From contig PFDS01000040.1 in assembly GCA_002772605.1 (NCBI GenBank), positions 14,862 through 78,861 of the forward strand: DNA of 64,000 nt, read 5' to 3'. Under the pieces are notes generated by a model. The model was not told the origin of the DNA and did not search any database. It saw only the letters and a list, made by a program, of their open reading frames with translations. This document shows positions 1-64,000 of the stretch, one piece after another (position 1 is the stretch's first letter; the number at the start of each line of letters is the position of its first letter). Source of the DNA: Candidatus Peregrinibacteria bacterium CG10_big_fil_rev_8_21_14_0_10_49_16 (GTDB taxonomy: Bacteria > Patescibacteriota > Gracilibacteria > Peribacterales > Peribacteraceae). The translations under genes and the position numbers were made by a program.

Positions 1-93
1 ACAGTCAACAGCTTGCCAATTTGTAAAAAAGCAAGGGTAAAGTCTCCAACAATGAACGAAAGTATGCTAGAATAGCATGAAGCCTTTGACAGG

Positions 94-120
94 CTAGCAC
101 TCTACATGCTAGAGTGCTAA
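94..120 (+). promoter_or_regulatory. CIRCE-type inverted repeat (HrcA operator) upstream of clpC
   Basis: CTAGCACTC-N9-GAGTGCTAA matches the CIRCE consensus TTAGCACTC-N9-GAGTGCTAA. It overlaps TTGACA (86-91) N18 TAGAGT (110-115) and lies 20 nt before the clpC ATG. Confidence 0.75.
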
Positions 121-139
121 CTCTCCCCTCTCATCACAT

Positions 140-2746
140 ATGCACCCATTCGACCGGTTTACACCCAATGCAAAACTCGCGCTACAAATAGCAGAACAAG
201 AAGCGAAGACGATGAAGAGCCCTTATATTGGCACAGAACATCTGCTTCTTGGACTGCTCAGTATTCCCAAATCACTCGGCTTTTCGATTTTTACTGGCGC
301 AGGCGTGACACTGGAAAATGCTCGCATCCTGCTGAAGGCAACAAAATCCAATGACATTGAAGGTCAGCATGTGAAACATGGCCTTTCTGTTTTTCTCCAT
401 AATGTTATCGAACAAGCGGTTATAACAGCACATAAGTACCGACACACAAATGTAGGTACAGAACACCTTGTGCATGCACTCGTATCCACAGAAAAAAATG
501 CAGCAACCATTCTCCTGGAAAACATGCAGGTAGACTCCGAAGAGTTACGAACACGCGTCGAAGAAATGTTTGGGCAAATTAGCCAGTTCCGTCAACAAAG
601 CAAAAACATTGAGCAATCACTTGAGGCATTTTTCCATGGTCTGCAGGGTGCAATGGCAGGTATGTCAACAGGAATGGCGGGAATGGGCGATCCTGAAGGA
701 TTAAAAAAGAAGAAAAATACCAAAAGCAAAACCCCAGTACTCGATTACTTCACAGACGATCTCATCGTAAAGGCCAAGGAAAAGAAGATCGATCCTGTTA
801 TCGGTCGAGACAAAGAAATTGAACGTGTCATTCATATTTTAAGTCGAAAAACCAAGAATAATCCTATTCTTATTGGTGAACCTGGCGTTGGAAAAACAGC
901 AATTGTTGAAGGACTTGCGCAAAAAATATCACAAGGAACTGTACCGCGTTCACTCAAAAACAAACGCGTGCTCCTTCTCAATATGGGTGCTCTGGTCGCA
1001 GGAACAAAATATCGCGGAGAGTTTGAACAACGCTTCGAAGATATTATTAAAGAAGCCACGCAAGAAGATACGAACATCATTTTGTTCATTGATGAGATGC
1101 ACACCATTGTTGGTGCAGGATCGGCAGAAGGATCATTAGATGCAGCAAATATTCTAAAACCCGCATTAAGCAGAGGCATTCTCCAAGTTATTGGAGCAAC
1201 AACAACAGACGAATTTCGTACTATCGAAAAGGATCGAGCACTGGCAAGGCGCTTGCAGTCCATCTTAGTAGAAGAACCGAGCGTCGAAGATACACTCAAA
1301 ATCTTAAGAGGAATAAAAGAGGCCTTTGAAAACTTCCACGCAATTACTATTTCCGACGAAGCATTAGAAGCTGCTGTCCAATTCAGTAAACGATACATCA
1401 ATGAACGCTTTCTCCCAGACAAGGCTATCGACGTTCTCGACGAAGCGGCTGCAGGAAAGAAAATTATGCATGCGGAAGAAGAACCGGAAATTCGTAGTAT
1501 TGATGAACATATTGAAGAGCTCATTCAAAAACAGCAAAAGGCTGTGCGCTCCCAAAAGTACCACCTTGCACTGAAATTAAAACAAGAACAGCAACTGTTA
1601 AAAGAAAAGAAGCAACGTCTTATAGACATGCGTGATGGTGACCGTCGTACACCAATTAGTATTTCCAGTGATGACATTGCCGCAGTCATTAGTCGCTCCA
1701 CGGGTATCCCCGTTACCAAACTGCTTCGTTCTGAGGCAAAGCGACTGACGAATCTGGAAGGACAATTGCGCAAATATGTGATTGGTCAAGATGATGCAAT
1801 TAAAAAAGTAGCACGTGCGATACGACGTAGCCGTGTAGGAATTGGTGATATCAAGCGTCCTATCGGCTCCTTCCTCTTTCTCGGGCCTACGGGTGTTGGA
1901 AAAACAGAATTAGTTCGCACTGTCGCACGCGAAGTATTCAACCGAGAAGATGCATTGATCAAAATTGACATGTCAGAATTCATGGAAAGACACAATGTAT
2001 CCCGCTTAATTGGAACAACCGCCGGATATATAGGATACGAAGAAGGTGGACAGTTGACAGAAATGGTACGACGAAAACCCTACTCAGTTGTTCTGTTCGA
2101 TGAAGTGGAAAAAGCACACCCAGAGTTCTTCAACCTCCTGCTCCAAATTTTGGAAGATGGTTTGCTGACTGACGGCCAAGGCAATACTGTCGACTTTACG
2201 AATACGGTCATTATCATGACGAGTAACATCGGAGCTGAAAAGCTCACAAAACAAGCAGGAAAGATTGGCTTTAAATTAGAAGATGAAGCACGTGATGAAG
2301 AACAACAGTATGAACATCAGTGCAATGAAGTCCTTACTGAACTCAAAGATCAACTCCGACCAGAGTTTCTCAATCGTATTGACCATATTGTCATCTTCAA
2401 TGCACTTAACCAAGAACATATCAGAAAGATTGTCAAGAATCAGCTAGCATACCTCAACGAGCGCCTGCACACGCAGGGCTATGACCTGCAGGTGGACCAA
2501 AAAGTGGTTAACCTTCTTGCAACGGAAGGCTTTGACCCGGAGTACGGCGCCCGCCCCGTACGTCGTGTTATTCAACAGCGTATTGAAGACGAAATTGCAG
2601 AACACATTCTAAAAGGCGTATTCCAGCCTGGAGATTGTATTTCTGTCATCAAGAAGAACAATGATCAACTCGACTTCCTTCCTAAAGTAAAAAAAGAAAA
2701 TAATAAAGAGAAAAAATCAAGTACTCTGGCTATCAAAGAAAACTGA
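140..2746 (+). CDS. clpC: ATP-dependent Clp protease ATP-binding subunit, ClpC type
   Basis: 868 aa. Clp_N repeat at the N-terminus (GTEHLLLGLL / GTEHLVHALV). Two AAA+ modules with Walker A GEPGVGKT and GPTGVGKT. The short (~60 aa) middle domain is ClpC-like rather than ClpB-like. Confidence 0.9.
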   Translation: MHPFDRFTPNAKLALQIAEQEAKTMKSPYIGTEHLLLGLLSIPKSLGFSIFTGAGVTLENARILLKATKSNDIEGQHVKHGLSVFLHNVIEQAVITAHKYRHTNVGTEHLVHALVSTEKNAATILLENMQVDSEELRTRVEEMFGQISQFRQQSKNIEQSLEAFFHGLQGAMAGMSTGMAGMGDPEGLKKKKNTKSKTPVLDYFTDDLIVKAKEKKIDPVIGRDKEIERVIHILSRKTKNNPILIGEPGVGKTAIVEGLAQKISQGTVPRSLKNKRVLLLNMGALVAGTKYRGEFEQRFEDIIKEATQEDTNIILFIDEMHTIVGAGSAEGSLDAANILKPALSRGILQVIGATTTDEFRTIEKDRALARRLQSILVEEPSVEDTLKILRGIKEAFENFHAITISDEALEAAVQFSKRYINERFLPDKAIDVLDEAAAGKKIMHAEEEPEIRSIDEHIEELIQKQQKAVRSQKYHLALKLKQEQQLLKEKKQRLIDMRDGDRRTPISISSDDIAAVISRSTGIPVTKLLRSEAKRLTNLEGQLRKYVIGQDDAIKKVARAIRRSRVGIGDIKRPIGSFLFLGPTGVGKTELVRTVAREVFNREDALIKIDMSEFMERHNVSRLIGTTAGYIGYEEGGQLTEMVRRKPYSVVLFDEVEKAHPEFFNLLLQILEDGLLTDGQGNTVDFTNTVIIMTSNIGAEKLTKQAGKIGFKLEDEARDEEQQYEHQCNEVLTELKDQLRPEFLNRIDHIVIFNALNQEHIRKIVKNQLAYLNERLHTQGYDLQVDQKVVNLLATEGFDPEYGARPVRRVIQQRIEDEIAEHILKGVFQPGDCISVIKKNNDQLDFLPKVKKENNKEKKSSTLAIKEN

Positions 2747-2789
2747 GTGCGAATAGGAAAAGGGTAGGTTTTCTGGTACAATGAACTGA

Positions 2790-3287
2790 ATGCCTATCGA
2801 AGCAGTCAAAATCCCGCAGAATGTCTACATTGAGGACCGTATTATCGGCCCCATCACACTGAAACAACTGATTCTCTCAGTGATTGGTAGCGGCATTAGT
2901 TATCTTCTGTGGACCGGATTCAGCAAGGCTTATGGCGATCAAGGAGTAAGTATTCCCTTGATCATCATTAGTATCATACCCGCTGTCATCTTCATGGCGT
3001 TTGCATTTGTGAAAGTCAATGATCTGTCACTCATGCGTATTACGCTCCTCTCTTTTGAACGCGTGGTCAAACCATCTATACGCATATGGACCCCTCGTGC
3101 CGGCGTGCCATTGAGCTTCACCAGCATCACACACGTCTCCAAAAATACACAGCAAGAAAAAGACATACAAAAGAAAGGAAAACTATCTGCAGAAGAATTG
3201 AGCTCAATTTTAGACACTCCTACTATACAAGATACACCCCTGCCTACCCAAAACAGGATCAATACTCCTCCCACTAAAACGTCATGA
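2790..3287 (+). CDS. PrgI/TcpE-like small membrane protein (type IV secretion-associated family)
   Basis: 165 aa. N-terminal VKIPQNVYIEDRIIGPITLKQL is followed by two hydrophobic helices. The stop overlaps the next start (ATGA). Confidence 0.45.
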   Translation: MPIEAVKIPQNVYIEDRIIGPITLKQLILSVIGSGISYLLWTGFSKAYGDQGVSIPLIIISIIPAVIFMAFAFVKVNDLSLMRITLLSFERVVKPSIRIWTPRAGVPLSFTSITHVSKNTQQEKDIQKKGKLSAEELSSILDTPTIQDTPLPTQNRINTPPTKTS

Positions 3288-4027
3288 GCCCCGCCGACAC
3301 AAAATCAGAGACACCTGAAAAAAAAGCACCGAGTACTGTGCGCAAACGCAAGTCACAACAAGTGAATGCCACGCAACGATACCTTCCTATCGGAGAAATC
3401 CGTAATGACACGATATCACTAAAAAATGGAGGCCTGCGTGCTGTACTTCAAGTTGAAGCAATAAACTTTAACCTGAAGAGTGAAACGGAGCAGGAAGCTA
3501 TCATTGCCGGCTACGGATCATTCGTCAATACACTCTCCTTCCCCGTTCAAATCATCGTACGTTCAACGCATATCAATATTGATAGCTATCTCAAATACCT
3601 CCAGGGAAAAGCACAAGAGCAAACGAATGAACTGCTTCAAGAACAAACATTTGCCTATATCGCGTTCATTAACCGTCTTCTTGAAGTGTCAGACATTATG
3701 CAAAAGCGCTTTTATGTCATCGTCCCTTACGATAAAAGCGAGCGTAAAAAAACACTACTGGAAAAATTCTTCGATTGGTTGCACCCGGAAGACTCTGTTG
3801 GAAAAGCTGCCCAGAGATTTCGAGAGTTCAATCAATTCGTCAAAAAACTTAATGAGCGTGTGGAGCTTATTGAAGCAGGACTGGGCAACATCGGACTCCA
3901 TACGAGCCGCTTACGCACCCGAGAGCTTATCGACCTCTATTACAACATCTACAATCCAGAAACTAGCCAACGGCAGAAAATTCCTGAAAATCTTGAAGAT
4001 CTAAAAATGGATGACACAACATTGTAG
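3284..4027 (+). CDS. VirB4/TcpF N-terminal-domain-like protein without an ATPase domain
   Basis: 247 aa. The segment YLPIGEIRNDTISLKNGGLRAVLQVEAINFNLKSETEQEAIIAGYGSFVNTLSFPVQIIV resembles the N-terminal region of Gram-positive-type VirB4 ATPases. No Walker motifs are present. Confidence 0.4.
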   Translation: MSPADTKSETPEKKAPSTVRKRKSQQVNATQRYLPIGEIRNDTISLKNGGLRAVLQVEAINFNLKSETEQEAIIAGYGSFVNTLSFPVQIIVRSTHINIDSYLKYLQGKAQEQTNELLQEQTFAYIAFINRLLEVSDIMQKRFYVIVPYDKSERKKTLLEKFFDWLHPEDSVGKAAQRFREFNQFVKKLNERVELIEAGLGNIGLHTSRLRTRELIDLYYNIYNPETSQRQKIPENLEDLKMDDTTL

Positions 4028-4144
4028 ATCGACTTTGACAAATATAACAAGAGGTGGGAAAATAAGAACGCAATGTGTTGCTCGTGCAAGGACACATGCA
4101 CATACTGTTTTCTCTATTTTTTTCCACTTGCACCTTCCTTTTCT

Positions 4145-5482
4145 ATGCCAATCCTTCAAGAAAATGCCACAATGGAGCAGCTACTCAAAGACTCCCCTCC
4201 TATTTTACATGCACGCCCTGGGGAACTTCTCGAAGGAACTGTTGTATTCAAAGGAAAAAATAAACTACTGCTCGACTTACAAGGAGTGGCAACAGGCATC
4301 GTTTCCGGACGAGAGCTGAGGGATTCCTTCAACACATTTCGCACTATTACCGTTGGCGACCCACTCAACGCGCTAGTCTTGGAAGAAGAAAATGATGAAG
4401 GGTTGGTGGTGATGAGTTTGCGTATGGCAAGCCAGCAAAAGGCATGGGATCGCTTCCACGATCTTATTTCAGAAAATCACACAATGCACTTCATAGCCCA
4501 GGAAGCAAACAAGGGAGGCCTGCTCGCCAACATGGACGGTATCCGCACTTTCCTGCCAGTAAGCCAACTGGCTCCTGTTCATTATCCACGTGTTAATAAC
4601 GCAGATTCTGTCGAAATTATGCAACGTTTACAGAAATACATCGGACATACATTCACGGTAAAAATCATTACCATGGATGAAGAAGCAGGAAAAATCGTCG
4701 TATCGGAACGAGAGGCAATGGCAGAAGAACGGGCAAAAGCATTGGAAAGTTTGAAAGTAGGTGATGTGAAAGAAGGCATGGTGAGTGGCATAGCCAAATT
4801 TGGACTATTCGTGACATTCGAGGGGCTGGAAGGCTTGGTACATATTTCAGAAATTGCATGGGGACACGTGAAAAACCCTACAGAACATGCACAAACTGGC
4901 GATAAGGTCACCGTGAAAGTTATTGGCGTTGATGGCGACAAACTGAGTCTCAGCATGAAACAACTCACGCGCGATCCCTGGGAAGCTGTCGCAGAGAGAT
5001 ATCCTGTTGGAAAACGCGTTCAGGGCTCTGTCGTACGTTTCGCAGATTACGGTGCATTCGTACGGTTGGAAAAAGATATTAATGGACTGATTCACCTGTC
5101 TGAACTGGCTCACCACAAAGTAACTGATCCATCGGAAGTGCTCACCATTGGCCAAAAAGTCGAAGCACAGGTCATTAATATCGATATCGATGAGCGACGT
5201 ATTGGCCTTTCAACCAAAGCGCTACAACCCATTGATAAAGCAACGCTAGAGAAACTCAAACAGGAACTCGAGTCTAAACAAGAAGAAGTAAAGAAAAAAG
5301 AAGAAAAGAAAACCCCTGCCATACAGGAAGCACTTCCTCTTGAGGAAGCACAATTTGTCGCATCCAAAACAGGAAAGAAATACTATGCTCTCGATTCTGC
5401 TCAAGGAAAAAAGATCAAAGAAGAAAACCGAGTGTACTTCAAAAATGAGAAGGAGGCTGAGAAAGCTGGATATGCGGCATAG
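4145..5482 (+). CDS. rpsA: S1 RNA-binding domain protein (ribosomal protein S1-like, 4 S1 repeats)
   Basis: Four S1/OB repeats (e.g. GDVKEGMVSGIAKFGLFVTFEGLEGLVHISEI, GKRVQGSVVRFADYGAFVRLEKDINGLIHLSEL). The start is moved to the ATG at 4145 because the upstream part of the ORF is Cys/Phe-rich junk. K/E-rich C-terminal tail. Confidence 0.8.
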   Translation: MPILQENATMEQLLKDSPPILHARPGELLEGTVVFKGKNKLLLDLQGVATGIVSGRELRDSFNTFRTITVGDPLNALVLEEENDEGLVVMSLRMASQQKAWDRFHDLISENHTMHFIAQEANKGGLLANMDGIRTFLPVSQLAPVHYPRVNNADSVEIMQRLQKYIGHTFTVKIITMDEEAGKIVVSEREAMAEERAKALESLKVGDVKEGMVSGIAKFGLFVTFEGLEGLVHISEIAWGHVKNPTEHAQTGDKVTVKVIGVDGDKLSLSMKQLTRDPWEAVAERYPVGKRVQGSVVRFADYGAFVRLEKDINGLIHLSELAHHKVTDPSEVLTIGQKVEAQVINIDIDERRIGLSTKALQPIDKATLEKLKQELESKQEEVKKKEEKKTPAIQEALPLEEAQFVASKTGKKYYALDSAQGKKIKEENRVYFKNEKEAEKAGYAA

Positions 5483-5500
5483 CATCTGTACACTGCAGAC

Positions 5501-6187
5501 ATGAAAGCAGTAATATTCGACTTTGACGGCGTCATTATTGATAGTGAACGTTATTGGGACAGAGAAATGGATACATTCGGCTTTCAACATGTCCCAGGAT
5601 GGAAAGCAGGAGACAATGCACGGTTATTCACCGGAAGAACACGTACAGGAGCGTATGAAGTGTTTTGCAAAGAATTTGGGAACATCTTTACCTATGCTGT
5701 CTTTTCAGCACATATGCAAGAAATGCAAGATCATATTCACTGCGAAAACATTCAAATGCTACCCGGTGTCCAAGACCTGCTTATGTGCCTACAGAAAGAT
5801 GGTATTCCGATTGGCATCGGCTCTTCATCTTCACGCACACTCATCGAAAAAACGTTGAATACGTTTTCCATGCGCCATTTTTTTACAACCATCTCTCCCG
5901 GTAACGAAGTAAAGCCAGCAGAAGGAAAACCAGCGCCTACCATCTACCTCAAAGTTGCGAGGGACTTAAACATTGCACCAGAGGAGTGCCTTGTGATTGA
6001 AGATTCGCAGAATGGTGTGCGTGCAGCAAAAGCTGCCAAGATGACCTGTATCGGTCTTCGGAACGGATGTAATCATATACAAGACCTCTCTGAAGCAGAT
6101 CATATCCTTGAAGGGTTCATACAGGTAACTACAGAAACTCTACGCACCATATACCACAGACACCAAATATCATCAGTGTGTTCTTAG
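5501..6187 (+). CDS. HAD-superfamily hydrolase (beta-phosphoglucomutase-like subfamily IA)
   Basis: N-terminal DxDG motif (AVIFDFDGVIIDSE) and C-terminal EDSQNGVRAAKAAKM motif. Confidence 0.8.
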   Translation: MKAVIFDFDGVIIDSERYWDREMDTFGFQHVPGWKAGDNARLFTGRTRTGAYEVFCKEFGNIFTYAVFSAHMQEMQDHIHCENIQMLPGVQDLLMCLQKDGIPIGIGSSSSRTLIEKTLNTFSMRHFFTTISPGNEVKPAEGKPAPTIYLKVARDLNIAPEECLVIEDSQNGVRAAKAAKMTCIGLRNGCNHIQDLSEADHILEGFIQVTTETLRTIYHRHQISSVCS

Positions 6188-6517
6188 CTCCTGATCTGAA
6201 AGAAAGTGTAAATGGAGATAATAGACTTGCTGTCCACCTCCTTTTCCTACATGAAAAGTCAATTTGTAACCATCAACTCCCTTTTCTTTTGCAAACTGCT
6301 GCGCTTTCGCAATGAGCATGCCGGGAACATGTCGTGTAGCCTCTGTGCAATCTGCAATAGAAGCAACAATATCTTCCTCCTTCTGCGGGATAAAGAGAAG
6401 GTGTGTTTTCGCACACGGATGAATATCCCGAAACACTAATACGTCTGCATCCTCATAGACAATATCTGCCGGAATCTCGCGATCCCTGATTTTATGAAAA
6501 ACTGTTCGATCAGACAT
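6173..6517 (-). CDS. HIT-family (histidine triad) nucleotide hydrolase
   Basis: HLHLHFL histidine triad; N-terminus MSDRTVFHKIRDREIPADIVYED. Start set at the internal ATG at 6517. Confidence 0.85.
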   Translation of the reverse strand: MSDRTVFHKIRDREIPADIVYEDADVLVFRDIHPCAKTHLLFIPQKEEDIVASIADCTEATRHVPGMLIAKAQQFAKEKGVDGYKLTFHVGKGGGQQVYYLHLHFLSDQELRTH

Positions 6518-6631
6518 ACCACTCAGATTGAAGCAGAAACACAAAAAACAAAAGTGCTTATAAATGCTGATGAATGTATTTTACGGAGAAAATCTTGCAT
6601 TTTAAGCTTAAAAAGGGGAAAATAGTAAAGA

Positions 6632-7147
6632 ATGGTCACGAAAAAAACTCCGGAACAACTACCCAAAAAGGGAGTTGAGGCCCCACCCCCAGCGCAACTG
6701 GAAAGAACTCCGGTGACGCAACCCGTTCAACAGAAAAACCTCGAGAGTCTTCTACTAGCCATCGAATCGATCACCACACCACCAGAAACGGTAGGAGAAG
6801 ACAGCTCCGCAGATCTTGGAGGCGGTGGGGGCAAACACATGCAGAAGACATCAGATGGAAAACCCAAAAAACACGTGACTCGAGATGAAGCAATTGCAAA
6901 CCTTCCCTCTCAAGAAGCCATGCAAAAGCAACTGAAAAGACACATTGAGAAAGAAGTAAAAGACCTGCGCAAACAGGCAAAAAAAATGATCTTAGGCAAA
7001 AGACCAGGAGCCGCCGATAAGCTCAACAAGCTCTATGCACGCATGCGCAAGCTGAATGGTCTTCTGACGGAACTCCTCAGCGCATCCTACGACATGATCA
7101 AACGCTTCTTTGTTAAAGTATTTATTGATAAACAGCCAATTCTCTAA
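6632..7147 (+). CDS. hypothetical protein
   Basis: 171 aa ORF in an otherwise empty interval. Charged and low-complexity, with no recognised family. Confidence 0.5.
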   Translation: MVTKKTPEQLPKKGVEAPPPAQLERTPVTQPVQQKNLESLLLAIESITTPPETVGEDSSADLGGGGGKHMQKTSDGKPKKHVTRDEAIANLPSQEAMQKQLKRHIEKEVKDLRKQAKKMILGKRPGAADKLNKLYARMRKLNGLLTELLSASYDMIKRFFVKVFIDKQPIL

Positions 7148-7150
7148 GTG

Positions 7151-7399
7151 TCATTTTTTCTTTTTTCCTCTCTCGAGGGATGCGGTTTTTTCCACTTGCC
7201 CTGCTACCCATTCCAAAATGGTATCTACCATATTGAGAGGCTTGATCACAACCGATTCTAACTCTGCAGTGACGCTCTCAATGCGTCGGATGACCTTACG
7301 CAAATTGACCACAATAAACAGAACGTGGTACAACACAACAATAATTAGTACTCCAACTACAACATACACACCTGTCAACAATTCTGACGACTCAATCAT
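7151..7399 (-). CDS. small membrane-anchored coiled-coil protein (DUF948-like)
   Basis: 82 aa with an N-terminal TM helix (VYVVVGVLIIVVLYHVLFIVV) followed by a helical segment. Confidence 0.4.
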   Translation of the reverse strand: MIESSELLTGVYVVVGVLIIVVLYHVLFIVVNLRKVIRRIESVTAELESVVIKPLNMVDTILEWVAGQVEKTASLERGKKKK

Positions 7400-7426
7400 G
7401 TACGATACAGAGTATCGTCAATTGCT

Positions 7427-7717
7427 ATGATGCGCAATCTTCTACGCCATATCTGGTACCTACCCCGCAACCTCATTGTTGCAGGCATCACCCTATATCA
7501 AAAAACCCTTTCCCCTGATCACGGTCCATTGCACCCTCTCTATCCGTACGGCTACTGCAGGCATCACCCAACATGCTCCGAATACGGAAAACAGGCAGTA
7601 CAGAAACATGGATGCATTCTTGGACTGCTCCTCATTATACGTCGCCTCCTCACTTGCCATCCCTGGCAAACGCCATCACAAGAAAGGATACATATGCTTC
7701 TTATGGATCAAGGTTAA
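7427..7717 (+). CDS. yidD: membrane protein insertion efficiency factor YidD
   Basis: Motifs LYQKTLSP and CRHHPTCSEYGKQAVQKHG are typical of YidD. Confidence 0.85.
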   Translation: MMRNLLRHIWYLPRNLIVAGITLYQKTLSPDHGPLHPLYPYGYCRHHPTCSEYGKQAVQKHGCILGLLLIIRRLLTCHPWQTPSQERIHMLLMDQG

Positions 7718-7992
7718 CGTTTCCTAGTCTTCTCTGCCTTACTCTTCAACTCCGCCCACATTCTTCTTACCCATGGCAAAGATAGCGTTGAAATAGTGTA
7801 GCCTCCTGTGGGAACCAAGGCTGATAAGTAGAAACCTTCAATGCCGATTTGCCAAAGAAACACACAGGCAGTGATATAGGTAATGCCTGCAATAATGCCC
7901 CTCCTCGTGAGACTGGTTTCCCACGCTTTTTCCATTTCCACACGCTTATTGCGCTCAAGGATTTTGAAAATCTGTTCCTCCATACAAAACAA
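7714..7992 (-). CDS. hypothetical small membrane protein
   Basis: 92 aa with two predicted TM segments. No family recognised. Confidence 0.4.
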   Translation of the reverse strand: MFCMEEQIFKILERNKRVEMEKAWETSLTRRGIIAGITYITACVFLWQIGIEGFYLSALVPTGGYTISTLSLPWVRRMWAELKSKAEKTRKR

Positions 7993-8015
7993 AGTCTATC
8001 AGAAATACTCTGAGC

Positions 8016-8741
8016 TTATGGCAGTAACAGAAACTTACATCCAACCACAGAAAGGAAAACCGCTATTACTATACGAAATGCTTTTTCAGACACATAACCA
8101 ACGACCTTCTTGGCTAACCAAGCGCCTACAAAAGACAACGGCAAAAGTACGATCATACCATACCAGAGTTTCATCGGGAGATTCACATTTCCAACCCCAT
8201 AGGCAATAAGACGAATCGAATCGGTCATAAATGCAATTGCTCCTGCCGTAAAGATGTAGACGTGCTTTGGAAGATCGAATGCTGCCAGAAACGCACCGCG
8301 TACGGCACCACCCACCCCAAAGATTCCAGCCATGAACCCCGATGCGACACCTCCAGTAACTGCGGTTGCAGTGGTCTTTGGTAATTTCCATGATGAATGG
8401 AAAAGCAGGAAGAATGTGTAGATAATAAGCGCTGCGCCAAGAATGCGCAGCAGTAACACAGGATCTGTTTCAAGTGTCAGTCTGGCGCCAAGGTATGCAG
8501 CAAGAACGCTGGGCACTCCGAAGAGAAGAAGGAGATTCCACGTTGCTCCTTTGCGAAACAACAACATCTTCCACATATCGCCGACCCAGTGGATGATGCC
8601 GACAAGTAAGAGTGTTTGTGGTAGTGGGTACCAGAAGAGAAGGACGGGGATCATGATGGTGGATGTTCCGAATCCCGTCATAGTTCCAACGGCAGATGCA
8701 ATGAGTGTAAGTGCGGCAATTGCTAGAATTTCAGTAGGCAT
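8016..8741 (-). CDS. TauE/SafE (TSUP) family anion exporter
   Basis: 241 aa polytopic membrane protein. N-terminus IASAVGTMTGFGTSTIMIPVLL is typical of the family. Confidence 0.7.
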   Translation of the reverse strand: MPTEILAIAALTLIASAVGTMTGFGTSTIMIPVLLFWYPLPQTLLLVGIIHWVGDMWKMLLFRKGATWNLLLLFGVPSVLAAYLGARLTLETDPVLLLRILGAALIIYTFFLLFHSSWKLPKTTATAVTGGVASGFMAGIFGVGGAVRGAFLAAFDLPKHVYIFTAGAIAFMTDSIRLIAYGVGNVNLPMKLWYGMIVLLPLSFVGAWLAKKVVGYVSEKAFRIVIAVFLSVVGCKFLLLP

Positions 8742-8816
8742 TGTCCCATCAATCTAGAGCTTTTGCAGTCATGAAACTAGGATGTGTTGTCCATATATGA
8801 GGTATAGTAGATCTCT

Positions 8817-9707
8817 ATGAGTTGGATTCCTTTTGCGCTCATTGCCCCATTTTTTTGGGCTTCATCTAATTTTGTAGATAAATATATTCTGGAAAAGCAC
8901 ATAAAAGGAATCTTTGATTTTCTCTTTTTCTCTACAATCAGCAGTTGGTTATTCACAGTAGTTATTTTGCTCGTTATAGGAATACCAGAATGGAGCGTAT
9001 TTTCTTGGATTCCCATTGCCACGGGCATGGTTCTTGTCTATTCCTATGGCTTCTATGGAAAAGCATTGGAACTAGGCGAGACATCCCGCCTAGTCATCCT
9101 ATTCAAACTCGTGCCCGTATTCACTGTTATTCTAGCTTTTCTATTTTTACAACAAACTCTCTCTCCGCATGAAGTTGTTGGTTTTATGATCGTTTTATGT
9201 GGTGCGATGATCGTATCACTGGAAAGAACTAAGGGGTTATTCACCAAGGGACTTGGGATGATTCTCATTGCCATTCTTATTTGGTCCATCATGACGCTCT
9301 TTGTGGATTTCGGACTGACCAAGATGTCTTTTTGGGAATACCTCCTTCTGGATAACCTCGGATCAGCACTAGCGGGACCAACATTATGTATTATCCCCTC
9401 AATCCGAAAACAGGTTCTCCATGGGATCAAGACAGCAAATCTTGGTAAATATGCCTGCTTTACCTGGAATAATCTTACAGATTTCCTCGGTCAGCTCATG
9501 TTCAAGAAAGCTCTGGTACTTGCTCCGTCTGCCGGCTTAGTAACAGTTGTAGTTCAAGTACAATCCTTCTATTCGATAAGTATCGGCGTGCTGCTTACGC
9601 TCTTCTTACCGCATCTCATTACAGAAGACATCTCTTATCGTACTTTGATAAAAAAGCTCTTTGGAGCTCTGATCATGTTCTCTGGCGTGTACGTTCTGCT
9701 AGTTTAG
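8817..9707 (+). CDS. EamA/DMT-family transporter
   Basis: 296 aa, about 10 TM segments with two-fold internal organisation. N-terminus WIPFALIAPFFWASSNFVDKY. Confidence 0.65.
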   Translation: MSWIPFALIAPFFWASSNFVDKYILEKHIKGIFDFLFFSTISSWLFTVVILLVIGIPEWSVFSWIPIATGMVLVYSYGFYGKALELGETSRLVILFKLVPVFTVILAFLFLQQTLSPHEVVGFMIVLCGAMIVSLERTKGLFTKGLGMILIAILIWSIMTLFVDFGLTKMSFWEYLLLDNLGSALAGPTLCIIPSIRKQVLHGIKTANLGKYACFTWNNLTDFLGQLMFKKALVLAPSAGLVTVVVQVQSFYSISIGVLLTLFLPHLITEDISYRTLIKKLFGALIMFSGVYVLLV

Positions 9708-9766
9708 AACTTTGTTATATGTTCGCGTACCATTTAGCGAGCAGTAACCGTCCACTAGAAGAAATG

Positions 9767-9841
9767 TGGAGCGGGTAACGGGAATCGAACCCGTATGTTC
9801 AGCTTGGAAGGCTGACGTACTAGCCATTGTACTATACCCGC
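9767..9841 (-). tRNA. tRNA-Gly (anticodon UCC), CCA encoded
   Basis: The reverse complement folds as a cloverleaf: acceptor GCGGGTA/TACCCGC, anticodon stem TCAGC/GCTGA with loop CTTCCAA, T-arm ACGGG-TTCGATT-CCCGT. Confidence 0.9.
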
Positions 9842-9855
9842 CTGCTTCCTATAGC

Positions 9856-10734
9856 TTATCGTCGCTTGAGCAGTAACTCAATGGCTGTCTGTATCCAGAT
9901 TGTTTGTGTTCGGATACGTTTTTCCATTTCCCATACTGTAGGTGTTTCTGTCGTAAATGAGTGATCTGTGTACTGTTTCGGAGTCTTATTGACCCCATTC
10001 ATATAGCCCTCAAATGTTGCATCTTCCGCATAGGGCGGATGAGCACAGGCTTCAGGATAAGCCACGACACCGCCTGTATTCTTCTCTGTGTACACCTCTG
10101 GCCACTGACACACTTCCATATCGTTAGGCAGAGCTGCAATTAATTGTGGACCAATGCGATGTCGTACATCTGCCATTGTCTCAAAAAGAAAACATGCATG
10201 TGGATTGTCTTTTTCTGTAAACCCCTCCCCTGAAGCATCTGCTGGTACTTCATGACAATCCATTGTAAATGCAAAACGTACACCAGTAGCCCGGAGCCAC
10301 TGTTCTATGGCCTGCACTTCCTGTTGTTCTGTCTCTTTATTAAACGAACGATTAAGGTCGACACCATTCGCAGCAAACCGTGTGTCCAATTCAAAACCGC
10401 TCGGGTTCACGCAAGGAAACACATAGGCATTACACACAGTATCCTGCTCCTGAATACGGTTGCGTAACCAATCAATGACCGTATACACGCCAGCAGGCTC
10501 ATCGCCATGCACGCCCCCGGAAAGAAGAATAGTAGGTTTACCAGGATGAAATGTACGCGGGTACTGCACCAGAAATAGCGGCCGAGATGATATACCAGGA
10601 TACGACACTTCTGCCAATGGTTGCACATGGCAATGATCCATCTTCAGTAACGGATCTTGTACATCCCGCATAAACGAACGACGGAAGACGCGTGGCTGTT
10701 CTTGTTTCATATATGAGGAAGGGTTAACGTGCAC
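9856..10734 (-). CDS. M14-family zinc carboxypeptidase / AstE-AspA-like deacylase
   Basis: Zinc-binding motif GGVHGDEPAG and a later NPSGFE. The start is uncertain: GTG at 10734 or ATG at 10710. Confidence 0.65.
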   Translation of the reverse strand: MHVNPSSYMKQEQPRVFRRSFMRDVQDPLLKMDHCHVQPLAEVSYPGISSRPLFLVQYPRTFHPGKPTILLSGGVHGDEPAGVYTVIDWLRNRIQEQDTVCNAYVFPCVNPSGFELDTRFAANGVDLNRSFNKETEQQEVQAIEQWLRATGVRFAFTMDCHEVPADASGEGFTEKDNPHACFLFETMADVRHRIGPQLIAALPNDMEVCQWPEVYTEKNTGGVVAYPEACAHPPYAEDATFEGYMNGVNKTPKQYTDHSFTTETPTVWEMEKRIRTQTIWIQTAIELLLKRR

Positions 10735-11593
10735 AACTCATATGCCGTGCCTGAATATAGCGCAGAACAAGCTCTTGTGGACGCAGGATATAGGAAGCCA
10801 GTTCTTCTGGGCTCGCATGCACTTGATCGTCTTCCAGACGGTTCAGGATCGTTGCACACACAGATGCAGCACGAATGCCGGCACGATGACAGAAGGCAGC
10901 CAGCATGGTTGTTTCCATTTCAATATTACATACGCCGGCACGATGAAGTTCTTGTAAGTACGCACACTGCTGCGCATGAGTAAATGGAGGAGAGAGAGCA
11001 CCATCCAAACGAGCCTGTTGTTCGTAGAAATCATCAACACTTAACGTTTTTCCTGTAGCAACAGGAAGACCATCGGCATGCTCCAGAAGAGATTCTCGTA
11101 TGAGAGGATCCAGTTGTGTTGGCGTACATTGCGTCTCTCCCAACACAATCTGCTCGTGCCATGGTTCCAATTTGGCATTCACACCCTCCTTAGAAATCAC
11201 CACTGTTCCCGGATTCAGACCAATACCCCCTGATGTCCCGATACGAATATATTCGGGATCATCACACCCTGCATGAAAAAGAAGCTTGGTTACTTCGTGA
11301 AGCAAAATAGAAATCGATGGCATCCCCATACCATGAGATACAGAGATAACGGGACCAACTTTATACAGGGAAAACCGTTCGATTTTGCCGATAGGTTCCA
11401 AAGAACAGTCAATATTCAACTGATCGGCAGAGTAGCGAGCAAAGGCCTGAGCACGCGCTGGACTTCCGCCCATACACACAACGGAAACATCTCCAAACAT
11501 CTCCATCAGATTCATATCCGTATCCAGTCCCAGATGATAGAACACATCTGGTTGCAAACGCTGCAGATAAGGATTCATCTTCCATTTCACCAT
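10724..11593 (-). CDS. nucleoside phosphorylase, uridine phosphorylase-like (PNP_UDP_1 family)
   Basis: Motifs VSHGMGMPSISILLHE, IRIGTSGGI and NIEMET are characteristic of the uridine/purine nucleoside phosphorylase fold. Confidence 0.75.
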   Translation of the reverse strand: MVKWKMNPYLQRLQPDVFYHLGLDTDMNLMEMFGDVSVVCMGGSPARAQAFARYSADQLNIDCSLEPIGKIERFSLYKVGPVISVSHGMGMPSISILLHEVTKLLFHAGCDDPEYIRIGTSGGIGLNPGTVVISKEGVNAKLEPWHEQIVLGETQCTPTQLDPLIRESLLEHADGLPVATGKTLSVDDFYEQQARLDGALSPPFTHAQQCAYLQELHRAGVCNIEMETTMLAAFCHRAGIRAASVCATILNRLEDDQVHASPEELASYILRPQELVLRYIQARHMSCAR

Positions 11594-11661
11594 GATCTTG
11601 CATCATACTCTCATATATATAAAAAACCAGCAGCATGCGCTGCTGGTTCCGCTCATGTAGG

Positions 11662-12774
11662 TTAGAGAAGTTCGTCCGACGGCGGGTACGCCGCAGGAAG
11701 GAGGTGCTCATGCACCAATTGGTGCCAACGGAAGACCGCTGCTTCCTTGTCAGGCACATATGAGCCCGGACGATCGTAGGAAAGCGACAATCCGCCGCGA
11801 ATACGTGCACAAAGCACGTTATCTTCGCCTTGGGTTTCCCGGCTGCTCCGCGTGCTGTCCTCCCTGAAACTACTTCCCACATCCTTAGCAAAGAAGTAGT
11901 AGAAGTGAAGCATGCAACGATCAGGAGCGACCGGTTCCACGACATTCACATCAAGCACGCGGTCACCACTCTCATTGAACATCGTATTCGGAAAGAGTGA
12001 CCAGTACCGCGCAGTACCGGAACGCACTGTCCCACTCTCTTGTTTGAATGGGGCATATTGCAGTGCGAAGTGACTGGAAACCTCCACGCGGTAATCCGGA
12101 CTGATCGTCGCGGCAAGACTGGGATGTGCGCTGCGATGATACAAACCATCATTGTAGTTATCCATCACATGCAGCCAGCTCGCGTGGATGTCATGCGTAT
12201 CCTTTCCGGCGTATTCCATCGCCGCAAAGTGCGAACCGCGCTCGTAGAGTGAGCCCATCGTCTCCGCAAAGTCCGGCGGATCACTATCCATGCACACCCA
12301 TACGAATGGGCCCCATTCCCTCACGGGAAAACTCTTCAGATTGTGCATGCCGGCACGGCAGAAACCATCCGGGGTATCCGGTGCAATGCGCAGTTCTCCC
12401 TTGAGGTTCCATGTCCATCGGTGATTGGGGCACTGGATCCTCTCTGTAGATGCACAATCTGCATCGAAGAGTTGCGTCCCCCAATGCGTGCATGAGTTAG
12501 GAAACGCACGCAACACTCCTTCCCGGTCACGAACGAGCACCATCGGATGCCCTGCAATCTGGATACAGCACACAGACTCAGGCTCAGAAATACCATCCTG
12601 CAATGCAGCAATCTGCCACGTCCTGCGGAAAATGTACCGCTGCTGAAGCTGAAACATCCATGGATCTAAAAACCAAGACACCGGGGGACGTTGCGCTCTA
12701 TCAAGAGGCAAGGTCGGGTCAAACTGGTCAAGTTCGTGAGCGAGACACTCACGATCAGGTCGAGAGAGGTTCAT
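11662..12774 (-). CDS. Rieske [2Fe-2S] non-heme-iron oxygenase, alpha-subunit type
   Basis: Rieske motif CTHWGTQL...CPNHRW. The start is moved to the ATG at 12774, which is preceded by AAAGGAGA. Confidence 0.75.
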   Translation of the reverse strand: MNLSRPDRECLAHELDQFDPTLPLDRAQRPPVSWFLDPWMFQLQQRYIFRRTWQIAALQDGISEPESVCCIQIAGHPMVLVRDREGVLRAFPNSCTHWGTQLFDADCASTERIQCPNHRWTWNLKGELRIAPDTPDGFCRAGMHNLKSFPVREWGPFVWVCMDSDPPDFAETMGSLYERGSHFAAMEYAGKDTHDIHASWLHVMDNYNDGLYHRSAHPSLAATISPDYRVEVSSHFALQYAPFKQESGTVRSGTARYWSLFPNTMFNESGDRVLDVNVVEPVAPDRCMLHFYYFFAKDVGSSFREDSTRSSRETQGEDNVLCARIRGGLSLSYDRPGSYVPDKEAAVFRWHQLVHEHLLPAAYPPSDELL

Positions 12775-12817
12775 GCGATATCTCCTTTTCTGAAATGCAA
12801 ATGAGCGGCTGTTTATG

Positions 12818-14446
12818 CTAGCGCTCCAGTTTACGCCGGGCAAGCTCGTACCCCGGCTGCACGTTCAACGCATTCTCAAAGGATACATGCGCATCTGACA
12901 TACGACCCTGCCTTTCATAGGCCACACCAAGATTGTAGTGCAGTTCTGGAATATTGAAATCGAGTTCCCGCCCACGTTCCAGAAGTTTAGTAGCACGACG
13001 CGTCTCCCCCTGTAAAAGAACCAAACCGCCAAGTTGAGAATATCCCTGTCCATCATGAGATTGTAAGGCAACATACCTCTCAAACAGTGGCACTGCTTCT
13101 GTAAATTTCTCCTGCACCACCAATACGCGTCCTAAACTAAACAGCGCTCGTGGATTCTCTTTCACTGAAAGCGACTGCCGATAGAGCTCTTCTGCTTCTG
13201 AGAGCTTTCCTTCCTGTGCACGAAAACCTGCAAGATTGTTATAGGCAAGATGGGAATTACTGTAGTGATCAATGACATTCTGAAAAAGTCTCTCGCTGTT
13301 TTTCCAGACCATTGACTGCTGATATGTCAGCCAAGCAAATAGAACAGTGACAGTGCAAGTTACATAGAGAGTTTTGTGCCAACGTAGCATGGCTACACCC
13401 ACAAGAAACAGTGGCACAAGGATGGCCAAGTACGCATACCTGTCTGACGCGAAGTACACATCAAGTGAACCACTGTCACTCCCCTTCAGTACATTTGCAA
13501 ATGAGGGAAGGAGAAAAAAGATAAAGAGCAACCATAATGCCACCCACAAACGGTCCCTGCGCAACCGAAGCCACGCACCCACAGAAATACCAACAAGAAG
13601 GAACATTCCAAGAAGCACACGCACATTCAAGAACGACACTGCATCAGTAAACGGATAGAGAATCGCAAGTTTTGTAGGAAGGAAAAATTTCTGGATGTAA
13701 AACGGAACCGATACAAACGGCATGAGAAGCAGAGTGCCCCAATCTGTGACCTGCGCACGTTTCCCAAAGAGTGCAATGACAACGAAGAGAGCTGCTAAAG
13801 CAAAGTACGGGCATTTTTCACGAATAGATCGTCGATCTACATGTCCGTCTTTATACCAATCCAAAAGAAGTAGCATGAATGGCAAGAGAGCAATGGAGAC
13901 TTTGGAGAGTAGCCCCAACGCAAAGGCACTGACACTCAACCAATACCCATGTGTCAGGGTGACACGTGCATTTCTCCACTGTAAAAACAGATAAACACTA
14001 CTCAGAAAGAACATGCTTGATAAGAGATCTTTCCGTGCCGCTCCCCATACGACTGTTTCCACGACCAGTGGGTGTACTGAAAAGAGTAACGCGCAGAGTA
14101 GCGCTATATACTCTCTAAAAAATCGTCGAAAAATCAGAAATACCAGCAGTGTGTTCACCACATGCAAAAGCAGATTCGTAGCGTGAACAACCATCGGATC
14201 AAATCCGCCAAATAGCGCGTATTCCAGCTGGTACGTCAGAAGTGTCAGCGGTATGTAGAGTTCCGGATCATATGTCGTAAACGCACGTTTCACATTCGCC
14301 CATGACAATCCTTGAGAGGTGGGATTATCAATAATAAGCAACTCGTCATCAAGCGCAACGAACTCGTTGGAAAGAGATTGAAAAAAAACAAGAAGAGGTA
14401 GTGCGATGATGCACAGAACTGCGAGCCACGTTTGCTTCACTTGCAT
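12818..14446 (-). CDS. TMTC-like membrane glycosyltransferase with C-terminal TPR repeats
   Basis: 542 aa. The polytopic N-terminal part has a DUF1736-like segment (YIPLTLLTYQLEYALFGGFDPMVVHATNLLLHVVNTLLVF). The C-terminal ~170 aa are TPR-like. Confidence 0.65.
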   Translation of the reverse strand: MQVKQTWLAVLCIIALPLLVFFQSLSNEFVALDDELLIIDNPTSQGLSWANVKRAFTTYDPELYIPLTLLTYQLEYALFGGFDPMVVHATNLLLHVVNTLLVFLIFRRFFREYIALLCALLFSVHPLVVETVVWGAARKDLLSSMFFLSSVYLFLQWRNARVTLTHGYWLSVSAFALGLLSKVSIALLPFMLLLLDWYKDGHVDRRSIREKCPYFALAALFVVIALFGKRAQVTDWGTLLLMPFVSVPFYIQKFFLPTKLAILYPFTDAVSFLNVRVLLGMFLLVGISVGAWLRLRRDRLWVALWLLFIFFLLPSFANVLKGSDSGSLDVYFASDRYAYLAILVPLFLVGVAMLRWHKTLYVTCTVTVLFAWLTYQQSMVWKNSERLFQNVIDHYSNSHLAYNNLAGFRAQEGKLSEAEELYRQSLSVKENPRALFSLGRVLVVQEKFTEAVPLFERYVALQSHDGQGYSQLGGLVLLQGETRRATKLLERGRELDFNIPELHYNLGVAYERQGRMSDAHVSFENALNVQPGYELARRKLER

Positions 14447-14529
14447 AAAAAAATCATACCATTTTTCAGACTGCGAGCCTCACCCTGAACCCTCTCCCAA
14501 TGGGAGAGGGAAGAAGGTATACTCCTTTC

Positions 14530-15075
14530 ATGCGCATTGCAGTCGGGTCTCTCAACCCCGCAAAAATCGAAGCCGTGCGAGAAGCATTCGCAGACATGTG
14601 GCCACGCGAAACATGGATCGTTGAAAGCGTTGCCGTACCGTCAGGTGTATCCGACCAGCCAATGAGTGATGAAGAGAGTGTGCGTGGTGCACGTAACCGT
14701 GCAGAGAACGCACTTCGAGCTCTTGAAGCAGATTTCGCTGTGGGACTTGAGGGAGGCATCCAACGTATTGACGGACAGTACTACGATTGTGGATGGGCAG
14801 TGGTGATCGATAAAGAAGGATTTGAGGGAGTAGGCTCCAGTGTCCGCATGCGCGTTCCTGAAGCGATCATGGAGCGTATCGGACAAGGCGAAGAACTCGG
14901 TAGTGCCATCGACCGTATTTTTGGTACAGACAATGCAAAAGAGAAAGAAGGACACTTCGGTCTCATGACCAATAACCGGATCACCCGCGCGGAGGGGTAC
15001 AAAGACGGTGTCCTCTCAGCACTGGGGTGCTTTTTGCATAAAGAGTTATTTACATCTGCGGCCGTCGCTTCTTAA
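14530..15075 (+). CDS. inosine/xanthosine triphosphatase (YjjX/DUF84 family)
   Basis: MRIAVGSLNPAKIEAVREAF and PSGVSDQP motifs. Start set at the ATG at 14530. Confidence 0.75.
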   Translation: MRIAVGSLNPAKIEAVREAFADMWPRETWIVESVAVPSGVSDQPMSDEESVRGARNRAENALRALEADFAVGLEGGIQRIDGQYYDCGWAVVIDKEGFEGVGSSVRMRVPEAIMERIGQGEELGSAIDRIFGTDNAKEKEGHFGLMTNNRITRAEGYKDGVLSALGCFLHKELFTSAAVAS

Positions 15076-15625
15076 GCGCAAAAAATATGTCGCGCACGAG
15101 ATCATCGTGCATTTCTTTTTCCACAAAATCGAAAAATTCAGACAAATCTTTTTGATATTTCTGTTCGTACTCTAATGTTTGAAGCGCCAAATCTAGCCGT
15201 TCCAGCTGACGAGCAGCTTTTGCCTCCGGCGTCTCACCTGCCTCAAACTCTTCCCACAACCCTACAATCACATCACCTTTGGGAAATTTCTTGCATAACT
15301 TCCGCATCGCCTCACGTTCACGCCTTTCTTTTTCTTCCGGGAGCACATTATCAGCTGGGATAATATCCCCTACTTCCGGATCACTCTCCGCAAGATCGTG
15401 CACAGCAAGAATCTGCACAAGTCTTCCCACATCAACACCCAGTTGAGACCCAAGAATGCATCCAAGAAGAACAGATCCAGAAAGATGATCAGCAACAGAT
15501 TCAGGGTGATCAAACTGCTCTCGTACCCACCCACGCCGACGAAGTTCTTTTAGACGAACAACTTGTTGCAGTGCATCTATGAGAACATCCATGCATCCAG
15601 TGTGCTGGAACTTCTCCTCAAACAC
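15050..15625 (-). CDS. HD-domain phosphohydrolase (YfbR-like 5-prime-nucleotidase family)
   Basis: Motifs RRGWV, ESVADH and AVHDLAE. Confidence 0.7.
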   Translation of the reverse strand: MFEEKFQHTGCMDVLIDALQQVVRLKELRRRGWVREQFDHPESVADHLSGSVLLGCILGSQLGVDVGRLVQILAVHDLAESDPEVGDIIPADNVLPEEKERREREAMRKLCKKFPKGDVIVGLWEEFEAGETPEAKAARQLERLDLALQTLEYEQKYQKDLSEFFDFVEKEMHDDLVRDIFFALKKRRPQM

Positions 15626-15669
15626 TAGTAGACTTTTTCACGATCCTTACGAACGAAAGGAGGTGGCAC

Positions 15670-15810
15670 ATGTCACTTCAGGGGATCCGGCGTCTTTTTC
15701 TCTATCTTGTCTTCGGCGGACTACTTGGTGTTCCTCTTATCGGATGTTCGGAGAAACCGAAAGAGGAAAACACCAAGAAACAATCCGACAAAGACAAAAA
15801 AGATTGCTGA
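15670..15810 (+). CDS. small (46 aa) putative lipoprotein, absent from the ORF track
   Basis: AAAGGAGGTG lies 4 nt before the ATG. The signal peptide ends in the lipobox LIGC. A lysine-rich tail and a terminator follow. Confidence 0.55.
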   Translation: MSLQGIRRLFLYLVFGGLLGVPLIGCSEKPKEENTKKQSDKDKKDC

Positions 15811-15848
15811 ACGCCGAAAAAGTAGTCACGCGTGACGTGGCTTTCGTA

Positions 15849-15876
15849 GGCGGAGCAACTCTGCTCCGCCCTTTTT
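15849..15876. terminator. bidirectional rho-independent terminator
   Basis: GGCGGAGC-AACTCT-GCTCCGCC followed by CTTTTTA. It sits between convergent ORFs. Confidence 0.7.
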
Positions 15877-16288
15877 ATACTTCTGGAGGCGTAAACTCCA
15901 TTCCACAGTTACTGCATGTACACATAGGCGTATCGTCTTTGTAGCGAACAGAGATGCGCTTCTTTGTCGTGGACTTCTGTGTTTGCAATGCTCTCTTTCC
16001 ATCCTTCTCCAAATGAAATATCTGCTTTCCTTTTACTGTGAAACCATTCATTAAACCGCACTTTGGGCACTGTAACAGCAGCTGCTCCGGGTTATCTTCT
16101 GTATCTGTCAATGTGCGAATTTTCTCAGATAGAAGCACCACCTGCTGAAAAAGGTCACCATCTTCCTCTTCGATCACAATACGAACATCAGCAAACCCTT
16201 CCCCAGGAATACCTGCACGCTTTCCATGTAAACGTCTCCCATACTCCTCCCGTGTTTCCGGCCAGTGTTCTCTCATTTTCGAGAACAT
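15875..16288 (-). CDS. hypothetical zinc-ribbon protein
   Basis: 137 aa with the paired motifs CPKCG and CSNCG. Confidence 0.5.
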   Translation of the reverse strand: MFSKMREHWPETREEYGRRLHGKRAGIPGEGFADVRIVIEEEDGDLFQQVVLLSEKIRTLTDTEDNPEQLLLQCPKCGLMNGFTVKGKQIFHLEKDGKRALQTQKSTTKKRISVRYKDDTPMCTCSNCGMEFTPPEV

Positions 16289-16545
16289 AACCAGTTATAG
16301 AGCCACGCAAAGATGTACCCGCCGATAAATGCATCGATGAACCCCCATACACCGCCAATGAGACTGCCTTCCGGAGTTGCGCTGTATCCCAGATATCCCG
16401 AACCAATGAAGTCGACAATAGGCGCTCCGACCTGTGCAAACGCTGCAAGAAATCCCAAGAGGAAAATGCCCAGTCCCCACGTGATGCCACAGGCAAGCGC
16501 AAAATTTTGAACATGAAACAGTTGATTCTTAGCCATGGTATACAT
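16273..16545 (-). CDS. small integral membrane protein
   Basis: The start is moved to the ATG at 16545, preceded by GAGGAG. The ~90 aa product is Gly-rich and hydrophobic (GITWGLGIFLLGFLAAF, GGVWGFIDAFIGGYIFAWL). Confidence 0.5.
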   Translation of the reverse strand: MYTMAKNQLFHVQNFALACGITWGLGIFLLGFLAAFAQVGAPIVDFIGSGYLGYSATPEGSLIGGVWGFIDAFIGGYIFAWLYNWLCSRK

Positions 16546-16652
16546 CGTACTCCTCATTCGAAGAGGCACCTCTAGACAAAAATATAAACAGAAGTAGTTT
16601 CGCATATCATCATTTGCAATGAAGACATAAAAGGGGTATACAGTACGATTCC

Positions 16653-18173
16653 ATGGAAAATCCATATTATTTTCAGCAGGAGGAAATACGACGACGCGAC
16701 GCAGAAAACGTTCTAATGTATGCACCAAAACACCACTCTCCAAACCTTATTCCATGGCCTCGTTGTCCGGAAGCAGAACAATATGTACAGGAACAGATCG
16801 AACATTTCCTTGAGAACCATACGTTTGCACGCGAGCTCCAAAAACGCATGCGGGAAGAAACGAGTACGCGCTTTACCGACTGGGTTGATCACGTGTCTAT
16901 CCCCTTACGCCCACAGCATCTTACGAGATTGAGCCAGACAGGATTTACCTGTCGGTATGAGCACAGTAAGCAAGGACACGGTATCCCCTACTGGCATCCT
17001 CATGGAGACTTTCCCGATATTCTTCTCCATAGCGATCCTCAAACACTGGAGGTGGCAATGAAAGTAGATTCGATCAAAGACTTTCTCATTTCCCATAACC
17101 GTCTTGATCTCATCGATCAGGTTGAAGGATCACGTTTTGGAAAGTTCCGCAGAATACGCATTCCGGAAGGAAGTATAATCCTCTCCATTGTTGAACGCAG
17201 AGGATACAAAGGATTCACTCCGGACACAGATCTGGAAGCGGAAGAAAAATATTTGCATGCAAAGGCCACTTGGGATTCGCGCATTCGTGACTTTGAGCCA
17301 AAGAGAGAGACAGAGGGCATGGAATACACTCTGCAACTCGCACAGAAAATAGCCGAAGACGTCGGGCCGGACCTTGCCGCAGATATTGCCATGGCATCGG
17401 AACGCGAATACTGGACAAAACGAAATGCAGCAGCACGGTTGCAAAAAGTAAGACAAGATCGACTGGGTCTTGGTTGGGCAAACCATGACCATCACACATT
17501 CCGTTCCAGCCGAAAGCATTACCTCACACTCATGAAAATTTTTCAAACATTGGGGTTTAAGAAACGTGAACGGTACTCACCTCCTGATGCAGACTGGGGC
17601 GCACAAATTTTTGAGCAACCAAATGCAGGTATTGTTATCTTCGCCGACGTTGACCTGTTTCCAGAAGAAAAAGAGGATGATTTCGATTTCTCTACACAGA
17701 AACTCCCGACAAAAAGAAAATGTTTTACCGTTGGACGCTGGTGTGCACTTCACGGAGACTCTATTCTCCAGGCAGGCATGCATCACCTCGAAGCGCAGTT
17801 TGATTTCGACAAATTAGAGACAGACTTGAAAGCACAAGACGTGCACATGATTGATCCATTTAGCAACGAATGCGATGCAGACAATCGTCTTTTCCTGAAA
17901 CAAACGTTTACGGAAGGAGAAATGTGGCCAGTGGACCAGGAACGACTGGATACGGCTCTATCACGCCGCGCCATTGGAAAAAAAACATACAATGCCATTA
18001 TGCAAACACGAAAAGCAGTCGGGAGCGTCCTGGAGAACCTTGAAAGAAATATGGGATATAAAGGTTTTAAACAGGAAGGCGTATCGGATGTTCTCGACCG
18101 CGTCGATCCCAAAAAACTTGCGGAGGAATCGGAAGAAACACGCCGTAAACTTACCAAAACTATGTCATCCTGA
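16653..18173 (+). CDS. hypothetical protein, possibly a VOC/DUF1338-like metalloenzyme
   Basis: 506 aa. The segments VDHVSIPL and GWANHDHHTFRS...LGFKKRERY resemble the metal-binding strands of glyoxalase-fold/DUF1338 enzymes. This assignment is tentative. Confidence 0.5.
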   Translation: MENPYYFQQEEIRRRDAENVLMYAPKHHSPNLIPWPRCPEAEQYVQEQIEHFLENHTFARELQKRMREETSTRFTDWVDHVSIPLRPQHLTRLSQTGFTCRYEHSKQGHGIPYWHPHGDFPDILLHSDPQTLEVAMKVDSIKDFLISHNRLDLIDQVEGSRFGKFRRIRIPEGSIILSIVERRGYKGFTPDTDLEAEEKYLHAKATWDSRIRDFEPKRETEGMEYTLQLAQKIAEDVGPDLAADIAMASEREYWTKRNAAARLQKVRQDRLGLGWANHDHHTFRSSRKHYLTLMKIFQTLGFKKRERYSPPDADWGAQIFEQPNAGIVIFADVDLFPEEKEDDFDFSTQKLPTKRKCFTVGRWCALHGDSILQAGMHHLEAQFDFDKLETDLKAQDVHMIDPFSNECDADNRLFLKQTFTEGEMWPVDQERLDTALSRRAIGKKTYNAIMQTRKAVGSVLENLERNMGYKGFKQEGVSDVLDRVDPKKLAEESEETRRKLTKTMSS

Positions 18174-18216
18174 GCCTGTCTGCCGACAGGCAGGCAGGTC
18201 TGACAAAGGACGAAGT
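18164..18216. repeat. REP-like element (GTCAYMCTGAGCC family, long variant)
   Basis: GTCATCCTGAGCCTGTC-[TGCCGACAGGCAGGCAGG...]-GAAGTGC has the same ends as the element at 51868-51902. It lies between two genes. Confidence 0.6.
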
Positions 18217-18230
18217 GCTACCATGCTTCT

Positions 18231-18761
18231 ATGACACGCGATGTTATCCTCGTTGACGTTCAGGGAAACGCGATCGGCACCATGGAAATCTTTTCCGCTC
18301 ACGCAAAGCCTGGTCATCTCCACCGTGCATTTTCTGTGTGTGTCTTCCGAGAGAGCAACCGAGAAGAACTTCTCATTCAAAAACGGGCTCGTTTCAAACC
18401 TCTCTTCCCTCATCTCTGGAGCAATACTTGCTGCTCCCATCCATTTCCTGAAGAAAATATCGTCACTGCCGCAGAAAAACGTTTACAAGAAGAACTGGGG
18501 TTTACCTGTTTGCTAAAAAACGTGGGGGCATTTGTCTATCAGGCAGACGATCCTGCCACAGATCTCTCAGAACACGAACACGATACTGTCCTTATCGGCA
18601 CTATGCCGAACGCTGAAATTATCCCCAATCCACACGAAGTTGCAGACTGGAAATGGATCACCATTCGTACACTACAACAAGACATGACCGCATATCCGGA
18701 AAAATATTCCCCTTGGTTTGCACAGGTTCTCACCATCGCTCTACAGTGTGCTCATGTCTGA
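18231..18761 (+). CDS. idi: isopentenyl-diphosphate delta-isomerase, type 1 (Nudix)
   Basis: Motifs HRAFSVCVF...LLIQKRA..K..FP.LWSNTCCSHP and a Nudix-like E..RL.EELG. Confidence 0.85.
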   Translation: MTRDVILVDVQGNAIGTMEIFSAHAKPGHLHRAFSVCVFRESNREELLIQKRARFKPLFPHLWSNTCCSHPFPEENIVTAAEKRLQEELGFTCLLKNVGAFVYQADDPATDLSEHEHDTVLIGTMPNAEIIPNPHEVADWKWITIRTLQQDMTAYPEKYSPWFAQVLTIALQCAHV

Positions 18762-19434
18762 GAAAAAACTTCATCTTGCCATTATTCCCGATGGCAATCG
18801 CCGCTGGGCACGTGCGAAGGGACTCCATCCATGGGAAGGTCATGCGCGGGCAGTGGAAAATTTTCGGACAATTTCCGACTGGTGCAGAGCACATGAACAG
18901 ATCACCACCTTGACAATATGGTGTTTTTCAACGGAAAACTGGAAACGCGATAAAAAAGAGATCAGTAAGCTCATGTCACTTCTCGAAAATTATGTGAAGA
19001 AGAACCGTAACGATATGAACAAACAGCAAACACGTTTCCTGCATTCCGGCCGGAAAGACCGAATTCCTGCATCGTTGGCAAAATCTTTCACAGAGATTGA
19101 AAAAGAAACTAAACATAATGTTAAGTTTAATTTACATCTTGCACTAGATTATGGGGGGAAAGATGAAATCTTGAGAGCAATAGAGCGAATGAAAAACAAT
19201 GAAACACTCGCTCAAAATGACATACTGCGTCCCTACCTTGACCAACCAGATCTTCCCGATATCGACATCATCATTCGCACATCTGGGGAACATCGCACTA
19301 GCAACTTCTTTCTCTGGCAATCCACTTACGCCGAATGGTTCTTCCTTGAAAAGCATTTTCCAGACTTTGAAATAACAGACATTGAGCAAGTGCTTGACGA
19401 ATACGTACAAAGGCAGCGACGATTTGGCGGATGA
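18754..19434 (+). CDS. uppS: cis-prenyltransferase (undecaprenyl-diphosphate synthase family)
   Basis: Motifs HLAIIPDGNRRWA and IRTSGEHRTSNFFLWQSTYAEW. The start at 18754 overlaps the idi stop by 8 nt. Confidence 0.85.
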   Translation: MSEKKLHLAIIPDGNRRWARAKGLHPWEGHARAVENFRTISDWCRAHEQITTLTIWCFSTENWKRDKKEISKLMSLLENYVKKNRNDMNKQQTRFLHSGRKDRIPASLAKSFTEIEKETKHNVKFNLHLALDYGGKDEILRAIERMKNNETLAQNDILRPYLDQPDLPDIDIIIRTSGEHRTSNFFLWQSTYAEWFFLEKHFPDFEITDIEQVLDEYVQRQRRFGG

Positions 19435-20258
19435 ATGCCACCGAAAAAGCATCAGGCAAACTCATTCTCTCCGGCGAGTATGCCGTGGTATTTGGCCATC
19501 CGGGAATTGCCATCCCCATCCCCTTCACAACACAGGTAACTTACCATGAAAATAAGCATTATGAAGAAGCTCAATATATACAAAAAATAAAAAAGGAGTG
19601 TGAGACATTCACCGAGCCTCTGTCAGGAACATTCACAGTAGAAAGCGCCATCCCTATTGGCCGCGGCCTGGGATCATCCACGGCACTCGTGATTGCAATC
19701 GCACGATGTCTCAGCCTCACAAAAGAACAGGCTCTCTCCATCGAAGACACTATCAACCCCGGCCACAGCGGCATCGACTTCGAAACCATCTGGCAGGAAC
19801 GTCCGTTGAAATTTGTTAAAGGCCACAGGCCGGAGCCTGTCGATATCAATCTCGATTTCCTTGAAAATACCATCCTCATTGATACAGGAAAACCAAATGA
19901 AACAACACCAGAGTTGGTGAAATGGGTGAAAGACAATATGGCACCAGAAACATATCCCTTCCAGACCATCGCCCACTGCACCAAACGCCTCCTCCAAGGA
20001 GAATCTCCCCTCACAGTCTTCCCTGATCACCATCGGGCCCAAATCGCACTCGGCGTCGTCCCTAAAGAAGGGCAAAAACTTATTACAGAAATCGAATCCG
20101 TTGGCGGAGTAGCTAAAGTTCTCGGTGCGGGTGGAAGAACAGGCGGCGGAGGAATGGTATTGGCAGTACATTCGACGGTGAAGAACCTAGAAAAAGTCGC
20201 ACAATACTTTGCTTTTCCCATCCATCCGCTTCAAAATGACTTGCTGCACCTTGCATGA
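19431..20258 (+). CDS. mvk: mevalonate kinase (GHMP kinase)
   Basis: ASGKLILSGEYAVVFGHPGIAIPI and PIGRGLGSSTALVIAIA (GHMP motif 2). ATGA overlaps on both sides. At 275 aa it is short for the family. Confidence 0.75.
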   Translation: MNATEKASGKLILSGEYAVVFGHPGIAIPIPFTTQVTYHENKHYEEAQYIQKIKKECETFTEPLSGTFTVESAIPIGRGLGSSTALVIAIARCLSLTKEQALSIEDTINPGHSGIDFETIWQERPLKFVKGHRPEPVDINLDFLENTILIDTGKPNETTPELVKWVKDNMAPETYPFQTIAHCTKRLLQGESPLTVFPDHHRAQIALGVVPKEGQKLITEIESVGGVAKVLGAGGRTGGGGMVLAVHSTVKNLEKVAQYFAFPIHPLQNDLLHLA

Positions 20259-21265
20259 TTACTGTCACCTCCACCCCAAACATCGCCTTTATTAAATACT
20301 GGGGGAACCGCCATCAGGAATTGCGCTTACCAACAAACGATTCCTTATCGATGACGCTCGATTCTCCCATCGTTGAAGTTTCCATAGAAGAAACCAACAC
20401 ATTTTCGGTTACTTCGAACAAGGAACTCACCAAAAAAGACCAAGCGCGCTTGAAAATTCATCGAGAACTTGCACATCGCTACCTTACATCACTTCAGCCG
20501 GAATATGCACTACCGACAGTATCTGTCTCCATAACCTCACAAGTCCCCGCTGGTATTGGACTTGCCTCGTCTGCAGCAATTTTTAGCGGAATTACCAAAG
20601 CGTATGCCGAACTGCTCGCTCAAAAAGGAGTACACCTCACAAATGAACAGGTGAGTATCATGGCACGATTAGGATCTGGTTCAGCCTGCCGCAGCATTCA
20701 TGGGGGCTTTGTTGCCATACACGCAGGCTTAAGTGATAGCATCGATGCGGCAATAGCTGTTCAGATTGCTGACGAACATCACTGGAAACTCCACAATGTC
20801 GTTATTGCACCAAGTCTTCAGGAAAAAAAATATGGATCAAGTGAAGGTCACCAAATAGCACATACTAGTCCTTTCTTTACAGAAAGATTGCAGAAACTCT
20901 CAAAAAGACAACAAGAGTGCATTGATGCAATTTGTCATAAAGATTTTGAAAAACTCCAGCATGTGACTGAAGAGGATGCATGGAATATGCATAAAATTGC
21001 CGAAACGAGTACACCCTCTCTGTGTTACCTGACACAAGAAACGTATCGCATAACACAGGAAGTTGCACAACTACGAACAGAAAAACATCTGCCCGTTCTC
21101 TTCACTATGGATGCCGGACCCACGGTGCATCTTATCTGCACCGAAGAAGCCTGTGCCGATATCAGAGAATACGCTCACCAACAAACAGGATGCGCCATAT
21201 TCGAAACAAAAGTAGGAACTGGCGCACAGAGGAAAGCTGCCAAGCATGAAACCTGGCAGCTGTAG
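20255..21265 (+). CDS. mvaD: diphospho- or phospho-mevalonate decarboxylase (MVD family)
   Basis: Motifs PNIAFIKYWGNR, GIGLASSAA and GSGSACRS. Substrate (MVAPP versus MVAP) cannot be told from the sequence by eye. Confidence 0.8.
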   Translation: MITVTSTPNIAFIKYWGNRHQELRLPTNDSLSMTLDSPIVEVSIEETNTFSVTSNKELTKKDQARLKIHRELAHRYLTSLQPEYALPTVSVSITSQVPAGIGLASSAAIFSGITKAYAELLAQKGVHLTNEQVSIMARLGSGSACRSIHGGFVAIHAGLSDSIDAAIAVQIADEHHWKLHNVVIAPSLQEKKYGSSEGHQIAHTSPFFTERLQKLSKRQQECIDAICHKDFEKLQHVTEEDAWNMHKIAETSTPSLCYLTQETYRITQEVAQLRTEKHLPVLFTMDAGPTVHLICTEEACADIREYAHQQTGCAIFETKVGTGAQRKAAKHETWQL

Positions 21266-21273
21266 AACTCTGG

Positions 21274-21468
21274 TCACACCACCAGTTTTTTGCTGCAAAA
21301 TGGACAATACTGAATGGGGAGCTTGGCAGAAGTACTCTTCGTATCCCGATAGTTCAGCACGAGATGCAAAAAGGCTCCTTCATTCGGACATGCCACTACA
21401 ATGCTGTGCTCAGGACACTTCTTACGAAATACATCATGCCCCTTACATCTGTGTACAGGCGTTGGCAT
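21274..21468 (-). CDS. small Cys/His-rich protein (64 aa), hypothetical
   Basis: AAAGGAGGTGA lies 6 nt before the ATG at 21468. The product contains HRCKGH, CPEH, CP and CPFC. Confidence 0.5.
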   Translation of the reverse strand: MPTPVHRCKGHDVFRKKCPEHSIVVACPNEGAFLHLVLNYRDTKSTSAKLPIQYCPFCSKKLVV

Positions 21469-21539
21469 AGAAATCACCTCCTTTCAAGCAATAAATGACC
21501 AGTTACACTGAACATACTTCAAAAATATATAGATAAACA

Positions 21540-21568
21540 AGGGCAGTCATCGACATGACGACTGCCCT
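21540..21568 (-). terminator. rho-independent terminator after the DUF5698-like gene
   Basis: On the minus strand, AGGGCAGTC-N11-GACTGCCCT is followed by TGTTTATCT. Confidence 0.55.
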
Positions 21569-21573
21569 GTCAC

Positions 21574-21873
21574 TTACTGCTCCTTTGGAGCGTGTTCTTT
21601 GGAAATTTGCACTTCCATAGAAATCTTTTTCCGTGTGAATCGCGAATGGAGCATCGTTGCAACCACGCTTCCCACAGCAGTACCCGCTGCATAACACAGG
21701 ATATCCACTACCGACGGAACGTTCGTGACTACATGCCGAATGAGAAGAAGCCACGCGCCACTGACCAGAAACGTCCATCCGGCATTGAGGAAGTTCCGTT
21801 CCGTGTATGCAACGATTCTCAGCCGCATTACTACAAGAAAATCCCACAGAAACCCAAGCAGAAAGTATCCCAT
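21574..21873 (-). CDS. DUF5698/UPF0316-like membrane protein
   Basis: The start at 21873 is preceded by GAAGGAGGG. Pattern LRIVAYTERNFLNAGWTFLVSGAWLLLI...LCYAAGTAVGSVVATML. Confidence 0.6.
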   Translation of the reverse strand: MGYFLLGFLWDFLVVMRLRIVAYTERNFLNAGWTFLVSGAWLLLIRHVVTNVPSVVDILCYAAGTAVGSVVATMLHSRFTRKKISMEVQISKEHAPKEQ

Positions 21874-21942
21874 ATGTCCCTCCTTCCCTTGCTCTTTCAA
21901 GGAACAATACTAACAAGTAGTATATATCAGAACAGAAAGAGA

Positions 21943-23121
21943 ATGATAGCACAAATACGTATGGATTTCCGCACCCTCTCCATTCACGGCCGACGAGAAA
22001 CACTGGAACGAAAATTCTGCATTGATCTCTCAACACTCGCCATCAATGAGAAACACATTGGGCATGCCAACGAAAGAAACTGTGAACAGATGTTCGGCCA
22101 TGTGCCGATTCCTGTCGGGTACGCGGGACCACTTTCTATTACATTGAGCTGCGAGGAGAAGATCGAAGCGCACTTGCCACTGGCAACGACAGAAGCCGCA
22201 CTGATCGCCAGTGTGAACCGCGGATGTAAAGCTCTGCGGGAAGCGGGAGGAGCGCAGACAACATCGATCTATCACGGCATCACCCGATCCATTGCATTAA
22301 GAATGCAGAATGCAGAATGCAGAATGCAGAATTACGAAGAAGAAATTTCTCTAAAAAAAGAGGAATGGGTTGCGGTAGGTGAAGCAACCAGTAACCATCT
22401 CAAAATTTTGAAGTACGAAATAGACACACACGAAGATCTCCTCTTCCTCACCATCTACGCCGACACAGATGAAGCAATGGGAATGAATATGGTGACGATT
22501 GCAGCGGAGGAAATTGGAAAATGGATGGAAAAAAACTTCAACCTGGAATGTATAACCGTAGCCGCAAATGTGGATAGCGATAAAAAACCGAGTCAAAGAA
22601 CAAAGGAAAAAGGGCGCGGATATGAAGTGACGGCGACAGCTGTTCTTTCTGAAGAAGTCGTAGAATCAGTTCTCAAAACCACCCCGAAAGCACTGCTGGA
22701 AGTAGCGCATGCAAAATTGAAAGTTGGCTCGGAAATCGCCGGGGCTCTCGGCAAAAACTGTCATGCTGCTAACATCATCGCCGCCCTCTACCTCGCAACA
22801 GGACAGGATGCGGCACATGTTGTGGAGGGATCATTGGCAGAAACGCAAGTAAAAATTGATAATGGACAATTGAAAGTGATTGTACGAAATCCGGCAATCC
22901 TCGTTGGGATCCGCGGCGGCGGCACAACCCTTCCTGCCCAATCCCAAGCTCTCAATCTTCTACTAAAATCTACAGTTTCAGGTCTACAGTCTACGCAACA
23001 GCTTGCTGAAACCATCGGCGCGGCAGTTCTCGCTGGCGAACTCTCTCTCCTCGCAGCTCAATCCAGCCACACACTCGCAAAAAGTCATAAATTCCTTGCA
23101 CGATCTAGCCCCCTCCCCTAG
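21943..23121 (+). CDS. hmgA: HMG-CoA reductase, class I (archaeal/eukaryotic-type catalytic domain only)
   Basis: 392 aa from the ATG at 21943. Motifs EAALIASVNRGCKA, DAMGMNMV and IRGGGTTLPAQ. The 5-prime extension in the ORF track overlaps the opposite-strand gene and is rejected. Confidence 0.85.
   Translation: MIAQIRMDFRTLSIHGRRETLERKFCIDLSTLAINEKHIGHANERNCEQMFGHVPIPVGYAGPLSITLSCEEKIEAHLPLATTEAALIASVNRGCKALREAGGAQTTSIYHGITRSIALRMQNAECRMQNYEEEISLKKEEWVAVGEATSNHLKILKYEIDTHEDLLFLTIYADTDEAMGMNMVTIAAEEIGKWMEKNFNLECITVAANVDSDKKPSQRTKEKGRGYEVTATAVLSEEVVESVLKTTPKALLEVAHAKLKVGSEIAGALGKNCHAANIIAALYLATGQDAAHVVEGSLAETQVKIDNGQLKVIVRNPAILVGIRGGGTTLPAQSQALNLLLKSTVSGLQSTQQLAETIGAAVLAGELSLLAAQSSHTLAKSHKFLARSSPLP
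22301..22332 (+). repeat. heptanucleotide tandem repeat (GAATGCA x4.5) inside hmgA
   Basis: Direct reading gives gaatgca gaatgca gaatgca gaatgca gaat, which encodes RMQNAECRMQN. Confidence 0.95.
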
Positions 23122-23193
23122 CCCCTCCCTCAAGGGAGGAGAACTCCTCCATCTACCTCCTGATCCATCACTATTTCTGATAAACTTTTTCCC

Positions 23194-24219
23194 ATGCATT
23201 CTGTAATCATTGGTTTCGGCAAATACCTCCCTCGTTATCGTATCCGCACGGAAGAAATAGCCAAACACTGGCAACAAGATGCAGCACATATTACTCAATC
23301 TCTTGGTATCGAAGAGAAAACGGTGCCGGCAGAGAACGAAGATAGTTTTACATTCGCATACGAAGCAGCCAAACAAGCTATCGAGGTTGCCAATATTCCT
23401 TCATCAGAAATTTCCGCCTGTTTCGTGGGATCGGAGAGTCACCCCTACGCCGTGAAACCTACAAGCGGAATGCTGGTTTCTGCCCTCGAACTCCACCCGT
23501 TCTCTCACGCAGCTGACCTGGAATTCGCCTGTAAGGCAGGAACCGCAGCAATGCAAATTGTGGACAGTTTCATACGGTCAAAACAAATCGAATACGGCCT
23601 TGCCATTGGCACAGACAGAGCACAGGCAAAAGCTGGCGATGCACTGGAGTATTCCGCGGCTGCTGGGGCCGCCGCCCTACTTCTTGGATCCGAAAAACAC
23701 GAAAATGCCCTTTGTCGCATGGACCATACGCTCTCTTTCACCACAGACACACCCGATTTCTGGCGAAGTGAAGGGGCATCTCACCCTGAACACGCCGGCC
23801 GCTTCACCGGCGAACCCGGCTACTTCTCTCACATGCGCGAAACCATCAGTGGTCTCCTAACCGCTACCCACTCATCGCTCCCTGCTATTCATCATGTGGT
23901 CCTCCATATGCCCAATGCGAAATTTCCCAAAAAAATCATGAAAGAGTTTGGATGTACGGATGCACAAGTTGCACATGGGTTTATCGTCCCTACTATCGGA
24001 AATACGTATAGCGCCTGTTCCCTCCTTGGCCTGGTAAACGTCCTACAACATGCTAAGAAAGAAGAAAGGATTATGCTGGTTTCCTATGGCTCTGGAGCAG
24101 GATGCGATGCTTTCCTGATGACCATGCTCCGACACGGGATGACGCTCTCTGAAGAAAGGAGAGATCTGGAGTATGTCTCCTACAGCAAATATTCTCAGCT
24201 GGTACAATCTCACCAGTAA
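23194..24219 (+). CDS. HMG-CoA synthase, archaeal type
   Basis: 341 aa. Motifs GFGKYLPRYRI, EDSFTFA, GSESHPYAVKP and DLEFACKAGT. Confidence 0.85.
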   Translation: MHSVIIGFGKYLPRYRIRTEEIAKHWQQDAAHITQSLGIEEKTVPAENEDSFTFAYEAAKQAIEVANIPSSEISACFVGSESHPYAVKPTSGMLVSALELHPFSHAADLEFACKAGTAAMQIVDSFIRSKQIEYGLAIGTDRAQAKAGDALEYSAAAGAAALLLGSEKHENALCRMDHTLSFTTDTPDFWRSEGASHPEHAGRFTGEPGYFSHMRETISGLLTATHSSLPAIHHVVLHMPNAKFPKKIMKEFGCTDAQVAHGFIVPTIGNTYSACSLLGLVNVLQHAKKEERIMLVSYGSGAGCDAFLMTMLRHGMTLSEERRDLEYVSYSKYSQLVQSHQ

Positions 24220-24256
24220 TCTATACTACAGATACCAATCCTCTGAACTGACTCAC

Positions 24257-25366
24257 GTGCAGAGAGACATCTTCCTTATTGGCTCGGGACAAACACGCTT
24301 TGGCGAATGGTGGCATATGAGCCTCCAAGATCTCGTACAGAAAGCAATGGACACAAGTATAGAAAATGCACCATGTACAGCACTGGATATTGACATGGTC
24401 ATTACGGCAAACATGCTGGGGGAACTCACAAATAATCAAGCACATGTTGGCGCTCTCGCCTCTGCACTCCTTCCACATAAACCCCCGGCCCTTCGTATCG
24501 AAGCAGCATGTGCATCCGGTTCTGTTGCTCTTCATACGGCTTGCGCATTCCTTGAAAGTGAACGTGCTGAAACAATTCTTGTTCTTGGTGTAGAGAAAAT
24601 GACAGATGTCTCTTCTGAGCAGATCACACGCGCGCTCATGGGAGCATCAGACAACGAAAAGGACCAAGTGCCTGGTCTGACATTTCCCGGAATTTTTGGA
24701 CTGATTGCCAAGCGGTATATGTACGAATACGGACTCAAACGTGAAGAGTTGAATATCGTGAGTGCACGCCATCACGAAAATGCATCAAAGAACCCCAACG
24801 CGCAATTTCGTAGCCCCATTGCACCAGAGTCCGTGGAGACAAGCCCCCTTGTTGCCGATCCGCTTCACATGCTCGATTGCTCCCCCATTAGCGATGGGGC
24901 TGCTGCGTGCATCCTGAGCACAAAGTACAAAAGTCCTTTTCAACTGCGTGCATCGACACTCGCAAATGATGCGGTCAGTATTACTGACCGTGAATCCATT
25001 ACAAGCTTCTCTGCAACAAAAGAAGCTCTGGAAAAAGCATTGAAAGAGGCATGTATTAGACGAGAAGATATTGCCACAATCGAACATCACGACTGTTTTT
25101 CCATTGCAGCAGTGATCAACATGGAAGACTTGGGCTTCGCAGATAAAGGAAAGGGCATTGAATGTTACACAAAACCTTCATCACACACCTTTAATGCTAG
25201 TGGGGGCTTAAAAGCCTGCGGCCACCCTGTTGGTGCAACCGGCATTAAGCAATTGATCGATGTGCGTAAACAGTTAGAACACTCACAGAGTCGTTACGGA
25301 TTGGCCCACAACTTCGGCGGTGCCTGCGCCACCTGTTGCGTCCATATCCTCGAGTACACCGTATAA
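24257..25366 (+). CDS. acetyl-CoA C-acetyltransferase (archaeal-type thiolase)
   Basis: Motifs IEAACASGSVALHTA and GGACATCCV. A GTG start at 24257 is chosen so that the conserved DIFLIGSGQTRFGE N-terminus is kept without overlapping the upstream gene. Confidence 0.8.
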   Translation: MQRDIFLIGSGQTRFGEWWHMSLQDLVQKAMDTSIENAPCTALDIDMVITANMLGELTNNQAHVGALASALLPHKPPALRIEAACASGSVALHTACAFLESERAETILVLGVEKMTDVSSEQITRALMGASDNEKDQVPGLTFPGIFGLIAKRYMYEYGLKREELNIVSARHHENASKNPNAQFRSPIAPESVETSPLVADPLHMLDCSPISDGAAACILSTKYKSPFQLRASTLANDAVSITDRESITSFSATKEALEKALKEACIRREDIATIEHHDCFSIAAVINMEDLGFADKGKGIECYTKPSSHTFNASGGLKACGHPVGATGIKQLIDVRKQLEHSQSRYGLAHNFGGACATCCVHILEYTV

Positions 25367-26287
25367 ATGTCTACTCCTTCCATCGCTCATCGGGCTCTGA
25401 AGACACGAAATCAGAAGAATCAATCTGGAACAATTATCTCATATACGACGATCACACAATCTCAGTCCCACACTATTGCGTTGATCGAACTGGAAGACGG
25501 TTCACGGGTACTGGGACAGATAGTGTGTCACTCTGAGCAAAATATGCTCAGTGCAACAGCACTCATTGGCCAACGCGTCATGCCTCGCATGGCACTCTCC
25601 TCTATAACGGAGCAGGGCCTTCGCATCTACGACATTTCCTACGAAGTCATCATACAGAAAAAAATTGATACATTTGATGAAAGCGTGTTTCCACGCTATA
25701 TCCTCGCTATTACCGGCCCTTCAGGAGTAGGAAAATCTACCGTCAGCAAACTACTGGGAACTGTCTGCAGCCACTCTATGACACGCGTCCCTATTCTGAC
25801 GACACGTCACCCTAAAGAGGGTGATGATGGCGAATATACATACGTATCGCAGAAAGAATTTGAAAAACTACACAAAGAAGGGAAACTCGCTGCGTACACT
25901 GATATTCCATCAAACAGCGAGGAACGCCGATACGGCTACGTAGTAGAAGACCTTGAGAGAATCTGGGAAAATGGGAAAGTGCCCGTTGTGGTCACAGAAA
26001 TGCACCTGTTGCAGGGATTGGCGCAACACTTTGGACGTCGCTCCATCCTCTCCTTCGGCCTCCTTCCTCCAGGGAAAAGCCGACGTGCAATGCTCAGTTC
26101 ACTCCTCTTTCGTCTGCGAAAACGTGGCCGCGAAACCGAAGCACAGATCCGTGAACGCCTCAAACATGCTGTGCAAGACCTGCAATTCTTCAAAGAACGT
26201 GCCGAACTCTTCGACCACATTCTCGTCAACGAAGATTTGGATACACTCATCAAAACGTTCCAGAAACATGCACTAGAAACTGTATAA
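25367..26287 (+). CDS. fusion protein: DUF35-type OB-fold domain plus guanylate-kinase-like P-loop domain
   Basis: aa ~20-95: GTIISYTTITQSQSHTIALIELEDGSRVLGQIV...IGQRVMPRM is the DUF35 OB pattern, with no Zn-ribbon cysteines. aa ~105-290: ITGPSGVGKSTV and TTRHPKEGDDGEYTYVSQKEFE are a guanylate-kinase signature. The ATG directly abuts the thiolase stop. Confidence 0.7.
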   Translation: MSTPSIAHRALKTRNQKNQSGTIISYTTITQSQSHTIALIELEDGSRVLGQIVCHSEQNMLSATALIGQRVMPRMALSSITEQGLRIYDISYEVIIQKKIDTFDESVFPRYILAITGPSGVGKSTVSKLLGTVCSHSMTRVPILTTRHPKEGDDGEYTYVSQKEFEKLHKEGKLAAYTDIPSNSEERRYGYVVEDLERIWENGKVPVVVTEMHLLQGLAQHFGRRSILSFGLLPPGKSRRAMLSSLLFRLRKRGRETEAQIRERLKHAVQDLQFFKERAELFDHILVNEDLDTLIKTFQKHALETV

Positions 26288-26288
26288 C

Positions 26289-27881
26289 CTATCTTCCAGG
26301 GCACATTGCTGCGATAGCATCTGACACAAGACCGAGAAAATTCTTTTCAAAGTACTCTTTGAATTCTAACGCCAATGCATCTGCTACACGATCGTAGTCA
26401 TCGGGATGGGACCACATCTTTTTTGGATTGAGCAGGTTTTCGTCCACTCCAGGACAAACCAAAGGAACAGCCACATGAAACTTGCGGTACTCCCAATAGG
26501 GCACACTGTGTAATTCCCCACGTAATGCAGCACACACAAGGTGACGCGTCACGGCAATATCCATTCGCTCTCCAACTCCATACGGACCACCACTCCAGCC
26601 TGTGTTCACAAGATAGACCGCTGATCCATATTGCGTCAGTTTCTGCTGAAAGAGATCCAAGTAGTCCTGTGGTTTTCGTGGCATAAACGGACCACCGAAA
26701 AATCGCGAAAATGTCGCTTTTGGCTTTGTGATACCCGCTTCGGTTCCTGCGAGTTTGGATGTGTATCCGAGTAAGAACCAGAGCATCGCCTGCTCTGTAT
26801 TCAACTTCGCAATGGGAGGAAGCACCCCACTCGCATCAGCTGTAAGGAAGATAATCGTGGAAGGATGTGCCCCTTGTCCACCCTTTTTTACATTCTGCAA
26901 ACTGGTCAATGGATAGGTAGCACGGGAATTTTCAGTGAACCGATCATCATCGGTGTCGATAGTGCCGTCGGGATAGACCATAGCATTCTCAATAATGGCA
27001 TCTTGTCCTTGTTCCAGAACTGCCATATAGATCTCCGGTTCCTTCTCTTTGCGAAGACCGATCAATTTCGCATAGCACCCGTTCTCCATATTCGCAATAC
27101 CCTCATCCGACCATAGATGTTCGTCGTCGCCAATCATCTTTCTCTGAGAATCACTGGATAAGGTTGTCTTACCAGTTCCTGACAAACCGAGAAAGAGCGC
27201 CGTCGACCCGTCAGGAGCTTCATTTGCACTGCAGTGCAGTGGCAGAATTCCGTGTTCTGGGAGAAGCGCATTCATCACTGTAAAAGCGAGCTTCTTCACA
27301 GAACCAAGATAAGAAGATCCATATACCAATCCTCGACGTCTCTGGAAATCCATTGCGATAAGTGCCTTGGAGGATCCTGGTCGCTGTACAGTATCATATG
27401 GCAACACAAGAATGGTTAATGGATCACCAAGTTGAGATTCTGCATATTGAGCATCCAAAAACATATTCAGAGTGAATAGTGTACTCAGTGCACTATCAGT
27501 AACCGTCTGCACTGAAAGTGCATACTGTGGGTGTGCTCCCACAGACCGGTGTGTGACGTAGAGCCGTTCTTTTTGAGACAACATGTGTTGCGCTTCAGAC
27601 CATACCTCATCAAATACGTTGGGTTCCATAGGAATACACGTCTGCGAAAAACTCCAGTCAATGGTAGGATCTCCTGGGTGACAGACCATGTACGTATTTT
27701 GAGGAATGCGTCCTGTTGACAGTGCGGGGCGCCACACAGCAAGCGCACCGGAGGCACTCGGAAGTGCCTCACGGACCGTGAGAATCTCATCTACAAGAGA
27801 GGAACGTGATGGATCTACCCAGATATTCGGATGCGTGGTAAGCAATGATGTGGAAACAGAAGAAGTGGCAACAGAAGACAT
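26289..27881 (-). CDS. pckA: phosphoenolpyruvate carboxykinase (ATP)
   Basis: 530 aa. Kinase-1a motif GLSGTGKTTLS, with IGDDEH and a typical N-terminal PEPCK-ATP region. Confidence 0.9.
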   Translation of the reverse strand: MSSVATSSVSTSLLTTHPNIWVDPSRSSLVDEILTVREALPSASGALAVWRPALSTGRIPQNTYMVCHPGDPTIDWSFSQTCIPMEPNVFDEVWSEAQHMLSQKERLYVTHRSVGAHPQYALSVQTVTDSALSTLFTLNMFLDAQYAESQLGDPLTILVLPYDTVQRPGSSKALIAMDFQRRRGLVYGSSYLGSVKKLAFTVMNALLPEHGILPLHCSANEAPDGSTALFLGLSGTGKTTLSSDSQRKMIGDDEHLWSDEGIANMENGCYAKLIGLRKEKEPEIYMAVLEQGQDAIIENAMVYPDGTIDTDDDRFTENSRATYPLTSLQNVKKGGQGAHPSTIIFLTADASGVLPPIAKLNTEQAMLWFLLGYTSKLAGTEAGITKPKATFSRFFGGPFMPRKPQDYLDLFQQKLTQYGSAVYLVNTGWSGGPYGVGERMDIAVTRHLVCAALRGELHSVPYWEYRKFHVAVPLVCPGVDENLLNPKKMWSHPDDYDRVADALALEFKEYFEKNFLGLVSDAIAAMCPGR

Positions 27882-27890
27882 AAAGAGAGT

Positions 27891-29135
27891 TTAAGAAGAA
27901 AGGTCACAGAATGTTTTATGCAGATTGTCGTAGAGCAGAGGAAGCTGCTCTGTAGGAACCGAGGAAAAGGCAATGCGTACTTTGTCCTGTCCGAGAGCGA
28001 CAATCCCCGTATCATACTGTTCAAGCAAATGCCGTCGTACGGCTTCCGCGTCAAGATGATGCAACTGCAAACAGAGAAAGTACCCGGAGTTACAGGGAAG
28101 GAGAGTACAAAAACGTGCAAAACGACCCTGAACAAGAATGTCCTGTGAACGGTGAAAACGTTTCCTCAACAGTTCTTTGTTCCTCTGTTTTTCTCGGGCA
28201 TACGTTGACGAACGCAGTGTGCGAAGCACGAGGTGTTGTGACAACTGAGAACAGTTCGATACATCGCCTCGTACAAAACCAGCAACTCTGTCTTCCAGAT
28301 CTGTGTACATCTCTTTCGTTGTCGCCTTCCCACCAAACGTAAGGAATCCAACACGCAAACCCCATGCATATTCTTCTTTTGTCGCCCCATCAATCTTCAC
28401 TGCGAGCACGCGTTCATGAAGGTTCGCCAATCGTGCAAACAGAGATTCCTGAGGAAGAGCGTCGTCATATGTGAGTCCGAAATACGCATCATCACAGAGT
28501 ACTGTCAAAGTACTGCCACGTTCTGCTTCATCGGAGAGAGAAGCGCACAAAGACTCGTACTCTACAGCCGTATATCCTGTTGGATTATTCGGAAAATTAA
28601 GAAGTAAAACTTTATGTGTTGAAGAGGAATGTTGTATGGCAGTACACAAGGACTCCACATCCATTCGTCCCTCGTGAAATAGAGGAATGGCATGAAGAGT
28701 TGCTCCCCAGAGCTTCTCGAATGTCTGACGATAGTTTCCCCAATAGGGAGAAAAGATATAGACCGCATCACCCGGATCTGTGAAGAGACAAGCACATGCA
28801 CTGAGACCATGGGTAATCCCCGCAGTCACTACAGGAGTACTCACAGAAGCAGGAAGTGATGGGTTTTTAAGACGCATGTGCCGCAACCACTCATTGCGTA
28901 AACTTTCTATTCCGTGAGTCGATGCATAGGGTAGTACTTCTTCCAGAGGCAAATTCACGAGCCTCATGAGAGAAGGGAGATGTAAGGGGACCCCCTCCTC
29001 ATCCAAAGCAATACCAATTGTAGCGTTTATGGGTTTCCCTCGTGCCTCTGCCGTCTGCGTCACGATGCCGCCATGTGGAAAAGAAATGCGCTTTCCACGC
29101 TCAGAAAGCCAAGAATGAAGGGACATGCGCCTCAT
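27891..29135 (-). CDS. class I/II PLP-dependent aminotransferase
   Basis: NATIGIALDEEG near the N-terminus, NFPNNPTGY, and lysine region KIDGATKEEYAWGLRVG. The start is uncertain (29135 or 29177). Confidence 0.75.
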   Translation of the reverse strand: MRRMSLHSWLSERGKRISFPHGGIVTQTAEARGKPINATIGIALDEEGVPLHLPSLMRLVNLPLEEVLPYASTHGIESLRNEWLRHMRLKNPSLPASVSTPVVTAGITHGLSACACLFTDPGDAVYIFSPYWGNYRQTFEKLWGATLHAIPLFHEGRMDVESLCTAIQHSSSTHKVLLLNFPNNPTGYTAVEYESLCASLSDEAERGSTLTVLCDDAYFGLTYDDALPQESLFARLANLHERVLAVKIDGATKEEYAWGLRVGFLTFGGKATTKEMYTDLEDRVAGFVRGDVSNCSQLSQHLVLRTLRSSTYAREKQRNKELLRKRFHRSQDILVQGRFARFCTLLPCNSGYFLCLQLHHLDAEAVRRHLLEQYDTGIVALGQDKVRIAFSSVPTEQLPLLYDNLHKTFCDLSS

Positions 29136-29375
29136 CCTACACAGAGAACTCCCGAGGGAAAACAAAAGAACGTGCAAAAAAGCCTACGAAACCCCCCATC
29201 TCTCACTTTATCGCATGTGCAGGACCAAAATATATCCCACAAGAACTTCCCACAATTCACCAGTCTTAATACGTCGTATTTTAAAAGAATAAATGCCAGT
29301 AATAGAGCTACAAGATAAATGGTCCAAAATTGCAATTCCCGAAGCCGAGTCACCTGTGGATAATGAGCGGTCCCT

Positions 29376-30074
29376 ATGGCCTATCCACGCGTCCCCTACC
29401 GGGTTGAATACACGAAAAATAAGTACTCCCGGGCTATTTTGCGTGAAAATACGATTATTATCCGTCTGGCGAAAAACCTGAGCGCTGAGGAGCACAGGGA
29501 ACACGTTCAGAGCTTACTGGAACGGATGATGGAACAGGTCCGCAAGGAACACCATAAGAAACTCATTCACCCATTCCGTCATATACTGCAAGGTGGCCAA
29601 AGTCAGACAGTCAGGCTAGCAACTGGCAAGACCTTCACATTTACTCTTATACCAGGAACAACTACGAAAGCCAGACGCAAACCAAACGGATGGCATATTA
29701 CCGTGAGCCCACACATTCGAAGAAAGACGTTACACCGCCTCCTCTGGTCACTCATTGCGAAAGAGGAGTTGCCACGCATTGCGCAACTCGTGGCACGCAT
29801 CAACGACGAACGTACGAAAGTACACGTAAAAAATGTCCGCGTAGCCTTTGCCCAATCACAGTGGGGCAGTTGTTCCCCACGCGGCACTATCATGCTCAAC
29901 GCCGCTCTTCTCTTCGCACCGCCATCACTGCTGTGTTACGTCATTGTGCATGAACTTGTACACCGAAGAGTATCGAACCATTCACAGAAATACTGGAATC
30001 TTGTAGAAGAAGCTCTTCCCAACTACAAAAGAGCAATCAAAAAAATGCAACAGTATCGGTTACCAACACTATGA
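29376..30074 (+). CDS. YgjP/DUF45 (SprT-like) metal-dependent hydrolase
   Basis: WGSCSPRGTIMLNAALLFAPPSLLCYVIVHELVHRRVSNHS contains the HExxH motif. Confidence 0.75.
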   Translation: MAYPRVPYRVEYTKNKYSRAILRENTIIIRLAKNLSAEEHREHVQSLLERMMEQVRKEHHKKLIHPFRHILQGGQSQTVRLATGKTFTFTLIPGTTTKARRKPNGWHITVSPHIRRKTLHRLLWSLIAKEELPRIAQLVARINDERTKVHVKNVRVAFAQSQWGSCSPRGTIMLNAALLFAPPSLLCYVIVHELVHRRVSNHSQKYWNLVEEALPNYKRAIKKMQQYRLPTL

Positions 30075-30078
30075 ACTC

Positions 30079-30732
30079 TTACGGTACCCGTGTACTGCGT
30101 AAAATTGCACGCACACGCGCTCTGGCAGCTCGATCTTGCTCTGCACGACGAGGACGGTTGCGCGTATATCCCTCTTCTACCATTCTCGTGCACAAGTTAT
30201 AAAACCCAGAGAGAAACTTCTCCATACCTTCCGGACATATTTCACGTCGAAGGTACTGACGAAGCAGTGTGCGACCATCAGCATCTAAATCACTGTACTC
30301 CAACGAAGATTCTGGAGCAGCAGCATGCACAGGTTCATCTTCACTACCTTCCGATGCCGTCACAGCTGTATCACTCTGTGAAAAGTCTTTCGCAAGAAAT
30401 GCACGAATAGCATCAAAGTCATTGATATCCGGACAAACGATATCCTTATGGCCTGCTGCATGAAGGTCACGACACTTTTCACGAGCATCCGCGTAGTCTC
30501 GCCGACGCTGGATACGTGTCGTCGTATGAAACTGAAGAACATTATATTGAAAAGTTTGGTTGTCAAAATTCTCAAACCACATGCCATCATCATCGGATGA
30601 TCGAAATTGCGCACCAAATCCCGCACCCATGCCTCCAAACAAACCGACAAGAATGGAAAACGCAAATGTAACGGCAGCCATTGCAATGAGCATATGCCGT
30701 AAAGAATGTTTTATATATTTTTGTGACATCAC
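30079..30732 (-). CDS. hypothetical membrane-anchored protein
   Basis: 217 aa with one N-terminal TM helix followed by a charged region. No family recognised. Confidence 0.45.
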   Translation of the reverse strand: MMSQKYIKHSLRHMLIAMAAVTFAFSILVGLFGGMGAGFGAQFRSSDDDGMWFENFDNQTFQYNVLQFHTTTRIQRRRDYADAREKCRDLHAAGHKDIVCPDINDFDAIRAFLAKDFSQSDTAVTASEGSEDEPVHAAAPESSLEYSDLDADGRTLLRQYLRREICPEGMEKFLSGFYNLCTRMVEEGYTRNRPRRAEQDRAARARVRAILRSTRVP

Positions 30733-30755
30733 TTCATTATACCAAAATTGGCTAT

Positions 30756-31712
30756 CTACCGCAATCCTACGGCTTTCTGCACTCGCTCCATCGTCTTTTC
30801 CGCAATGGTTTTTGCTCTTGCAGCCCCGTCAGCCATAATCGCCGCGATGTCACTGTCTTTTAGGTCTTCCCGATTTTTCCTCATAGGGCCAAAATAATCC
30901 ATAAATGTCCCTAGGAGGCGTTTTTTGGCATCACCGTAACTCAGCCCCTCCCGATACTCATCGGCAAGCCTCACGGCCTCTTTTTCATCCAGAAGAAGCT
31001 TGTGGATTTGGTAGATGATACACGAATCCGGGTCTTTTGGGTCAGTAGCACCTTTGGAATCTGTCACAATCCCCATGATTGCCTTTGTCACCACTTTCTC
31101 ATCACTAAAGAGCGGAATTGTATTGTTATAACTCTTGCTCATTTTTTGCCCATCCGTACCGGGAATAACAGCGACGTCACCCTGAATCTGCACCTCCGGA
31201 AGCGTAAGTATGCCCTCGCCATAACGGTGGTTAAACTTCTGTGCAATGTCCCGCGCCATTTCCACATGCTGCTTTTGGTCTTTTCCTACAGGAACGATGT
31301 CCGCGTCATAGAGAAGAATGTCAGCCGCCTGCAGCACAGGATAGGTAAAGAGCCCTGCGCTCGCTTCGATCCCCTTCTGCACTTTATCTTTATAGCTCAC
31401 TGCACGTTCTAGAAATCCCACAGGGGTCACGCAATTCAAAACCCAGGCAAGTTCGGCATGGGCAGACACGTACGACTGAAAAAAGAGAATGCCTTTATCG
31501 GGATCGAAACCGCACGCAAGTAAGTCTTTTGTGAGATCCTGTCGAAATGAACGTAACTGTTCAGGATCATGCACCGTCGTCAGTGCATGGAGGTCAACAA
31601 CAATGTAGATATTCTCGTCTTCTCCAAGAAGATCGATATTCGGCTTTATGGAACCAAAATAGTTTCCCACATGTGCAGCACCCGATGGTTGTATCCCAGA
31701 TAAAACCCGCAT
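30756..31712 (-). CDS. trpS: tryptophan--tRNA ligase
   Basis: Class I signatures: HVGNYFG (HIGH-like) and KMSKS, in 318 aa. Confidence 0.9.
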   Translation of the reverse strand: MRVLSGIQPSGAAHVGNYFGSIKPNIDLLGEDENIYIVVDLHALTTVHDPEQLRSFRQDLTKDLLACGFDPDKGILFFQSYVSAHAELAWVLNCVTPVGFLERAVSYKDKVQKGIEASAGLFTYPVLQAADILLYDADIVPVGKDQKQHVEMARDIAQKFNHRYGEGILTLPEVQIQGDVAVIPGTDGQKMSKSYNNTIPLFSDEKVVTKAIMGIVTDSKGATDPKDPDSCIIYQIHKLLLDEKEAVRLADEYREGLSYGDAKKRLLGTFMDYFGPMRKNREDLKDSDIAAIMADGAARAKTIAEKTMERVQKAVGLR

Positions 31713-31727
31713 GCAGCAATTGTATCG

Positions 31728-32499
31728 TTACTTCACCGAACTCCCAATCTTTTCTAATGCTTTCAGCGACTCAATCGGTATCATCCAGACCGTTGTATTA
31801 CTCTGATCAGAGCTAAGGTCATTGATGCTCTGCAATGTACGTAGATGCAATGCTCCCGGCTGCTGCGAGAGCGTCTGCGCTGCTTTAGCCATATTTTCGG
31901 CAGCAAGAACTTCTCCCTGTGAGTTAATGATCACAGCCTGCTTCTCGCGCTCTGCCTCAGCAACTTTCGCAATCGTACGCTTCAGGCTTTCAGGGAGAAT
32001 AATGTCTTTTAGCTCTACTGTCTTCACATCAATCCCCCATGCATCCGACGCACTATCAACACGTTTCTTTATCCTGTCGGCAATCTCCTGCTTATTTGCC
32101 AGAAGTTCATCCAACGTCACTTCGCCAACAGCGTTACGCATGGTTGTTTGTGCCAACTGCGAAACAGCGTAGTAGAAATTCTCCACTTCTAAGATGGCTC
32201 TTGACGCGTCGAGAACGCGAAAATACAGAACAGCATTGATACGAATCGGAATGTTATCCTTTGTAATCGCTTCCTGGTCGGGCACATCCACTGCTTTGAC
32301 ACGAATATCTACTTTGATCAGACGCTGAAAAACGGGAATGAGAACCTTCCATCCCGGACCCCACACACGAGAAAACTTTCCCATCGTCAGCACAACCCCC
32401 CCGCTCATACTGATTGACCTGACGAATCATGGAAATCAGCAACACAACGATTGCCGCGAGAACAAAGAAACTGAAGGAAAGTTGAAGAGAAGTATCCAT
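31728..32499 (-). pseudogene. SPFH/band-7 (stomatin-like) gene interrupted by a frameshift in a G7 tract
   Basis: The TM-anchor exon frame reads MDTSLQLSFSFFVLAAIVVLLISMIRQVNQYERG. The body frame reads VVLTMGKFSRVWGPGWKVLIPVFQRLIKVDIRV. They join in-frame only if the C7 run at 32396-32402 had 6 bases. Confidence 0.75.
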
Positions 32500-32518
32500 A
32501 GGAATGGAGTGTGCACTG

Positions 32519-33172
32519 TTATGACGTTGCATGCAATCGTTGTATTGCACGATCAAATGCCGGAGGGAGCGGAGCCTCAACATGAACAACCTGACTCTGT
32601 ACGGGATGTGGAAAAGCCAGCGATACCGCATGCAAAAAGAGTTTTCTACATCCATATGCACGCGCAAACAGTCGGTTGAATTTTACATGACCATATTCAT
32701 CATCAAGAACAAGAGGATGGCCAATCTCTGCAAAATGCCGACGAATTTGGTGATGACGTCCTGTTTCAATGTCACACTCCACGAGTGATACATCTCGAAA
32801 CGATTCAACAATATGGTACCTAGTTATTGCTTCCACTATTCCCTTCCCGCGAGCAGGAAGTTTGATCCGAATTACACCCTGCCGTTTTGGTCGGCCTACA
32901 ACAAGAGCAAGGTATTTCTTCTTCCATCCTGCAAAGTCGCTCTTCAAAACAGCTTCCAGCACTTTCTTCGATCGTGCAAACACAATGCATCCTGATGTTT
33001 GATAATCAAGCCGATGAATCGCCCGCAAGCCCGGATAGTCTTTTTTGAGAAAATCGAGTAATGGCAACTTCTCCACTTTTCCTTTACCACGCACTACAAG
33101 TTCTCCACTCAACTTATTCACCACAAGAAGGTGTTCGTCACAAAAGAGAATACGGCGGGGATCGATGGGCAC
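32519..33172 (-). CDS. RluA-family pseudouridine synthase
   Basis: Catalytic motif HRLDYQTSGCIVFA and a later GRHHQIRRH. Confidence 0.85.
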   Translation of the reverse strand: MPIDPRRILFCDEHLLVVNKLSGELVVRGKGKVEKLPLLDFLKKDYPGLRAIHRLDYQTSGCIVFARSKKVLEAVLKSDFAGWKKKYLALVVGRPKRQGVIRIKLPARGKGIVEAITRYHIVESFRDVSLVECDIETGRHHQIRRHFAEIGHPLVLDDEYGHVKFNRLFARAYGCRKLFLHAVSLAFPHPVQSQVVHVEAPLPPAFDRAIQRLHATS

Positions 33173-33579
33173 TATGCACAGTGTACAAGTTCTTTCTCTT
33201 CAAAAAATCGTTTCATTTCCTGCTCGGCACTCTCGAAAGAATCTGATCCGTGAATAACGTTAAAGCTCAAGCTTCGTGCAAATCGACCTCTGATGGTATC
33301 CGGTTCATCAAGGCTGCCGATACGACGTCGGATGGCTGCGATAACATCCTCACCTTCAAACACCAAAGCAAGGCACGGACCGGAAAGCATGTATGTTTCA
33401 AACTCATCGTAAAAAGGCTTTCCAACAATATGCGCATAATGTTCGTGCATAAGTTCACGCGTCATCTGAATATACTTTGCCGCACAGATACGTCCTTCTT
33501 TTTCCAGATCAGCAATAATCTCGCCGCAAATACGACGTTGAATGGCATCCGGCCGAAGGAGGACCAGAGTTTGTTGCAT
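33172..33579 (-). CDS. ndk: nucleoside-diphosphate kinase
   Basis: TLVLLRPDA and active-site NVIHGSDS, in 135 aa. Confidence 0.9.
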   Translation of the reverse strand: MQQTLVLLRPDAIQRRICGEIIADLEKEGRICAAKYIQMTRELMHEHYAHIVGKPFYDEFETYMLSGPCLALVFEGEDVIAAIRRRIGSLDEPDTIRGRFARSLSFNVIHGSDSFESAEQEMKRFFEEKELVHCA

Positions 33580-33621
33580 ATGAAAAATTTATACTAATTT
33601 TAAAAAATGTCAATACGCTTA

Positions 33622-34335
33622 CTAAGCGGCGACATCCTCTAGTGAATGTTGATCTCTCCCTTTTGGATTATACACAGTAACTGTGCCTGGAGCATATTGA
33701 CCGCTCATGGCATCAGAAAGTGCATGAAACATAGTCTGGTTCATCCATAGCGTCTTATCTTTCCTATCTTGGGGACAGCGGACCACAATGAGCTGCATCA
33801 TTTCTGGTGACACTCTCTTATGAACAGCAAGTTCCGCGTTCGTGATGAAAGAAAAATCCTGCTCTACTCTTCGCACATCATCCGCAGTTGTGAGGGCAAT
33901 CACCATCGTTGAGTCCGCATCTGTCGTACCTTGTACATGTGCATAGTTGTAGAAAGTCGCATTAAAAAAGCGATCAACATCGTTCGTACCGGACGGATCA
34001 CCAAAAAAAGCCATACCAGATGTCCAGTAACTCGCTGCTCCTTCCGGAGTAACAGGATCGACTCCCTTTTCGTAGACCAAAGGTAATGCAGACGCTCTTT
34101 TCACTCCGTGAAACAGAAACTGCCCTCGCCTTGCCCGTTCTACAAATTCAACAACAGTCTGTGGCTCCACGCCGATAGTATCTGCAACTGTTCTACAAAA
34201 CTTTTCCACATGCGCATGCTGCAGTAACCGCTTCGCTGCTTCACGTATGCTATTAGCATCTTTTCCAAAAGACTCTGAGGAATGATCTGAGCTACTAGGT
34301 GTGTGTTTTTCGAAGGAAAACTCTGGAGACGTCAT
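33622..34335 (-). CDS. hypothetical protein
   Basis: 237 aa clean ORF. No family recognised. Confidence 0.5.
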   Translation of the reverse strand: MTSPEFSFEKHTPSSSDHSSESFGKDANSIREAAKRLLQHAHVEKFCRTVADTIGVEPQTVVEFVERARRGQFLFHGVKRASALPLVYEKGVDPVTPEGAASYWTSGMAFFGDPSGTNDVDRFFNATFYNYAHVQGTTDADSTMVIALTTADDVRRVEQDFSFITNAELAVHKRVSPEMMQLIVVRCPQDRKDKTLWMNQTMFHALSDAMSGQYAPGTVTVYNPKGRDQHSLEDVAA

Positions 34336-34384
34336 TATGTTAAATATAGTATAAATTTAATAAAAAGTCAATATTAGACATGAA

Positions 34385-34504
34385 TGGTGGACAGCACAGG
34401 ATTCGAATGCTGAAGGCATCCCTTGGGGACCTGTGACCTTTCGGATGTGAACCGAACGCTCTAATCCCGTAAGGGACCCCTTCGGGGCCAGCTGAGCTTA
34501 TTCC
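34385..34504 (-). ncRNA. tRNA-Val(CAC)-derived element with two hairpin insertions and no 5-prime acceptor strand
   Basis: Identical to the intact tRNA-Val over TTAGAGCGTTCGGTTCACATCCGAAAGGTCACAGG and TTCGAATCCTGTGCTGTCCACCA. It carries a 23 nt insert in the D-loop (34465-34487) and a 22 nt insert in the T-arm (34408-34429). The 5-prime end reads GGAATAAGCTCAG rather than GGACAGCTAGCTCAG. Confidence 0.7.
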
Positions 34505-34754
34505 AAAGTAAAAAACGAGTGATGACTAACTTTTCGAGATAGCCAGAAGGCTTTTTGAGGTACCATTCCCTTTTCCTTGCTTCGGAATTGGTCACATATT
34601 CTTCAAAATATGCCAAAAGCAAAGGTCTCCTCCATTTTGTAGAACGAACAGTTCCCGCAAGATGTCTGCACAAACGCTCATGAACATCCAGAGATGTACA
34701 ACCAATGTACCAACCTTGATCTTTCTCACTAAAAAGAAAATACACGTATGCCAT
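34461..34754 (-). CDS. GIY-YIG nuclease family protein (small, UPF0213-like)
   Basis: MAYVYFLFSEKDQGWYIGCTSLDVHERLCRHLAGTVRSTKWRRPLLLAYFEEY...ARKREWYLKK is the GIY-YIG pattern. The ATG lies 7 nt after the tRNA-Val CCA. The upstream part of the ORF in the track reads through the tRNA and is rejected. Confidence 0.75.
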   Translation of the reverse strand: MAYVYFLFSEKDQGWYIGCTSLDVHERLCRHLAGTVRSTKWRRPLLLAYFEEYVTNSEARKREWYLKKPSGYLEKLVITRFLLWNKLSWPRRGPLRD

Positions 34755-34761
34755 AAGAGAA

Positions 34762-34838
34762 TGGTGGACAGCACAGGATTCGAACCTGTGACCTTTCGGA
34801 TGTGAACCGAACGCTCTAACCAACTGAGCTAGCTGTCC
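34762..34838 (-). tRNA. tRNA-Val (anticodon CAC), CCA encoded
   Basis: Acceptor GGACAGC/GCTGTCC, D-arm GCTC-AGTTGGTTA-GAGC, anticodon stem TTCGG/CCGAA with loop TTCACAT, T-arm ACAGG-TTCGAAT-CCTGT. Confidence 0.9.
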
Positions 34839-34930
34839 AAAACCGGACTCATCATTGCAAAAATATAGGCAATAGAAAAGCCGCAATACATCCTGTACTA
34901 CGGCTGATCCTTCACGTCACCTCCTCCATG

Positions 34931-36295
34931 TCAGAAACTCGGCAGGAACCAGAGGCAGATCATGGCGATGAGCGTTGGCGGCAATGCTGCCAGCAGCAAC
35001 CATAACGAACTGATTTCACCGCTCCCGTTCTCCTTGAACGTGGAGTTCAAAATGGAATAGCCCGCCGGGTTTGGGGCATTGGCAATGACGGTCAGGCCAC
35101 CACCAGCTACTGCACCAGCCACTAACGCAAATTTCATCGCCTCGGACAAGTTCGGCACCTGCGACCCAAGGAAGGTCAATGCCGCATTGTCCGTTACGGC
35201 CGTCAGCCCGGTCGTCCCGAGAAACAAGGCTTCAGGACCCATGCTGCCAAGAAGCGGCTCCAGCCACCATCGCTGCAGTCCTCCCAACGTGACCAGCCCT
35301 GCAAGGAAGCCGCCCACGAGGAGACCGCCCTTCAACTTCAGGTCTTCCTGATACTCCTTCGTGACGAAACAGAAGGCCAGGAAGAAGACGAAGATTCCCA
35401 TGAAGATGTCGGGATGATGAGCATGCAGCACCACCAGTGCGAGAGTCGCAATGTGGACACAGGTCACCCACCACGGGGTATTCGGCAGTTTGGCCTCGCC
35501 TTCCCGTCCATGAATGTCGCTATCGCTCAGAAGCGGCAACTTCTTGAGTTCATGGTAGAAGAGCCAAACAAGAAGCGCTGCACTCAACAAAACGGCAGTC
35601 GCTGCCTTGTACCCAAAGTGCGTGAACATATAGGCCATGCCCCAGTTCCATGTTCCCGCAACCATCAGCACCGGCGGCGCCGCGAAGTGCGATAGCGTAC
35701 CCCCAATCGAGACAGACACGAACAGTGTTCCAATCAGCATGTACTTGAACTTCATGCTGATCCCCCGGTCGAAGAACTGCCGCTTCAGTACGAGCGCGGT
35801 CACCGTCATGGCAGCCGGTTCGGTCACCAGGGACCCTAGGAGCGGACCCACCACCATAGCCGACAGGAGAAACCCTGCAGAACCATGGAGAGGGATGAGA
35901 CGTGATACGAGCCGAATCAGCTTGTCGACCATGTCAACCACCGGCTTGGTCGCGGCGATCACCATGATGACGAAGACGAACTTCGGCTCCGTGTAATTCA
36001 ACGACTCAATGTAGTGGACTGCCTCATGCCATCCGTGATGAGCAGACTCCCATGCCGCAGCCAATGACCACCCGTGCTCGAAGTGATGGCTACTTCCCAG
36101 ATAGAAGATCATCACCCCGAAGAGGGCGCCGGCCCACATGAGGAAGACCGCTTCAGTCTCCCCCAACAAGTGGAAGAGATTTTCAAACTTGCTGCCCTCG
36201 GGAAATTTCTCCCCGAGTTTGTGAAACAATTTCGCACAGAACGTGTGCAAAATTGCCAATCCAAAGAGGATTGTCGCCACATGTTCGATTCGCAT
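34931..36295 (-). CDS. putative Na+/H+ antiporter-family membrane protein (Na_H_antiport_2-like)
   Basis: The start at 36295 is preceded by GGAGGAAAC. N-terminus MRIEHVATILFGLAILHTFCAKLF. Polytopic. G+C by hand count is 36/60 at 35221-35280 and 39/60 at 35821-35880. Confidence 0.6.
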   Translation of the reverse strand: MRIEHVATILFGLAILHTFCAKLFHKLGEKFPEGSKFENLFHLLGETEAVFLMWAGALFGVMIFYLGSSHHFEHGWSLAAAWESAHHGWHEAVHYIESLNYTEPKFVFVIMVIAATKPVVDMVDKLIRLVSRLIPLHGSAGFLLSAMVVGPLLGSLVTEPAAMTVTALVLKRQFFDRGISMKFKYMLIGTLFVSVSIGGTLSHFAAPPVLMVAGTWNWGMAYMFTHFGYKAATAVLLSAALLVWLFYHELKKLPLLSDSDIHGREGEAKLPNTPWWVTCVHIATLALVVLHAHHPDIFMGIFVFFLAFCFVTKEYQEDLKLKGGLLVGGFLAGLVTLGGLQRWWLEPLLGSMGPEALFLGTTGLTAVTDNAALTFLGSQVPNLSEAMKFALVAGAVAGGGLTVIANAPNPAGYSILNSTFKENGSGEISSLWLLLAALPPTLIAMICLWFLPSF

Positions 36296-36397
36296 GTTTC
36301 CTCCATTCTTCTCTAAACATACATGTGAAGGACCGTTAAATCCCCCCAAGGCAAGCCCTGGAAAGGCTCGCCTTTATAGCAGAAATCTGCGAGAAAA

Positions 36398-36991
36398 TCA
36401 AGGGTTCGGACCTACAAACTCCCGATCCAGAGCGAGACGCGATTCTTCGGGTAAGAGCTGCCCCTGATACTTGCTTCCCGGCTTCTTGTTATAGGGCATT
36501 TCGGCAGCACTGGTCATCTGTTCAAATGCAATCTGGCAAATACGCATACCGGGGTACAGATACACAGGCATGCGATTTAAATTGCTAATTTCCAACGTAA
36601 TTGTCCCGGAAAACCCCGGATCCACAAATCCGGCAGTTGAGTGAATGATGATACCCAAACGCCCCAGTGAACTCCTGCCCTCCACACGGGCCACCAGATC
36701 ATCCGGAAGCGTAATGACTTCGCTTGTGGCTCCCAAGATAAACTCCCCAGGCTGCACAATGAACGGTTCCCCTTCCTCAACAGAAACAGTTCGCATATTC
36801 CCGGTAAATGTCTCCGGTTTTTTGGGGTCAAGAACTGCAAAACGGCTATGTTCATAGAGCTTGAATATGCTCCCAAGATGCAGATCCATGGAACTCGCAT
36901 GAATGTACCACTGTTCCTGGGGCTGACTGCTCTCAATGCAGACACGACCGTCACGAATGGCCCGACGAATATCCTGATCAGAGAGGATCAT
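36398..36991 (-). CDS. dcd: dCTP deaminase
   Basis: MILSDQDIRRAI N-terminus and VEGRSSLGRLGIIIHSTAGFVDPGFSG motif. Confidence 0.85.
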   Translation of the reverse strand: MILSDQDIRRAIRDGRVCIESSQPQEQWYIHASSMDLHLGSIFKLYEHSRFAVLDPKKPETFTGNMRTVSVEEGEPFIVQPGEFILGATSEVITLPDDLVARVEGRSSLGRLGIIIHSTAGFVDPGFSGTITLEISNLNRMPVYLYPGMRICQIAFEQMTSAAEMPYNKKPGSKYQGQLLPEESRLALDREFVGPNP

Positions 36992-37056
36992 GGCAGACAG
37001 CCTAGCATGAGAAATATCTTGCTTCCACTGAAAGAAATCTGCACCATGATGCATCC

Positions 37057-38079
37057 ATGCCTACAACGAATGCTCCAACATCCATGAAGCAAAAACTTCT
37101 ACCTCAGGAAAAAGAGGATGATGCATGTGATCTCGAGACAGAGAAACAAGAACTCATTGATGATTTTTGCGCATACATGCGTCTGACATATAACGAGCTC
37201 CACCTCGCGTCCGCACAGCAAACAGAGGCATTACGTATGCCACTACTGAGTATGGAACTGAAGAAAGAGGTCATTGACCAGTGGAAACGGTTTCAAAAAC
37301 TCCTGGAAACACGACTGGTTCCCACCGCACTCGCTCTGCATTCGCGCATCGAAACCGTACTGGCACATCCGGCACTGAGTACGACGGAGCGGAAAATTCA
37401 TGCGGAGTTCTTACGCAGTAAGGATACTTCTTTTCAGGAGAAAGAGCAGTACGTGGCAACACTCGAACAACAGTTACTGCACACCACTCAGAACAAGGAA
37501 GAAGAGAAAACAGAGAAAAAAGAACACAAAAACAAGCAAAAGGAAGACAAACAGAACTCCACACAAGCAGACACGCCTGCTACAGAAGAAGATGAACACA
37601 AAATCGGAGAAGAAAAACACCTAGTAACGTCTGCACAACGGGGTGAAGAAAGAGCACAAAAAACCCATACACCCTCCCTTCGTTTACAAGATGCCCTCTG
37701 TCAACTCCCTTCTTCACTGCGACATTTCTACAAACAGGGAGTGACCAATGGACAATTTAGAAAAATAGAAAAACTCATGAAACGCCGTACTGATGCGCAC
37801 CATCAGGGGAAACTGAGCTCTGAACAAGAACTCCATGAGTTCAAAAGAAGAAAAACGACGACGACAAACATAATCTTCACTGATCGTGATACCATTGCAC
37901 ATGCATCCTTAGACACGGTGAACGCACTTGCAGAGCGCACGGAAACAGAAGATGCGGTCTTCATACCACAGGGGATTGCCTACCAGACACACGCGACCAT
38001 TGTGACGCATGTGCACACATCTATCGCACAGGCTATTGATGAACAGGAAAAGGCATCACACAATACAATGGTAATTTGA
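37057..38079 (+). CDS. hypothetical K/E-rich protein
   Basis: 340 aa with a central low-complexity KEEK stretch. No family recognised. Confidence 0.45.
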   Translation: MPTTNAPTSMKQKLLPQEKEDDACDLETEKQELIDDFCAYMRLTYNELHLASAQQTEALRMPLLSMELKKEVIDQWKRFQKLLETRLVPTALALHSRIETVLAHPALSTTERKIHAEFLRSKDTSFQEKEQYVATLEQQLLHTTQNKEEEKTEKKEHKNKQKEDKQNSTQADTPATEEDEHKIGEEKHLVTSAQRGEERAQKTHTPSLRLQDALCQLPSSLRHFYKQGVTNGQFRKIEKLMKRRTDAHHQGKLSSEQELHEFKRRKTTTTNIIFTDRDTIAHASLDTVNALAERTETEDAVFIPQGIAYQTHATIVTHVHTSIAQAIDEQEKASHNTMVI

Positions 38080-38113
38080 CAAATACAGGAAAGATTCGCC
38101 ATACTATACCTCC

Positions 38114-38713
38114 ATGGCAGCCAAAAACATTCCCACATACATAACGGCGATAGTCTCAGCAGGGATACTCACCGCCTGTACAACCGCGTCATCCAACTCC
38201 ACATCTGCTATCGATCTTCACAATCCTCTGGTCGCGAAGAGGTACTACGATGAACTCGTGGAAAACATGGTACTTTTGACTCTCAACAAGGATCCTCTAC
38301 TGGAAGATTCTGCAGCAAACCGTCTCATTGAAAGAACACGACGTGAGGGACTAGAACAAGCGCGCACAGCAAGTATGCTGCAACTTGAAGGCAAAGCCGC
38401 CACGCTGTTGCCTATGGAAGTGTTTTTGCAAGGCAGAACTCTCTTAACAAAAACACACCTCTTCTTTTCGCCGGACACGGAAATCACTCCCGGTATCGAC
38501 CTGCACGTATTGCTCACGACAGTCGTTGATCCGCGCGATGCAGACTTTCCCGATGCAACTGCAATGGACCTCGGACTTTTACAGAATCCGTACGGAGCCC
38601 AAACATACGAACTTGCAGAACCTATCGAAGATCTTGATCTGATTCGATCAGTCGTTATCTGGGACACTGCCCTGAGTCGCCTCCACGGCTTTGGACAGTT
38701 GCATCTACCGTAA
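38114..38713 (+). CDS. lipoprotein, possibly DM13-domain
   Basis: Signal peptide with lipobox ILTAC. The C-terminal pattern GKAATLLP...LFFSPD..ITPGIDLHVLL resembles DM13, tentatively. Confidence 0.5.
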   Translation: MAAKNIPTYITAIVSAGILTACTTASSNSTSAIDLHNPLVAKRYYDELVENMVLLTLNKDPLLEDSAANRLIERTRREGLEQARTASMLQLEGKAATLLPMEVFLQGRTLLTKTHLFFSPDTEITPGIDLHVLLTTVVDPRDADFPDATAMDLGLLQNPYGAQTYELAEPIEDLDLIRSVVIWDTALSRLHGFGQLHLP

Positions 38714-38716
38714 ATA

Positions 38717-39322
38717 TCATAGCTTCTGTTGTACCTGTGCCAGCGCTTCCTCAATGGCAGCAGAGATGGCTTCGATCGTACTCTCTACCTTCTGTCCATT
38801 GACAAAGAATGTAGGAGTACCTTTTACGTCTACTTCCTGCCCTTCCGCATGGTCCATCATCACCACATCTTTTTTGATGTGAGACTTCATACAACGTCCA
38901 AAGTGATCCATATCTAACCCAAGCTCCTCCGCCCATGCAAAGATCGTTTCACGATTCATTTCCGGCTGGCGCTCAAAGGCAATATCTACGAATTCCCAAA
39001 AATGCGACGTGTCCTGATCCGCTGCACACTCTGCTGCTTCAGCAGCCACGAGAGCATGCGGATGAATGGCACGCAGCGGGAAATGTTTAAACTCGTAGCG
39101 AATCGTATTGCCGTACTTTTCCAAAAGCGGTGCAACAACTTTTGAGTGTGCTGCACGACAAGCAGGACATTGTAAATCTCCAAATTCGTGCACAACAACA
39201 ACTGCATTCGCATTGGTATCAGGATGAGGACCTTTGCGTGATTCAGCTGAAATACCCGTCGTATCCGTACAGGCAACAAGAAGGGCAATGATCGCAAGAG
39301 GAAGAACATGTGTATACTTCAT
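38717..39322 (-). CDS. DsbA-family thiol:disulfide oxidoreductase lipoprotein
   Basis: Start at 39322, lipobox LVAC, active site FGDLQCPACRAAH. Confidence 0.75.
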   Translation of the reverse strand: MKYTHVLPLAIIALLVACTDTTGISAESRKGPHPDTNANAVVVVHEFGDLQCPACRAAHSKVVAPLLEKYGNTIRYEFKHFPLRAIHPHALVAAEAAECAADQDTSHFWEFVDIAFERQPEMNRETIFAWAEELGLDMDHFGRCMKSHIKKDVVMMDHAEGQEVDVKGTPTFFVNGQKVESTIEAISAAIEEALAQVQQKL

Positions 39323-39339
39323 AATCCTAACCCTATCAT

Positions 39340-39361
39340 CCTTGCCTGCCGGCAGGCAAGG
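39340..39361. repeat. perfect 22-nt palindrome between divergent genes
   Basis: CCTTGCCTGCC|GGCAGGCAAGG. Related to the TGCCGACAGGCAGG core of the element at 18164-18216. Confidence 0.9.
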
Positions 39362-39387
39362 TAACAACTACTACCCGCACCCTACAC

Positions 39388-40788
39388 ATGTCTCTCTATC
39401 GTAAGTACCGCCCTCAAACCCTCGCAGAAGTTATTGGACAACCACATATTACTGAAACACTGCAGTGTGCAGTGGAACAGGACCGCATTGCGCATGCGTA
39501 CCTCTTTGCCGGTACACGAGGCACAGGAAAGACATCTATCGCACGCATACTTGCAAAGATTCTCCTCATTCGACACATAGAAGATGCCGCAAAAAAAGAA
39601 CACATTCTCACGAGCCTCCGAAACGGAACCATGGTCGACCTGCTGGAAATCGACGCAGCGAGCAACCGCGGTATTGATGACATACGAGACATTATAGAAA
39701 AAATCCAGTTTCCTCCCATTATGGGGAACGCAAAGGTCTACATCATCGATGAAGTGCATATGCTCACCAAGGAAGCGTTCAATGCCCTTCTGAAAACATT
39801 GGAGGAACCTCCATCGCACGCCTACTTCCTGCTTGCAACAACAGAACTTTGGAAAATCCCCGACACCATTCAGTCCCGCTGCCAGCGCTTCGCATTCAAC
39901 AAACTGAAGGAGGAAGATATAATCTCGCAGTTATCGCATATTGCTACCCAGGAAGAGCTCTCTTGTGACGAAACCGCACTCAGGGCAATAGCCGTACATG
40001 CCAATGGCGGCATGCGAGATGCCATCACTCTTCTAGACCAACTGCGGTCAGAAAAACATATTACGGAAGACATGGTGCAAAAGCGTTTAGGGACAGGAGA
40101 GCACACTGACGCACAACACATGGTGGACATTCTCGATACAGGAGACAGTCAAGCCATCATCAATCACATGCACACCATGGAGCAGGCAGCGCGCCCCATG
40201 GAACACCTTCTCCGTGATGTCTTGACGGTGCTACGCAAACAGCTTCATGCAGAAACAGAGCAGGGTAAAGACTCTCACACAACTCTCCAGCGCATAGGTA
40301 CACTGCTCTCCACACTTCGTGCCGTCCGCACATCACCCCTCCCTACACTCACAGTCGAAACGGCGTTTCTGTCGCTCTGCAAAGCACAAGTACACACTTC
40401 TCCACTAACCGCACCTGTGCAACCTGCGCAGAAACAACGTAAACAAGCACAACAAGCAGCACCTATTCAACAATCTAGCATCTGTTCCCTGGCAGAAATT
40501 CAGAAACATTGGGAGCACATAGTACACAAGATTTCTCCTGCCTCTGTACGAATGTCACTCAAAAATGGTCAACTGACCTCCTTGAAAAACAATGTGCTTA
40601 CCATCACCTTTTCCTCAGCATTTCATAAAGAAAAATCCTCTTCTGTAGAGGCAGTACACACTCTTCAAACACTCCTGCAAAACGGGCTCTCCCATCCAAT
40701 ACAAGTGCAATGCATCCTTCAGGAGACCGCTACACCGGATAAAGAAGCCGTAGTGGACCTGGTAGAGGCTGCAACAGAAGTTTTCTAA
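39388..40788 (+). CDS. dnaX: DNA polymerase III subunit gamma/tau
   Basis: LYRKYRPQTLAEVIGQ, GTRGTGKTS (Walker A), IIDEVHML. Confidence 0.9.
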   Translation: MSLYRKYRPQTLAEVIGQPHITETLQCAVEQDRIAHAYLFAGTRGTGKTSIARILAKILLIRHIEDAAKKEHILTSLRNGTMVDLLEIDAASNRGIDDIRDIIEKIQFPPIMGNAKVYIIDEVHMLTKEAFNALLKTLEEPPSHAYFLLATTELWKIPDTIQSRCQRFAFNKLKEEDIISQLSHIATQEELSCDETALRAIAVHANGGMRDAITLLDQLRSEKHITEDMVQKRLGTGEHTDAQHMVDILDTGDSQAIINHMHTMEQAARPMEHLLRDVLTVLRKQLHAETEQGKDSHTTLQRIGTLLSTLRAVRTSPLPTLTVETAFLSLCKAQVHTSPLTAPVQPAQKQRKQAQQAAPIQQSSICSLAEIQKHWEHIVHKISPASVRMSLKNGQLTSLKNNVLTITFSSAFHKEKSSSVEAVHTLQTLLQNGLSHPIQVQCILQETATPDKEAVVDLVEAATEVF

Positions 40789-40793
40789 ACCAT

Positions 40794-41312
40794 ATGTGTC
40801 ACACTGAGCCGGTAAAAGTGCAAGAACAAAAATCACGGTTGCGCCAACGCATGCAAAACCGTATTCAACGTATGACACGGGAAGAATACACACAGGAAAG
40901 CCTCTCTGTCTGTGAACAACTTCGATGCCTTCTTCCACAACATGCGTGTGCCATTGCCGCATTTACTCCCTTCTCTACAGAGCCAGATATCACGCCGCTG
41001 CTTCACGAACTTCAGCAACAACACTTCACCGTATACTTTCCGCAGTGGAACAACGGCGATCTACGGTTTTCCGCAGGAGACAAACCATTGAATCCACAGC
41101 TCCTGACGCATGCTCTCGTTCCCGGACGTGCATTTGATGCAAGCAATAGGCGTCTCGGTCGCGGACAGGGGCACTACGATCGATGGATACGAAAACAACG
41201 GTTGGCAAACCCACAGACACAATTCATCGGCATCGCCTTCTCTTGCCAGATTCTTTCAGAAGTTCCCTGTGAAGACCATGACCAAATCATTGATCGAGTG
41301 ATTCATGGTTGA
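40794..41312 (+). CDS. 5-formyltetrahydrofolate cyclo-ligase
   Basis: RRLGRGQGHYDRW motif. The start is uncertain because the first codons coincide with the REP-like element. Confidence 0.75.
   Translation: MCHTEPVKVQEQKSRLRQRMQNRIQRMTREEYTQESLSVCEQLRCLLPQHACAIAAFTPFSTEPDITPLLHELQQQHFTVYFPQWNNGDLRFSAGDKPLNPQLLTHALVPGRAFDASNRRLGRGQGHYDRWIRKQRLANPQTQFIGIAFSCQILSEVPCEDHDQIIDRVIHG
40795..40821. repeat. REP-like element (GTCAYMCTGAGCC family)
   Basis: TGTGTCACACTGAGCC is identical over 16 nt to 51870-51885. It ends in AAAGTGC. Confidence 0.7.
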
Positions 41313-41342
41313 TCTTCTTGCACACTCCTCTACGCTCCCACT

Positions 41343-42689
41343 ATGATTCCGGATACAACAGTCAATCCACTGTCACCCGCGGGCACACGATTCTCCGCAC
41401 TCACACGTACAGACCCCGATGTACTGGCAACTATTCTTGGCGAAGAACGGCGAGAAAGAGAAGGTGTGGAACTCATAGCATCGGAAAACTATGTCTCTGG
41501 GGCAGTTTTGGAGGCATTAGGCAGCGTTTTCACGAATAAATACTCAGAAGGATACCCTGGAAAACGGTACTACGGCGGACAGGAATTTACCGATGCAGTA
41601 GAAACACTTGCCATTGCACGCGCAAAAACGCTGTTTGATTGCGACCATGCAAACGTACAACCTTCATCCGGTGCAGGTGCAAATATTGCGGTGTATCACG
41701 CATGGTTGGAACCAGGAGATACCGTTCTTGGTATGGATCTCACACATGGCGGACACCTCACACATGGCGCTCCCGTAACCCATATGGCTAAACTCTTCAA
41801 TTTCGTGCGGTATAAAATGAAGGACATTGAAACTGGAGAAATTGACTACGATGCATTAAGAGAGATGGCAAAACAGCAAAAACCCAAAATCATCCTTGCA
41901 GGATTTTCCGCGTACCCCCGAGAACTGAACTACCGTGCATTCAAGGAAATTGCTGATGAGGTAGGCGCTATTGCCATGGCAGACATGGCACATATTTCAG
42001 GGTTGATTGCGGCAGGCGTTGCCCATAATCCCTTTGATGACGGATTCAATATTATGACTACAACAACACACAAAACCCTGCGCGGTCCGCGAGGCGCAAT
42101 GATTCTCTCCAAAGGAACCGTAGGAAATCCACTGAAAGCCCCGGAAAAAACAATCGATAATCTCCCAACACTCATTGACCGCAGCGTGTTTCCAGGACTC
42201 CAAGGCGGACCACACATGCACCAAACGGCCGCAATTGCCGTGGCACTGGGTGAGGCAATGAAACCCGAATTTCGGGAGTACGGAAAACAAGTACTCAAGA
42301 ATGCAAAACATCTGGCTGCTTTCCTCATGAACAATGGGTGCAAGCTCGTCACAAATGGTACGGATAATCACCTCATGGTGCTTGACTGCATCCAATCATT
42401 TGGTCTTGATGGCAAAGAGGTGGAACACATCCTGGATTTTGTAGGCATCACCACCAGCAAGAGCACAATACCGGATGATCCCAACCCCCCATTCAAACCA
42501 TCAGGTCTTCGTCTGGGAACTCCTGCCGTCACTACGCGCGGCATGAAAGAGAAGGACATGGAAATTCTCGGCATGTTTATGCTCCAAGCCATCACTCATA
42601 AAGCAGACGAGACGCACCGGCTAAAAATACAAGAAGAAGTAAAAACTTTCTGTAGTCAATTCCCAGTCCCGGGAATTACCGGCCGATAG
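41343..42689 (+). CDS. glyA: serine hydroxymethyltransferase
   Basis: ELIASENYVS, TTTTHKTLRGPRG (PLP lysine). Confidence 0.92.
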   Translation: MIPDTTVNPLSPAGTRFSALTRTDPDVLATILGEERREREGVELIASENYVSGAVLEALGSVFTNKYSEGYPGKRYYGGQEFTDAVETLAIARAKTLFDCDHANVQPSSGAGANIAVYHAWLEPGDTVLGMDLTHGGHLTHGAPVTHMAKLFNFVRYKMKDIETGEIDYDALREMAKQQKPKIILAGFSAYPRELNYRAFKEIADEVGAIAMADMAHISGLIAAGVAHNPFDDGFNIMTTTTHKTLRGPRGAMILSKGTVGNPLKAPEKTIDNLPTLIDRSVFPGLQGGPHMHQTAAIAVALGEAMKPEFREYGKQVLKNAKHLAAFLMNNGCKLVTNGTDNHLMVLDCIQSFGLDGKEVEHILDFVGITTSKSTIPDDPNPPFKPSGLRLGTPAVTTRGMKEKDMEILGMFMLQAITHKADETHRLKIQEEVKTFCSQFPVPGITGR

Positions 42690-42869
42690 AAGACAGCAAG
42701 AGAAAGCCACGTATCGAACAAAAATTGTATCCAAACAATATTCGCTATAAGAAGGCAATGGGAAGATGTTGCACAAAAAAAATGCACAGACTACGATGAC
42801 ATGATTTATTTGATCGAAGAGTCGTTCAAATGAATCATTGATCCTTAAGCGCCTGCGACTTAGCGCCCA

Positions 42870-43360
42870 CAAAACAAACACACACATGCCAGTCCCTATG
42901 GACTGGCACCCTCCGGACCCAGACCACTCTGGTCTGGGTCCAAACCTTTCGCTCCTTCCCATCATCAACATTCAAACAGAGAGAAGACTGGTCATGCGTG
43001 CTGATGCACTCGTTCTTCCCGGCCGATCTTCTGCGTCTCTTCCGCCAATACTGGGTACAAGAAACGTGTTTGTAGGGTGCTGCGTGACCACTCTTCTCTC
43101 TGCTCTGCGATGCTACGTACCATACATATTGCCTTGAGGATGCAGTACGGTACGCACAAATACTTCCCAGTGTTCCCCATGGCCTTTAAGTAGCCTTGTT
43201 CGGTGAACCGGTACGGGAACTTCGCCCGGTCACGAGGAGAAACAAGCGACCAGAGCACTGCAGAGAGAGGAGGAATCCTCACCTCAATTTCCTTCGCTTT
43301 AGCGGCTCAGTAGCCCATAGCGCTACCGATAGCCTGAAGGAAATCAACACACATACAAAA
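42870..43360. ncRNA. candidate large structured non-coding RNA (family and strand unknown)
   Basis: About 700 nt lie between convergent genes with no credible ORF. Helices: 42888-42907 (8 bp), 42915-42941 (12 bp), 42977-42994 pairing with 43085-43102 (17 of 18 bp), 43116-43154 and 43287-43344. Confidence 0.3.
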
Positions 43361-43386
43361 AGGCCCCGTAAGAGGCCTTTTTGTTA
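43361..43386. terminator. bidirectional terminator-like hairpin
   Basis: AAAAAGGCC-N8-GGCCTTTTT, immediately downstream of the minus-strand gene ending at 43399. Confidence 0.55.
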
Positions 43387-43398
43387 TAAAGAAAATTT

Positions 43399-44874
43399 TT
43401 ATAGCGTTTCCTGTAGCCTCTTTAAGAAAGCAATCTTGCGCTGCAAAAAGTGGTATTTCGCTGTATTCCAGTATCCCGCCATTTCAGCCGTCATTTCGCT
43501 TGCATAACCAAGTGCTTCATAGACTCCCGGAGCTGCAGCTGCCAGTAAGAGTTGTCCTTCACAGTTTTGTAGTATTTCACTAACCTTCTGCTTATACATT
43601 GCCAAAAATCGTTCTTGAGCAGATGCTACTTTTTCATCAGAAAAAACTCCTGCTTCCTCCGCACGCTTCAAAAGCCTTTTAAACGCTGGAACACGATCTT
43701 CAGCATTACCAGGCACGACATTCATGATAGCAACATCAGGATCGCCTTTTCCTAATCCTCGTACAAATTCAGAAAATGCTGTGGCAGCAGATGCTTGTTG
43801 TAATGCTTCTTTTCGGCATGTTTCGCGAATTTCCTCTGAGATATTCCCAGATGAGTCTAATGTAAATAGCACCTCCGTATAGTTTTCGATATTGGTCATC
43901 ATTGTGCTTTCCTTGCCTTCAATACTTTCCTCCAATGTTTTATTCATCATTGCCAAATTGTACTTCACCCAGGACTCGCCCCATCCAGAACTATTATGAC
44001 CAAACTGTCCTTGGATAGCATCACTGAGATGTACAACAACAGCCGCGGAGTCATCCGGAAGACGAACCATGTAGTAGTCCGGCTCAGCACCAAAGGCACG
44101 AAAAGCACCTAACCGTGCCATCTTCTCTGGAAACTCTCCTCGACCATGTCCGGCAGCTGTCCCAGCGATAACTTCTGCATACCCTTCAGGAAGGGTAATA
44201 CTCTGATTCCCTATTTTTATATCAGAAAAAATAGAAGTATTGCCAAGCTCGGCCGCTGTACGTGCGCTTAGTACTTCATGGTTAAATAAAGAAAAAAAGT
44301 TATCGCCTTTATCTATACCAAAAGAACGTAAATTACCCTCACTGTCTGCTCGACGTGCATACTTCGCCATATCATGCACTGCTGCAGCAAGAATTGTGCG
44401 TAATTTATCGGACTTTGATAAATTCGTACCCTGTACAAGTTTCATCGCTAAACCAATAACTTCCTTATGATGCTTTATTTCTGTCTCCAAACGAGCAGGA
44501 GAAAAGGCTGCTGGATCGTTTTTACGCATGAGAGCTTCTGATACACCAAGAATACGAGCGGTCAATTCATTCACTAATGTATCGAAGTCCTCATCGCTCA
44601 ACTCATCAATTTGAGCTTCAGCACGAGCAATATCGACACGCTCGTTTCTTGTTGCTACAGCATCTGCATACCTATTCACCAATCCTGCCATTGCTGAACG
44701 ATCTTTTTCAAACTCCGTTTGTGCAACTCCGTCTATCTGGTCTACCACAGACTCACAGAGCTTTTTCCGTTCTGCACTAAGTGCATGTATCTGCTCCACT
44801 CGCAGAAAAGCATCTTCTGGCACAGGTACTCTTTGTGAGTCCAAGTTATCAAATTCCCTATTTTCAATATCCAT
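43399..44874 (-). CDS. hypothetical protein with a possible HD-domain core
   Basis: H..(n)..HD pattern: IKHHKEV...AAAVHDMAKY...FNHEV. The start is moved to the ATG at 44874 to avoid overlap with divergent dgkA. Confidence 0.5.
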   Translation of the reverse strand: MDIENREFDNLDSQRVPVPEDAFLRVEQIHALSAERKKLCESVVDQIDGVAQTEFEKDRSAMAGLVNRYADAVATRNERVDIARAEAQIDELSDEDFDTLVNELTARILGVSEALMRKNDPAAFSPARLETEIKHHKEVIGLAMKLVQGTNLSKSDKLRTILAAAVHDMAKYARRADSEGNLRSFGIDKGDNFFSLFNHEVLSARTAAELGNTSIFSDIKIGNQSITLPEGYAEVIAGTAAGHGRGEFPEKMARLGAFRAFGAEPDYYMVRLPDDSAAVVVHLSDAIQGQFGHNSSGWGESWVKYNLAMMNKTLEESIEGKESTMMTNIENYTEVLFTLDSSGNISEEIRETCRKEALQQASAATAFSEFVRGLGKGDPDVAIMNVVPGNAEDRVPAFKRLLKRAEEAGVFSDEKVASAQERFLAMYKQKVSEILQNCEGQLLLAAAAPGVYEALGYASEMTAEMAGYWNTAKYHFLQRKIAFLKRLQETL

Positions 44875-44946
44875 AAGCAAAATTGGTATCTCTGTAAAAG
44901 CTCCTTCCAGTATAGCAAATAATGATTTTGCTGTACACTGCGCCTC

Positions 44947-45321
44947 ATGCGATCTGCAGTAGCTAGTTTTAATCATGCATGGCAGGGCATCTGTCACGCA
45001 CTTGCCACCGAACGTAATTTACAACTGTTCTTAGGTACATACATCCTCATCCTCATTCTGGGATACATGGTCACACTCCAATCCTGGGAATGGACTGCAC
45101 TCATGCTCTCCGGAGGAGGGTTTCTTGTAACAGAACTCCTGAACACTGCATTGGAAAGACTCGTTGATGCCGTCGATGACATTCGCAGAAAAGAAGACAT
45201 CACGCTTCCCCGCCACGCCAAACTCAAAGCAACTAAAGATGTCGCTTCCAGTGCATCTCTCGTGGCATTGGGGATAACAGGAATAGTGATTTTGATGATA
45301 TTTGTGCCAAGGATGTTCTAG
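44947..45321 (+). CDS. dgkA: diacylglycerol/undecaprenol kinase (DgkA family)
   Basis: 124 aa, three TM segments, motifs ERNLQLF and ELLNTALERLVDAVD. Confidence 0.8.
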   Translation: MRSAVASFNHAWQGICHALATERNLQLFLGTYILILILGYMVTLQSWEWTALMLSGGGFLVTELLNTALERLVDAVDDIRRKEDITLPRHAKLKATKDVASSASLVALGITGIVILMIFVPRMF

Positions 45322-45322
45322 A

Positions 45323-45455
45323 GAAGCTCTGAAAAACGGCCATCCATTCGTGGCAAACCGTTTTGTGTCATGGTGAGGTGCCCTGAAACGTAGTGGAAGG
45401 GCCACGAATCCATACACAAAACGTTTTGCACCTCAGGATGACACGTTTCAGAGCT
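45323..45455. repeat. complex inverted-repeat element between convergent genes
   Basis: Outer arms are AAGCTCTGAAA..ACG and CGTTTCAGAGCTT. Inner segments ATTCGTGGC/GCCACGAAT, AAACCGTTTTGTGT/ACACAAAACGTTTT and TGAGGTGC/GCACCTCA are arranged non-nested. Confidence 0.7.
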
Positions 45456-45458
45456 TCC

Positions 45459-48176
45459 CTATGCTGCCCCCTTCCCTTTCTCCCTATCCTCCTTCGCCTG
45501 CAACATGGACTTACTGGGTGGTGGAACACCGCAGGTCTTTTTTAGTTTTTCCTCGAGATCTTTCATCTGTTGCCTTTCGTCATCCGTCAGTGCCTCACCT
45601 AAAAACTCCTTCTTACGCAGCGCATTGAATTCATTCTTCCACATCTCCTGGTCACGCCACTTGCGATAGTCCTCAAGGGACATCTTTTTCGCACGCGCCT
45701 TTTTCTTCTCCTCTTCTTCTTTCTCTGCCTGCTTAGCCTGGTACTTCGTATTCTTTGCAGCCACCACAGCACTCGATAACCACTGCGAAATTTTCTCCTC
45801 TACGATTTCACGTTTTTCGGAGTACCGCTCACGAGAAAGAAGACGAATCTTCTCTGTGCGATCTTCGCTCTTCTGAAAATTCGGCGGAGGCAGTGTGCTC
45901 ACGGAAAACGGCTTACTCGGAAAACCGTCAATCAGTAACCGCATGTAGACGTGATACTTCGGTAAGCTGAGAATATCCTTTGGTGTCACCATTTCTTCAA
46001 ACTGTAAACTCATCACTTCGGCATCATCCGACCCAACTTGAAAACTCAGCAGTGTTCCCACGTTCCCAAACACCGCATCACGCAGCGTGGTATTACGGTC
46101 TCCGAGAAGGAGTTGCGTCACGTATTGGTTCGCCATAGTGAGGCTCAAACGATATTTTCGTGCCTCACTGAGAATAGTGGCAAAGGACTCAGTGGCAAAG
46201 TTCTGAAACTCATCCACAAAGAGGAAGAAATCACGACGATCCTTTTCGGGAATATCCGCACGACTCATGGCGTCAATCTGGAATTTCGTCACGAGCATGG
46301 AACCGAGAAACGCTGCCGTGTCTTCTCCGATTTTTCCTTTACTCAAGTTCACCAACACAATCTTCCCCGTATCCATCGCATGACGCAGATCAAGCCGCGA
46401 ACGCACCTGCCCGATAATATTGCGCATGAGCGGACTGGAAAGGAGCTGACCAATCTTATTCTGAATCGCAGCCGTTGCTTCCACCTGGTACTTCTCCGTC
46501 CAGCTGGCAAACTCCGCCTCCCAGAAACTCTTCACGGTGGGATCCGTCACTTTCGCAACAATTTTCGCACGGTACGCCGCATCACTGAACATGCGAGGAA
46601 TGCCCAACATGGACGCATCGCCTGCTTCAACAAGCGCAAGCAGCGTATTGCGCAAAATGTGCTCCATGCGTCCGCTCCACACATCAGGCCAAATCTTGGT
46701 AAATACACTCATGAGCCCAGACACAATCAATGATCGCTGTTCCGGAATATGACACTCCAATACATTGAACGACAACGGAAAATTTCGATCGGATGGATCG
46801 AAGAGAATCACATCATTCATCCGCCGTTTTGGTATAAGTTGCAAAATGGAATCAATGAGATCTCCATGAGGATCAATCACACCCACTCCTCTTCCTGCAA
46901 AGATATCACTGAAAATCATGTTCTCCAAAAACACCGATTTACCCATACCTGTTTTACCGATCATATACACATGACGCCGTCTATCTTCCCTTTGAATGCC
47001 AAAACGAATGCGTTTACCTCGGTAGACCGCCTCACCAAGTGTTGTAAGTTCCGTGTCGTTCTGTTTTGTAATGAGCGGAAGGTTGATAGGAGGTTCCAAC
47101 TTCTTGCTGGAAACACGATCGAAGTTCGGCGTCTGCACGAGTGCTGTCGGTATGTGCCAAATCGTTGCCACCTCCTCAGAGGAAAGCACATACGAACTCT
47201 TCATCGAAGAGGGTAACTGCGGCAGTACACGAGAACGCAAGAGAATAAATCCATTGCAATGAGGCAGTGTAAACTGCTGAAAACTGCTCGCAATTTCCTG
47301 CACCTTCACTTCAGCATCGACACAATGCTGCTTCGGAGTAATAACATTAATATGCACACTCGACCGAAAGAGAAGACGATTCACCTTATCGACAGCCGCA
47401 GTAGTGCTATCTTCACGATCATGGCCGCGAGTGTTAATTTGTGATGTCAGCTCAATGCCTTCTTCGGAAAAAACCGGCTCTCCTTCCTGTGGAGGAGTGG
47501 CAATCTGTGAAATGGGCGCAAGCCATACGCGAAAACCTCCAAAGAACATATGAAACGGAAGATAGAGAAGCCACGTGAATCCTCGCGAGAGAGAGGCCCG
47601 CGTGAGAAGTTTTGCATACCTGTTGGAGTACTTGGAAAGACCTTTACTCAAGAACGGAATGAGTTTTAGTGCTCGGCGACGGTACGACCCGCTCACAGGA
47701 CGAAGCAGGACCTGCACGTGTCCACGCATACCCTCTTGAGGGTACTGCACAAGCGCAGACGTAATCCCGGCAATCGTGTCGACGTTTTGACGACTCGAGA
47801 CATCAGCGAATTGGCTGTAGCGTTTAATAGGGAACACTTCCGGTGCCGCAAGGCACAAATCAGCAGACACAACTTTCTCTCCTTCAGACACGGCAAACGT
47901 CTCCAGAGGGACTTCTTCAATTTCCGCATCAGGATACTGTCCGTAGAACTGGCTTTGGAGAAGTGCAGCCGTCCTCCTGCTGACACGTGCATACAACCCC
48001 ACCTTCCCATGAGCAAAGCCAATTTCAAGTGATACGTCAGAATCCGCGCCACGCAGTGCATGAATCGCAGACAGAACAGATTCCATCATAAGGGGTCCAC
48101 GCGCAGTCGTACTCTCTTCCGGATCAGGCATCGGAGGACGAATAAGGAGCAGTACTGTTTCAGTAGACGGTTTCAT
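45459..48176 (-). CDS. type IV secretion coupling-protein-like (TraD/VirD4-type) P-loop ATPase with a large N-terminal domain
   Basis: Walker A IGKTGMGKS; Walker B-like FLFVDEFQNF. About 380 aa of unrecognised N-terminal region and a K/E-rich tail. The ATG at 48176 forms an ATGA overlap with the hrcA stop. Confidence 0.7.
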   Translation of the reverse strand: MKPSTETVLLLIRPPMPDPEESTTARGPLMMESVLSAIHALRGADSDVSLEIGFAHGKVGLYARVSRRTAALLQSQFYGQYPDAEIEEVPLETFAVSEGEKVVSADLCLAAPEVFPIKRYSQFADVSSRQNVDTIAGITSALVQYPQEGMRGHVQVLLRPVSGSYRRRALKLIPFLSKGLSKYSNRYAKLLTRASLSRGFTWLLYLPFHMFFGGFRVWLAPISQIATPPQEGEPVFSEEGIELTSQINTRGHDREDSTTAAVDKVNRLLFRSSVHINVITPKQHCVDAEVKVQEIASSFQQFTLPHCNGFILLRSRVLPQLPSSMKSSYVLSSEEVATIWHIPTALVQTPNFDRVSSKKLEPPINLPLITKQNDTELTTLGEAVYRGKRIRFGIQREDRRRHVYMIGKTGMGKSVFLENMIFSDIFAGRGVGVIDPHGDLIDSILQLIPKRRMNDVILFDPSDRNFPLSFNVLECHIPEQRSLIVSGLMSVFTKIWPDVWSGRMEHILRNTLLALVEAGDASMLGIPRMFSDAAYRAKIVAKVTDPTVKSFWEAEFASWTEKYQVEATAAIQNKIGQLLSSPLMRNIIGQVRSRLDLRHAMDTGKIVLVNLSKGKIGEDTAAFLGSMLVTKFQIDAMSRADIPEKDRRDFFLFVDEFQNFATESFATILSEARKYRLSLTMANQYVTQLLLGDRNTTLRDAVFGNVGTLLSFQVGSDDAEVMSLQFEEMVTPKDILSLPKYHVYMRLLIDGFPSKPFSVSTLPPPNFQKSEDRTEKIRLLSRERYSEKREIVEEKISQWLSSAVVAAKNTKYQAKQAEKEEEEKKKARAKKMSLEDYRKWRDQEMWKNEFNALRKKEFLGEALTDDERQQMKDLEEKLKKTCGVPPPSKSMLQAKEDREKGKGAA

Positions 48177-48883
48177 GCAGAACACAGTAGATCAGATACG
48201 CACTCCAAAGCCACGGTGTTATATGCATAATCCATACGCATGGGACCAACAATACCTAAAGCCCCACGGTGACCACGCATACTGTACTGCGTCACAATTA
48301 TGCTACAACTCTGCATTTGCGGTAACAGGTGCTCTTCTCCAATGTAGTATCGTACCTGTCTATCAACATTCACGGTCTGCAGTAAGTCAACGAGCCTGCC
48401 CTCCAATACTTCCACAACACCCGACGCAAGTGATTGGTCCGCAAGAAACTCCGGTAACCGCAAAGTATTGGCAAGACCCAGGTAGTGTACATGATGCTTA
48501 TGCGGAACCGTGGCAAATGCGATATTGGGAATCATATTGGAGAGAAGGGCCACCGCCTCGTAGACACGTTCCTGATCTTTACGTTGAAAGTATTGCTCTC
48601 GCAGAACATCGAAACGCTTGCGCACAATGCGTTCCTGTTGAGACGGTTCCATGAACTCCTTCACATATGCCCGATACCCTTTCGCTGTCGGAACACGTCC
48701 TGCGGAAATATGCGGCTGCATCAAAAATCCCTCATCTTCCAAATGGGCCATCTCATGACGAATGGTTGCCGGCGACACAATAAATGCCCCGCTCTCCAAA
48801 AGGCTTTTCGAACCTACAGGCAGTGCTGTGTGAATAAACTGGTCAATAATGGCAATGAGAAGCTTGCTTTGCCGTACATTCAT
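48173..48883 (-). CDS. hrcA: heat-inducible transcription repressor HrcA (short form)
   Basis: MNVRQSKLLIAIIDQFIHTALPVGSKSL (wHTH) and C-terminal LGIVGPMRMDY. At 236 aa it is shorter than typical HrcA. Confidence 0.8.
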   Translation of the reverse strand: MNVRQSKLLIAIIDQFIHTALPVGSKSLLESGAFIVSPATIRHEMAHLEDEGFLMQPHISAGRVPTAKGYRAYVKEFMEPSQQERIVRKRFDVLREQYFQRKDQERVYEAVALLSNMIPNIAFATVPHKHHVHYLGLANTLRLPEFLADQSLASGVVEVLEGRLVDLLQTVNVDRQVRYYIGEEHLLPQMQSCSIIVTQYSMRGHRGALGIVGPMRMDYAYNTVALECVSDLLCSA

Positions 48884-48893
48884 ATAGAGTAGT

Positions 48894-48920
48894 ATAGCAC
48901 TCAAATAGTGCGAGTGCTAG
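48894..48920 (-). promoter_or_regulatory. CIRCE-type inverted repeat upstream of hrcA
   Basis: ATAGCACTC-N9-GAGTGCTAG, 11 nt upstream of the hrcA ATG. On the minus strand, TATACT overlaps one arm. Confidence 0.7.
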
Positions 48921-48930
48921 CTCCATTCCC

Positions 48931-49143
48931 CTACGTTCCCTTCTTTTCAGCTCTCTTACGAAAGCGCTCAATACGACCACCCTTCCGCTCCTGCTGCTGC
49001 TTCCCTGTGTAGACGGGATGGCAACTGGAACAGGTTTCTACAGTCTGCTCTTTTACCGTACTGGGAATCGCCATAGTGGCTCCACATGTCGTACACGTGG
49101 TTTTCGCATCTTTGTGCATTGTGGGGTGGCAATCAGCCTTCAT
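48931..49143 (-). CDS. rpmE: 50S ribosomal protein L31
   Basis: MKADCHP...CTTCG...CSSCHPVYTGKQ. Confidence 0.9.
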   Translation of the reverse strand: MKADCHPTMHKDAKTTCTTCGATMAIPSTVKEQTVETCSSCHPVYTGKQQQERKGGRIERFRKRAEKKGT

Positions 49144-49181
49144 AGGAATGAAGTATAGAACATAAACACCAGAAAAATCAA

Positions 49182-51815
49182 TTACTTCTTGGCTGCCGTA
49201 CTGCGTTTTTTGGGCTGTTTGGCTTCTTGTTTGAGTTCTTCAACTTCTTCCGCACGCTGCTCCTTCGCCGCCTCTTCCACCGCCTTCTCCGCCTCAGGAT
49301 CGGCAAGCACAACACTCATACTGGCCACTTTATCCTTTGCTTTCAACCGCATGACAATGACGCCCTGCGTTGCACGACCGCGCGATGGAATGTCTGCAAG
49401 ATCCATGCGAATCGCCTGTCCATTCTTGCTCAAGCAGAGCAAGTCTCCTTTTGAATCATCCAGAAGCACACACCCTCCGACAATTTTGCCTGTCTTCACA
49501 GTGAGTTGCGCAGCTTTGACACCAGTGCCTCCGCGCCCCTGCAGACGGTACTGGCCAACGGGCGTCATCTTGCCAAGGCCGTTCTCCATCACCACAAGCA
49601 CCCGATGCGTTCCCAATCCCTTGCTAATTGCGCCCGCTTCCACCACATAATCCGAACCCGCTAACTTAATGCCGCGCACGCCCGCCGCAGCACGCCCCAT
49701 GGCACGCACATCGTCTTCTTCAAAACGAATGGCCTTGCCTTCGTGCGTGACCAGAAGGATTTCGTCTTTTCCCGTAGTCGTAACCACCCAACGGAGTTCA
49801 TCGCCTTCGGGAAGCTTCTGCGCAATAAGTCCGCTGCGGCGAATATTCTCGAACTCCGTACTATCCGTACGCTTCACCAGACCCTTCCGGGTGACAAGGC
49901 ACAGATACTTCGCACCGACAAAATCCGTACGGAGAATGGCCGAGACACGCTCCTCGGGTTTGAGCTGTAAGAGATTCACAATCGCCTGTCCACGCGCCGT
50001 GCGTCCTGCTTGAGGAAGTTCGTACACCGGAAAGCGGAAGACACGACCGGTATTGGTAAAGAAGAGCAGCTCATCATGATTCATAACATGCAGCAACGAG
50101 AGCACTTCATCATCTTCGCGAATTTCCATACCTTTTACTCCTTTTCCACCACGGTGTTGCGCACGGAACTGCATGGGACTCAAACGCTTCACATATCCAC
50201 TGCGCGTAAGTGTCACGATCATCGGTGCATTGGGAATGGTGTCCTTCGCACTAAACTCCCCGGCGGCAGCCGGAACAACTGTTGTGAGCCGTGCATCTCC
50301 GTAGGTTTCGCGGAGAACACCGAGCTCGTCGGTAAATACTTTGTCGATCTTCTTTGGATCCTTCAAAATCACTTCGCACTCCGCAATGAATTTGAGCTTT
50401 TCCTTGAGTTCGTCTTCCACTTTCTTTCGTTCCAATCCAGCAAGGGTTTGTAAGCGCATTTCGAGAATGGCCTTCGCCTGAATTTCTGTCAGTTTGAATT
50501 TCTTCATGAGTTGCTCACCGGCCACCTCTTTCGTTGCACTCTTCTTGATTGTCTCCACAACTGCATCAATGTTATCGAGTGCTTTTTTGAGACCCTCCAG
50601 AATATGCGCACGTTCTTTCGCACGATCACGGTCAAACGTAATGCGACGAACAATGACCGTGCGTCGATGGTTGATGAAAATTTGGAGAAGTTCCTGCACA
50701 TTCATGAGCTGCGGCTGCAATCCGTCACGCAGTGCAATCATGTTGTACCCAAAACTCGTTTGCAGATCGGTGTGACGGAACAGGAGATTGAGCACCTTCT
50801 GGGGGTAGGCATCTTTCTTCAGTTCGATAATCACACGAATGCCATCACGATCAGACTCATCACGAATATCCGAAATTCCCTGGATGACTTTGTCCTGCAC
50901 CAGCCGCGCCATCTTCTCCACCATTGTGGCCTTATTGACCTGATAGGGAATTTCAGAAATACGAATGTGAAAACGGTTCCCACTCGTCTCTTCGATTTCC
51001 GCCTTCCCCCGCATCACCACCGAGCCGCGCCCGGTGAGGTACGCCTGCTTCAGCGCCTTCTTATCATACACGAAACCTCCTGTTGGAAAGTCAGGACCTT
51101 TAATAAACTTCAGCAAATCTTCCACGGACGCCTCGGGATTCTCAACAAGGTGTAAGACAGCATCGATGAGTTCGTTGAGGTTGTGCGGCGGAATGTTCGT
51201 CGCCATTCCTACGGCGATACCCACGGTTCCGTTTAAGAGCAGGCCCGGCACTTTTGCAGGAAGGACCGTCGGCTCCTTGCGCATTTCATCGTAGTTGGGG
51301 CGGAAATCCACTGTATCCTTCTCAATATCCTGCAGAAGTTCTTCCGTGATCTTCTTCATGCGCGCTTCGGTGTATCGCATCGCTGCAGGACTGTCGCCAT
51401 CTATGGACCCGAAGTTCCCCTGCCCCTCCACAAAAGCGTAACGCATCGAGAACTGCTGTGCCATGCGCACAAGAGCCTCATAAACCGGAACGTCGCCATG
51501 CGGGTGGTAATTACCAATCACGTCTCCGACGATCTTCGCGCACTTACGATACTTCGCCGTATGACGCAGGCCCAGTTCGTGCATGCCGTAGAGAATGCGG
51601 CGATGCACGGGTTTCAAGCCATCGCGCGCATCCGGAAGCGCACGCGACACGATCACACTCATCGCATAGGCCAGGTAACTCTCTTCCATCTCTGCCACAA
51701 TCGGCCGCGGCTGAATGCGGCCAATACTGCTCAATGTCTCTCCTCCTTCTCCGCCTTTCGGCGCAGCAGAAGACTCCTCCCTGCCTGCATCTGAATCGTT
51801 TTTTTTCTTTGGCAT
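49182..51815 (-). CDS. gyrA: DNA gyrase subunit A
   Basis: [28 protein letters not shown], with the active-site tyrosine in [11 protein letters not shown]-terminal beta-pinwheel repeats and a K/E tail. Confidence 0.93.
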
Positions 51816-51867
51816 AGTGTAGTAGCAAGAGTGTAGCGGAAGGGAGGAAGAGAGAAAAGAGAGAAAA

Positions 51868-51902
51868 GTGTGTCACACTGAGCCTGTCGAAGTGCGACAC
51901 AC
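51868..51902. repeat. REP-like hairpin element (GTCAYMCTGAGCC family)
   Basis: GTGTGTCACAC-TGAGCCTGTCGAA-GTGCGACACAC (11 bp stem with one mismatch). It shares a 16-mer with 40795-40810. Confidence 0.75.
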
Positions 51903-51909
51903 TACAAAA

Positions 51910-51933
51910 GGGACTGTCTGGACAGACAGTCCC
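51910..51933 (-). terminator. rho-independent terminator after GC-island gene A
   Basis: GGGACTGTCTG-NN-CAGACAGTCCC is a perfect 11 bp stem, followed on the minus strand by TTTTG. A second hairpin, CGCAACC-TTCG-GGTTGCG, lies at 51939-51956. Confidence 0.65.
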
Positions 51934-51984
51934 CTTGTCGCAACCCGAAGGTTGCGAAATTGTTGCAATGGACCGATACGGTGG

Positions 51985-52773
51985 TTAACCGACATAGTCC
52001 TCGCTGCGAGCCGGCGTTTCGTCGGCGGCCTCGTCGGCTTCGACACTGTCGAAGTCGGGGTCGGCCTGGGCATCCCGATGGGCACGAATCTCCGCAGCCT
52101 CTTCTTCCGTGACGCCCGTCTGGTACGGTTGCAGCTCATGGTAATTGCCGCAAACCGGGCACCAGCCCATCTTGGGTTCGGCGTCGTCGTCGTCATCATC
52201 GGAAATGCCCGCCTGTGCGCGATGCCACTCCGCCTGCCGTTGCCGCTCCGCATCCTCGGCCGGCGACCGGCCGATCGGATAGAGGGAAGCACCGACCAGT
52301 GGCTCGACATCGTCGTCAGCGAGTTCGGTGATCTCCTCTCGTCCGTCCCCATCGGGGTTGCGAACGACCACGACTTTTACCATTCGCGGCTGCTCGTCAC
52401 CGCCACCGAAGAGGTCGGAGAGGCTGAGAATCTGCAGACCCCCGCCACCGGACTGGGCCTTGCGCATCAGCGTGGCCATGGGATCCTCCGGCCGCTCCTC
52501 GACGGTTCCGACCAGGAACTCCCGAGGCCCCCGGTAGATCGCCACGGCACCGTTGTCGGGAAGCGGATTGCCGTCGATGATGCCCTCCGTGAGGAAGTGA
52601 TATTCCTGCCGGAAGATGGCGCCGACCGGCGGTTCCAGATCACCCGGACGCACGTTGGCCTCCGGCAACTCCACCGTACTGATGGAGCCCTGGAACCCGA
52701 AGTACGCCATGAGAACCTTTCGCTGACCGTTGATCGTGACAGCATCACCCGTGCGAACGTTTTGCGTCGCCAT
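51985..52773 (-). CDS. GC-island protein A, acidic, unknown function (262 aa)
   Basis: AGGAG lies 9 nt before the ATG at 52773. Third codon positions are G/C-rich. The product contains GWCPVCGNYHE, DDDDDD and an acidic tail. No family recognised. Confidence 0.65.
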   Translation of the reverse strand: MATQNVRTGDAVTINGQRKVLMAYFGFQGSISTVELPEANVRPGDLEPPVGAIFRQEYHFLTEGIIDGNPLPDNGAVAIYRGPREFLVGTVEERPEDPMATLMRKAQSGGGGLQILSLSDLFGGGDEQPRMVKVVVVRNPDGDGREEITELADDDVEPLVGASLYPIGRSPAEDAERQRQAEWHRAQAGISDDDDDDAEPKMGWCPVCGNYHELQPYQTGVTEEEAAEIRAHRDAQADPDFDSVEADEAADETPARSEDYVG

Positions 52774-52892
52774 GAGAAATTTCTCCTGTTGAAAATGTCC
52801 ATTGCAAAAGATCAAGCCCGGCAAACGCTGCCGGGCCCGTTCCTCCGCGATTCGCGAATGTGTGGACCCTGGCACGCGCCAGGACTTGGGAG

Positions 52893-52921
52893 AGGATAAG
52901 GATAGCATTGACAAAAGTCAA
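52893..52921 (-). promoter_or_regulatory. sigma70-like promoter for gene A, overlapped by a palindrome
   Basis: Minus strand: TTGACT-N17-TATCCT in an AT-rich patch. The palindrome TTGACAAAAGTCAA (52908-52921) covers the -35 box. Confidence 0.45.
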
Positions 52922-53009
52922 ATGTATTTTATGTAAATATTTTTAAACATATGGAAAGGACCACTCCTTGTGAGAGTGGCCCTTCGTTGTTTCGCGCGGT
53001 GAATCTCGA

Positions 53010-53216
53010 TCAGTTGTGGTACGTGCCGCAATTGGGGCAGAGCGGCAGCCCCTCCTCATTGTACGGGGGCAGGTCCACCGTCACGTCACTGTCGGCCAGC
53101 AACTCCGGCGGAACCGGGATGTCGGTCTGGACCAGACGGACCAGAACGACGCCCGGCGCGACCTCGTCGAGCTTGAGGGAAGTGATACGGAGGACGGGGG
53201 TGGCGTTGTTCGCCAT
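53010..53216 (-). CDS. GC-island protein B, unknown function (68 aa)
   Basis: AAGGAG lies 8 nt before the ATG at 53216. The product ends in LCPNCGTYHN. No family recognised. Confidence 0.6.
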   Translation of the reverse strand: MANNATPVLRITSLKLDEVAPGVVLVRLVQTDIPVPPELLADSDVTVDLPPYNEEGLPLCPNCGTYHN

Positions 53217-53322
53217 GTTCGAAACTCCTTCAGTTGAGATTCGTGCGAAAGAACTTTTCCCAGCGTACATAGCCGGGAGCTCCCTCGCACTGTGCGAGAC
53301 AGTCCCAGAAACTGGGATGGAA

Positions 53323-53351
53323 ATAATACTTAATTTTTAACCTACTGTCAA
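53323..53351 (-). promoter_or_regulatory. near-consensus sigma70 promoter for gene B
   Basis: Minus strand: TTGACA (53346-53351), 17 nt spacer, TATTAT (53323-53328). Confidence 0.6.
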
Positions 53352-53410
53352 GCAGGCCAACGCGGTGTACGCATTGGCCTGTTTTTGCATGGTTTTTGCC
53401 CCTTTTGCAT

Positions 53411-53614
53411 TTAGCGGGTGTAGGCCTCATGGATGACGTCATCCACCTCGCGTAGCGGTGGCGATTCCAGCCACAGCGGCTGCTCGGTCACCACAATGCG
53501 CAAGATGAGGACAAAGGACAGTTCCAGACCGTCCTCCCCTCCCTTCCGCTCCGCTTTTCGCGGATCGCCTTTCATGGATGACGCCAAAAGGCCACTCAGA
53601 AGTCGCATCTGCAT
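53411..53614 (-). CDS. GC-island protein C, unknown function (67 aa)
   Basis: AAGGAGA lies 9 nt before the ATG at 53614. Only the 3-prime part of track ORF 53411..54034 is kept, because the rest is antisense to rsmI. Confidence 0.45.
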   Translation of the reverse strand: MQMRLLSGLLASSMKGDPRKAERKGGEDGLELSFVLILRIVVTEQPLWLESPPLREVDDVIHEAYTR

Positions 53615-53755
53615 ACTCTTCAGTCTCCTTGAGAACCATGCGAAAGAACGTGGCTTAGACACCTCGTCAAACCACCCTCTTCCGTCTAAACCGCCACTCA
53701 GTGTGTGAAGAGTTCGCTGCAAGTCAAGGGTCAAAAGGAGTATTCTTCTAAATAC

Positions 53756-54427
53756 ATGCTTTCCATCGTCTCCACCCCTATCGGCAATCTCGGTGACATC
53801 ACACTGCGCGCCCTTGAAACACTGAAGGAATGTGATGCCATCGTGTGTGAAGATACGCGAGTCACGGGAAAACTCCTCCAGATGCTGGATCTCCCGAAGA
53901 AGGAACTCATCAGCCTGCACGGGTATTCCGACACGAAGAAAATCAATGCCATCCTCAAGCGACTCGCAGAAGGAGCACATCTTGCTCTCGTCTCCGACGC
54001 CGGCACACCATGCATCAGTGATCCGGGATATCAACTAGTGAGTGTCGCCCTTCGACAGGGTGACACTCATCAAGTCGAAGTCATCCCCGGACCTTCCGCA
54101 TTCCTTGCTGCCCTCTCCGCATCAGGCCTCCCCATCAATCAATTTCTCTACCTCGGATTTCTTCCATTGAAGAAAGGACGTCAAACACTTCTTGCATCAT
54201 TCACAGAAGAGAAACGCACGATTGTCTTCTACGAATCCGTCCATCGCATAGAAAAAACACTTCGCGAACTCGTGGGCGCACTGCGTGATCAACCCAACCG
54301 TGACATCGTCATCTGTCGTGAACTGACAAAAATGCACGAAGAAATTCTTCGCACAACGGTTGCGGAACTTGCGAGTATTTCTCTTACACAAAAAGGAGAA
54401 TTCGTCATTGTCATTGGAGCAGTGTAG
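53756..54427 (+). CDS. rsmI: 16S rRNA (cytidine1402-2-prime-O)-methyltransferase RsmI
   Basis: MLSIVSTPIGNLGDITLRALETL, DAGTPCISDPG. Confidence 0.88.
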   Translation: MLSIVSTPIGNLGDITLRALETLKECDAIVCEDTRVTGKLLQMLDLPKKELISLHGYSDTKKINAILKRLAEGAHLALVSDAGTPCISDPGYQLVSVALRQGDTHQVEVIPGPSAFLAALSASGLPINQFLYLGFLPLKKGRQTLLASFTEEKRTIVFYESVHRIEKTLRELVGALRDQPNRDIVICRELTKMHEEILRTTVAELASISLTQKGEFVIVIGAV

Positions 54428-54443
54428 TGTCACACTGATACAC

Positions 54444-55028
54444 ATGATTGCACGCCTGCGAGGACTGCTCACGCGACTCTCCCCAGGAGAAGTTCTCGTC
54501 GACGTGGAAGGAGTGGGTTACCGCGTGCACACGCCTGTGACTCTGTGGGAAGCATTGAAGGATGGAACAGAAACTGAGCTCTGGATTTCCAGCTACGTAC
54601 GCGAAGACCGGTTTGACCTGTACGGATTTGTGGAGCAGTCGGAACGCATGCTCTTCGAGCGCTTTCTCGCGCAACAAGGGATAGGGCCAAAACTCGCACT
54701 CGAACTCTGTTCCATTCCCCAAAGCACGCTTCTCCAGGCTATTCAGCAGCAAAATCCTGCACTGCTCCTCAGTGTGAAAGGTGTCGGGAAGAAGAAGGCA
54801 GAGAAGATCCTCCTCGATTTGCGCTCTCTGGCTGATTCGTCTCCCGAACTCTTCGCTCTCCAGCCGGGAGCATCCGGGATGCAACACACAACACTGGATC
54901 CTGATGCAATCGAAGCACTGCAATGCCTCGGATACTCTTCTTCTCAAGTACTCCACGCTCTGCAAAAACTCTCTCCCGATCTCACGACCACCGAAGACCG
55001 CGTGACCGCTGCCCTGCAAACACTCTAA
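54444..55028 (+). CDS. ruvA: Holliday junction branch migration protein RuvA
   Basis: MIARLRGLL....VLVDVEGVGYRVH, HhH region GIGPKLALE / VKGVGKKKAEKI. Confidence 0.88.
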   Translation: MIARLRGLLTRLSPGEVLVDVEGVGYRVHTPVTLWEALKDGTETELWISSYVREDRFDLYGFVEQSERMLFERFLAQQGIGPKLALELCSIPQSTLLQAIQQQNPALLLSVKGVGKKKAEKILLDLRSLADSSPELFALQPGASGMQHTTLDPDAIEALQCLGYSSSQVLHALQKLSPDLTTTEDRVTAALQTL

Positions 55029-55030
55029 CC

Positions 55031-56308
55031 ATGCTTCACCTCGATATCTCTACAGCATTGGCAAAGGTCATTACACCATCCTTCGGCGTCAGCAACGAAG
55101 AGCTAACACAGATGCGCACGTCGATAAAACGACACATCGAACAGTGGTTACAGGAACGAGAAAAAGGCGAACATGCATGGTCAATGGACCCGTACAACAA
55201 GAGCGCGCTCGATCGTGTGGTCAGCACAGCCAACCATATCAAAAAAGAGAAAATGCAAACCGTGGTCTGGCTCGGCATTGGTGGATCAGGGCTCGGTCCG
55301 AAAGTCATCGAAGAAGTATTCGAATCATCACAATCACTCGAGTTCATCGTGATCGACACCATCGATCCCGCTCTCTTGGAACTGTACCTCGGGGTTCTCG
55401 ACTGGAACCAAACCTTCATTGTCGTAGCCAGCAAATCCGGCGAGACACTGGAAACCATGAGTACGTTCTTCCTCATGTGGGAAAAATTGGTGCAAGCTCG
55501 TGGCAAACGCGCAAAAGACCGGGTAGTCGCCATTACGGACAAACAGAGCGGCGCTCTGCGAGACTTCAGTCTGGAGCAGGACATTGAAATGCTTCACATC
55601 CCTTCTGGAGTAGGTGGACGCTACTCCATCTTCACCCCTATCGGACTCCTGCCACTTGCGCTCCTGTCGGGAGATACGGAAGAGTTTTTACGTGGCGCAA
55701 AAGAAATGGATACATGCTGTCAAAATACCGTTCTCGAAGAAAATCCGGCGGCACTTCTCGCTGCAGTGCAGTACATCCTCGACACCAAACGCGGACTGCC
55801 CATACGCATTATCATGCCCTACACCCAGAAATTGCGATCCATCGCGCTGTGGAACCAGCAGCTCATTGCGGAAAGTTTGGGAAAGACAGAACTCAGTAAC
55901 CCCATTCCCATGGCAGCGATCGGCACGCAAGACCAACATTCGCTTTTGCAGCAATGGATGGCTGGCCCGCGCAAATCCTGGCACATTTTTATTCGTGACA
56001 GAGAAAAACCATCCATCACCGTTCCAAACGTTGAAGACGCGCGTTTTGCGCACATCAGCAAAAAACCATTTGCAGATTTGCTGGAAGCTTGTTATGAAGG
56101 AACAACCCAGGCACTTACAAAAGCGAAACGACCACATGTCACGATCACCATTCCCACACTCGATGCGTACCATCTCGGCCAGCTCTTCTTCTGCTTTCTC
56201 GCAGAAGTCATATTCCTCGGAAAGATTTACCGCATTGATCCGTATGACCAACCCGGCGTGGAAGTAGGAAAGACCATTACAAAAAACATTCTCTCCGGCG
56301 AGAAATAA
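55031..56308 (+). CDS. pgi: glucose-6-phosphate isomerase
   Basis: GIGGSGLGP, SKSGETLET, GGRYS. Start at the ATG at 55031, just after the ruvA stop. Confidence 0.88.
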   Translation: MLHLDISTALAKVITPSFGVSNEELTQMRTSIKRHIEQWLQEREKGEHAWSMDPYNKSALDRVVSTANHIKKEKMQTVVWLGIGGSGLGPKVIEEVFESSQSLEFIVIDTIDPALLELYLGVLDWNQTFIVVASKSGETLETMSTFFLMWEKLVQARGKRAKDRVVAITDKQSGALRDFSLEQDIEMLHIPSGVGGRYSIFTPIGLLPLALLSGDTEEFLRGAKEMDTCCQNTVLEENPAALLAAVQYILDTKRGLPIRIIMPYTQKLRSIALWNQQLIAESLGKTELSNPIPMAAIGTQDQHSLLQQWMAGPRKSWHIFIRDREKPSITVPNVEDARFAHISKKPFADLLEACYEGTTQALTKAKRPHVTITIPTLDAYHLGQLFFCFLAEVIFLGKIYRIDPYDQPGVEVGKTITKNILSGEK

Positions 56309-56365
56309 TGTTCACAATTCTTGATGCATCCAGTATCATACAGAGGAACCTTTCCCCTTTTCCCT

Positions 56366-56683
56366 ATGGCACAAGAAATTACAGATGCAGACTTTGACGC
56401 TCAAGTGATGCAATCAGACATTCCAGTACTTGTGGACTTTTGGGCTCCATGGTGTGGTCCTTGCAAATCCATGCTTCCTATTGTGGGTGAACTGTCTACG
56501 GAATATGAGGGTAAAGTACGAGTGGTCAAAATGAATGTAGACGAGAACACCGAGACGCCCGGGAAGTTTAACGTCATGAGTATTCCCACATTTATCATCT
56601 TCAAAGGCGGCGAGGTCGTACAGACGATTGTGGGTGTAAAGTCAAAAGAAGATATGAAAAAGGAACTGGATGCAGTCGCATGA
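56366..56683 (+). CDS. trxA: thioredoxin
   Basis: WAPWCGPCK active site. 105 aa from the ATG at 56366. Confidence 0.9.
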   Translation: MAQEITDADFDAQVMQSDIPVLVDFWAPWCGPCKSMLPIVGELSTEYEGKVRVVKMNVDENTETPGKFNVMSIPTFIIFKGGEVVQTIVGVKSKEDMKKELDAVA

Positions 56684-57030
56684 TTCCATTGATCTTCAAC
56701 CTGGGCACAACGCTGCTCTCACACATCGTAAGAGCGCAAGGGTTTGTGAGTGACTTTGGAGAGAAGCCACCGCGCTCCACTATGAGTTATGTCCTTCCAT
56801 TCGTTGGCATGGGCTTTTCATTCATCCTCGTCAAATACCGTGAACGCATTGGAGATATGCTTGGAGAAGCGCACTGGATGGTCAAAATCGGTGGCGTGTA
56901 CTATGTGCTCGTCTACATCGCAATCATCATCTTCTTCTGGAGCATTGCCGAGCTCACCGACACCACGCATATTTTCCTCGCGCCTCTCACAGTCATTCTG
57001 CCCTTCGGCGACAACAAAACAGATTTTTAA
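56680..57030 (+). CDS. hypothetical membrane protein
   Basis: 116 aa with 3-4 TM segments. ATGA overlap with the trxA stop. Confidence 0.5.
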   Translation: MIPLIFNLGTTLLSHIVRAQGFVSDFGEKPPRSTMSYVLPFVGMGFSFILVKYRERIGDMLGEAHWMVKIGGVYYVLVYIAIIIFFWSIAELTDTTHIFLAPLTVILPFGDNKTDF

Positions 57031-57058
57031 TATATATTCCCTCTCCCTTCTTATTTAC

Positions 57059-57253
57059 ATGGACAACGCAGACATTCAAAAACAGTGTCAGAAGTTCCTC
57101 GAAGATCTTGGCATCCCCGGTTTCATCGTCTTCGGCTGGCAGAAATCCGAAAAGCAGTACGGCTTCACATACGTGAACCATAAGACTCCTCCCGCAGTCA
57201 CACTCAAAGGCATGCTCTGGGCCGCAAAAGATTTCGCAGAGAAGAAGTTGTAA
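57059..57253 (+). CDS. hypothetical small protein (64 aa)
   Basis: MDNADIQKQCQKFLEDLGIPGFIVFGWQK... The longer upstream ORF frame overlaps the previous gene and is rejected. Confidence 0.4.
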   Translation: MDNADIQKQCQKFLEDLGIPGFIVFGWQKSEKQYGFTYVNHKTPPAVTLKGMLWAAKDFAEKKL

Positions 57254-57254
57254 A

Positions 57255-57331
57255 TGGTGGAGCTGGAGGGAGTCGAACCCTCGACATCCTGCTTGCAAAG
57301 CAGGCGCTCTGGCCAACTGAGCTACAGCCCC
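57255..57331 (-). tRNA. tRNA-Ala (anticodon UGC), CCA encoded
   Basis: Acceptor GGGGCTG/CAGCTCC with a G3:U70 pair, anticodon stem CCTGC/GCAGG with loop TTTGCAA, T-arm GAGGG-TTCGACT-CCCTC. Confidence 0.92.
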
Positions 57332-57378
57332 ACTGGTTCGCCATTATCAGACATGTGCCGTGAATTATCAATCCGTAT

Positions 57379-58521
57379 TTATGTGACTATTTTCTCTAAT
57401 TGGCCATTCTCTACTGCCTTTCGCACTTCCATGCCTATCCTCTCCCCCATACTTATAGACTCGCCATAGCGGTAAGCAGAGTACGGAGTGGCGCGGATGC
57501 CGGGGGAACCGGGAATGCGGAAGGAGACATCGAAAATCACAATATCCTCCCTGCCCTCTTCAGTGACAACGGACCCTTGCAGCGCAAACGGACCGATGAT
57601 GCCCTGCCGGGACGGATCGATGCCTTCGGGGAGTGATTGCGTGGCACGTACAAATCTCTCTCCCATCTCGAACACGTTCTCCAGCAGAGATTCTTTCACG
57701 GTACAGGCAACATGTCCCGTTTCCACCATCTTGAGATCAATGGACTGCCGTGCTTGCGACTGCTGCTCAGCGGTCAACCGAAGAAAGCCATCCAGATTCG
57801 TCTGGCGTCGCATGTCCGTTCCCAGGAGTTCCAGTTCTCCTGTGAGAGGCGAATAGAAGAAGTTGAAATTCACCGGAGCGCCGACAATAAATTCCTCAAT
57901 CGGCGCCTGACGCCAATTGCCTGCAATCTTCCCTTCTGCCTCAAGACGGGAACCTGTTCGTTCATATTCTTCATCAGAAGACACGATAAAGAATGCCCGT
58001 TCATATATACGTTGAGCTTCACTCGCCTTCACAATCACAGGACGATCAATGACTACCCGCTCATCGCTAGCCGCTAACTGCTTATAGAGTTTCGGAATCC
58101 GGATTCCTGCATCTCGCAACAGATCATACTGCGTGTACTCCTGATCACGTTCTTCCAGACGCAGTAAATGCCGCGATCCGAAAATAGGTACGCGAAAACC
58201 ACGTTCCACATGCGAAAAATCATCAAAGTAGACCCAAAAGTAGCGAGAGTGAACGAAAATAGTATTCAGAGAGCGTAACTGTTGCTGAATAGACTCTTGG
58301 AGAATGTCTTGAAATTGACCGACGAGAATGATGCTGTCTACACATCCTTTGCTATCACACACTCTAAAGTACTTCTCATACGTTTTTTCCCTTCCTCTCT
58401 TCGCAACAACAACGGTGTTCAGTCCAAACTTCTTCGCACCATGACAGATATCAAGAGCACTGTGTCCTCCGAGAGAACCAACCGTCAGATTGCCGAGATC
58501 ATACCCGGAGAGCAGATCCAT
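57379..58521 (-). CDS. PurP-like ATP-grasp enzyme, paralog 2 (FAICAR synthetase family)
   Basis: SLGGHSALDICHGAKKFG, PIFGSRHLLRLEER, VNFNFFYSPLTGELELLGTDMR, GPFALQ. More divergent than the upstream paralog. The start (58521 or 58539) overlaps the upstream gene end. Confidence 0.7.
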   Translation of the reverse strand: MDLLSGYDLGNLTVGSLGGHSALDICHGAKKFGLNTVVVAKRGREKTYEKYFRVCDSKGCVDSIILVGQFQDILQESIQQQLRSLNTIFVHSRYFWVYFDDFSHVERGFRVPIFGSRHLLRLEERDQEYTQYDLLRDAGIRIPKLYKQLAASDERVVIDRPVIVKASEAQRIYERAFFIVSSDEEYERTGSRLEAEGKIAGNWRQAPIEEFIVGAPVNFNFFYSPLTGELELLGTDMRRQTNLDGFLRLTAEQQSQARQSIDLKMVETGHVACTVKESLLENVFEMGERFVRATQSLPEGIDPSRQGIIGPFALQGSVVTEEGREDIVIFDVSFRIPGSPGIRATPYSAYRYGESISMGERIGMEVRKAVENGQLEKIVT

Positions 58522-59566
58522 ACATGGCGGGATACTCATCAAGAACGTCTTCCAATCTTCCCTGCTCGGATGCGATACGAATCTCACGCGCAATACGACG
58601 ACCCGTACTCATGGGTACATCGTACTTCAGTGCTGTGTAGGGAGAACCTTCCACAAACGGATTTGTGCCGGCAACAATGCGTGCGCTGATTTCAAAGACG
58701 TAGACGTGCAATTTTCTCGTTACAATTGTCTCCAAGCAAAACGGGCCGAAGAGCCCCTTTCCTCCACAGATCTTCTTGCTCACATCCACCACACGCTCTC
58801 CCATCGCAAAAAGTTCGGGCAGCATCGACTCACGTACAACAACCGGAATGTTTCCGACAATCGTATAGGACGTATAGATATTCGATGCCAACTGGTCTGC
58901 TGCACGAATACGGCCGATGGAATCCGCATTCGATTCGTAGCGCTTATCCATACTCATAATTTCCAACTCTCCTGTCATCGGCGAATAGAAGTAATGGATG
59001 TAGAGAGGCACACCAACGATGTACTCCTGAATCACGTAATCATCCTCATCCGGATATTTGCGATTCTTCACCTCGTAAAATTGATCAGGCGAGCGTGCAA
59101 TGAAATACCCAAACCCCCCGCCGGCGCCGTGAAACTTTACGATAACCGGACGATCGATATCCTCCGGCTTCTTAAGAACTTCCGGCAGGAGCAACCCCGC
59201 TTTCTCCAACCATTGCCGCTCTTTCGTACGATCGGATTCCCACTCCAAAATACCCTTGGTACCGAAGTATGCGGCACGCATGTGGTGGATTCGTTCAGAA
59301 CCCAAATACGCTACAAAAGAACCGTGCGGCACAACTACTGCGTTGCGACGAAGCAGTTCCTCTTCTAGAGCATCATCCCAATCAGACCAGTCATCCAGTA
59401 AGAGGATTTCGTCCGCCACACCGAAACTCCGGTATGGCTGCTCTTTTCCTCGCCGACAAATACAGAGATTGGGCAATCCCTCATCCCGCGCACCCTTCAA
59501 AATCTGCAACGCAGAATGCGTTCCTAGTGTCGCAATGACAGGTTTGTTGGAATGCTGCAAACCCAT
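58499..59566 (-). CDS. purP: 5-formaminoimidazole-4-carboxamide ribonucleotide synthetase (archaeal-type PurP)
   Basis: IATLGTHSALQILKGARDEG, VVPHGSFVAY, FGTKGILEWESDR, VIVKFHGAGGGFGYFIA, YIHYFYSPMTGELEIMSMDKRYESN, GNIPVVVRESMLP, GPFCLE. These closely follow the Methanocaldococcus PurP pattern as I recall it. Confidence 0.8.
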   Translation of the reverse strand: MGLQHSNKPVIATLGTHSALQILKGARDEGLPNLCICRRGKEQPYRSFGVADEILLLDDWSDWDDALEEELLRRNAVVVPHGSFVAYLGSERIHHMRAAYFGTKGILEWESDRTKERQWLEKAGLLLPEVLKKPEDIDRPVIVKFHGAGGGFGYFIARSPDQFYEVKNRKYPDEDDYVIQEYIVGVPLYIHYFYSPMTGELEIMSMDKRYESNADSIGRIRAADQLASNIYTSYTIVGNIPVVVRESMLPELFAMGERVVDVSKKICGGKGLFGPFCLETIVTRKLHVYVFEISARIVAGTNPFVEGSPYTALKYDVPMSTGRRIAREIRIASEQGRLEDVLDEYPAMYGSALRV

Positions 59567-59581
59567 ATCGCAGTATAGACA

Positions 59582-60178
59582 TTACTCCTTCTTCTTATCA
59601 ACCAAATTGAGAGGAATATTGAGTTCCTCAGTATGTGTTTCACCCTGCCAAACAGCCGGAAACACAATCGCAAAACGCACCGCAGATTTATCATCATTAT
59701 ACGCAGGCCCTTCAATACGAACAGCTGTTCTTATATCTTCAAATGACAAAGGTTGTGACACATCCACTTGATCACCCAGAAGAACTTTCACGCGCTCCTG
59801 ATGGAGAGACCGTTCTGTCTCCAGAAAACATTGTAAGTTATGTAAATGTGGCACAAGGCGTTGCTCAAACTCTGCAAATTTCCTTTCAAATTCTCCAAGG
59901 CTGATGGGATACCGGGAACAGATGTCACGTACGTACTTTGCAAAAAATGCAACCCATATAAACAGTTTTTCATTCAGATCATCTACTCCTAAATCCCACC
60001 GTAACAATAAACCCTTTTGCATGTCCATGAATTCCGAAAATGAAGCAGGTTCACCATCCTCACGTCGACCATGAATAAAACCGGACTCAACCATCATATC
60101 ATTATACATATTTTTCTTATTTCGAACAATATACAACCTACTATCAACGTCTCTGCCTTTGCAATATACTGGATACAT
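59582..60178 (-). CDS. hypothetical protein upstream of the purP pair
   Basis: 198 aa, lying 15 nt upstream of purP on the same strand. No family recognised. The start is uncertain; internal ATGs occur at 60109 and 60097. Confidence 0.5.
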   Translation of the reverse strand: MYPVYCKGRDVDSRLYIVRNKKNMYNDMMVESGFIHGRREDGEPASFSEFMDMQKGLLLRWDLGVDDLNEKLFIWVAFFAKYVRDICSRYPISLGEFERKFAEFEQRLVPHLHNLQCFLETERSLHQERVKVLLGDQVDVSQPLSFEDIRTAVRIEGPAYNDDKSAVRFAIVFPAVWQGETHTEELNIPLNLVDKKKE

Positions 60179-60183
60179 ACATC

Positions 60184-61428
60184 ATGAGACGTCTCTGGAT
60201 TTTCCTTATTGTGGCATTTATTCCCGCAATCATCCTCGCGGGCATCTATCCGGAAAAAGCATTTAAGGGACAGATTCCCGAAGGGCGTTATCTCACGAGT
60301 CCCGGAGCGGACATTGTGGCTTTTGTGCGTGATGGTTGTCCGCACTGTGCCGCATTCGAACGTTTCGCACATGAGAATGAATGGGAAGTGGAATACCACG
60401 AGGTCACACAAGTCGATACACAGAAAATGTTCCATGAGTTGCAGGCGGTCGCTCCTGCTCTCCAACAGGGTGTTCCCACAATCATCATTAACGGACATGT
60501 CTCCCAAGGCTACGATAAAGATGAAAATACAGGACAGTACCTCAAAAACATCTTAGATGAATGCCAATCGTCCGAAGAAGGATGTCTCCCGTATGAAGAA
60601 TTCCTGGCTACGGCATCAAACGTGGAAGTGGAAACTGCCACAGGTGTCTGCACGGAAGAATGTGCAGTGGATGAGAGTAAATATATCTTCAATATGTGGA
60701 TTTTCGGGCAGGTGAACCTCCTCGATCTCACACTTCCCGCATTGAGTATCTTCGTTGGGTTCCTTGATGGGTTTAATCCTTGCGCCATGTGGGTGCTCAT
60801 TACCCTCCTGACGCTTCTCATTGGAACAAATGACATGCGCAAAGTGTGGGTCATCGGCGGTACATTCCTCTTCGTCAGTGGTGCCATCTACTACATCTTC
60901 ATCGCAGCATGGCTCAATGTTTTCCTACTCATTGGATTTAATGTCTGGGTCCAGAAAATCATCGGTCTGGTCGCGATTGGCGCCGGTGGATTCTACCTCT
61001 ACGAAGCACTCGGAAAAGACCCGAATGTGTGCCATGTGACTGACCAAGCGCGTCGCCAAAAGATCATCAACCGCATGAAGGAGCTTTCGCAGTACGCCGC
61101 GTGGCCGGCAATGATTCTCGGGGTCGCCATTCTCGCGATCTCGGTCAACATGATTGAACTTGTCTGTACTGCCGGTCTTCCTGCGGTCTTCACGCAAATT
61201 CTCGCATTCAATGAAGTAAGCAACCTCGCACGCTACGGCTACATCGGTCTCTACATCCTGCTCTACATGATCGATGACATCATCATCTTCGGTATCGCCG
61301 TCTACACACTTCATGCAACAGGACTCACTACCAAGTACCGCCGCTTCACGCTCATCTTCGGCGGTCTTCTCATGTACGTCCTCGGCCTTCTCCTCATCTA
61401 CTGGCCCGAAACACTGACATTCGGTTAA
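60184..61428 (+). CDS. glutaredoxin/thioredoxin-like domain fused to a CcdA/DsbD-type thiol-disulfide transporter
   Basis: N-terminal TM helix, then FVRDGCPHCAAFERF (CxxC). The membrane domain has GFLDGFNPCAMWVLITLL and a second Cys in ELVCTAGLP. Confidence 0.65.
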   Translation: MRRLWIFLIVAFIPAIILAGIYPEKAFKGQIPEGRYLTSPGADIVAFVRDGCPHCAAFERFAHENEWEVEYHEVTQVDTQKMFHELQAVAPALQQGVPTIIINGHVSQGYDKDENTGQYLKNILDECQSSEEGCLPYEEFLATASNVEVETATGVCTEECAVDESKYIFNMWIFGQVNLLDLTLPALSIFVGFLDGFNPCAMWVLITLLTLLIGTNDMRKVWVIGGTFLFVSGAIYYIFIAAWLNVFLLIGFNVWVQKIIGLVAIGAGGFYLYEALGKDPNVCHVTDQARRQKIINRMKELSQYAAWPAMILGVAILAISVNMIELVCTAGLPAVFTQILAFNEVSNLARYGYIGLYILLYMIDDIIIFGIAVYTLHATGLTTKYRRFTLIFGGLLMYVLGLLLIYWPETLTFG

Positions 61429-61489
61429 TTCCGAGTGTCCTACACGCACTTCATTCTGTCATAAACTTCGCTACACTGTTCATCATAGT

Positions 61490-61564
<75 letters not shown>

Positions 61565-61581
61565 CCTGTACCCACTCCTTA

Positions 61582-61914
61582 ATGGCGAGCACAAAAGAAT
61601 TTGAGGCAATTGATATCCGCGTTGGCGTAGTGAAACACATCGAACCTTTCCCTGAGGGGAAGTATTCAACGCATATCTTATATATCGACTTCGGCGAAGA
61701 AATCGGAACAAAGAAATCTCTCGCACGACTGACACCACACTACACAACGGACAGTCTGCTCCATAAACACGTTTTAGGAGTTGTCAATTTTCCACCACGA
61801 CAAATAGGGAAACACATTTCAGAAGTGCTAACACTCGGCGTTCCTGATGCAAAGGGGAACACTGTTCTCATTCAACCTGAAAGAGATGTGCCACTGGGAG
61901 GAAAACTGTATTAA
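61582..61914 (+). CDS. tRNA-binding domain protein (CsaA/EMAP-like OB fold)
   Basis: FEAIDIRVGVVKHIEPFPEGKYSTHILYIDFGEEIGTKKS...VLGVVNFPPRQIG. Start at the ATG at 61582, after the tRNA. Confidence 0.75.
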   Translation: MASTKEFEAIDIRVGVVKHIEPFPEGKYSTHILYIDFGEEIGTKKSLARLTPHYTTDSLLHKHVLGVVNFPPRQIGKHISEVLTLGVPDAKGNTVLIQPERDVPLGGKLY

Positions 61915-61916
61915 AC

Positions 61917-62492
61917 CTACTTCTCTTCTTTTTTAATACTCTGTTCAAACGTTAGGGAACGAAGCATCGTCAATGCCTGACGTTCAACGGCTTTATCAGT
62001 ACTGACAGGGAGTACGGCAGTGATGGTATAACCAACGCCACGGGAGACAGAACTTAGTTGATAGAAACGTTTTTTGGGTTCTTCAGTGACCGGTTGTGCG
62101 ATGAAAGTATGAAGATGCACTTTCTTTCCATCAATCTTCAGCTCCTGCTTGTCTACCTGCTCAAATGCAGGCAGGGAAGCTACAGAAACTACGTTCGACT
62201 CGCTGTATGTAGACGCATCGAAATCACGCGTGAGAATTTCTTTGGTCACAAGCACGGTCGGAATGTTTCCGGAAACCAACTGCTCTGATTGAAATACCAC
62301 CACGACCTCCTGCGGTATGCCACGCTCACGCAGCTGCTCTGTACTCACCTCATTCCAGCCTGCAGGCACACACACCCCCACAAGACCATCCCAGTACTGT
62401 TTTTGACACGAAACAGATTCTGAAGCTCCACATGCAAATAGGAGCACTGACGAGAAAAGGGCGAATACGAGAGTGGAACGTGTGCTTTTCAT
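61917..62492 (-). CDS. lipoprotein, hypothetical
   Basis: Start at the ATG at 62492. Signal peptide with lipobox LLFAC. Confidence 0.55.
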   Translation of the reverse strand: MKSTRSTLVFALFSSVLLFACGASESVSCQKQYWDGLVGVCVPAGWNEVSTEQLRERGIPQEVVVVFQSEQLVSGNIPTVLVTKEILTRDFDASTYSESNVVSVASLPAFEQVDKQELKIDGKKVHLHTFIAQPVTEEPKKRFYQLSSVSRGVGYTITAVLPVSTDKAVERQALTMLRSLTFEQSIKKEEK

Positions 62493-62643
62493 ATATGTGA
62501 TAGTATATACACCTCTGCTGCTTCTCCGCGAAGAAATGAGATTCCTGAAGAGGAAAAGGGTATGGACATTTGTAAAAAATAGTTCATGAATAACATGTAG
62601 GAATTGAGTGAAGCGCAAAAAAAGTGTAAAATAATAAGATTTT

Positions 62644-64000
62644 ATGCGCCAATTCGCACTTCTCCTCGTTGGCTTCGCGCTCCTCATCCCAGAGGTACAT
62701 GCACAGACGGTCACCGTTGATGATACCATCGTAGGACTCAGTACAAGTATTCAATTGGAAGGATTCCAACCAAGAGAAGTTCTCACGCTCCATGTTCGTA
62801 GCCCTGAGGATGAAGAACTCTCCCTGCAAGGACAAACGGATGACGTAGGCAACGCGCACCTTGCGCTGCCGGGATATGCATTGGAAAAAGCAGGTGTGTA
62901 CACCATCCGCATTACACCTACAAACATACAAGCACAATTCACCGTACATCCAGAGTCTATTGATACAAAAACATCTTTTATTACCGCGGAACGTGCCACC
63001 ATTATTCCCAACGGTACAGATGAGCTCACCGTGCAAGTGACATTGTTTGACCAGTACGAAAACCCTCTTCCCACACGACCTGTGGCACTCATTTCCAATC
63101 GCACGGAAGATAGCGTGTCAGAACAAACAAAAGAGACGAACGCGAACGGAATACAGTACTTTACCGTACGCACGCAAAGAGAAGGCGTGCTGACACTACG
63201 AGCAATGGATCTCCTCAGCGGACAAATGCTCGACGACTCATTCGCCGTGCGCACGCAAAGCACTGCAGGCCCTGTTTCTTCTTCTACTACAAAAAATCCT
63301 TCCTGGAGAATTCTCACCGCCCAGGCAGGGAAGAGTTTTGATGTCATTGATCACTTTGAAATCACCGTACCGGACCAAATGCAGGTGGGTATTGCCGCAC
63401 AGTCGTTTGCTATCCGTGCAGTAGATCGCGATGGACGGTCCGTGGAAAACTACGACGGAGAAGTGGAAATTACCACAACAGATCCTGATGCGGATGTCCC
63501 CTTCAAACAGGGACCGAACAAAGGATTGTATAAATTCCAAGAAAGCGATCAGGGAGAAAGAAAATTTGCTCTTGCTCTCACATTCTACTCACCAGGAACC
63601 CACACCATCCGTGTACAGGACAAAAAACAACCAGAAACTATTTTCGGGGAAAAAGAGATCACCGTCACGGGAAAAGCAGTGAGTCCCGGGGGGAAATCCA
63701 TCCGCATCACATCCCACAAAGATGGAGATACGGTAAATTCAGCGAAAATAATGCTTGAAGGACAAGGTCCATCCTACATTGATGTGAGGATCATGGGTGG
63801 GAAAGAAGATGTGATTACAGACACCAACAATCTGGAAGGTACATTTTCCGCAGAGATTGAACTCCACGAAGATCATAGAGAATTCACAATTCGCGTACAG
63901 GATATTAACAACCCAAAAACAGAATCTGCACCTATTCACCTCTTTCTCGATAATGAGCCACCGGACATTCAAAGCATCACCTTCTCTCCGGAAAAGCCTA
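62644..64000 (+). CDS. secreted protein with bacterial Ig-like (Big_1/invasin-type) repeats, 3-prime partial at the window edge
   Basis: Not in the ORF track because there is no stop before the window end. My translation: MRQFALLLVGFALLIPEVHAQ (signal peptide), then repeats such as ITAERATIIPNGTDELTVQVTLFDQYENPLPTRPVALIS...ANGIQYFTVRT. Confidence 0.65.
   Translation, partial: MRQFALLLVGFALLIPEVHAQTVTVDDTIVGLSTSIQLEGFQPREVLTLHVRSPEDEELSLQGQTDDVGNAHLALPGYALEKAGVYTIRITPTNIQAQFTVHPESIDTKTSFITAERATIIPNGTDELTVQVTLFDQYENPLPTRPVALISNRTEDSVSEQTKETNANGIQYFTVRTQREGVLTLRAMDLLSGQMLDDSFAVRTQSTAGPVSSSTTKNPSWRILTAQAGKSFDVIDHFEITVPDQMQVGIAAQSFAIRAVDRDGRSVENYDGEVEITTTDPDADVPFKQGPNKGLYKFQESDQGERKFALALTFYSPGTHTIRVQDKKQPETIFGEKEITVTGKAVSPGGKSIRITSHKDGDTVNSAKIMLEGQGPSYIDVRIMGGKEDVITDTNNLEGTFSAEIELHEDHREFTIRVQDINNPKTESAPIHLFLDNEPPDIQSITFSPEKP

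Follow-up and report, generated by a model that had tools for sequence, protein, structure and literature searches.

As shown in Table 1, the gap between the divergently transcribed core genes gyrA and rsmI in the window (the whole 64-kb stretch of DNA that was analysed) holds about 1.9 kb of extra DNA with three minus-strand open reading frames, here called A, B and C, each of which is preceded by an AGGAG-type Shine–Dalgarno sequence, as the original prediction had stated. The gyrA gene was assigned from the Pfam domains DNA_topoisoIV and DNA_gyraseA_C, found on the identical gene in locus L001, and its product shares 88% amino acid identity with that of L005, the closest relative. In L005, the start codons of gyrA and rsmI are 22 bp apart, so the ~1.9 kb at 51840–53755 represents additional sequence, and the block had been rightly described as compositionally deviant DNA between two core genes.

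Table 1. Features of the rsmI|gyrA interval (positions of the window)
Feature	Position	Strand	Description
gyrA	49182..51815	-	Flanking core gene, same strand as A and 3' of A; ORF list
Ancestral gyrA–rsmI spacer remnant	51816..51839		agtgtagtagcaagagtgtagcgg; corresponds to the entire 22-bp L005 spacer; sequence comparison
Extra segment, ~1.9 kb	51840..53755		Without counterpart in closest relative L005; contains all three cassettes
Three consecutive hairpins after A	51939-51956 (UUCG loop), 51907-51936, 51867-51903	-	MFE -56 kcal/mol, z = -6.0
Gene A	51985..52773	-	262 aa, 64.1% GC
A 5' leader	52774..52886	-	Small hairpin and long hairpin (~52797-52867), 3' strand with variant motif GATCTTTTGCA; fold z = -3.6
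A promoter-like site	52893..52921	-	TTGACT-17-TATCCT, 9/12
Terminator-like hairpin after B	52955..52985	-	13-bp stem, then UUUCCAUAUGUUU
Gene B	53010..53216	-	68 aa, 65.2% GC
B 5' leader	53217..53322	-	Long hairpin ~53245-53289, 3' strand with exact motif GTTCTTTCGCA at 53244-53254; fold z = -4.0
L004 breakpoint	53307..53308	.	C-ward of the breakpoint, the variant has unrelated DNA
B promoter	53323..53351	-	Near-consensus sigma70-type TTGACA-17-TATTAT, 11/12
Hairpin between C and B	53350..53384	.	12 bp; T-run on plus-strand side; z = -3.1
Gene C	53411..53614	-	67 aa, 58.8% GC
C 5' region	53615..53727	-	Long hairpin with exact motif GTTCTTTCGCA at 53639-53649; z = -2.6
C weak -35	53722-53727	-	TTGACT
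rsmI	53756..54427	+	Flanking core gene, divergent transcription; ORF list, TP_methylase

The window has a mean GC content of 47.9%, with a standard deviation of 3.5% among 750-nt windows, and the 750-nt maximum of 64.8% at 52001 lies about 4.8 standard deviations over this mean, no other GC excursion in the 64 kb being as strong. The whole span 51860–53660 has 58.5% GC and its richest 300-nt window 66.7%, while the two inter-gene spacers have 47.9% each. The block had been announced as an island of 70% GC; the GC-rich block itself is confirmed and the earlier hand counts per 60 nt are all exact (42, 42, 42, 29 and 34 G+C), but the figure of 70% is true only of selected 60-nt lines. GC at codon positions 1/2/3 is coding-like, with 0.74/0.44/0.75 in A, 0.68/0.41/0.87 in B and 0.68/0.38/0.71 in C; the third positions are G/C-rich as predicted, at 0.71–0.87 versus 0.50–0.58 in the adjoining genes. 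Structured RNAs typically show up as GC-rich DNA in a genome of lower GC, and a 343-aa open reading frame covers 51868–52899 on the plus strand; it might thus be supposed that the block is non-coding on the minus strand, being either a structured RNA or the site of a true plus-strand gene. However, the minus frames show the periodicity GC1 > GC2 < GC3, that of A has full-length protein homologues, the minus ORFs were called by three gene callers in independent sources, and the block has no Rfam match, all of which makes this supposition very improbable. Since homologues confirm the minus frame of A, the plus-strand ORF is regarded as antisense noise, which is also how it had first been read.

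The island is genuine and correctly assembled. Independent assemblies that carry the locus number at least five, from ENA, Logan (two assemblies), JGI (one contig) and NCBI (two MAGs); both island junctions are identical in the 105-kb ENA contig, the rsmI-side junction also occurs in the two Logan assemblies, and the A, B and C proteins are unchanged on two NCBI MAG contigs of 102–110 kb. An assembly chimera, which had been named as the outcome that would overturn the prediction, or a binning contaminant could be suspected from the sharp compositional contrast and from several short contigs that stop just 3' of A; for instance, contigs L002, L003 and L004 end within the palindromes at 51867..51956. 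Perfect palindromes, however, are a known break point of de Bruijn graphs, and these contig ends sit in them; with both junctions identical in the ENA contig, the rsmI-side junction repeated in the Logan assemblies and the three proteins on the MAG contigs, an artefact of either kind is hardly credible.

Sigma70-like boxes had been proposed in AT-rich patches between the ORFs; those of B (11/12) and A (9/12) are borne out, but that of C is unconvincing. Downstream of these sites, the leaders of A, B and C fold alike in single-sequence folds. The core motif GTTCYTTYGCA occurs three times in the window compared with 0.23 expected, and two of the three copies precede the start codons of B and C by about 30 nt; 53629–53649 of the C leader repeats 53234–53254 of the B leader at 18 of 21 positions, and the A leader has the hairpin design of the family leader described below, its motif being off at two positions. 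The core motif upstream of B and C and its variant upstream of A suggest that the island consists of three related cassettes. As regards self-containment, the original prediction stands, since promoters, leaders and hairpins are present.

The three consecutive hairpins predicted at the gyrA-proximal border are real, as judged by their fold z-score of -6.0. Those at 51907–51936 and 51867–51903 are followed by U-tracts, and the three elements 3' of A are probably tandem terminators that insulate gyrA.

Judged by its alignments, A belongs, as a divergent member of full length, to an undescribed, Peribacteria-restricted family. It has a pI of 4.24 and a net charge of -31; from a beta domain at its N-terminus, it runs through a central GASLYPIGRSPAE motif and a C-x2-C-x3-H knuckle (WCPVCGNYH) to an acidic tail that contains DPDFD. 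A phmmer search with A against 1.84 billion representatives returned nine full-length relatives of 177–266 aa (E = 1e-9 to 1e-3), the nearest sampled homologue being 31–37% identical to A; L094 and L095 were found in a metagenome scan with the reordered family alignment. The family alignment contains 15 invariant columns, including Y24, G29, P43, P49, G51, F86, L87, G89, L151, P158, G168, S170, P171 and E173, and A shows full-length similarity to the family in alignments A1 and A3, with FLRGRVV degenerate in A as FLVGTV. A has the strong acidity (pI 4.1–4.5) and the acidic C-terminal tail that mark the family, the tail motif DPDFD is common to A, P0006, P0007 and P0010, and the knuckle is absent from half of the A family. 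All members that can be placed sit on Peregrinibacteria/Peribacteria contigs.

It had been stated that no family could be recognised for any of the three products. This is true of curated libraries, but for A, the exhaustive search finds relatives. Pfam, NCBIfam and PHROGs gave nothing above chance for A, B and C; Pfam and NCBIfam at E ≤ 1 gave no match for A, B, C or ten family members, and Pfam, PHROGs and PADLOC on 10–11 family members likewise stayed at chance level, the phage (PHROGs) and anti-phage defence (PADLOC) profiles giving single-member matches only. Similarly, in a word-indexed search of 5.8 billion proteins, A and B matched only themselves, a search of the same 5.8 billion with the family profile returned short-contig family members only, and a sequence profile search of the PDB gave one chance match. 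The AF2 model of A is mediocre (pLDDT 62) and that of P0007 good (pLDDT 79.6), and Foldseek comparison with PDB and BFVD gave no match better than E ~0.1. In the literature, only background on Peribacteria was found.

The small gene B has a pI of 4.2 and a GC3 of 0.87, begins with MANN (compare the MANQ and MANP starts of family members), and bears the knuckle CPNCGTYH at its C-terminal end, as A does. At the protein level, the relation of B to A (E = 8e-4, and by hhalign E = 2.4e-4 over nine columns) covers only 9–12 residues. B probably descends from the A family as a miniature that has kept the leader, the start and the knuckle. C (pI 5.3) shows no protein-level relation to the A family when compared with the family profile and is an orphan ORF behind the family leader motif.

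The 5' region is better conserved in this family than the protein. The upstream 130 nt are 74% identical among members, versus 57% at the nucleotide level and 35% at the amino acid level in the coding sequence; between L092 and L085, the promoter and leader form the best-conserved part of the locus (0.77–0.88), with a sharp fall at the ATG, and rsmI, the housekeeping gene next door, is less conserved than the promoter and leader hairpin. GTTCYTTYGCA is found in one copy per family leader, with three stray matches among the other 77 loci. The family leader hairpin (~80 nt) is 92% paired versus 40–50% in slid controls and shows four compensatory pairs, a covariation that comes from eight sequences with an effective N of 2.6 and is thin. 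A profile of eight non-window upstream regions has its sole significant match in the window at 53338–53210, in front of B (E = 0.0022). The covariance model R1, built from the eight non-window leaders, did not recover the A, B and C leaders, its best matches lying elsewhere at E ≥ 0.57; the homology of the window leaders therefore stands on the modest profile E-value, the 11-mer and the similar folds, and their membership in R1 is not claimed. When RNAalifold was applied to the mixed alignment, its consensus paired differently and weakly, the single-sequence folds being more consistent, and Rfam 15 (4227 families, E ≤ 1) gave no leader match in the island or in six family loci. The leader hairpin may be an element of post-transcriptional control or of stability that strong purifying selection maintains. 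To our knowledge, almost nothing is known of gene regulation in CPR bacteria, and the leader is a candidate for a new regulatory RNA motif in this group.

In 27 of 27 Peribacteria relatives, gyrA and rsmI are divergent neighbours, and several of them have unrelated inserts in the gap; insertions have thus recurred at this slot within the class, and it offers a defined hotspot for tracking gene gain and loss in uncultivated organisms. The family HMM found no member in any of the 27 GTDB representative Peribacteria loci, including L005, the sister of the window. The arrangement rsmI|A occurs in L085, L087, L092 and L095, which form one monophyletic sister clade in RsmI; in L092 and L095 gyrA follows, and in L095 the synteny is complete (pgi-ruvA-rsmI|A|gyrA-hrcA). 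A second genomic context is seen in L089 and L093, where the gene is not near gyrA. Such a patchy distribution is compatible with horizontal gain. The occurrence of comparable, syntenic GC blocks in relatives had been named as evidence against a recently acquired cassette, and such blocks were found in part, with the family in the same slot of the sister clade.

The high GC is largely a family trait and carries no time stamp, because GC3 exceeds that of the host in six of seven lineages (0.70–0.82 in the family versus 0.45–0.68 in neighbouring genes). For instance, the L089 gene has 63% GC in a genome of 50% GC; L095, where the family gene is not GC-rich, is the exception. About 45% of the GC excess comes from proteins rich in Gly, Ala, Pro, Asp, Glu and Val and about 55% from GC-rich third positions. 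The block had been interpreted as a recently acquired cassette; the extra DNA and the deviant GC are upheld, but a foreign origin is not, the family being known so far only from Peregrinibacteria/Peribacteria and GC-rich in most hosts, and "recent" is not resolvable given a nucleotide divergence of about 25% from the nearest relative. The reading that we favour, and consider rather probable, is that the island is an accessory Peribacteria segment of three cassettes sharing the 5' module of a Peribacteria-restricted family, with a GC content that is mainly family-intrinsic. The chromosome of these Crystal Geyser Peribacteria (Peregrinibacteria, CPR) would then carry, in the divergent rsmI|gyrA slot, C, B and A as three autonomous cassettes in which every ORF has its own promoter, structured 5' leader and hairpin. 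The shared 5' module, which combines a sigma70-type promoter with a long leader hairpin that has GUUCYUUYGCA on its 3' strand, would be the hallmark of the family. Insertion or exchange of cassettes among Peribacteria may have brought the array in, or the nearest relative may have lost it.

The view taken at first, that a foreign cassette had arrived recently from an unrelated high-GC donor, a phage or a plasmid, and has not yet ameliorated, draws on the 59–65% GC of the genes against 48% in the window, the absence of a counterpart in L005, the self-contained transcription units and an IS30-type transposase that adjoins B in a strain variant. It is improbable, since no homologue outside Peregrinibacteria occurs in 1.84 billion or 5.8 billion proteins, the sister clade has the family in the same slot and the family is GC-rich in most hosts. 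IMG/VR (protein profile and leader pattern), INPHARED phages and PLSDB plasmids (tblastn) yielded no relatives, and no donor lineage outside the host clade could be identified, all homologues lying on Peregrinibacteria/Peribacteria contigs. The borders also argue against it: the genes called within 10 kb on each side include no integrase, and there is no tRNA at the borders (the nearest is 3.5 kb away) and no border direct repeat beyond chance-length matches.

A transfer within the class is possible, though it convinces us less than the family-intrinsic reading; here the array, or only A and B, would have entered the homologous slot of this lineage (48% GC) from a higher-GC lineage of Peribacteria, the GC excess being a donor signature added to the family trait. 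Peribacteria loci span 43% to 61% GC and genomes of 58–61% GC exist, from which the GC3 of A (0.75) and B (0.87) would be expected at about 60% GC. In addition, the sister L005 is without the family, which a more distant clade has in the same slot; the trees of A and RsmI look incongruent; and the L092 gene is of the knuckle type while those of L085, L087 and L095 have no knuckle, behind nearly identical leaders. On the other hand, the nearest homologue is only 31–37% identical to A, so no donor was identified; the flanks match L005 with even identity as far as the two borders, and no recombination tracts or co-transferred DNA were found in the flanks; and the family GC3 exceeds that of the host inside the higher-GC clade too. 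The family-intrinsic reading carries a caution, namely that GC-rich "islands" can owe their composition to the family they contain and are not proof of recent foreign DNA.

In its extra DNA between core genes, deviant composition, absence from the nearest relative, other cargo in the same gap of relatives and nearby IS element in a strain variant, the island is like genomic islets at intergenic hotspots. Unlike these, it has no integrase, tRNA or direct repeats, its cargo is class-confined and found in the same slot of a sister clade, and the GC excess travels with the family. The tandem small ORFs separated by hairpin-forming elements are also reminiscent of integron cassette arrays; however, the island cassettes have their own promoter and a 5' hairpin instead of a 3' attC, their hairpins are without RYYYAAC/GTTRRRY cores by inspection, and there is no intI within 10 kb either side. 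The closest likeness of the leader is to autoregulatory or structured mRNA leaders (ribosomal-protein or riboswitch-like), with which it shares an ~80-nt hairpin that is more conserved than the coding sequence, some compensatory changes and a position between promoter and Shine–Dalgarno; unlike them, the family leader matches 0 of 4227 Rfam families.

The products may be cytoplasmic, very acidic (net charge -20 to -32) and rapidly diversifying proteins of the binder or mimic type, in which the variable N-terminal domain and the tail could recognise changing partners; a weak case can be made that they are rapidly diversifying, very acidic Zn-knuckle binders. Conserved leaders with swapped coding modules are typical of conflict or recognition loci, e.g., in phage or host interaction. 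We tentatively propose a cassette system in which a fixed promoter and an ~80-nt leader, a new cis-regulatory motif, drive interchangeable, fast-diversifying acidic proteins, some having a Zn knuckle and others not, the coding modules being swapped or diversified behind the leader, with tandem multiplication in C-B-A and relocation in L089 and L093. It is also conceivable that the proteins act as mimic-type modulators on DNA enzymes, for example on the gyrase encoded next to them. Like YacG-type or DNA-mimic gyrase modulators, they are small and very acidic, A and B have a CPxCG zinc-knuckle-like motif, and the gene lies immediately upstream of gyrA in the window and one clade; unlike these, they match YacG (PF03884) or a DNA-mimic family neither by sequence nor by profile, and in L089 and L093 the gene is away from gyrA. 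The C4 site of YacG also differs from the motif of A and B, which has only two Cys and one His, and half of the family has no knuckle. CPR bacteria have streamlined genomes of ~1 Mb with many uncharacterised, lineage-specific genes. What began as a compositional oddity has led to a Peribacteria-only family with a conserved promoter and leader and fast-diverging acidic proteins; if these are mimic or decoy binders or conflict factors, they would form a new functional class for CPR, and if not, the locus would be an ordinary orphan-gene islet.

In the strain variant L004, and only there, the N-terminus of an IS30-type transposase (HTH_38, E = 8e-15) abuts B, and mobile-element involvement is therefore possible. 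Two repeats were considered as ends of a mobile element, a 21-nt imperfect inverted repeat (51827–51847 and 53538–53558) and the 10-mer GGGACTGTCT (53297–53306 and again in hairpin 2); both were rejected as being at chance level for 2 kb. The 10-mer coincides with the L004 breakpoint.

An RsmI scan retrieved 27 Peribacteria loci, all of which have gyrA and rsmI side by side in divergent orientation. The closest relative is L005 (88% amino acid identity in gyrA), where only 22 bp separate the two start codons; the ~1.9 kb at 51840-53755 of the window is therefore extra DNA, and each of the gyrA and rsmI promoters in L005 must sit within the other gene, so that the island gives both core genes new upstream DNA. 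The window (51816-51839) and L005 (9979-10000) both retain a GCTACACT box immediately before the gyrA ATG, and flank identity between the two is uniform (0.66-0.81) right up to both borders; the island borders show neither a tRNA nor an integrase, nor any repeats of note. Other Peribacteria loci carry different inserts in this gap, namely a related membrane protein of ~520 aa in L017 (1182-3947) and L027 (2909-4673) and small ORFs in L018, L022 and L030, all unrelated to the island and none GC-deviant. The gap is a recurrent insertion site, and the feature is an accessory islet at an insertion hotspot, a familiar kind; its unusual and testable aspect is a regulatory leader that is better conserved than the cargo. 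The rsmI-ruvA gap is a second variable slot beside it, the two genes overlapping in the window (54408-54427), lying ~45 bp apart in L005 and 0.2-4 kb apart in most other Peribacteria (L006-L031).

The block is real and not an assembly artefact. The order rsmI-C-B-A-gyrA is identical in a 105-kb ENA contig, two Logan assemblies contain the rsmI-C-B-A portion and one JGI contig contains B-A; two NCBI MAGs under the name Candidatus Peregrinibacteria encode all three proteins (COU77_02930-40 and COW95_02445-55), every one annotated 'hypothetical'. The three hairpins predicted after A are real (fold z = -6.0), and three independent short contigs (L002, L003, L004) end at 51871 and 51918, within the perfect palindromes that form hairpins 1 and 2, which is most likely an assembler effect (de Bruijn graph break) rather than biological variation. 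The JGI contig L004 is near-identical to the window from 53307 to 51919, spanning B and A; beyond the junction at ~53307, where the window has B's promoter and the C side, L004:1-240 encodes the N-terminus of an IS30-type transposase (HTH_38, E = 8e-15), divergent from B, and no copy of this element was found anywhere in the 64-kb window. Just after A's stop codon (51974-51988), L004 also differs by a 15-nt patch with 8 mismatches and 1 indel, including TAA to TGA, within 1.3 kb of flanking sequence identical to the window, which looks like a small replaced segment.

Genes of the island between gyrA and rsmI
Gene	Position	Strand	Product	GC
A	51985-52773	minus	262 aa	64.1%
B	53010-53216	minus	68 aa	65.2%
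C	53411-53614	minus	67 aa	58.8%

The GC content of 70% initially ascribed to the block is true only of the lines counted by hand, of which all five 60-nt counts are exact; the span 51860-53660 has 58.5% GC overall against a window mean of 47.9%, and each of the two spacers has 47.9%. The top 750-nt value (64.8% at 52001), ~4.8 sd over the mean, is the largest excursion of the window. GC by codon position in the minus frames is coding-like (A, 0.74/0.44/0.75; B, 0.68/0.41/0.87; C, 0.68/0.38/0.71; gyrA for comparison, 0.63/0.38/0.58), and ~55% of A's GC excess comes from third positions, the remainder from amino acid composition. Elsewhere in the window, GC reaches at least 60% in one stretch only (35051-35350), which is part of an ordinary gene for a putative Na+/H+ antiporter (PF07399, 34931-36349, minus).

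The original prediction recognised no family for any product; curated libraries indeed gave zero matches for A, B and C, and word-indexed searches gave none for A and B beyond themselves, but an exhaustive phmmer search of 1.84 billion representatives finds nine full-length relatives of A (177-266 aa, E = 1e-9 to 1e-3). In their alignment, an N-terminal beta domain is accompanied by an FLRGRVV motif and a central conserved stretch, DGTEVGIPLxDDDVPPPxGASPYAVGESPEE; the C-x2-C-x3-H knuckle is optional, and the acidic tail comes in two forms, one with DxDFD (the form in A) and one with GGGHPVIP. Every member is strongly acidic (pI 4.1-4.5, net charge -20 to -32). The AF2 model of a typical member, P0007, is confident (pLDDT 79.6) and has no structural neighbour in PDB or BFVD; the search with A's own, weaker model was likewise empty, and PADLOC, PHROGs and a PDB sequence search were negative. 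These proteins may be cytoplasmic and act as acidic binders or mimics that diversify rapidly. Adjacency to gyrA and a YacG-like flavour are all that hints at a tie to gyrase; membership tests for YacG or a DNA mimic were negative.

The family to which A belongs is Peribacteria-only and shows synteny in a sister clade, each placeable member sitting on a Peregrinibacteria/Peribacteria contig. In L085, L087 and L092 the A-family gene is divergent from a Peribacteria-type rsmI, L092 running on into gyrA, and the 33.5-kb JGI contig L095 has full synteny (pgi-ruvA-rsmI, A homologue, gyrA-hrcA-VirD4-like). These four loci form one clade in the RsmI tree, and the window groups with L005, which has no A-family gene; RsmI of the former clade (L095:8874-9677, L085:36-797) contains an internal insertion, variable and 30-45 aa long, that is absent from the window RsmI. 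In L089 (an NCBI Peregrinibacteria MAG) and L093, the gene lies elsewhere, flanked by a 178-aa membrane protein and trpR. The family HMM has no match in the 27 GTDB representative loci, and searches of viral, phage and plasmid collections were negative too, which leaves a patchy distribution limited to one class.

The eight non-window A-family genes are preceded by a promoter (CCATTGACTTTT...TATAGT) and a ~95-nt leader, with mean identity of 74% against 57% (nucleotide) and 35% (protein) for the coding sequence. No other stretch of the locus is as well conserved between L092 and L085 as this module (0.77-0.88; rsmI, 0.68-0.81); past the ATG, identity falls sharply to 0.34-0.46, with a conserved central segment (0.62-0.80) and a divergent tail. 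Single-sequence folds agree on one long hairpin, and in the eight-sequence alignment 92% of cells are paired, compared with 40-50% in slid controls, with four pairs showing compensatory change; at an effective N of 2.6, this is thin but suggestive. Rfam gave no match for the leaders. The hairpin may serve as a post-transcriptional control or stability element. Its core motif, GTTCYTTYGCA, occurs once in every A-family leader, with three strays in total in 77 other loci, and in 1.36 Mb of loci the full module stands upstream of A-family genes alone.

The core motif is also found upstream of B and C. The window has three copies where 0.23 would be expected (0/100 shuffles reach three). Two of them precede the start codons of B and C by ~30 nt; the third exact copy, GTTCTTTCGCA (50612-50622), is antisense within gyrA at a position similar in L095, and probably reflects coding conservation that has no connection with the leaders. 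The profile built from the eight upstream regions outside the window gives a single significant window match (53338-53210, E = 0.0022), spanning B's promoter, leader and start with start codons aligned. The B and C leaders share an 18/21 repeat, the leaders of all three genes fold to the same long-hairpin design, and A's motif deviates at two positions; a covariance model built from the eight leaders recovered 0/3 window leaders. B has the same terminal knuckle as A and an N-terminus MANN..., cf. members with MANQ/MANP; at protein level C does not resemble the A family. The island is three autonomous units, apparently related cassettes, that are extra relative to L005, and the array may have arisen within Peribacteria as cassettes were duplicated or inserted. 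The hairpin that separates C from B (53350-53390) has its T-run on the plus rather than the minus strand and therefore reads as a plus-strand terminator, though no gene on that strand ends at this point.

High GC is typical of the A family, whose GC3 is 0.70-0.82 and 0.10-0.25 above neighbouring genes in the window, L089 (gene 63% GC, genome 50%), L092, L085, L087 and L093, L095 being the only exception (0.63). Since GC3 is raised across lineages, the GC contrast is no reliable mark of recent arrival. A rival explanation, transfer of the array from a higher-GC Peribacteria lineage, is possible, as Peribacteria loci span 43% to 61% GC. The original reading as a recently acquired cassette thus holds in part, for extra DNA and autonomous units but not for GC as a sign of arrival. 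Elsewhere in the window, a small GIY-YIG nuclease-domain ORF (34461-34754, minus) lies directly downstream of tRNA-Val (34762-34838), and near the locus, L001 (3208-5395), from the same genome, carries a tandem pair of genes with DUF1246 and DUF1297 domains, which are PurP-like and of archaeal type.

Follow-up and report, generated by a model that had tools for sequence, protein, structure and literature searches.

Why do two neighbouring acidic proteins of a groundwater bacterium share the eight-residue motif CPxCGxYH, and could they hold a metal ion between them? Both proteins are encoded in a 64,000-nucleotide stretch of DNA (hereafter the window) from a 0.83 Mb genome that is 93% complete and whose relatives are the Candidatus Peribacteria and Peregrinibacteria, CPR bacteria of groundwater. 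Gene A (positions 51985 to 52773, minus strand) encodes 262 amino acids and gene B (53010 to 53216, minus strand) encodes 68. A sequence-only reading of the window had assigned both genes to a genomic island and had proposed that each protein offers Cys-Cys-His ligands, the pair building one intermolecular metal site; docking of both proteins to a common partner was named as a second reading.

The ORF listing and the sequence agree exactly on the position of the motif in both proteins. It reads CPVCGNYH in A (residues 205 to 212; 52138 to 52161, minus strand) and CPNCGTYH in B (residues 60 to 67; 53016 to 53039, minus strand), where it is followed by a single Asn and the stop codon, so that B ends in LCPNCGTYHN (53013 to 53039, with CPNCGTYHN as residues 60 to 68). 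Each protein holds two Cys in total, all of them within the motif, and the count of one CxxC per protein was thus right. The acidity ascribed to both proteins is borne out by computed pI values of 4.24 for A and 4.16 for B.

We place the start of A at the ATG at 52773, since the alignment of homologs and the AGGAG that precedes this codon by 9 nt favour the 262-aa protein over the 309-aa version that would begin at an upstream TTG at 52914. B is preceded by the ribosome-binding arrangement AAGGAG-N8-ATG. By codon position (1/2/3), the GC content amounts to.74/.44/.75 in A and.68/.41/.87 in B, and promoter-like sites were found for A (TTGACT-17-TATCCT, 52893 to 52921, minus strand, 9 of 12 matches) as well as for B (TTGACA-17-TATTAT, 53323 to 53351, minus strand, 11 of 12 matches). 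A terminator-like hairpin past B (52955 to 52985, minus strand) makes B and A separate transcription units, and another hairpin, inverted repeat I5, lies between the stop codon of A and gyrA (51907 to 51936, minus strand). Judged by codon-position GC, ribosome-binding site, promoter-like site and hairpin past the stop codon, the two frames look coding.

The island could be delimited by alignment to a genome of the same genus (G001, locus L022). Homology extends up to window position 51838 and resumes at 53756, and the gyrA-rsmI spacer of G001 measures 22 bp between the divergent start codons; what had been called an island is thus an insert of 1,917 bp (51839 to 53755) for which G001 has the empty site. 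Both A and B are located inside it, as the sequence-only reading had assumed. The insert holds three genes in the order C, B, A, all on the minus strand, and is flanked by the core genes gyrA (49182 to 51815, minus strand, from the ORF listing and public assemblies) and rsmI (TP_methylase; 53756 to 54427, plus strand, with the start placed by alignment to relatives). With a GC content of 0.60-0.675, it is the strongest outlier in a genome that averages 0.49 and has its 99.9th percentile at 0.62, and the GC3 values of A (0.75) and B (0.87) compare with 0.514 +/- 0.071 for the genome. The locus is an accessory gene set, far from its host in composition, in what is a 22-bp core-gene spacer in the relative.

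The insert is not a misassembly: identical DNA turned up in assemblies from ENA and Logan, a JGI sample contains a copy with 99.4% identity, and the B protein is identical across independent assemblies. A different sample has an IS30-like transposase gene in place of the DNA upstream of window position 53307, so that the promoter-like site of B (53323-53351) is missing there. Import by recombination together with flanking core-gene DNA found no support: over its full length, the gyrA of the window is closest to gyrA of the same genus, with no imported tract. The same applies to a phage or plasmid origin, as the A family has no match in IMG/VR and B none in phage and plasmid records.

Several lines of evidence bear on whether the shared motif is a coincidence. 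In the six-frame translation of the 828-kb genome, CP.CG.YH has two occurrences, one in A and one in B at a distance of 878 nt, compared to a chance expectation of 0.007. BLASTP of A against B returned the motif as the sole match (E 8e-4), and the local score of the pair was equalled by 17 of 5000 shuffles of B (p about 0.003). Six identities in eight positions are not rare as a raw count (equalled by 2.4% of the shuffles), because A and B are compositionally biased. Taken on its own, the pairwise similarity of A and B is of moderate significance; the shared motif is confirmed as real and not due to chance.

Outside the motif, the two proteins are as unlike as the sequence-only reading had stated. 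Without its motif, B scores within 1.3 SD of shuffles against 15 of 16 members of the A family, the lone outlier being P0019 (z 2.96; score equalled by 2 of 200 shuffles), and hhalign aligned 10 columns and no more. On these grounds, we rejected the possibility that B is a truncated paralog of A. At the DNA level, the stretches coding for the two motifs are 78% identical across 23 nt, beyond which the flanking DNA of B has no similarity to A.

Relatives of A came to light by profile methods. A word-based search had returned A alone, while full HMMER scanning followed by a profile search widened the set to about 16 relatives of 177-267 aa, plus one further member in genome G041. According to these searches, A is not an orphan; it is a member of a rare, previously undescribed acidic family limited to Candidatus Peribacteria. 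All members are strongly acidic (pI 4.1-4.6) and share a core of about 160 aa, which contains FLRGRVV and further on DGTEVGIPL.D.DVPPP.GASPYAVGESPEE and is followed by a variable acidic tail. We defined the family by this architecture: FLRG(R)xV and D(G)xE..I.L.D.D..PP.GAS.Y.VGESPEE within a core of ~160 aa, and an acidic tail in addition to it. The A protein of the window falls within this definition with a profile match of 7.2e-57 (A itself being part of the profile), and phmmer with A alone as query found members at E-values of 1e-9 to 1e-3. It is also the most divergent member: it departs from near-invariant core positions (FLVGTV, PIGRSPAED) and sits on a very long branch of the family tree, where its placement is uncertain. 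The long branch could mean that the window copy is decaying. Across the family, pairwise dN/dS values of 0.31-0.48 indicate moderate purifying selection.

The family is sparsely distributed: among 200 host-family genomes it occurs in 4, and among 84 genera in 3. A class-wide search of 400 genomes gave a single marginal match (G369, E 1.7e-4 over 44 residues), and IMG/VR gave none. With A, B, C and every family member as queries, Pfam, NCBIfam, PHROGs and PADLOC returned noise only, including zf-DNL and zf-Tbcl of Pfam at E about 0.02 in one or two members, and the family profile had no match with E <= 0.001 among PDB sequences. Two giant proteins from the representative search, P0008 and P0009, were discarded as relatives, since they consist of acidic low-complexity repeats without any CxxC.

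How far is the motif kept within this family? In 6 of the 17 members, the otherwise variable tail contains C-P-x-C-x3(4)-H-[P/A/E]-[L/V]-x-[P/S], hereafter called the knuckle (window A, P0003, P0006, P0007, P0010 and P0015). Although these carriers are no more than about 30-57% identical in their cores and can barely be aligned in their tails, the C, P, C and H are invariant among them. The spacing from the second Cys to the His is x3, except for x4 in P0010, and most carriers continue with a helix starting (G/A)(L/V)T.(E/D)E after the motif. Five of the six carriers form one clade (support 88/86), and window A stands apart on its long branch. The other 11 members have no CxxC: in five of them GGGHP[V/T][I/L] aligns with the position of the His, while the remainder have neither form. 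The metal site would therefore be dispensable for the role of the core domain. Conservation of the motif in homologs holds in part, for the invariant Cys, Pro, Cys and His in 6 of 17 members of the A family; it does not extend to the 11 members without CxxC, and the knuckle of B, a protein without homologs, gains no backing from conservation. The G and Y of CPxCGxYH are common only to A and B of this genome and do not belong to the family pattern.

The ligand set of the knuckle is incomplete in each carrier, in line with the half-site idea of the sequence-only reading: one CxxC and one His are present, and a fourth conserved Cys or His is absent from all six. Cys residues are scarce in the family as a whole (0-5 per protein), and the single His of P0015 is the one in the knuckle. 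Since one branch of the family has conserved the motif, it probably has a function, most likely the binding of a metal. The motif in A is best described as a module that is conserved yet facultative and whose set of ligands is intrinsically incomplete.

Structure prediction places the motif on a hairpin. The AF2 model of A, computed from the 16-sequence alignment (pLDDT 73, pTM 0.60), shows the motif as a beta hairpin with strands 201-204 and 211-214 at a pLDDT of about 80, surrounded by helices 171-187/192-195 and 223-236. These flanking helices are ~15-25 residues long, polar and not coiled-coil-like. For B, single-sequence AF2 gave a best model with pLDDT 80.8 and four others at 53-70. Foldseek found no match with E <= 0.001, either for the A model in PDB and BFVD or for the B model in PDB.

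The neighbourhood of the A homologs is of two types. In at least seven independent lineages including the window, the A gene is in divergent orientation to rsmI and lies ~160-180 nt upstream of gyrA (L023, L025, L026, L036, G019, G041 and the window). The second type, away from gyrA, is represented by the sister pair P0006 (genome G143) and P0010, where the A homolog is divergent from a small membrane-protein gene; the next gene in G143 is TrpR-like. The adjacency to gyrA is striking, yet it may be positional only, and a gyrase-linked function of A is weakened by the second locus type and by the hairpin between A and gyrA. The GC3 of the A homologs (0.78-0.87) exceeds that of every full-length neighbour at the respective locus (0.60-0.69), and the sole higher value near an A homolog belongs to a partial gyrA fragment in L025 (0.86). 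Assemblies seem to break at the A locus, since most family copies sit on contigs only 1-2 kb long.

B has no such family. Neither 5.8 billion proteins nor the six-frame translations of 200 host-family genomes contained a homolog, and phage records, plasmid records and PADLOC gave none either. The third gene of the insert, C (53411 to 53614, minus strand), is a 67-aa orphan ORF that is annotated in public assemblies; it has no Cys, a pI of 5.3, codon-position GC values of.68/.38/.71 and an upstream AAGGAG, and no relatives were found in the 200 family genomes (six frames) or in PADLOC. In its eight motif residues, B is identical to the resident A at six, to P0003 at five and to the other carriers at four. 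This closest agreement with the resident A, together with the 78% DNA identity, fits an origin of the B knuckle from A or co-evolution with A, which may have taken place in this locus or in an unsampled high-GC donor. A second ORF with a knuckle is absent from the surroundings of the A homologs P0007, P0006, P0010 and P0015 (L036, L031 [10 kb], L037 and L030). Carriers of the knuckle thus occur without a B-like gene, and on this comparison pairing with B cannot be the ancestral role of the module.

Which explanation fits these observations best? To about half of our belief, CPxCGxYH is a Cys2-His metal knuckle, a beta-hairpin module that would most likely bind Zn and of which A and B carry one each. 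The knuckle of A would be the local form of the C-P-x-C-x3-4-H-[P/A/E]-[L/V] module of one family clade, and a bound metal would stabilise the hairpin within an otherwise disordered acidic tail. Since no fourth Cys or His is conserved, the missing ligand would have to come from a carboxylate close by, from water or, in trans, from another knuckle or a protein partner. B would present the same module at the extreme C-terminus of a protein known only from this species. The analysis establishes that the genes exist, how the insert is built, and that a non-random motif with too few ligands is conserved in one clade; the metal binding and any oligomerisation we infer.

Four other explanations have to be weighed against this metal knuckle. 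The two proteins might form an A:B heteromer in which two half-sites share one metal in the manner of a zinc clasp or the Rad50 hook, with B as a small cap or regulator. Both genes lie within the same 1.9-kb insert, A and B each offer Cys2His only, no protein but these two has both G and Y in the motif, and single CxxC hairpins are known to build Zn sites in trans (PMC5093744). Against such a bridge, both locus types include A homologs that carry the knuckle and have no B, each of the two genes has a promoter of its own with a terminator between them, and two Cys2His sets would bring six ligands to a four-coordinate ion. We regard the bridge as unlikely, if still worth keeping in mind. Instead of a metal site, the motif could be a short docking peptide by which A and B bind or compete for a common partner. 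The tails do look disordered and acidic, with short conserved motifs (EIxxIRxDxKxGVYD, GGGHP[V/T][I/L], ADPEWDEDFDD), and the His-Pro-Leu/Val part is kept in members that lost the Cys pair. However, an invariant Cys-x2-Cys plus His in Cys-poor proteins is a typical signature of metal ligation, and B stops right after the His region, without the HP[LV]xP part, which leaves docking an unlikely account.

B may not be functional at all, i.e. a young or spurious ORF whose knuckle was left behind when the 3' part of A was partly duplicated. The lack of any homolog in everything searched and the loss of its promoter-like site to the IS30-like transposase gene in another sample are consistent with this idea, as is the ease with which high-GC DNA yields open frames on both strands. 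On the other hand, the codon-position GC of B is strongly coding-like, the ribosome-binding site, the 11 of 12 promoter match and the terminator frame the ORF, the single-sequence AF2 model reaches a pLDDT of 81, and the flanking DNA is unlike A beyond the 23 nt. We therefore doubt that B is a relic and consider it quite unlikely. The CPxC could finally be a redox-active dithiol. CPYC and CPHC are active sites of thiol-disulfide oxidoreductases, and the CPxC spelling recalls those of glutaredoxin and DsbA. A thioredoxin fold and a thioredoxin-like Pfam match are both missing, the motif is predicted on a beta hairpin and not at the N-terminus of a helix, and the conserved His at +3/+4 suits metal ligation better; we give a redox role hardly any credence.

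The metal knuckle also allows a more specific proposal, which we put forward as a speculation of low probability: the Cys2His hairpin might be a minimal trans zinc hook or clasp for self-association of the family, with the microprotein B capping or re-pairing A through the shared metal. If this were true, B would be a bacterial microprotein regulator working through an intermolecular zinc site. Zinc binding in trans by the knuckle would also provide a first handle on a family specific to Candidatus Peribacteria, in which lineage-specific genes are almost entirely uncharacterised. The outcome so far is a well-delimited, unannotated CPR-specific family with a conserved candidate metal site.

Comparison with known systems defines what the knuckle resembles. 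In a zinc ribbon, each of two beta hairpins bears a zinc knuckle (2 x CxxC/H), and together they form one Zn(Cys/His)4 site. A and B are similar in that the CxxC hairpin turn would supply two ligands and the nearby His a third; each protein has one CxxC, and no Pfam zinc ribbon matched above noise. The retroviral CCHC knuckle follows C-x2-C-x4-H-x4-C, and the present motif is C-x2-C-x3-H (x4 in P0010) with no Cys past the His in any carrier. Zinc-binding anti-sigma (ZAS) factors carry H-x3-C-x2-C in a helical anti-sigma domain, with the fourth ligand upstream. Here the order is reversed (C-x2-C-x3-H), the motif forms a hairpin instead of a helix, and no anti-sigma Pfam match passed the threshold. 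Small zinc-finger gyrase inhibitors of the YacG type combine a CPxCG knuckle with a full Cys4 site. They were compared only because A adjoins gyrA; the common points are small size or acidity, the CPxCG knuckle and a link to gyrase, which for A may be no more than positional. In contrast to YacG, A and B have no full Cys4 site and no similarity in sequence or fold, and the A family also occurs off gyrA. In the CD4/Lck zinc clasp, two different proteins contribute two Cys each to one Zn.

The sequence-only reading had further been reminded of haloarchaeal small zinc-finger proteins, an impression that did not hold up. CPxCG-related zinc fingers are defined by two Cys/His patterns (two C/H separated by 2-3 residues) that are 7-40 residues apart, with at least one of them CPxCG-like (Tarasov et al. 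2008, PMC2253796). A and B hold one such pattern and a lone His each: in A, H183, H212 and H232 are single, with no second C/H pair within 40 residues of C205/C208, and B has two Cys and one His in total. The haloarchaeal CPxCG small proteins (Brz family) are likewise small and acidic with the CPxCG spelling, but the host here is a CPR bacterium and not an archaeon, and no sequence relation of A or B to the haloarchaeal CPxCG-related zinc-finger proteins was found.

The Rad50/SbcC zinc hook offers a precedent for a site completed in trans. In the hook of P. furiosus Rad50 (C444-P445-V446-C447-G448), two hairpins share one Zn(Cys)4 (PMC5093744). The hairpin of A has a single CPVCG of identical spelling, is flanked by helices and has an incomplete intramolecular ligand set, and a single conserved CxxC on a beta hairpin, as in the hook, is found here (AF2 hairpin; C-P-x-C in six members). 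In Rad50/SbcC the hook caps a long antiparallel coiled coil that rises from an ABC ATPase head, an arrangement that has no counterpart here: the proteins, of 68-267 aa and with a beta-rich core, lack ATPase motifs and a long coiled coil. Unlike in the hook, where His is not a ligand, a conserved His follows the CxxC here, and B has no helix after the motif. The parallel to the Rad50 hook is a likeness in the possible working mode of A and B, not a sign of membership; should the knuckle indeed bind zinc in trans, a very small, portable module for hetero- or homodimerisation would join the Rad50 hook and the CD4/Lck clasp among the few intermolecular zinc sites that have been characterised.

In the same-genus relative G001, only 22 bp separate the start codons of the divergent genes gyrA and rsmI (locus L022:6345-6372), so that, judging from this spacing, the promoters of both genes must lie inside the adjoining coding regions. 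In the window, the high-GC insert between these two genes carries a dispersed REP-like element with a TCACAC(AC)TGAG core near each of its ends. One copy (51867-51903) lies roughly 30 bp in from the left end and the other (53693-53706) roughly 50 bp in from the right end, and the two are in inverted orientation.

Within the insert, both A and B have a terminator-like hairpin in the 5' leader, located on the minus strand at 52813-52839 for A and at 53258-53278 for B, in each case downstream of the promoter-like site of the respective gene. These hairpins could act as attenuators. A and B are also both present, with a DNA identity of 99.4 %, on a contig from another sample (JGI 3300025142, L004). 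Here, the sequence departs from that of the window at position 53307. Where the window has the region 5' of the leader of B, this contig (L004:1-238) has the beginning of a gene for an IS30-like transposase (MAHHHFTAAERLEISLLKKKGYSNRAIANELG...), and the promoter-like site of B (53323-53351) is thereby removed. The contig ends at this point, so that gene C may either be lost as well or lie on the far side of the IS. No copy of the transposase was found in the genome to which the window belongs.

Nearly all members of the A family are located on contigs of 1-2 kb (L024, L025, L026, L030, L036, L037, L006), which suggests that this locus is a regular breakpoint in metagenome assemblies, due to either strain heterogeneity or the jump in composition.

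Elsewhere in the host genome, ORFs with outlying GC3 values (0.77-0.87) are present at C2:1420-1914 (plus strand), C42:10732-11782 and C46:16317-17007. Several of the outlier ORFs in this genome have signal-peptide-like N-termini, and they may represent further foreign or accessory genes.

A 220-aa ORF in genome G369, a member of the same class and a different family (L040:1354-2016, minus strand), weakly matches the D.D..PP....GESP segment of the A family (E 1.7e-4; DGDIFSTTLNPDDVQPPRMAMHFTQGESP) and may be very distantly related to it or match it by chance. Beside the knuckle, the tails of the A family (P0007, P0015 and P0016) contain additional short conserved motifs, namely ADPEWDEDFDD (ADPDFD in A of the window, residues about 238-246), EIxxIRxDxKxGVYD and GGGHP[V/T][I/L]. 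The tail looks like a chain of short interaction motifs.
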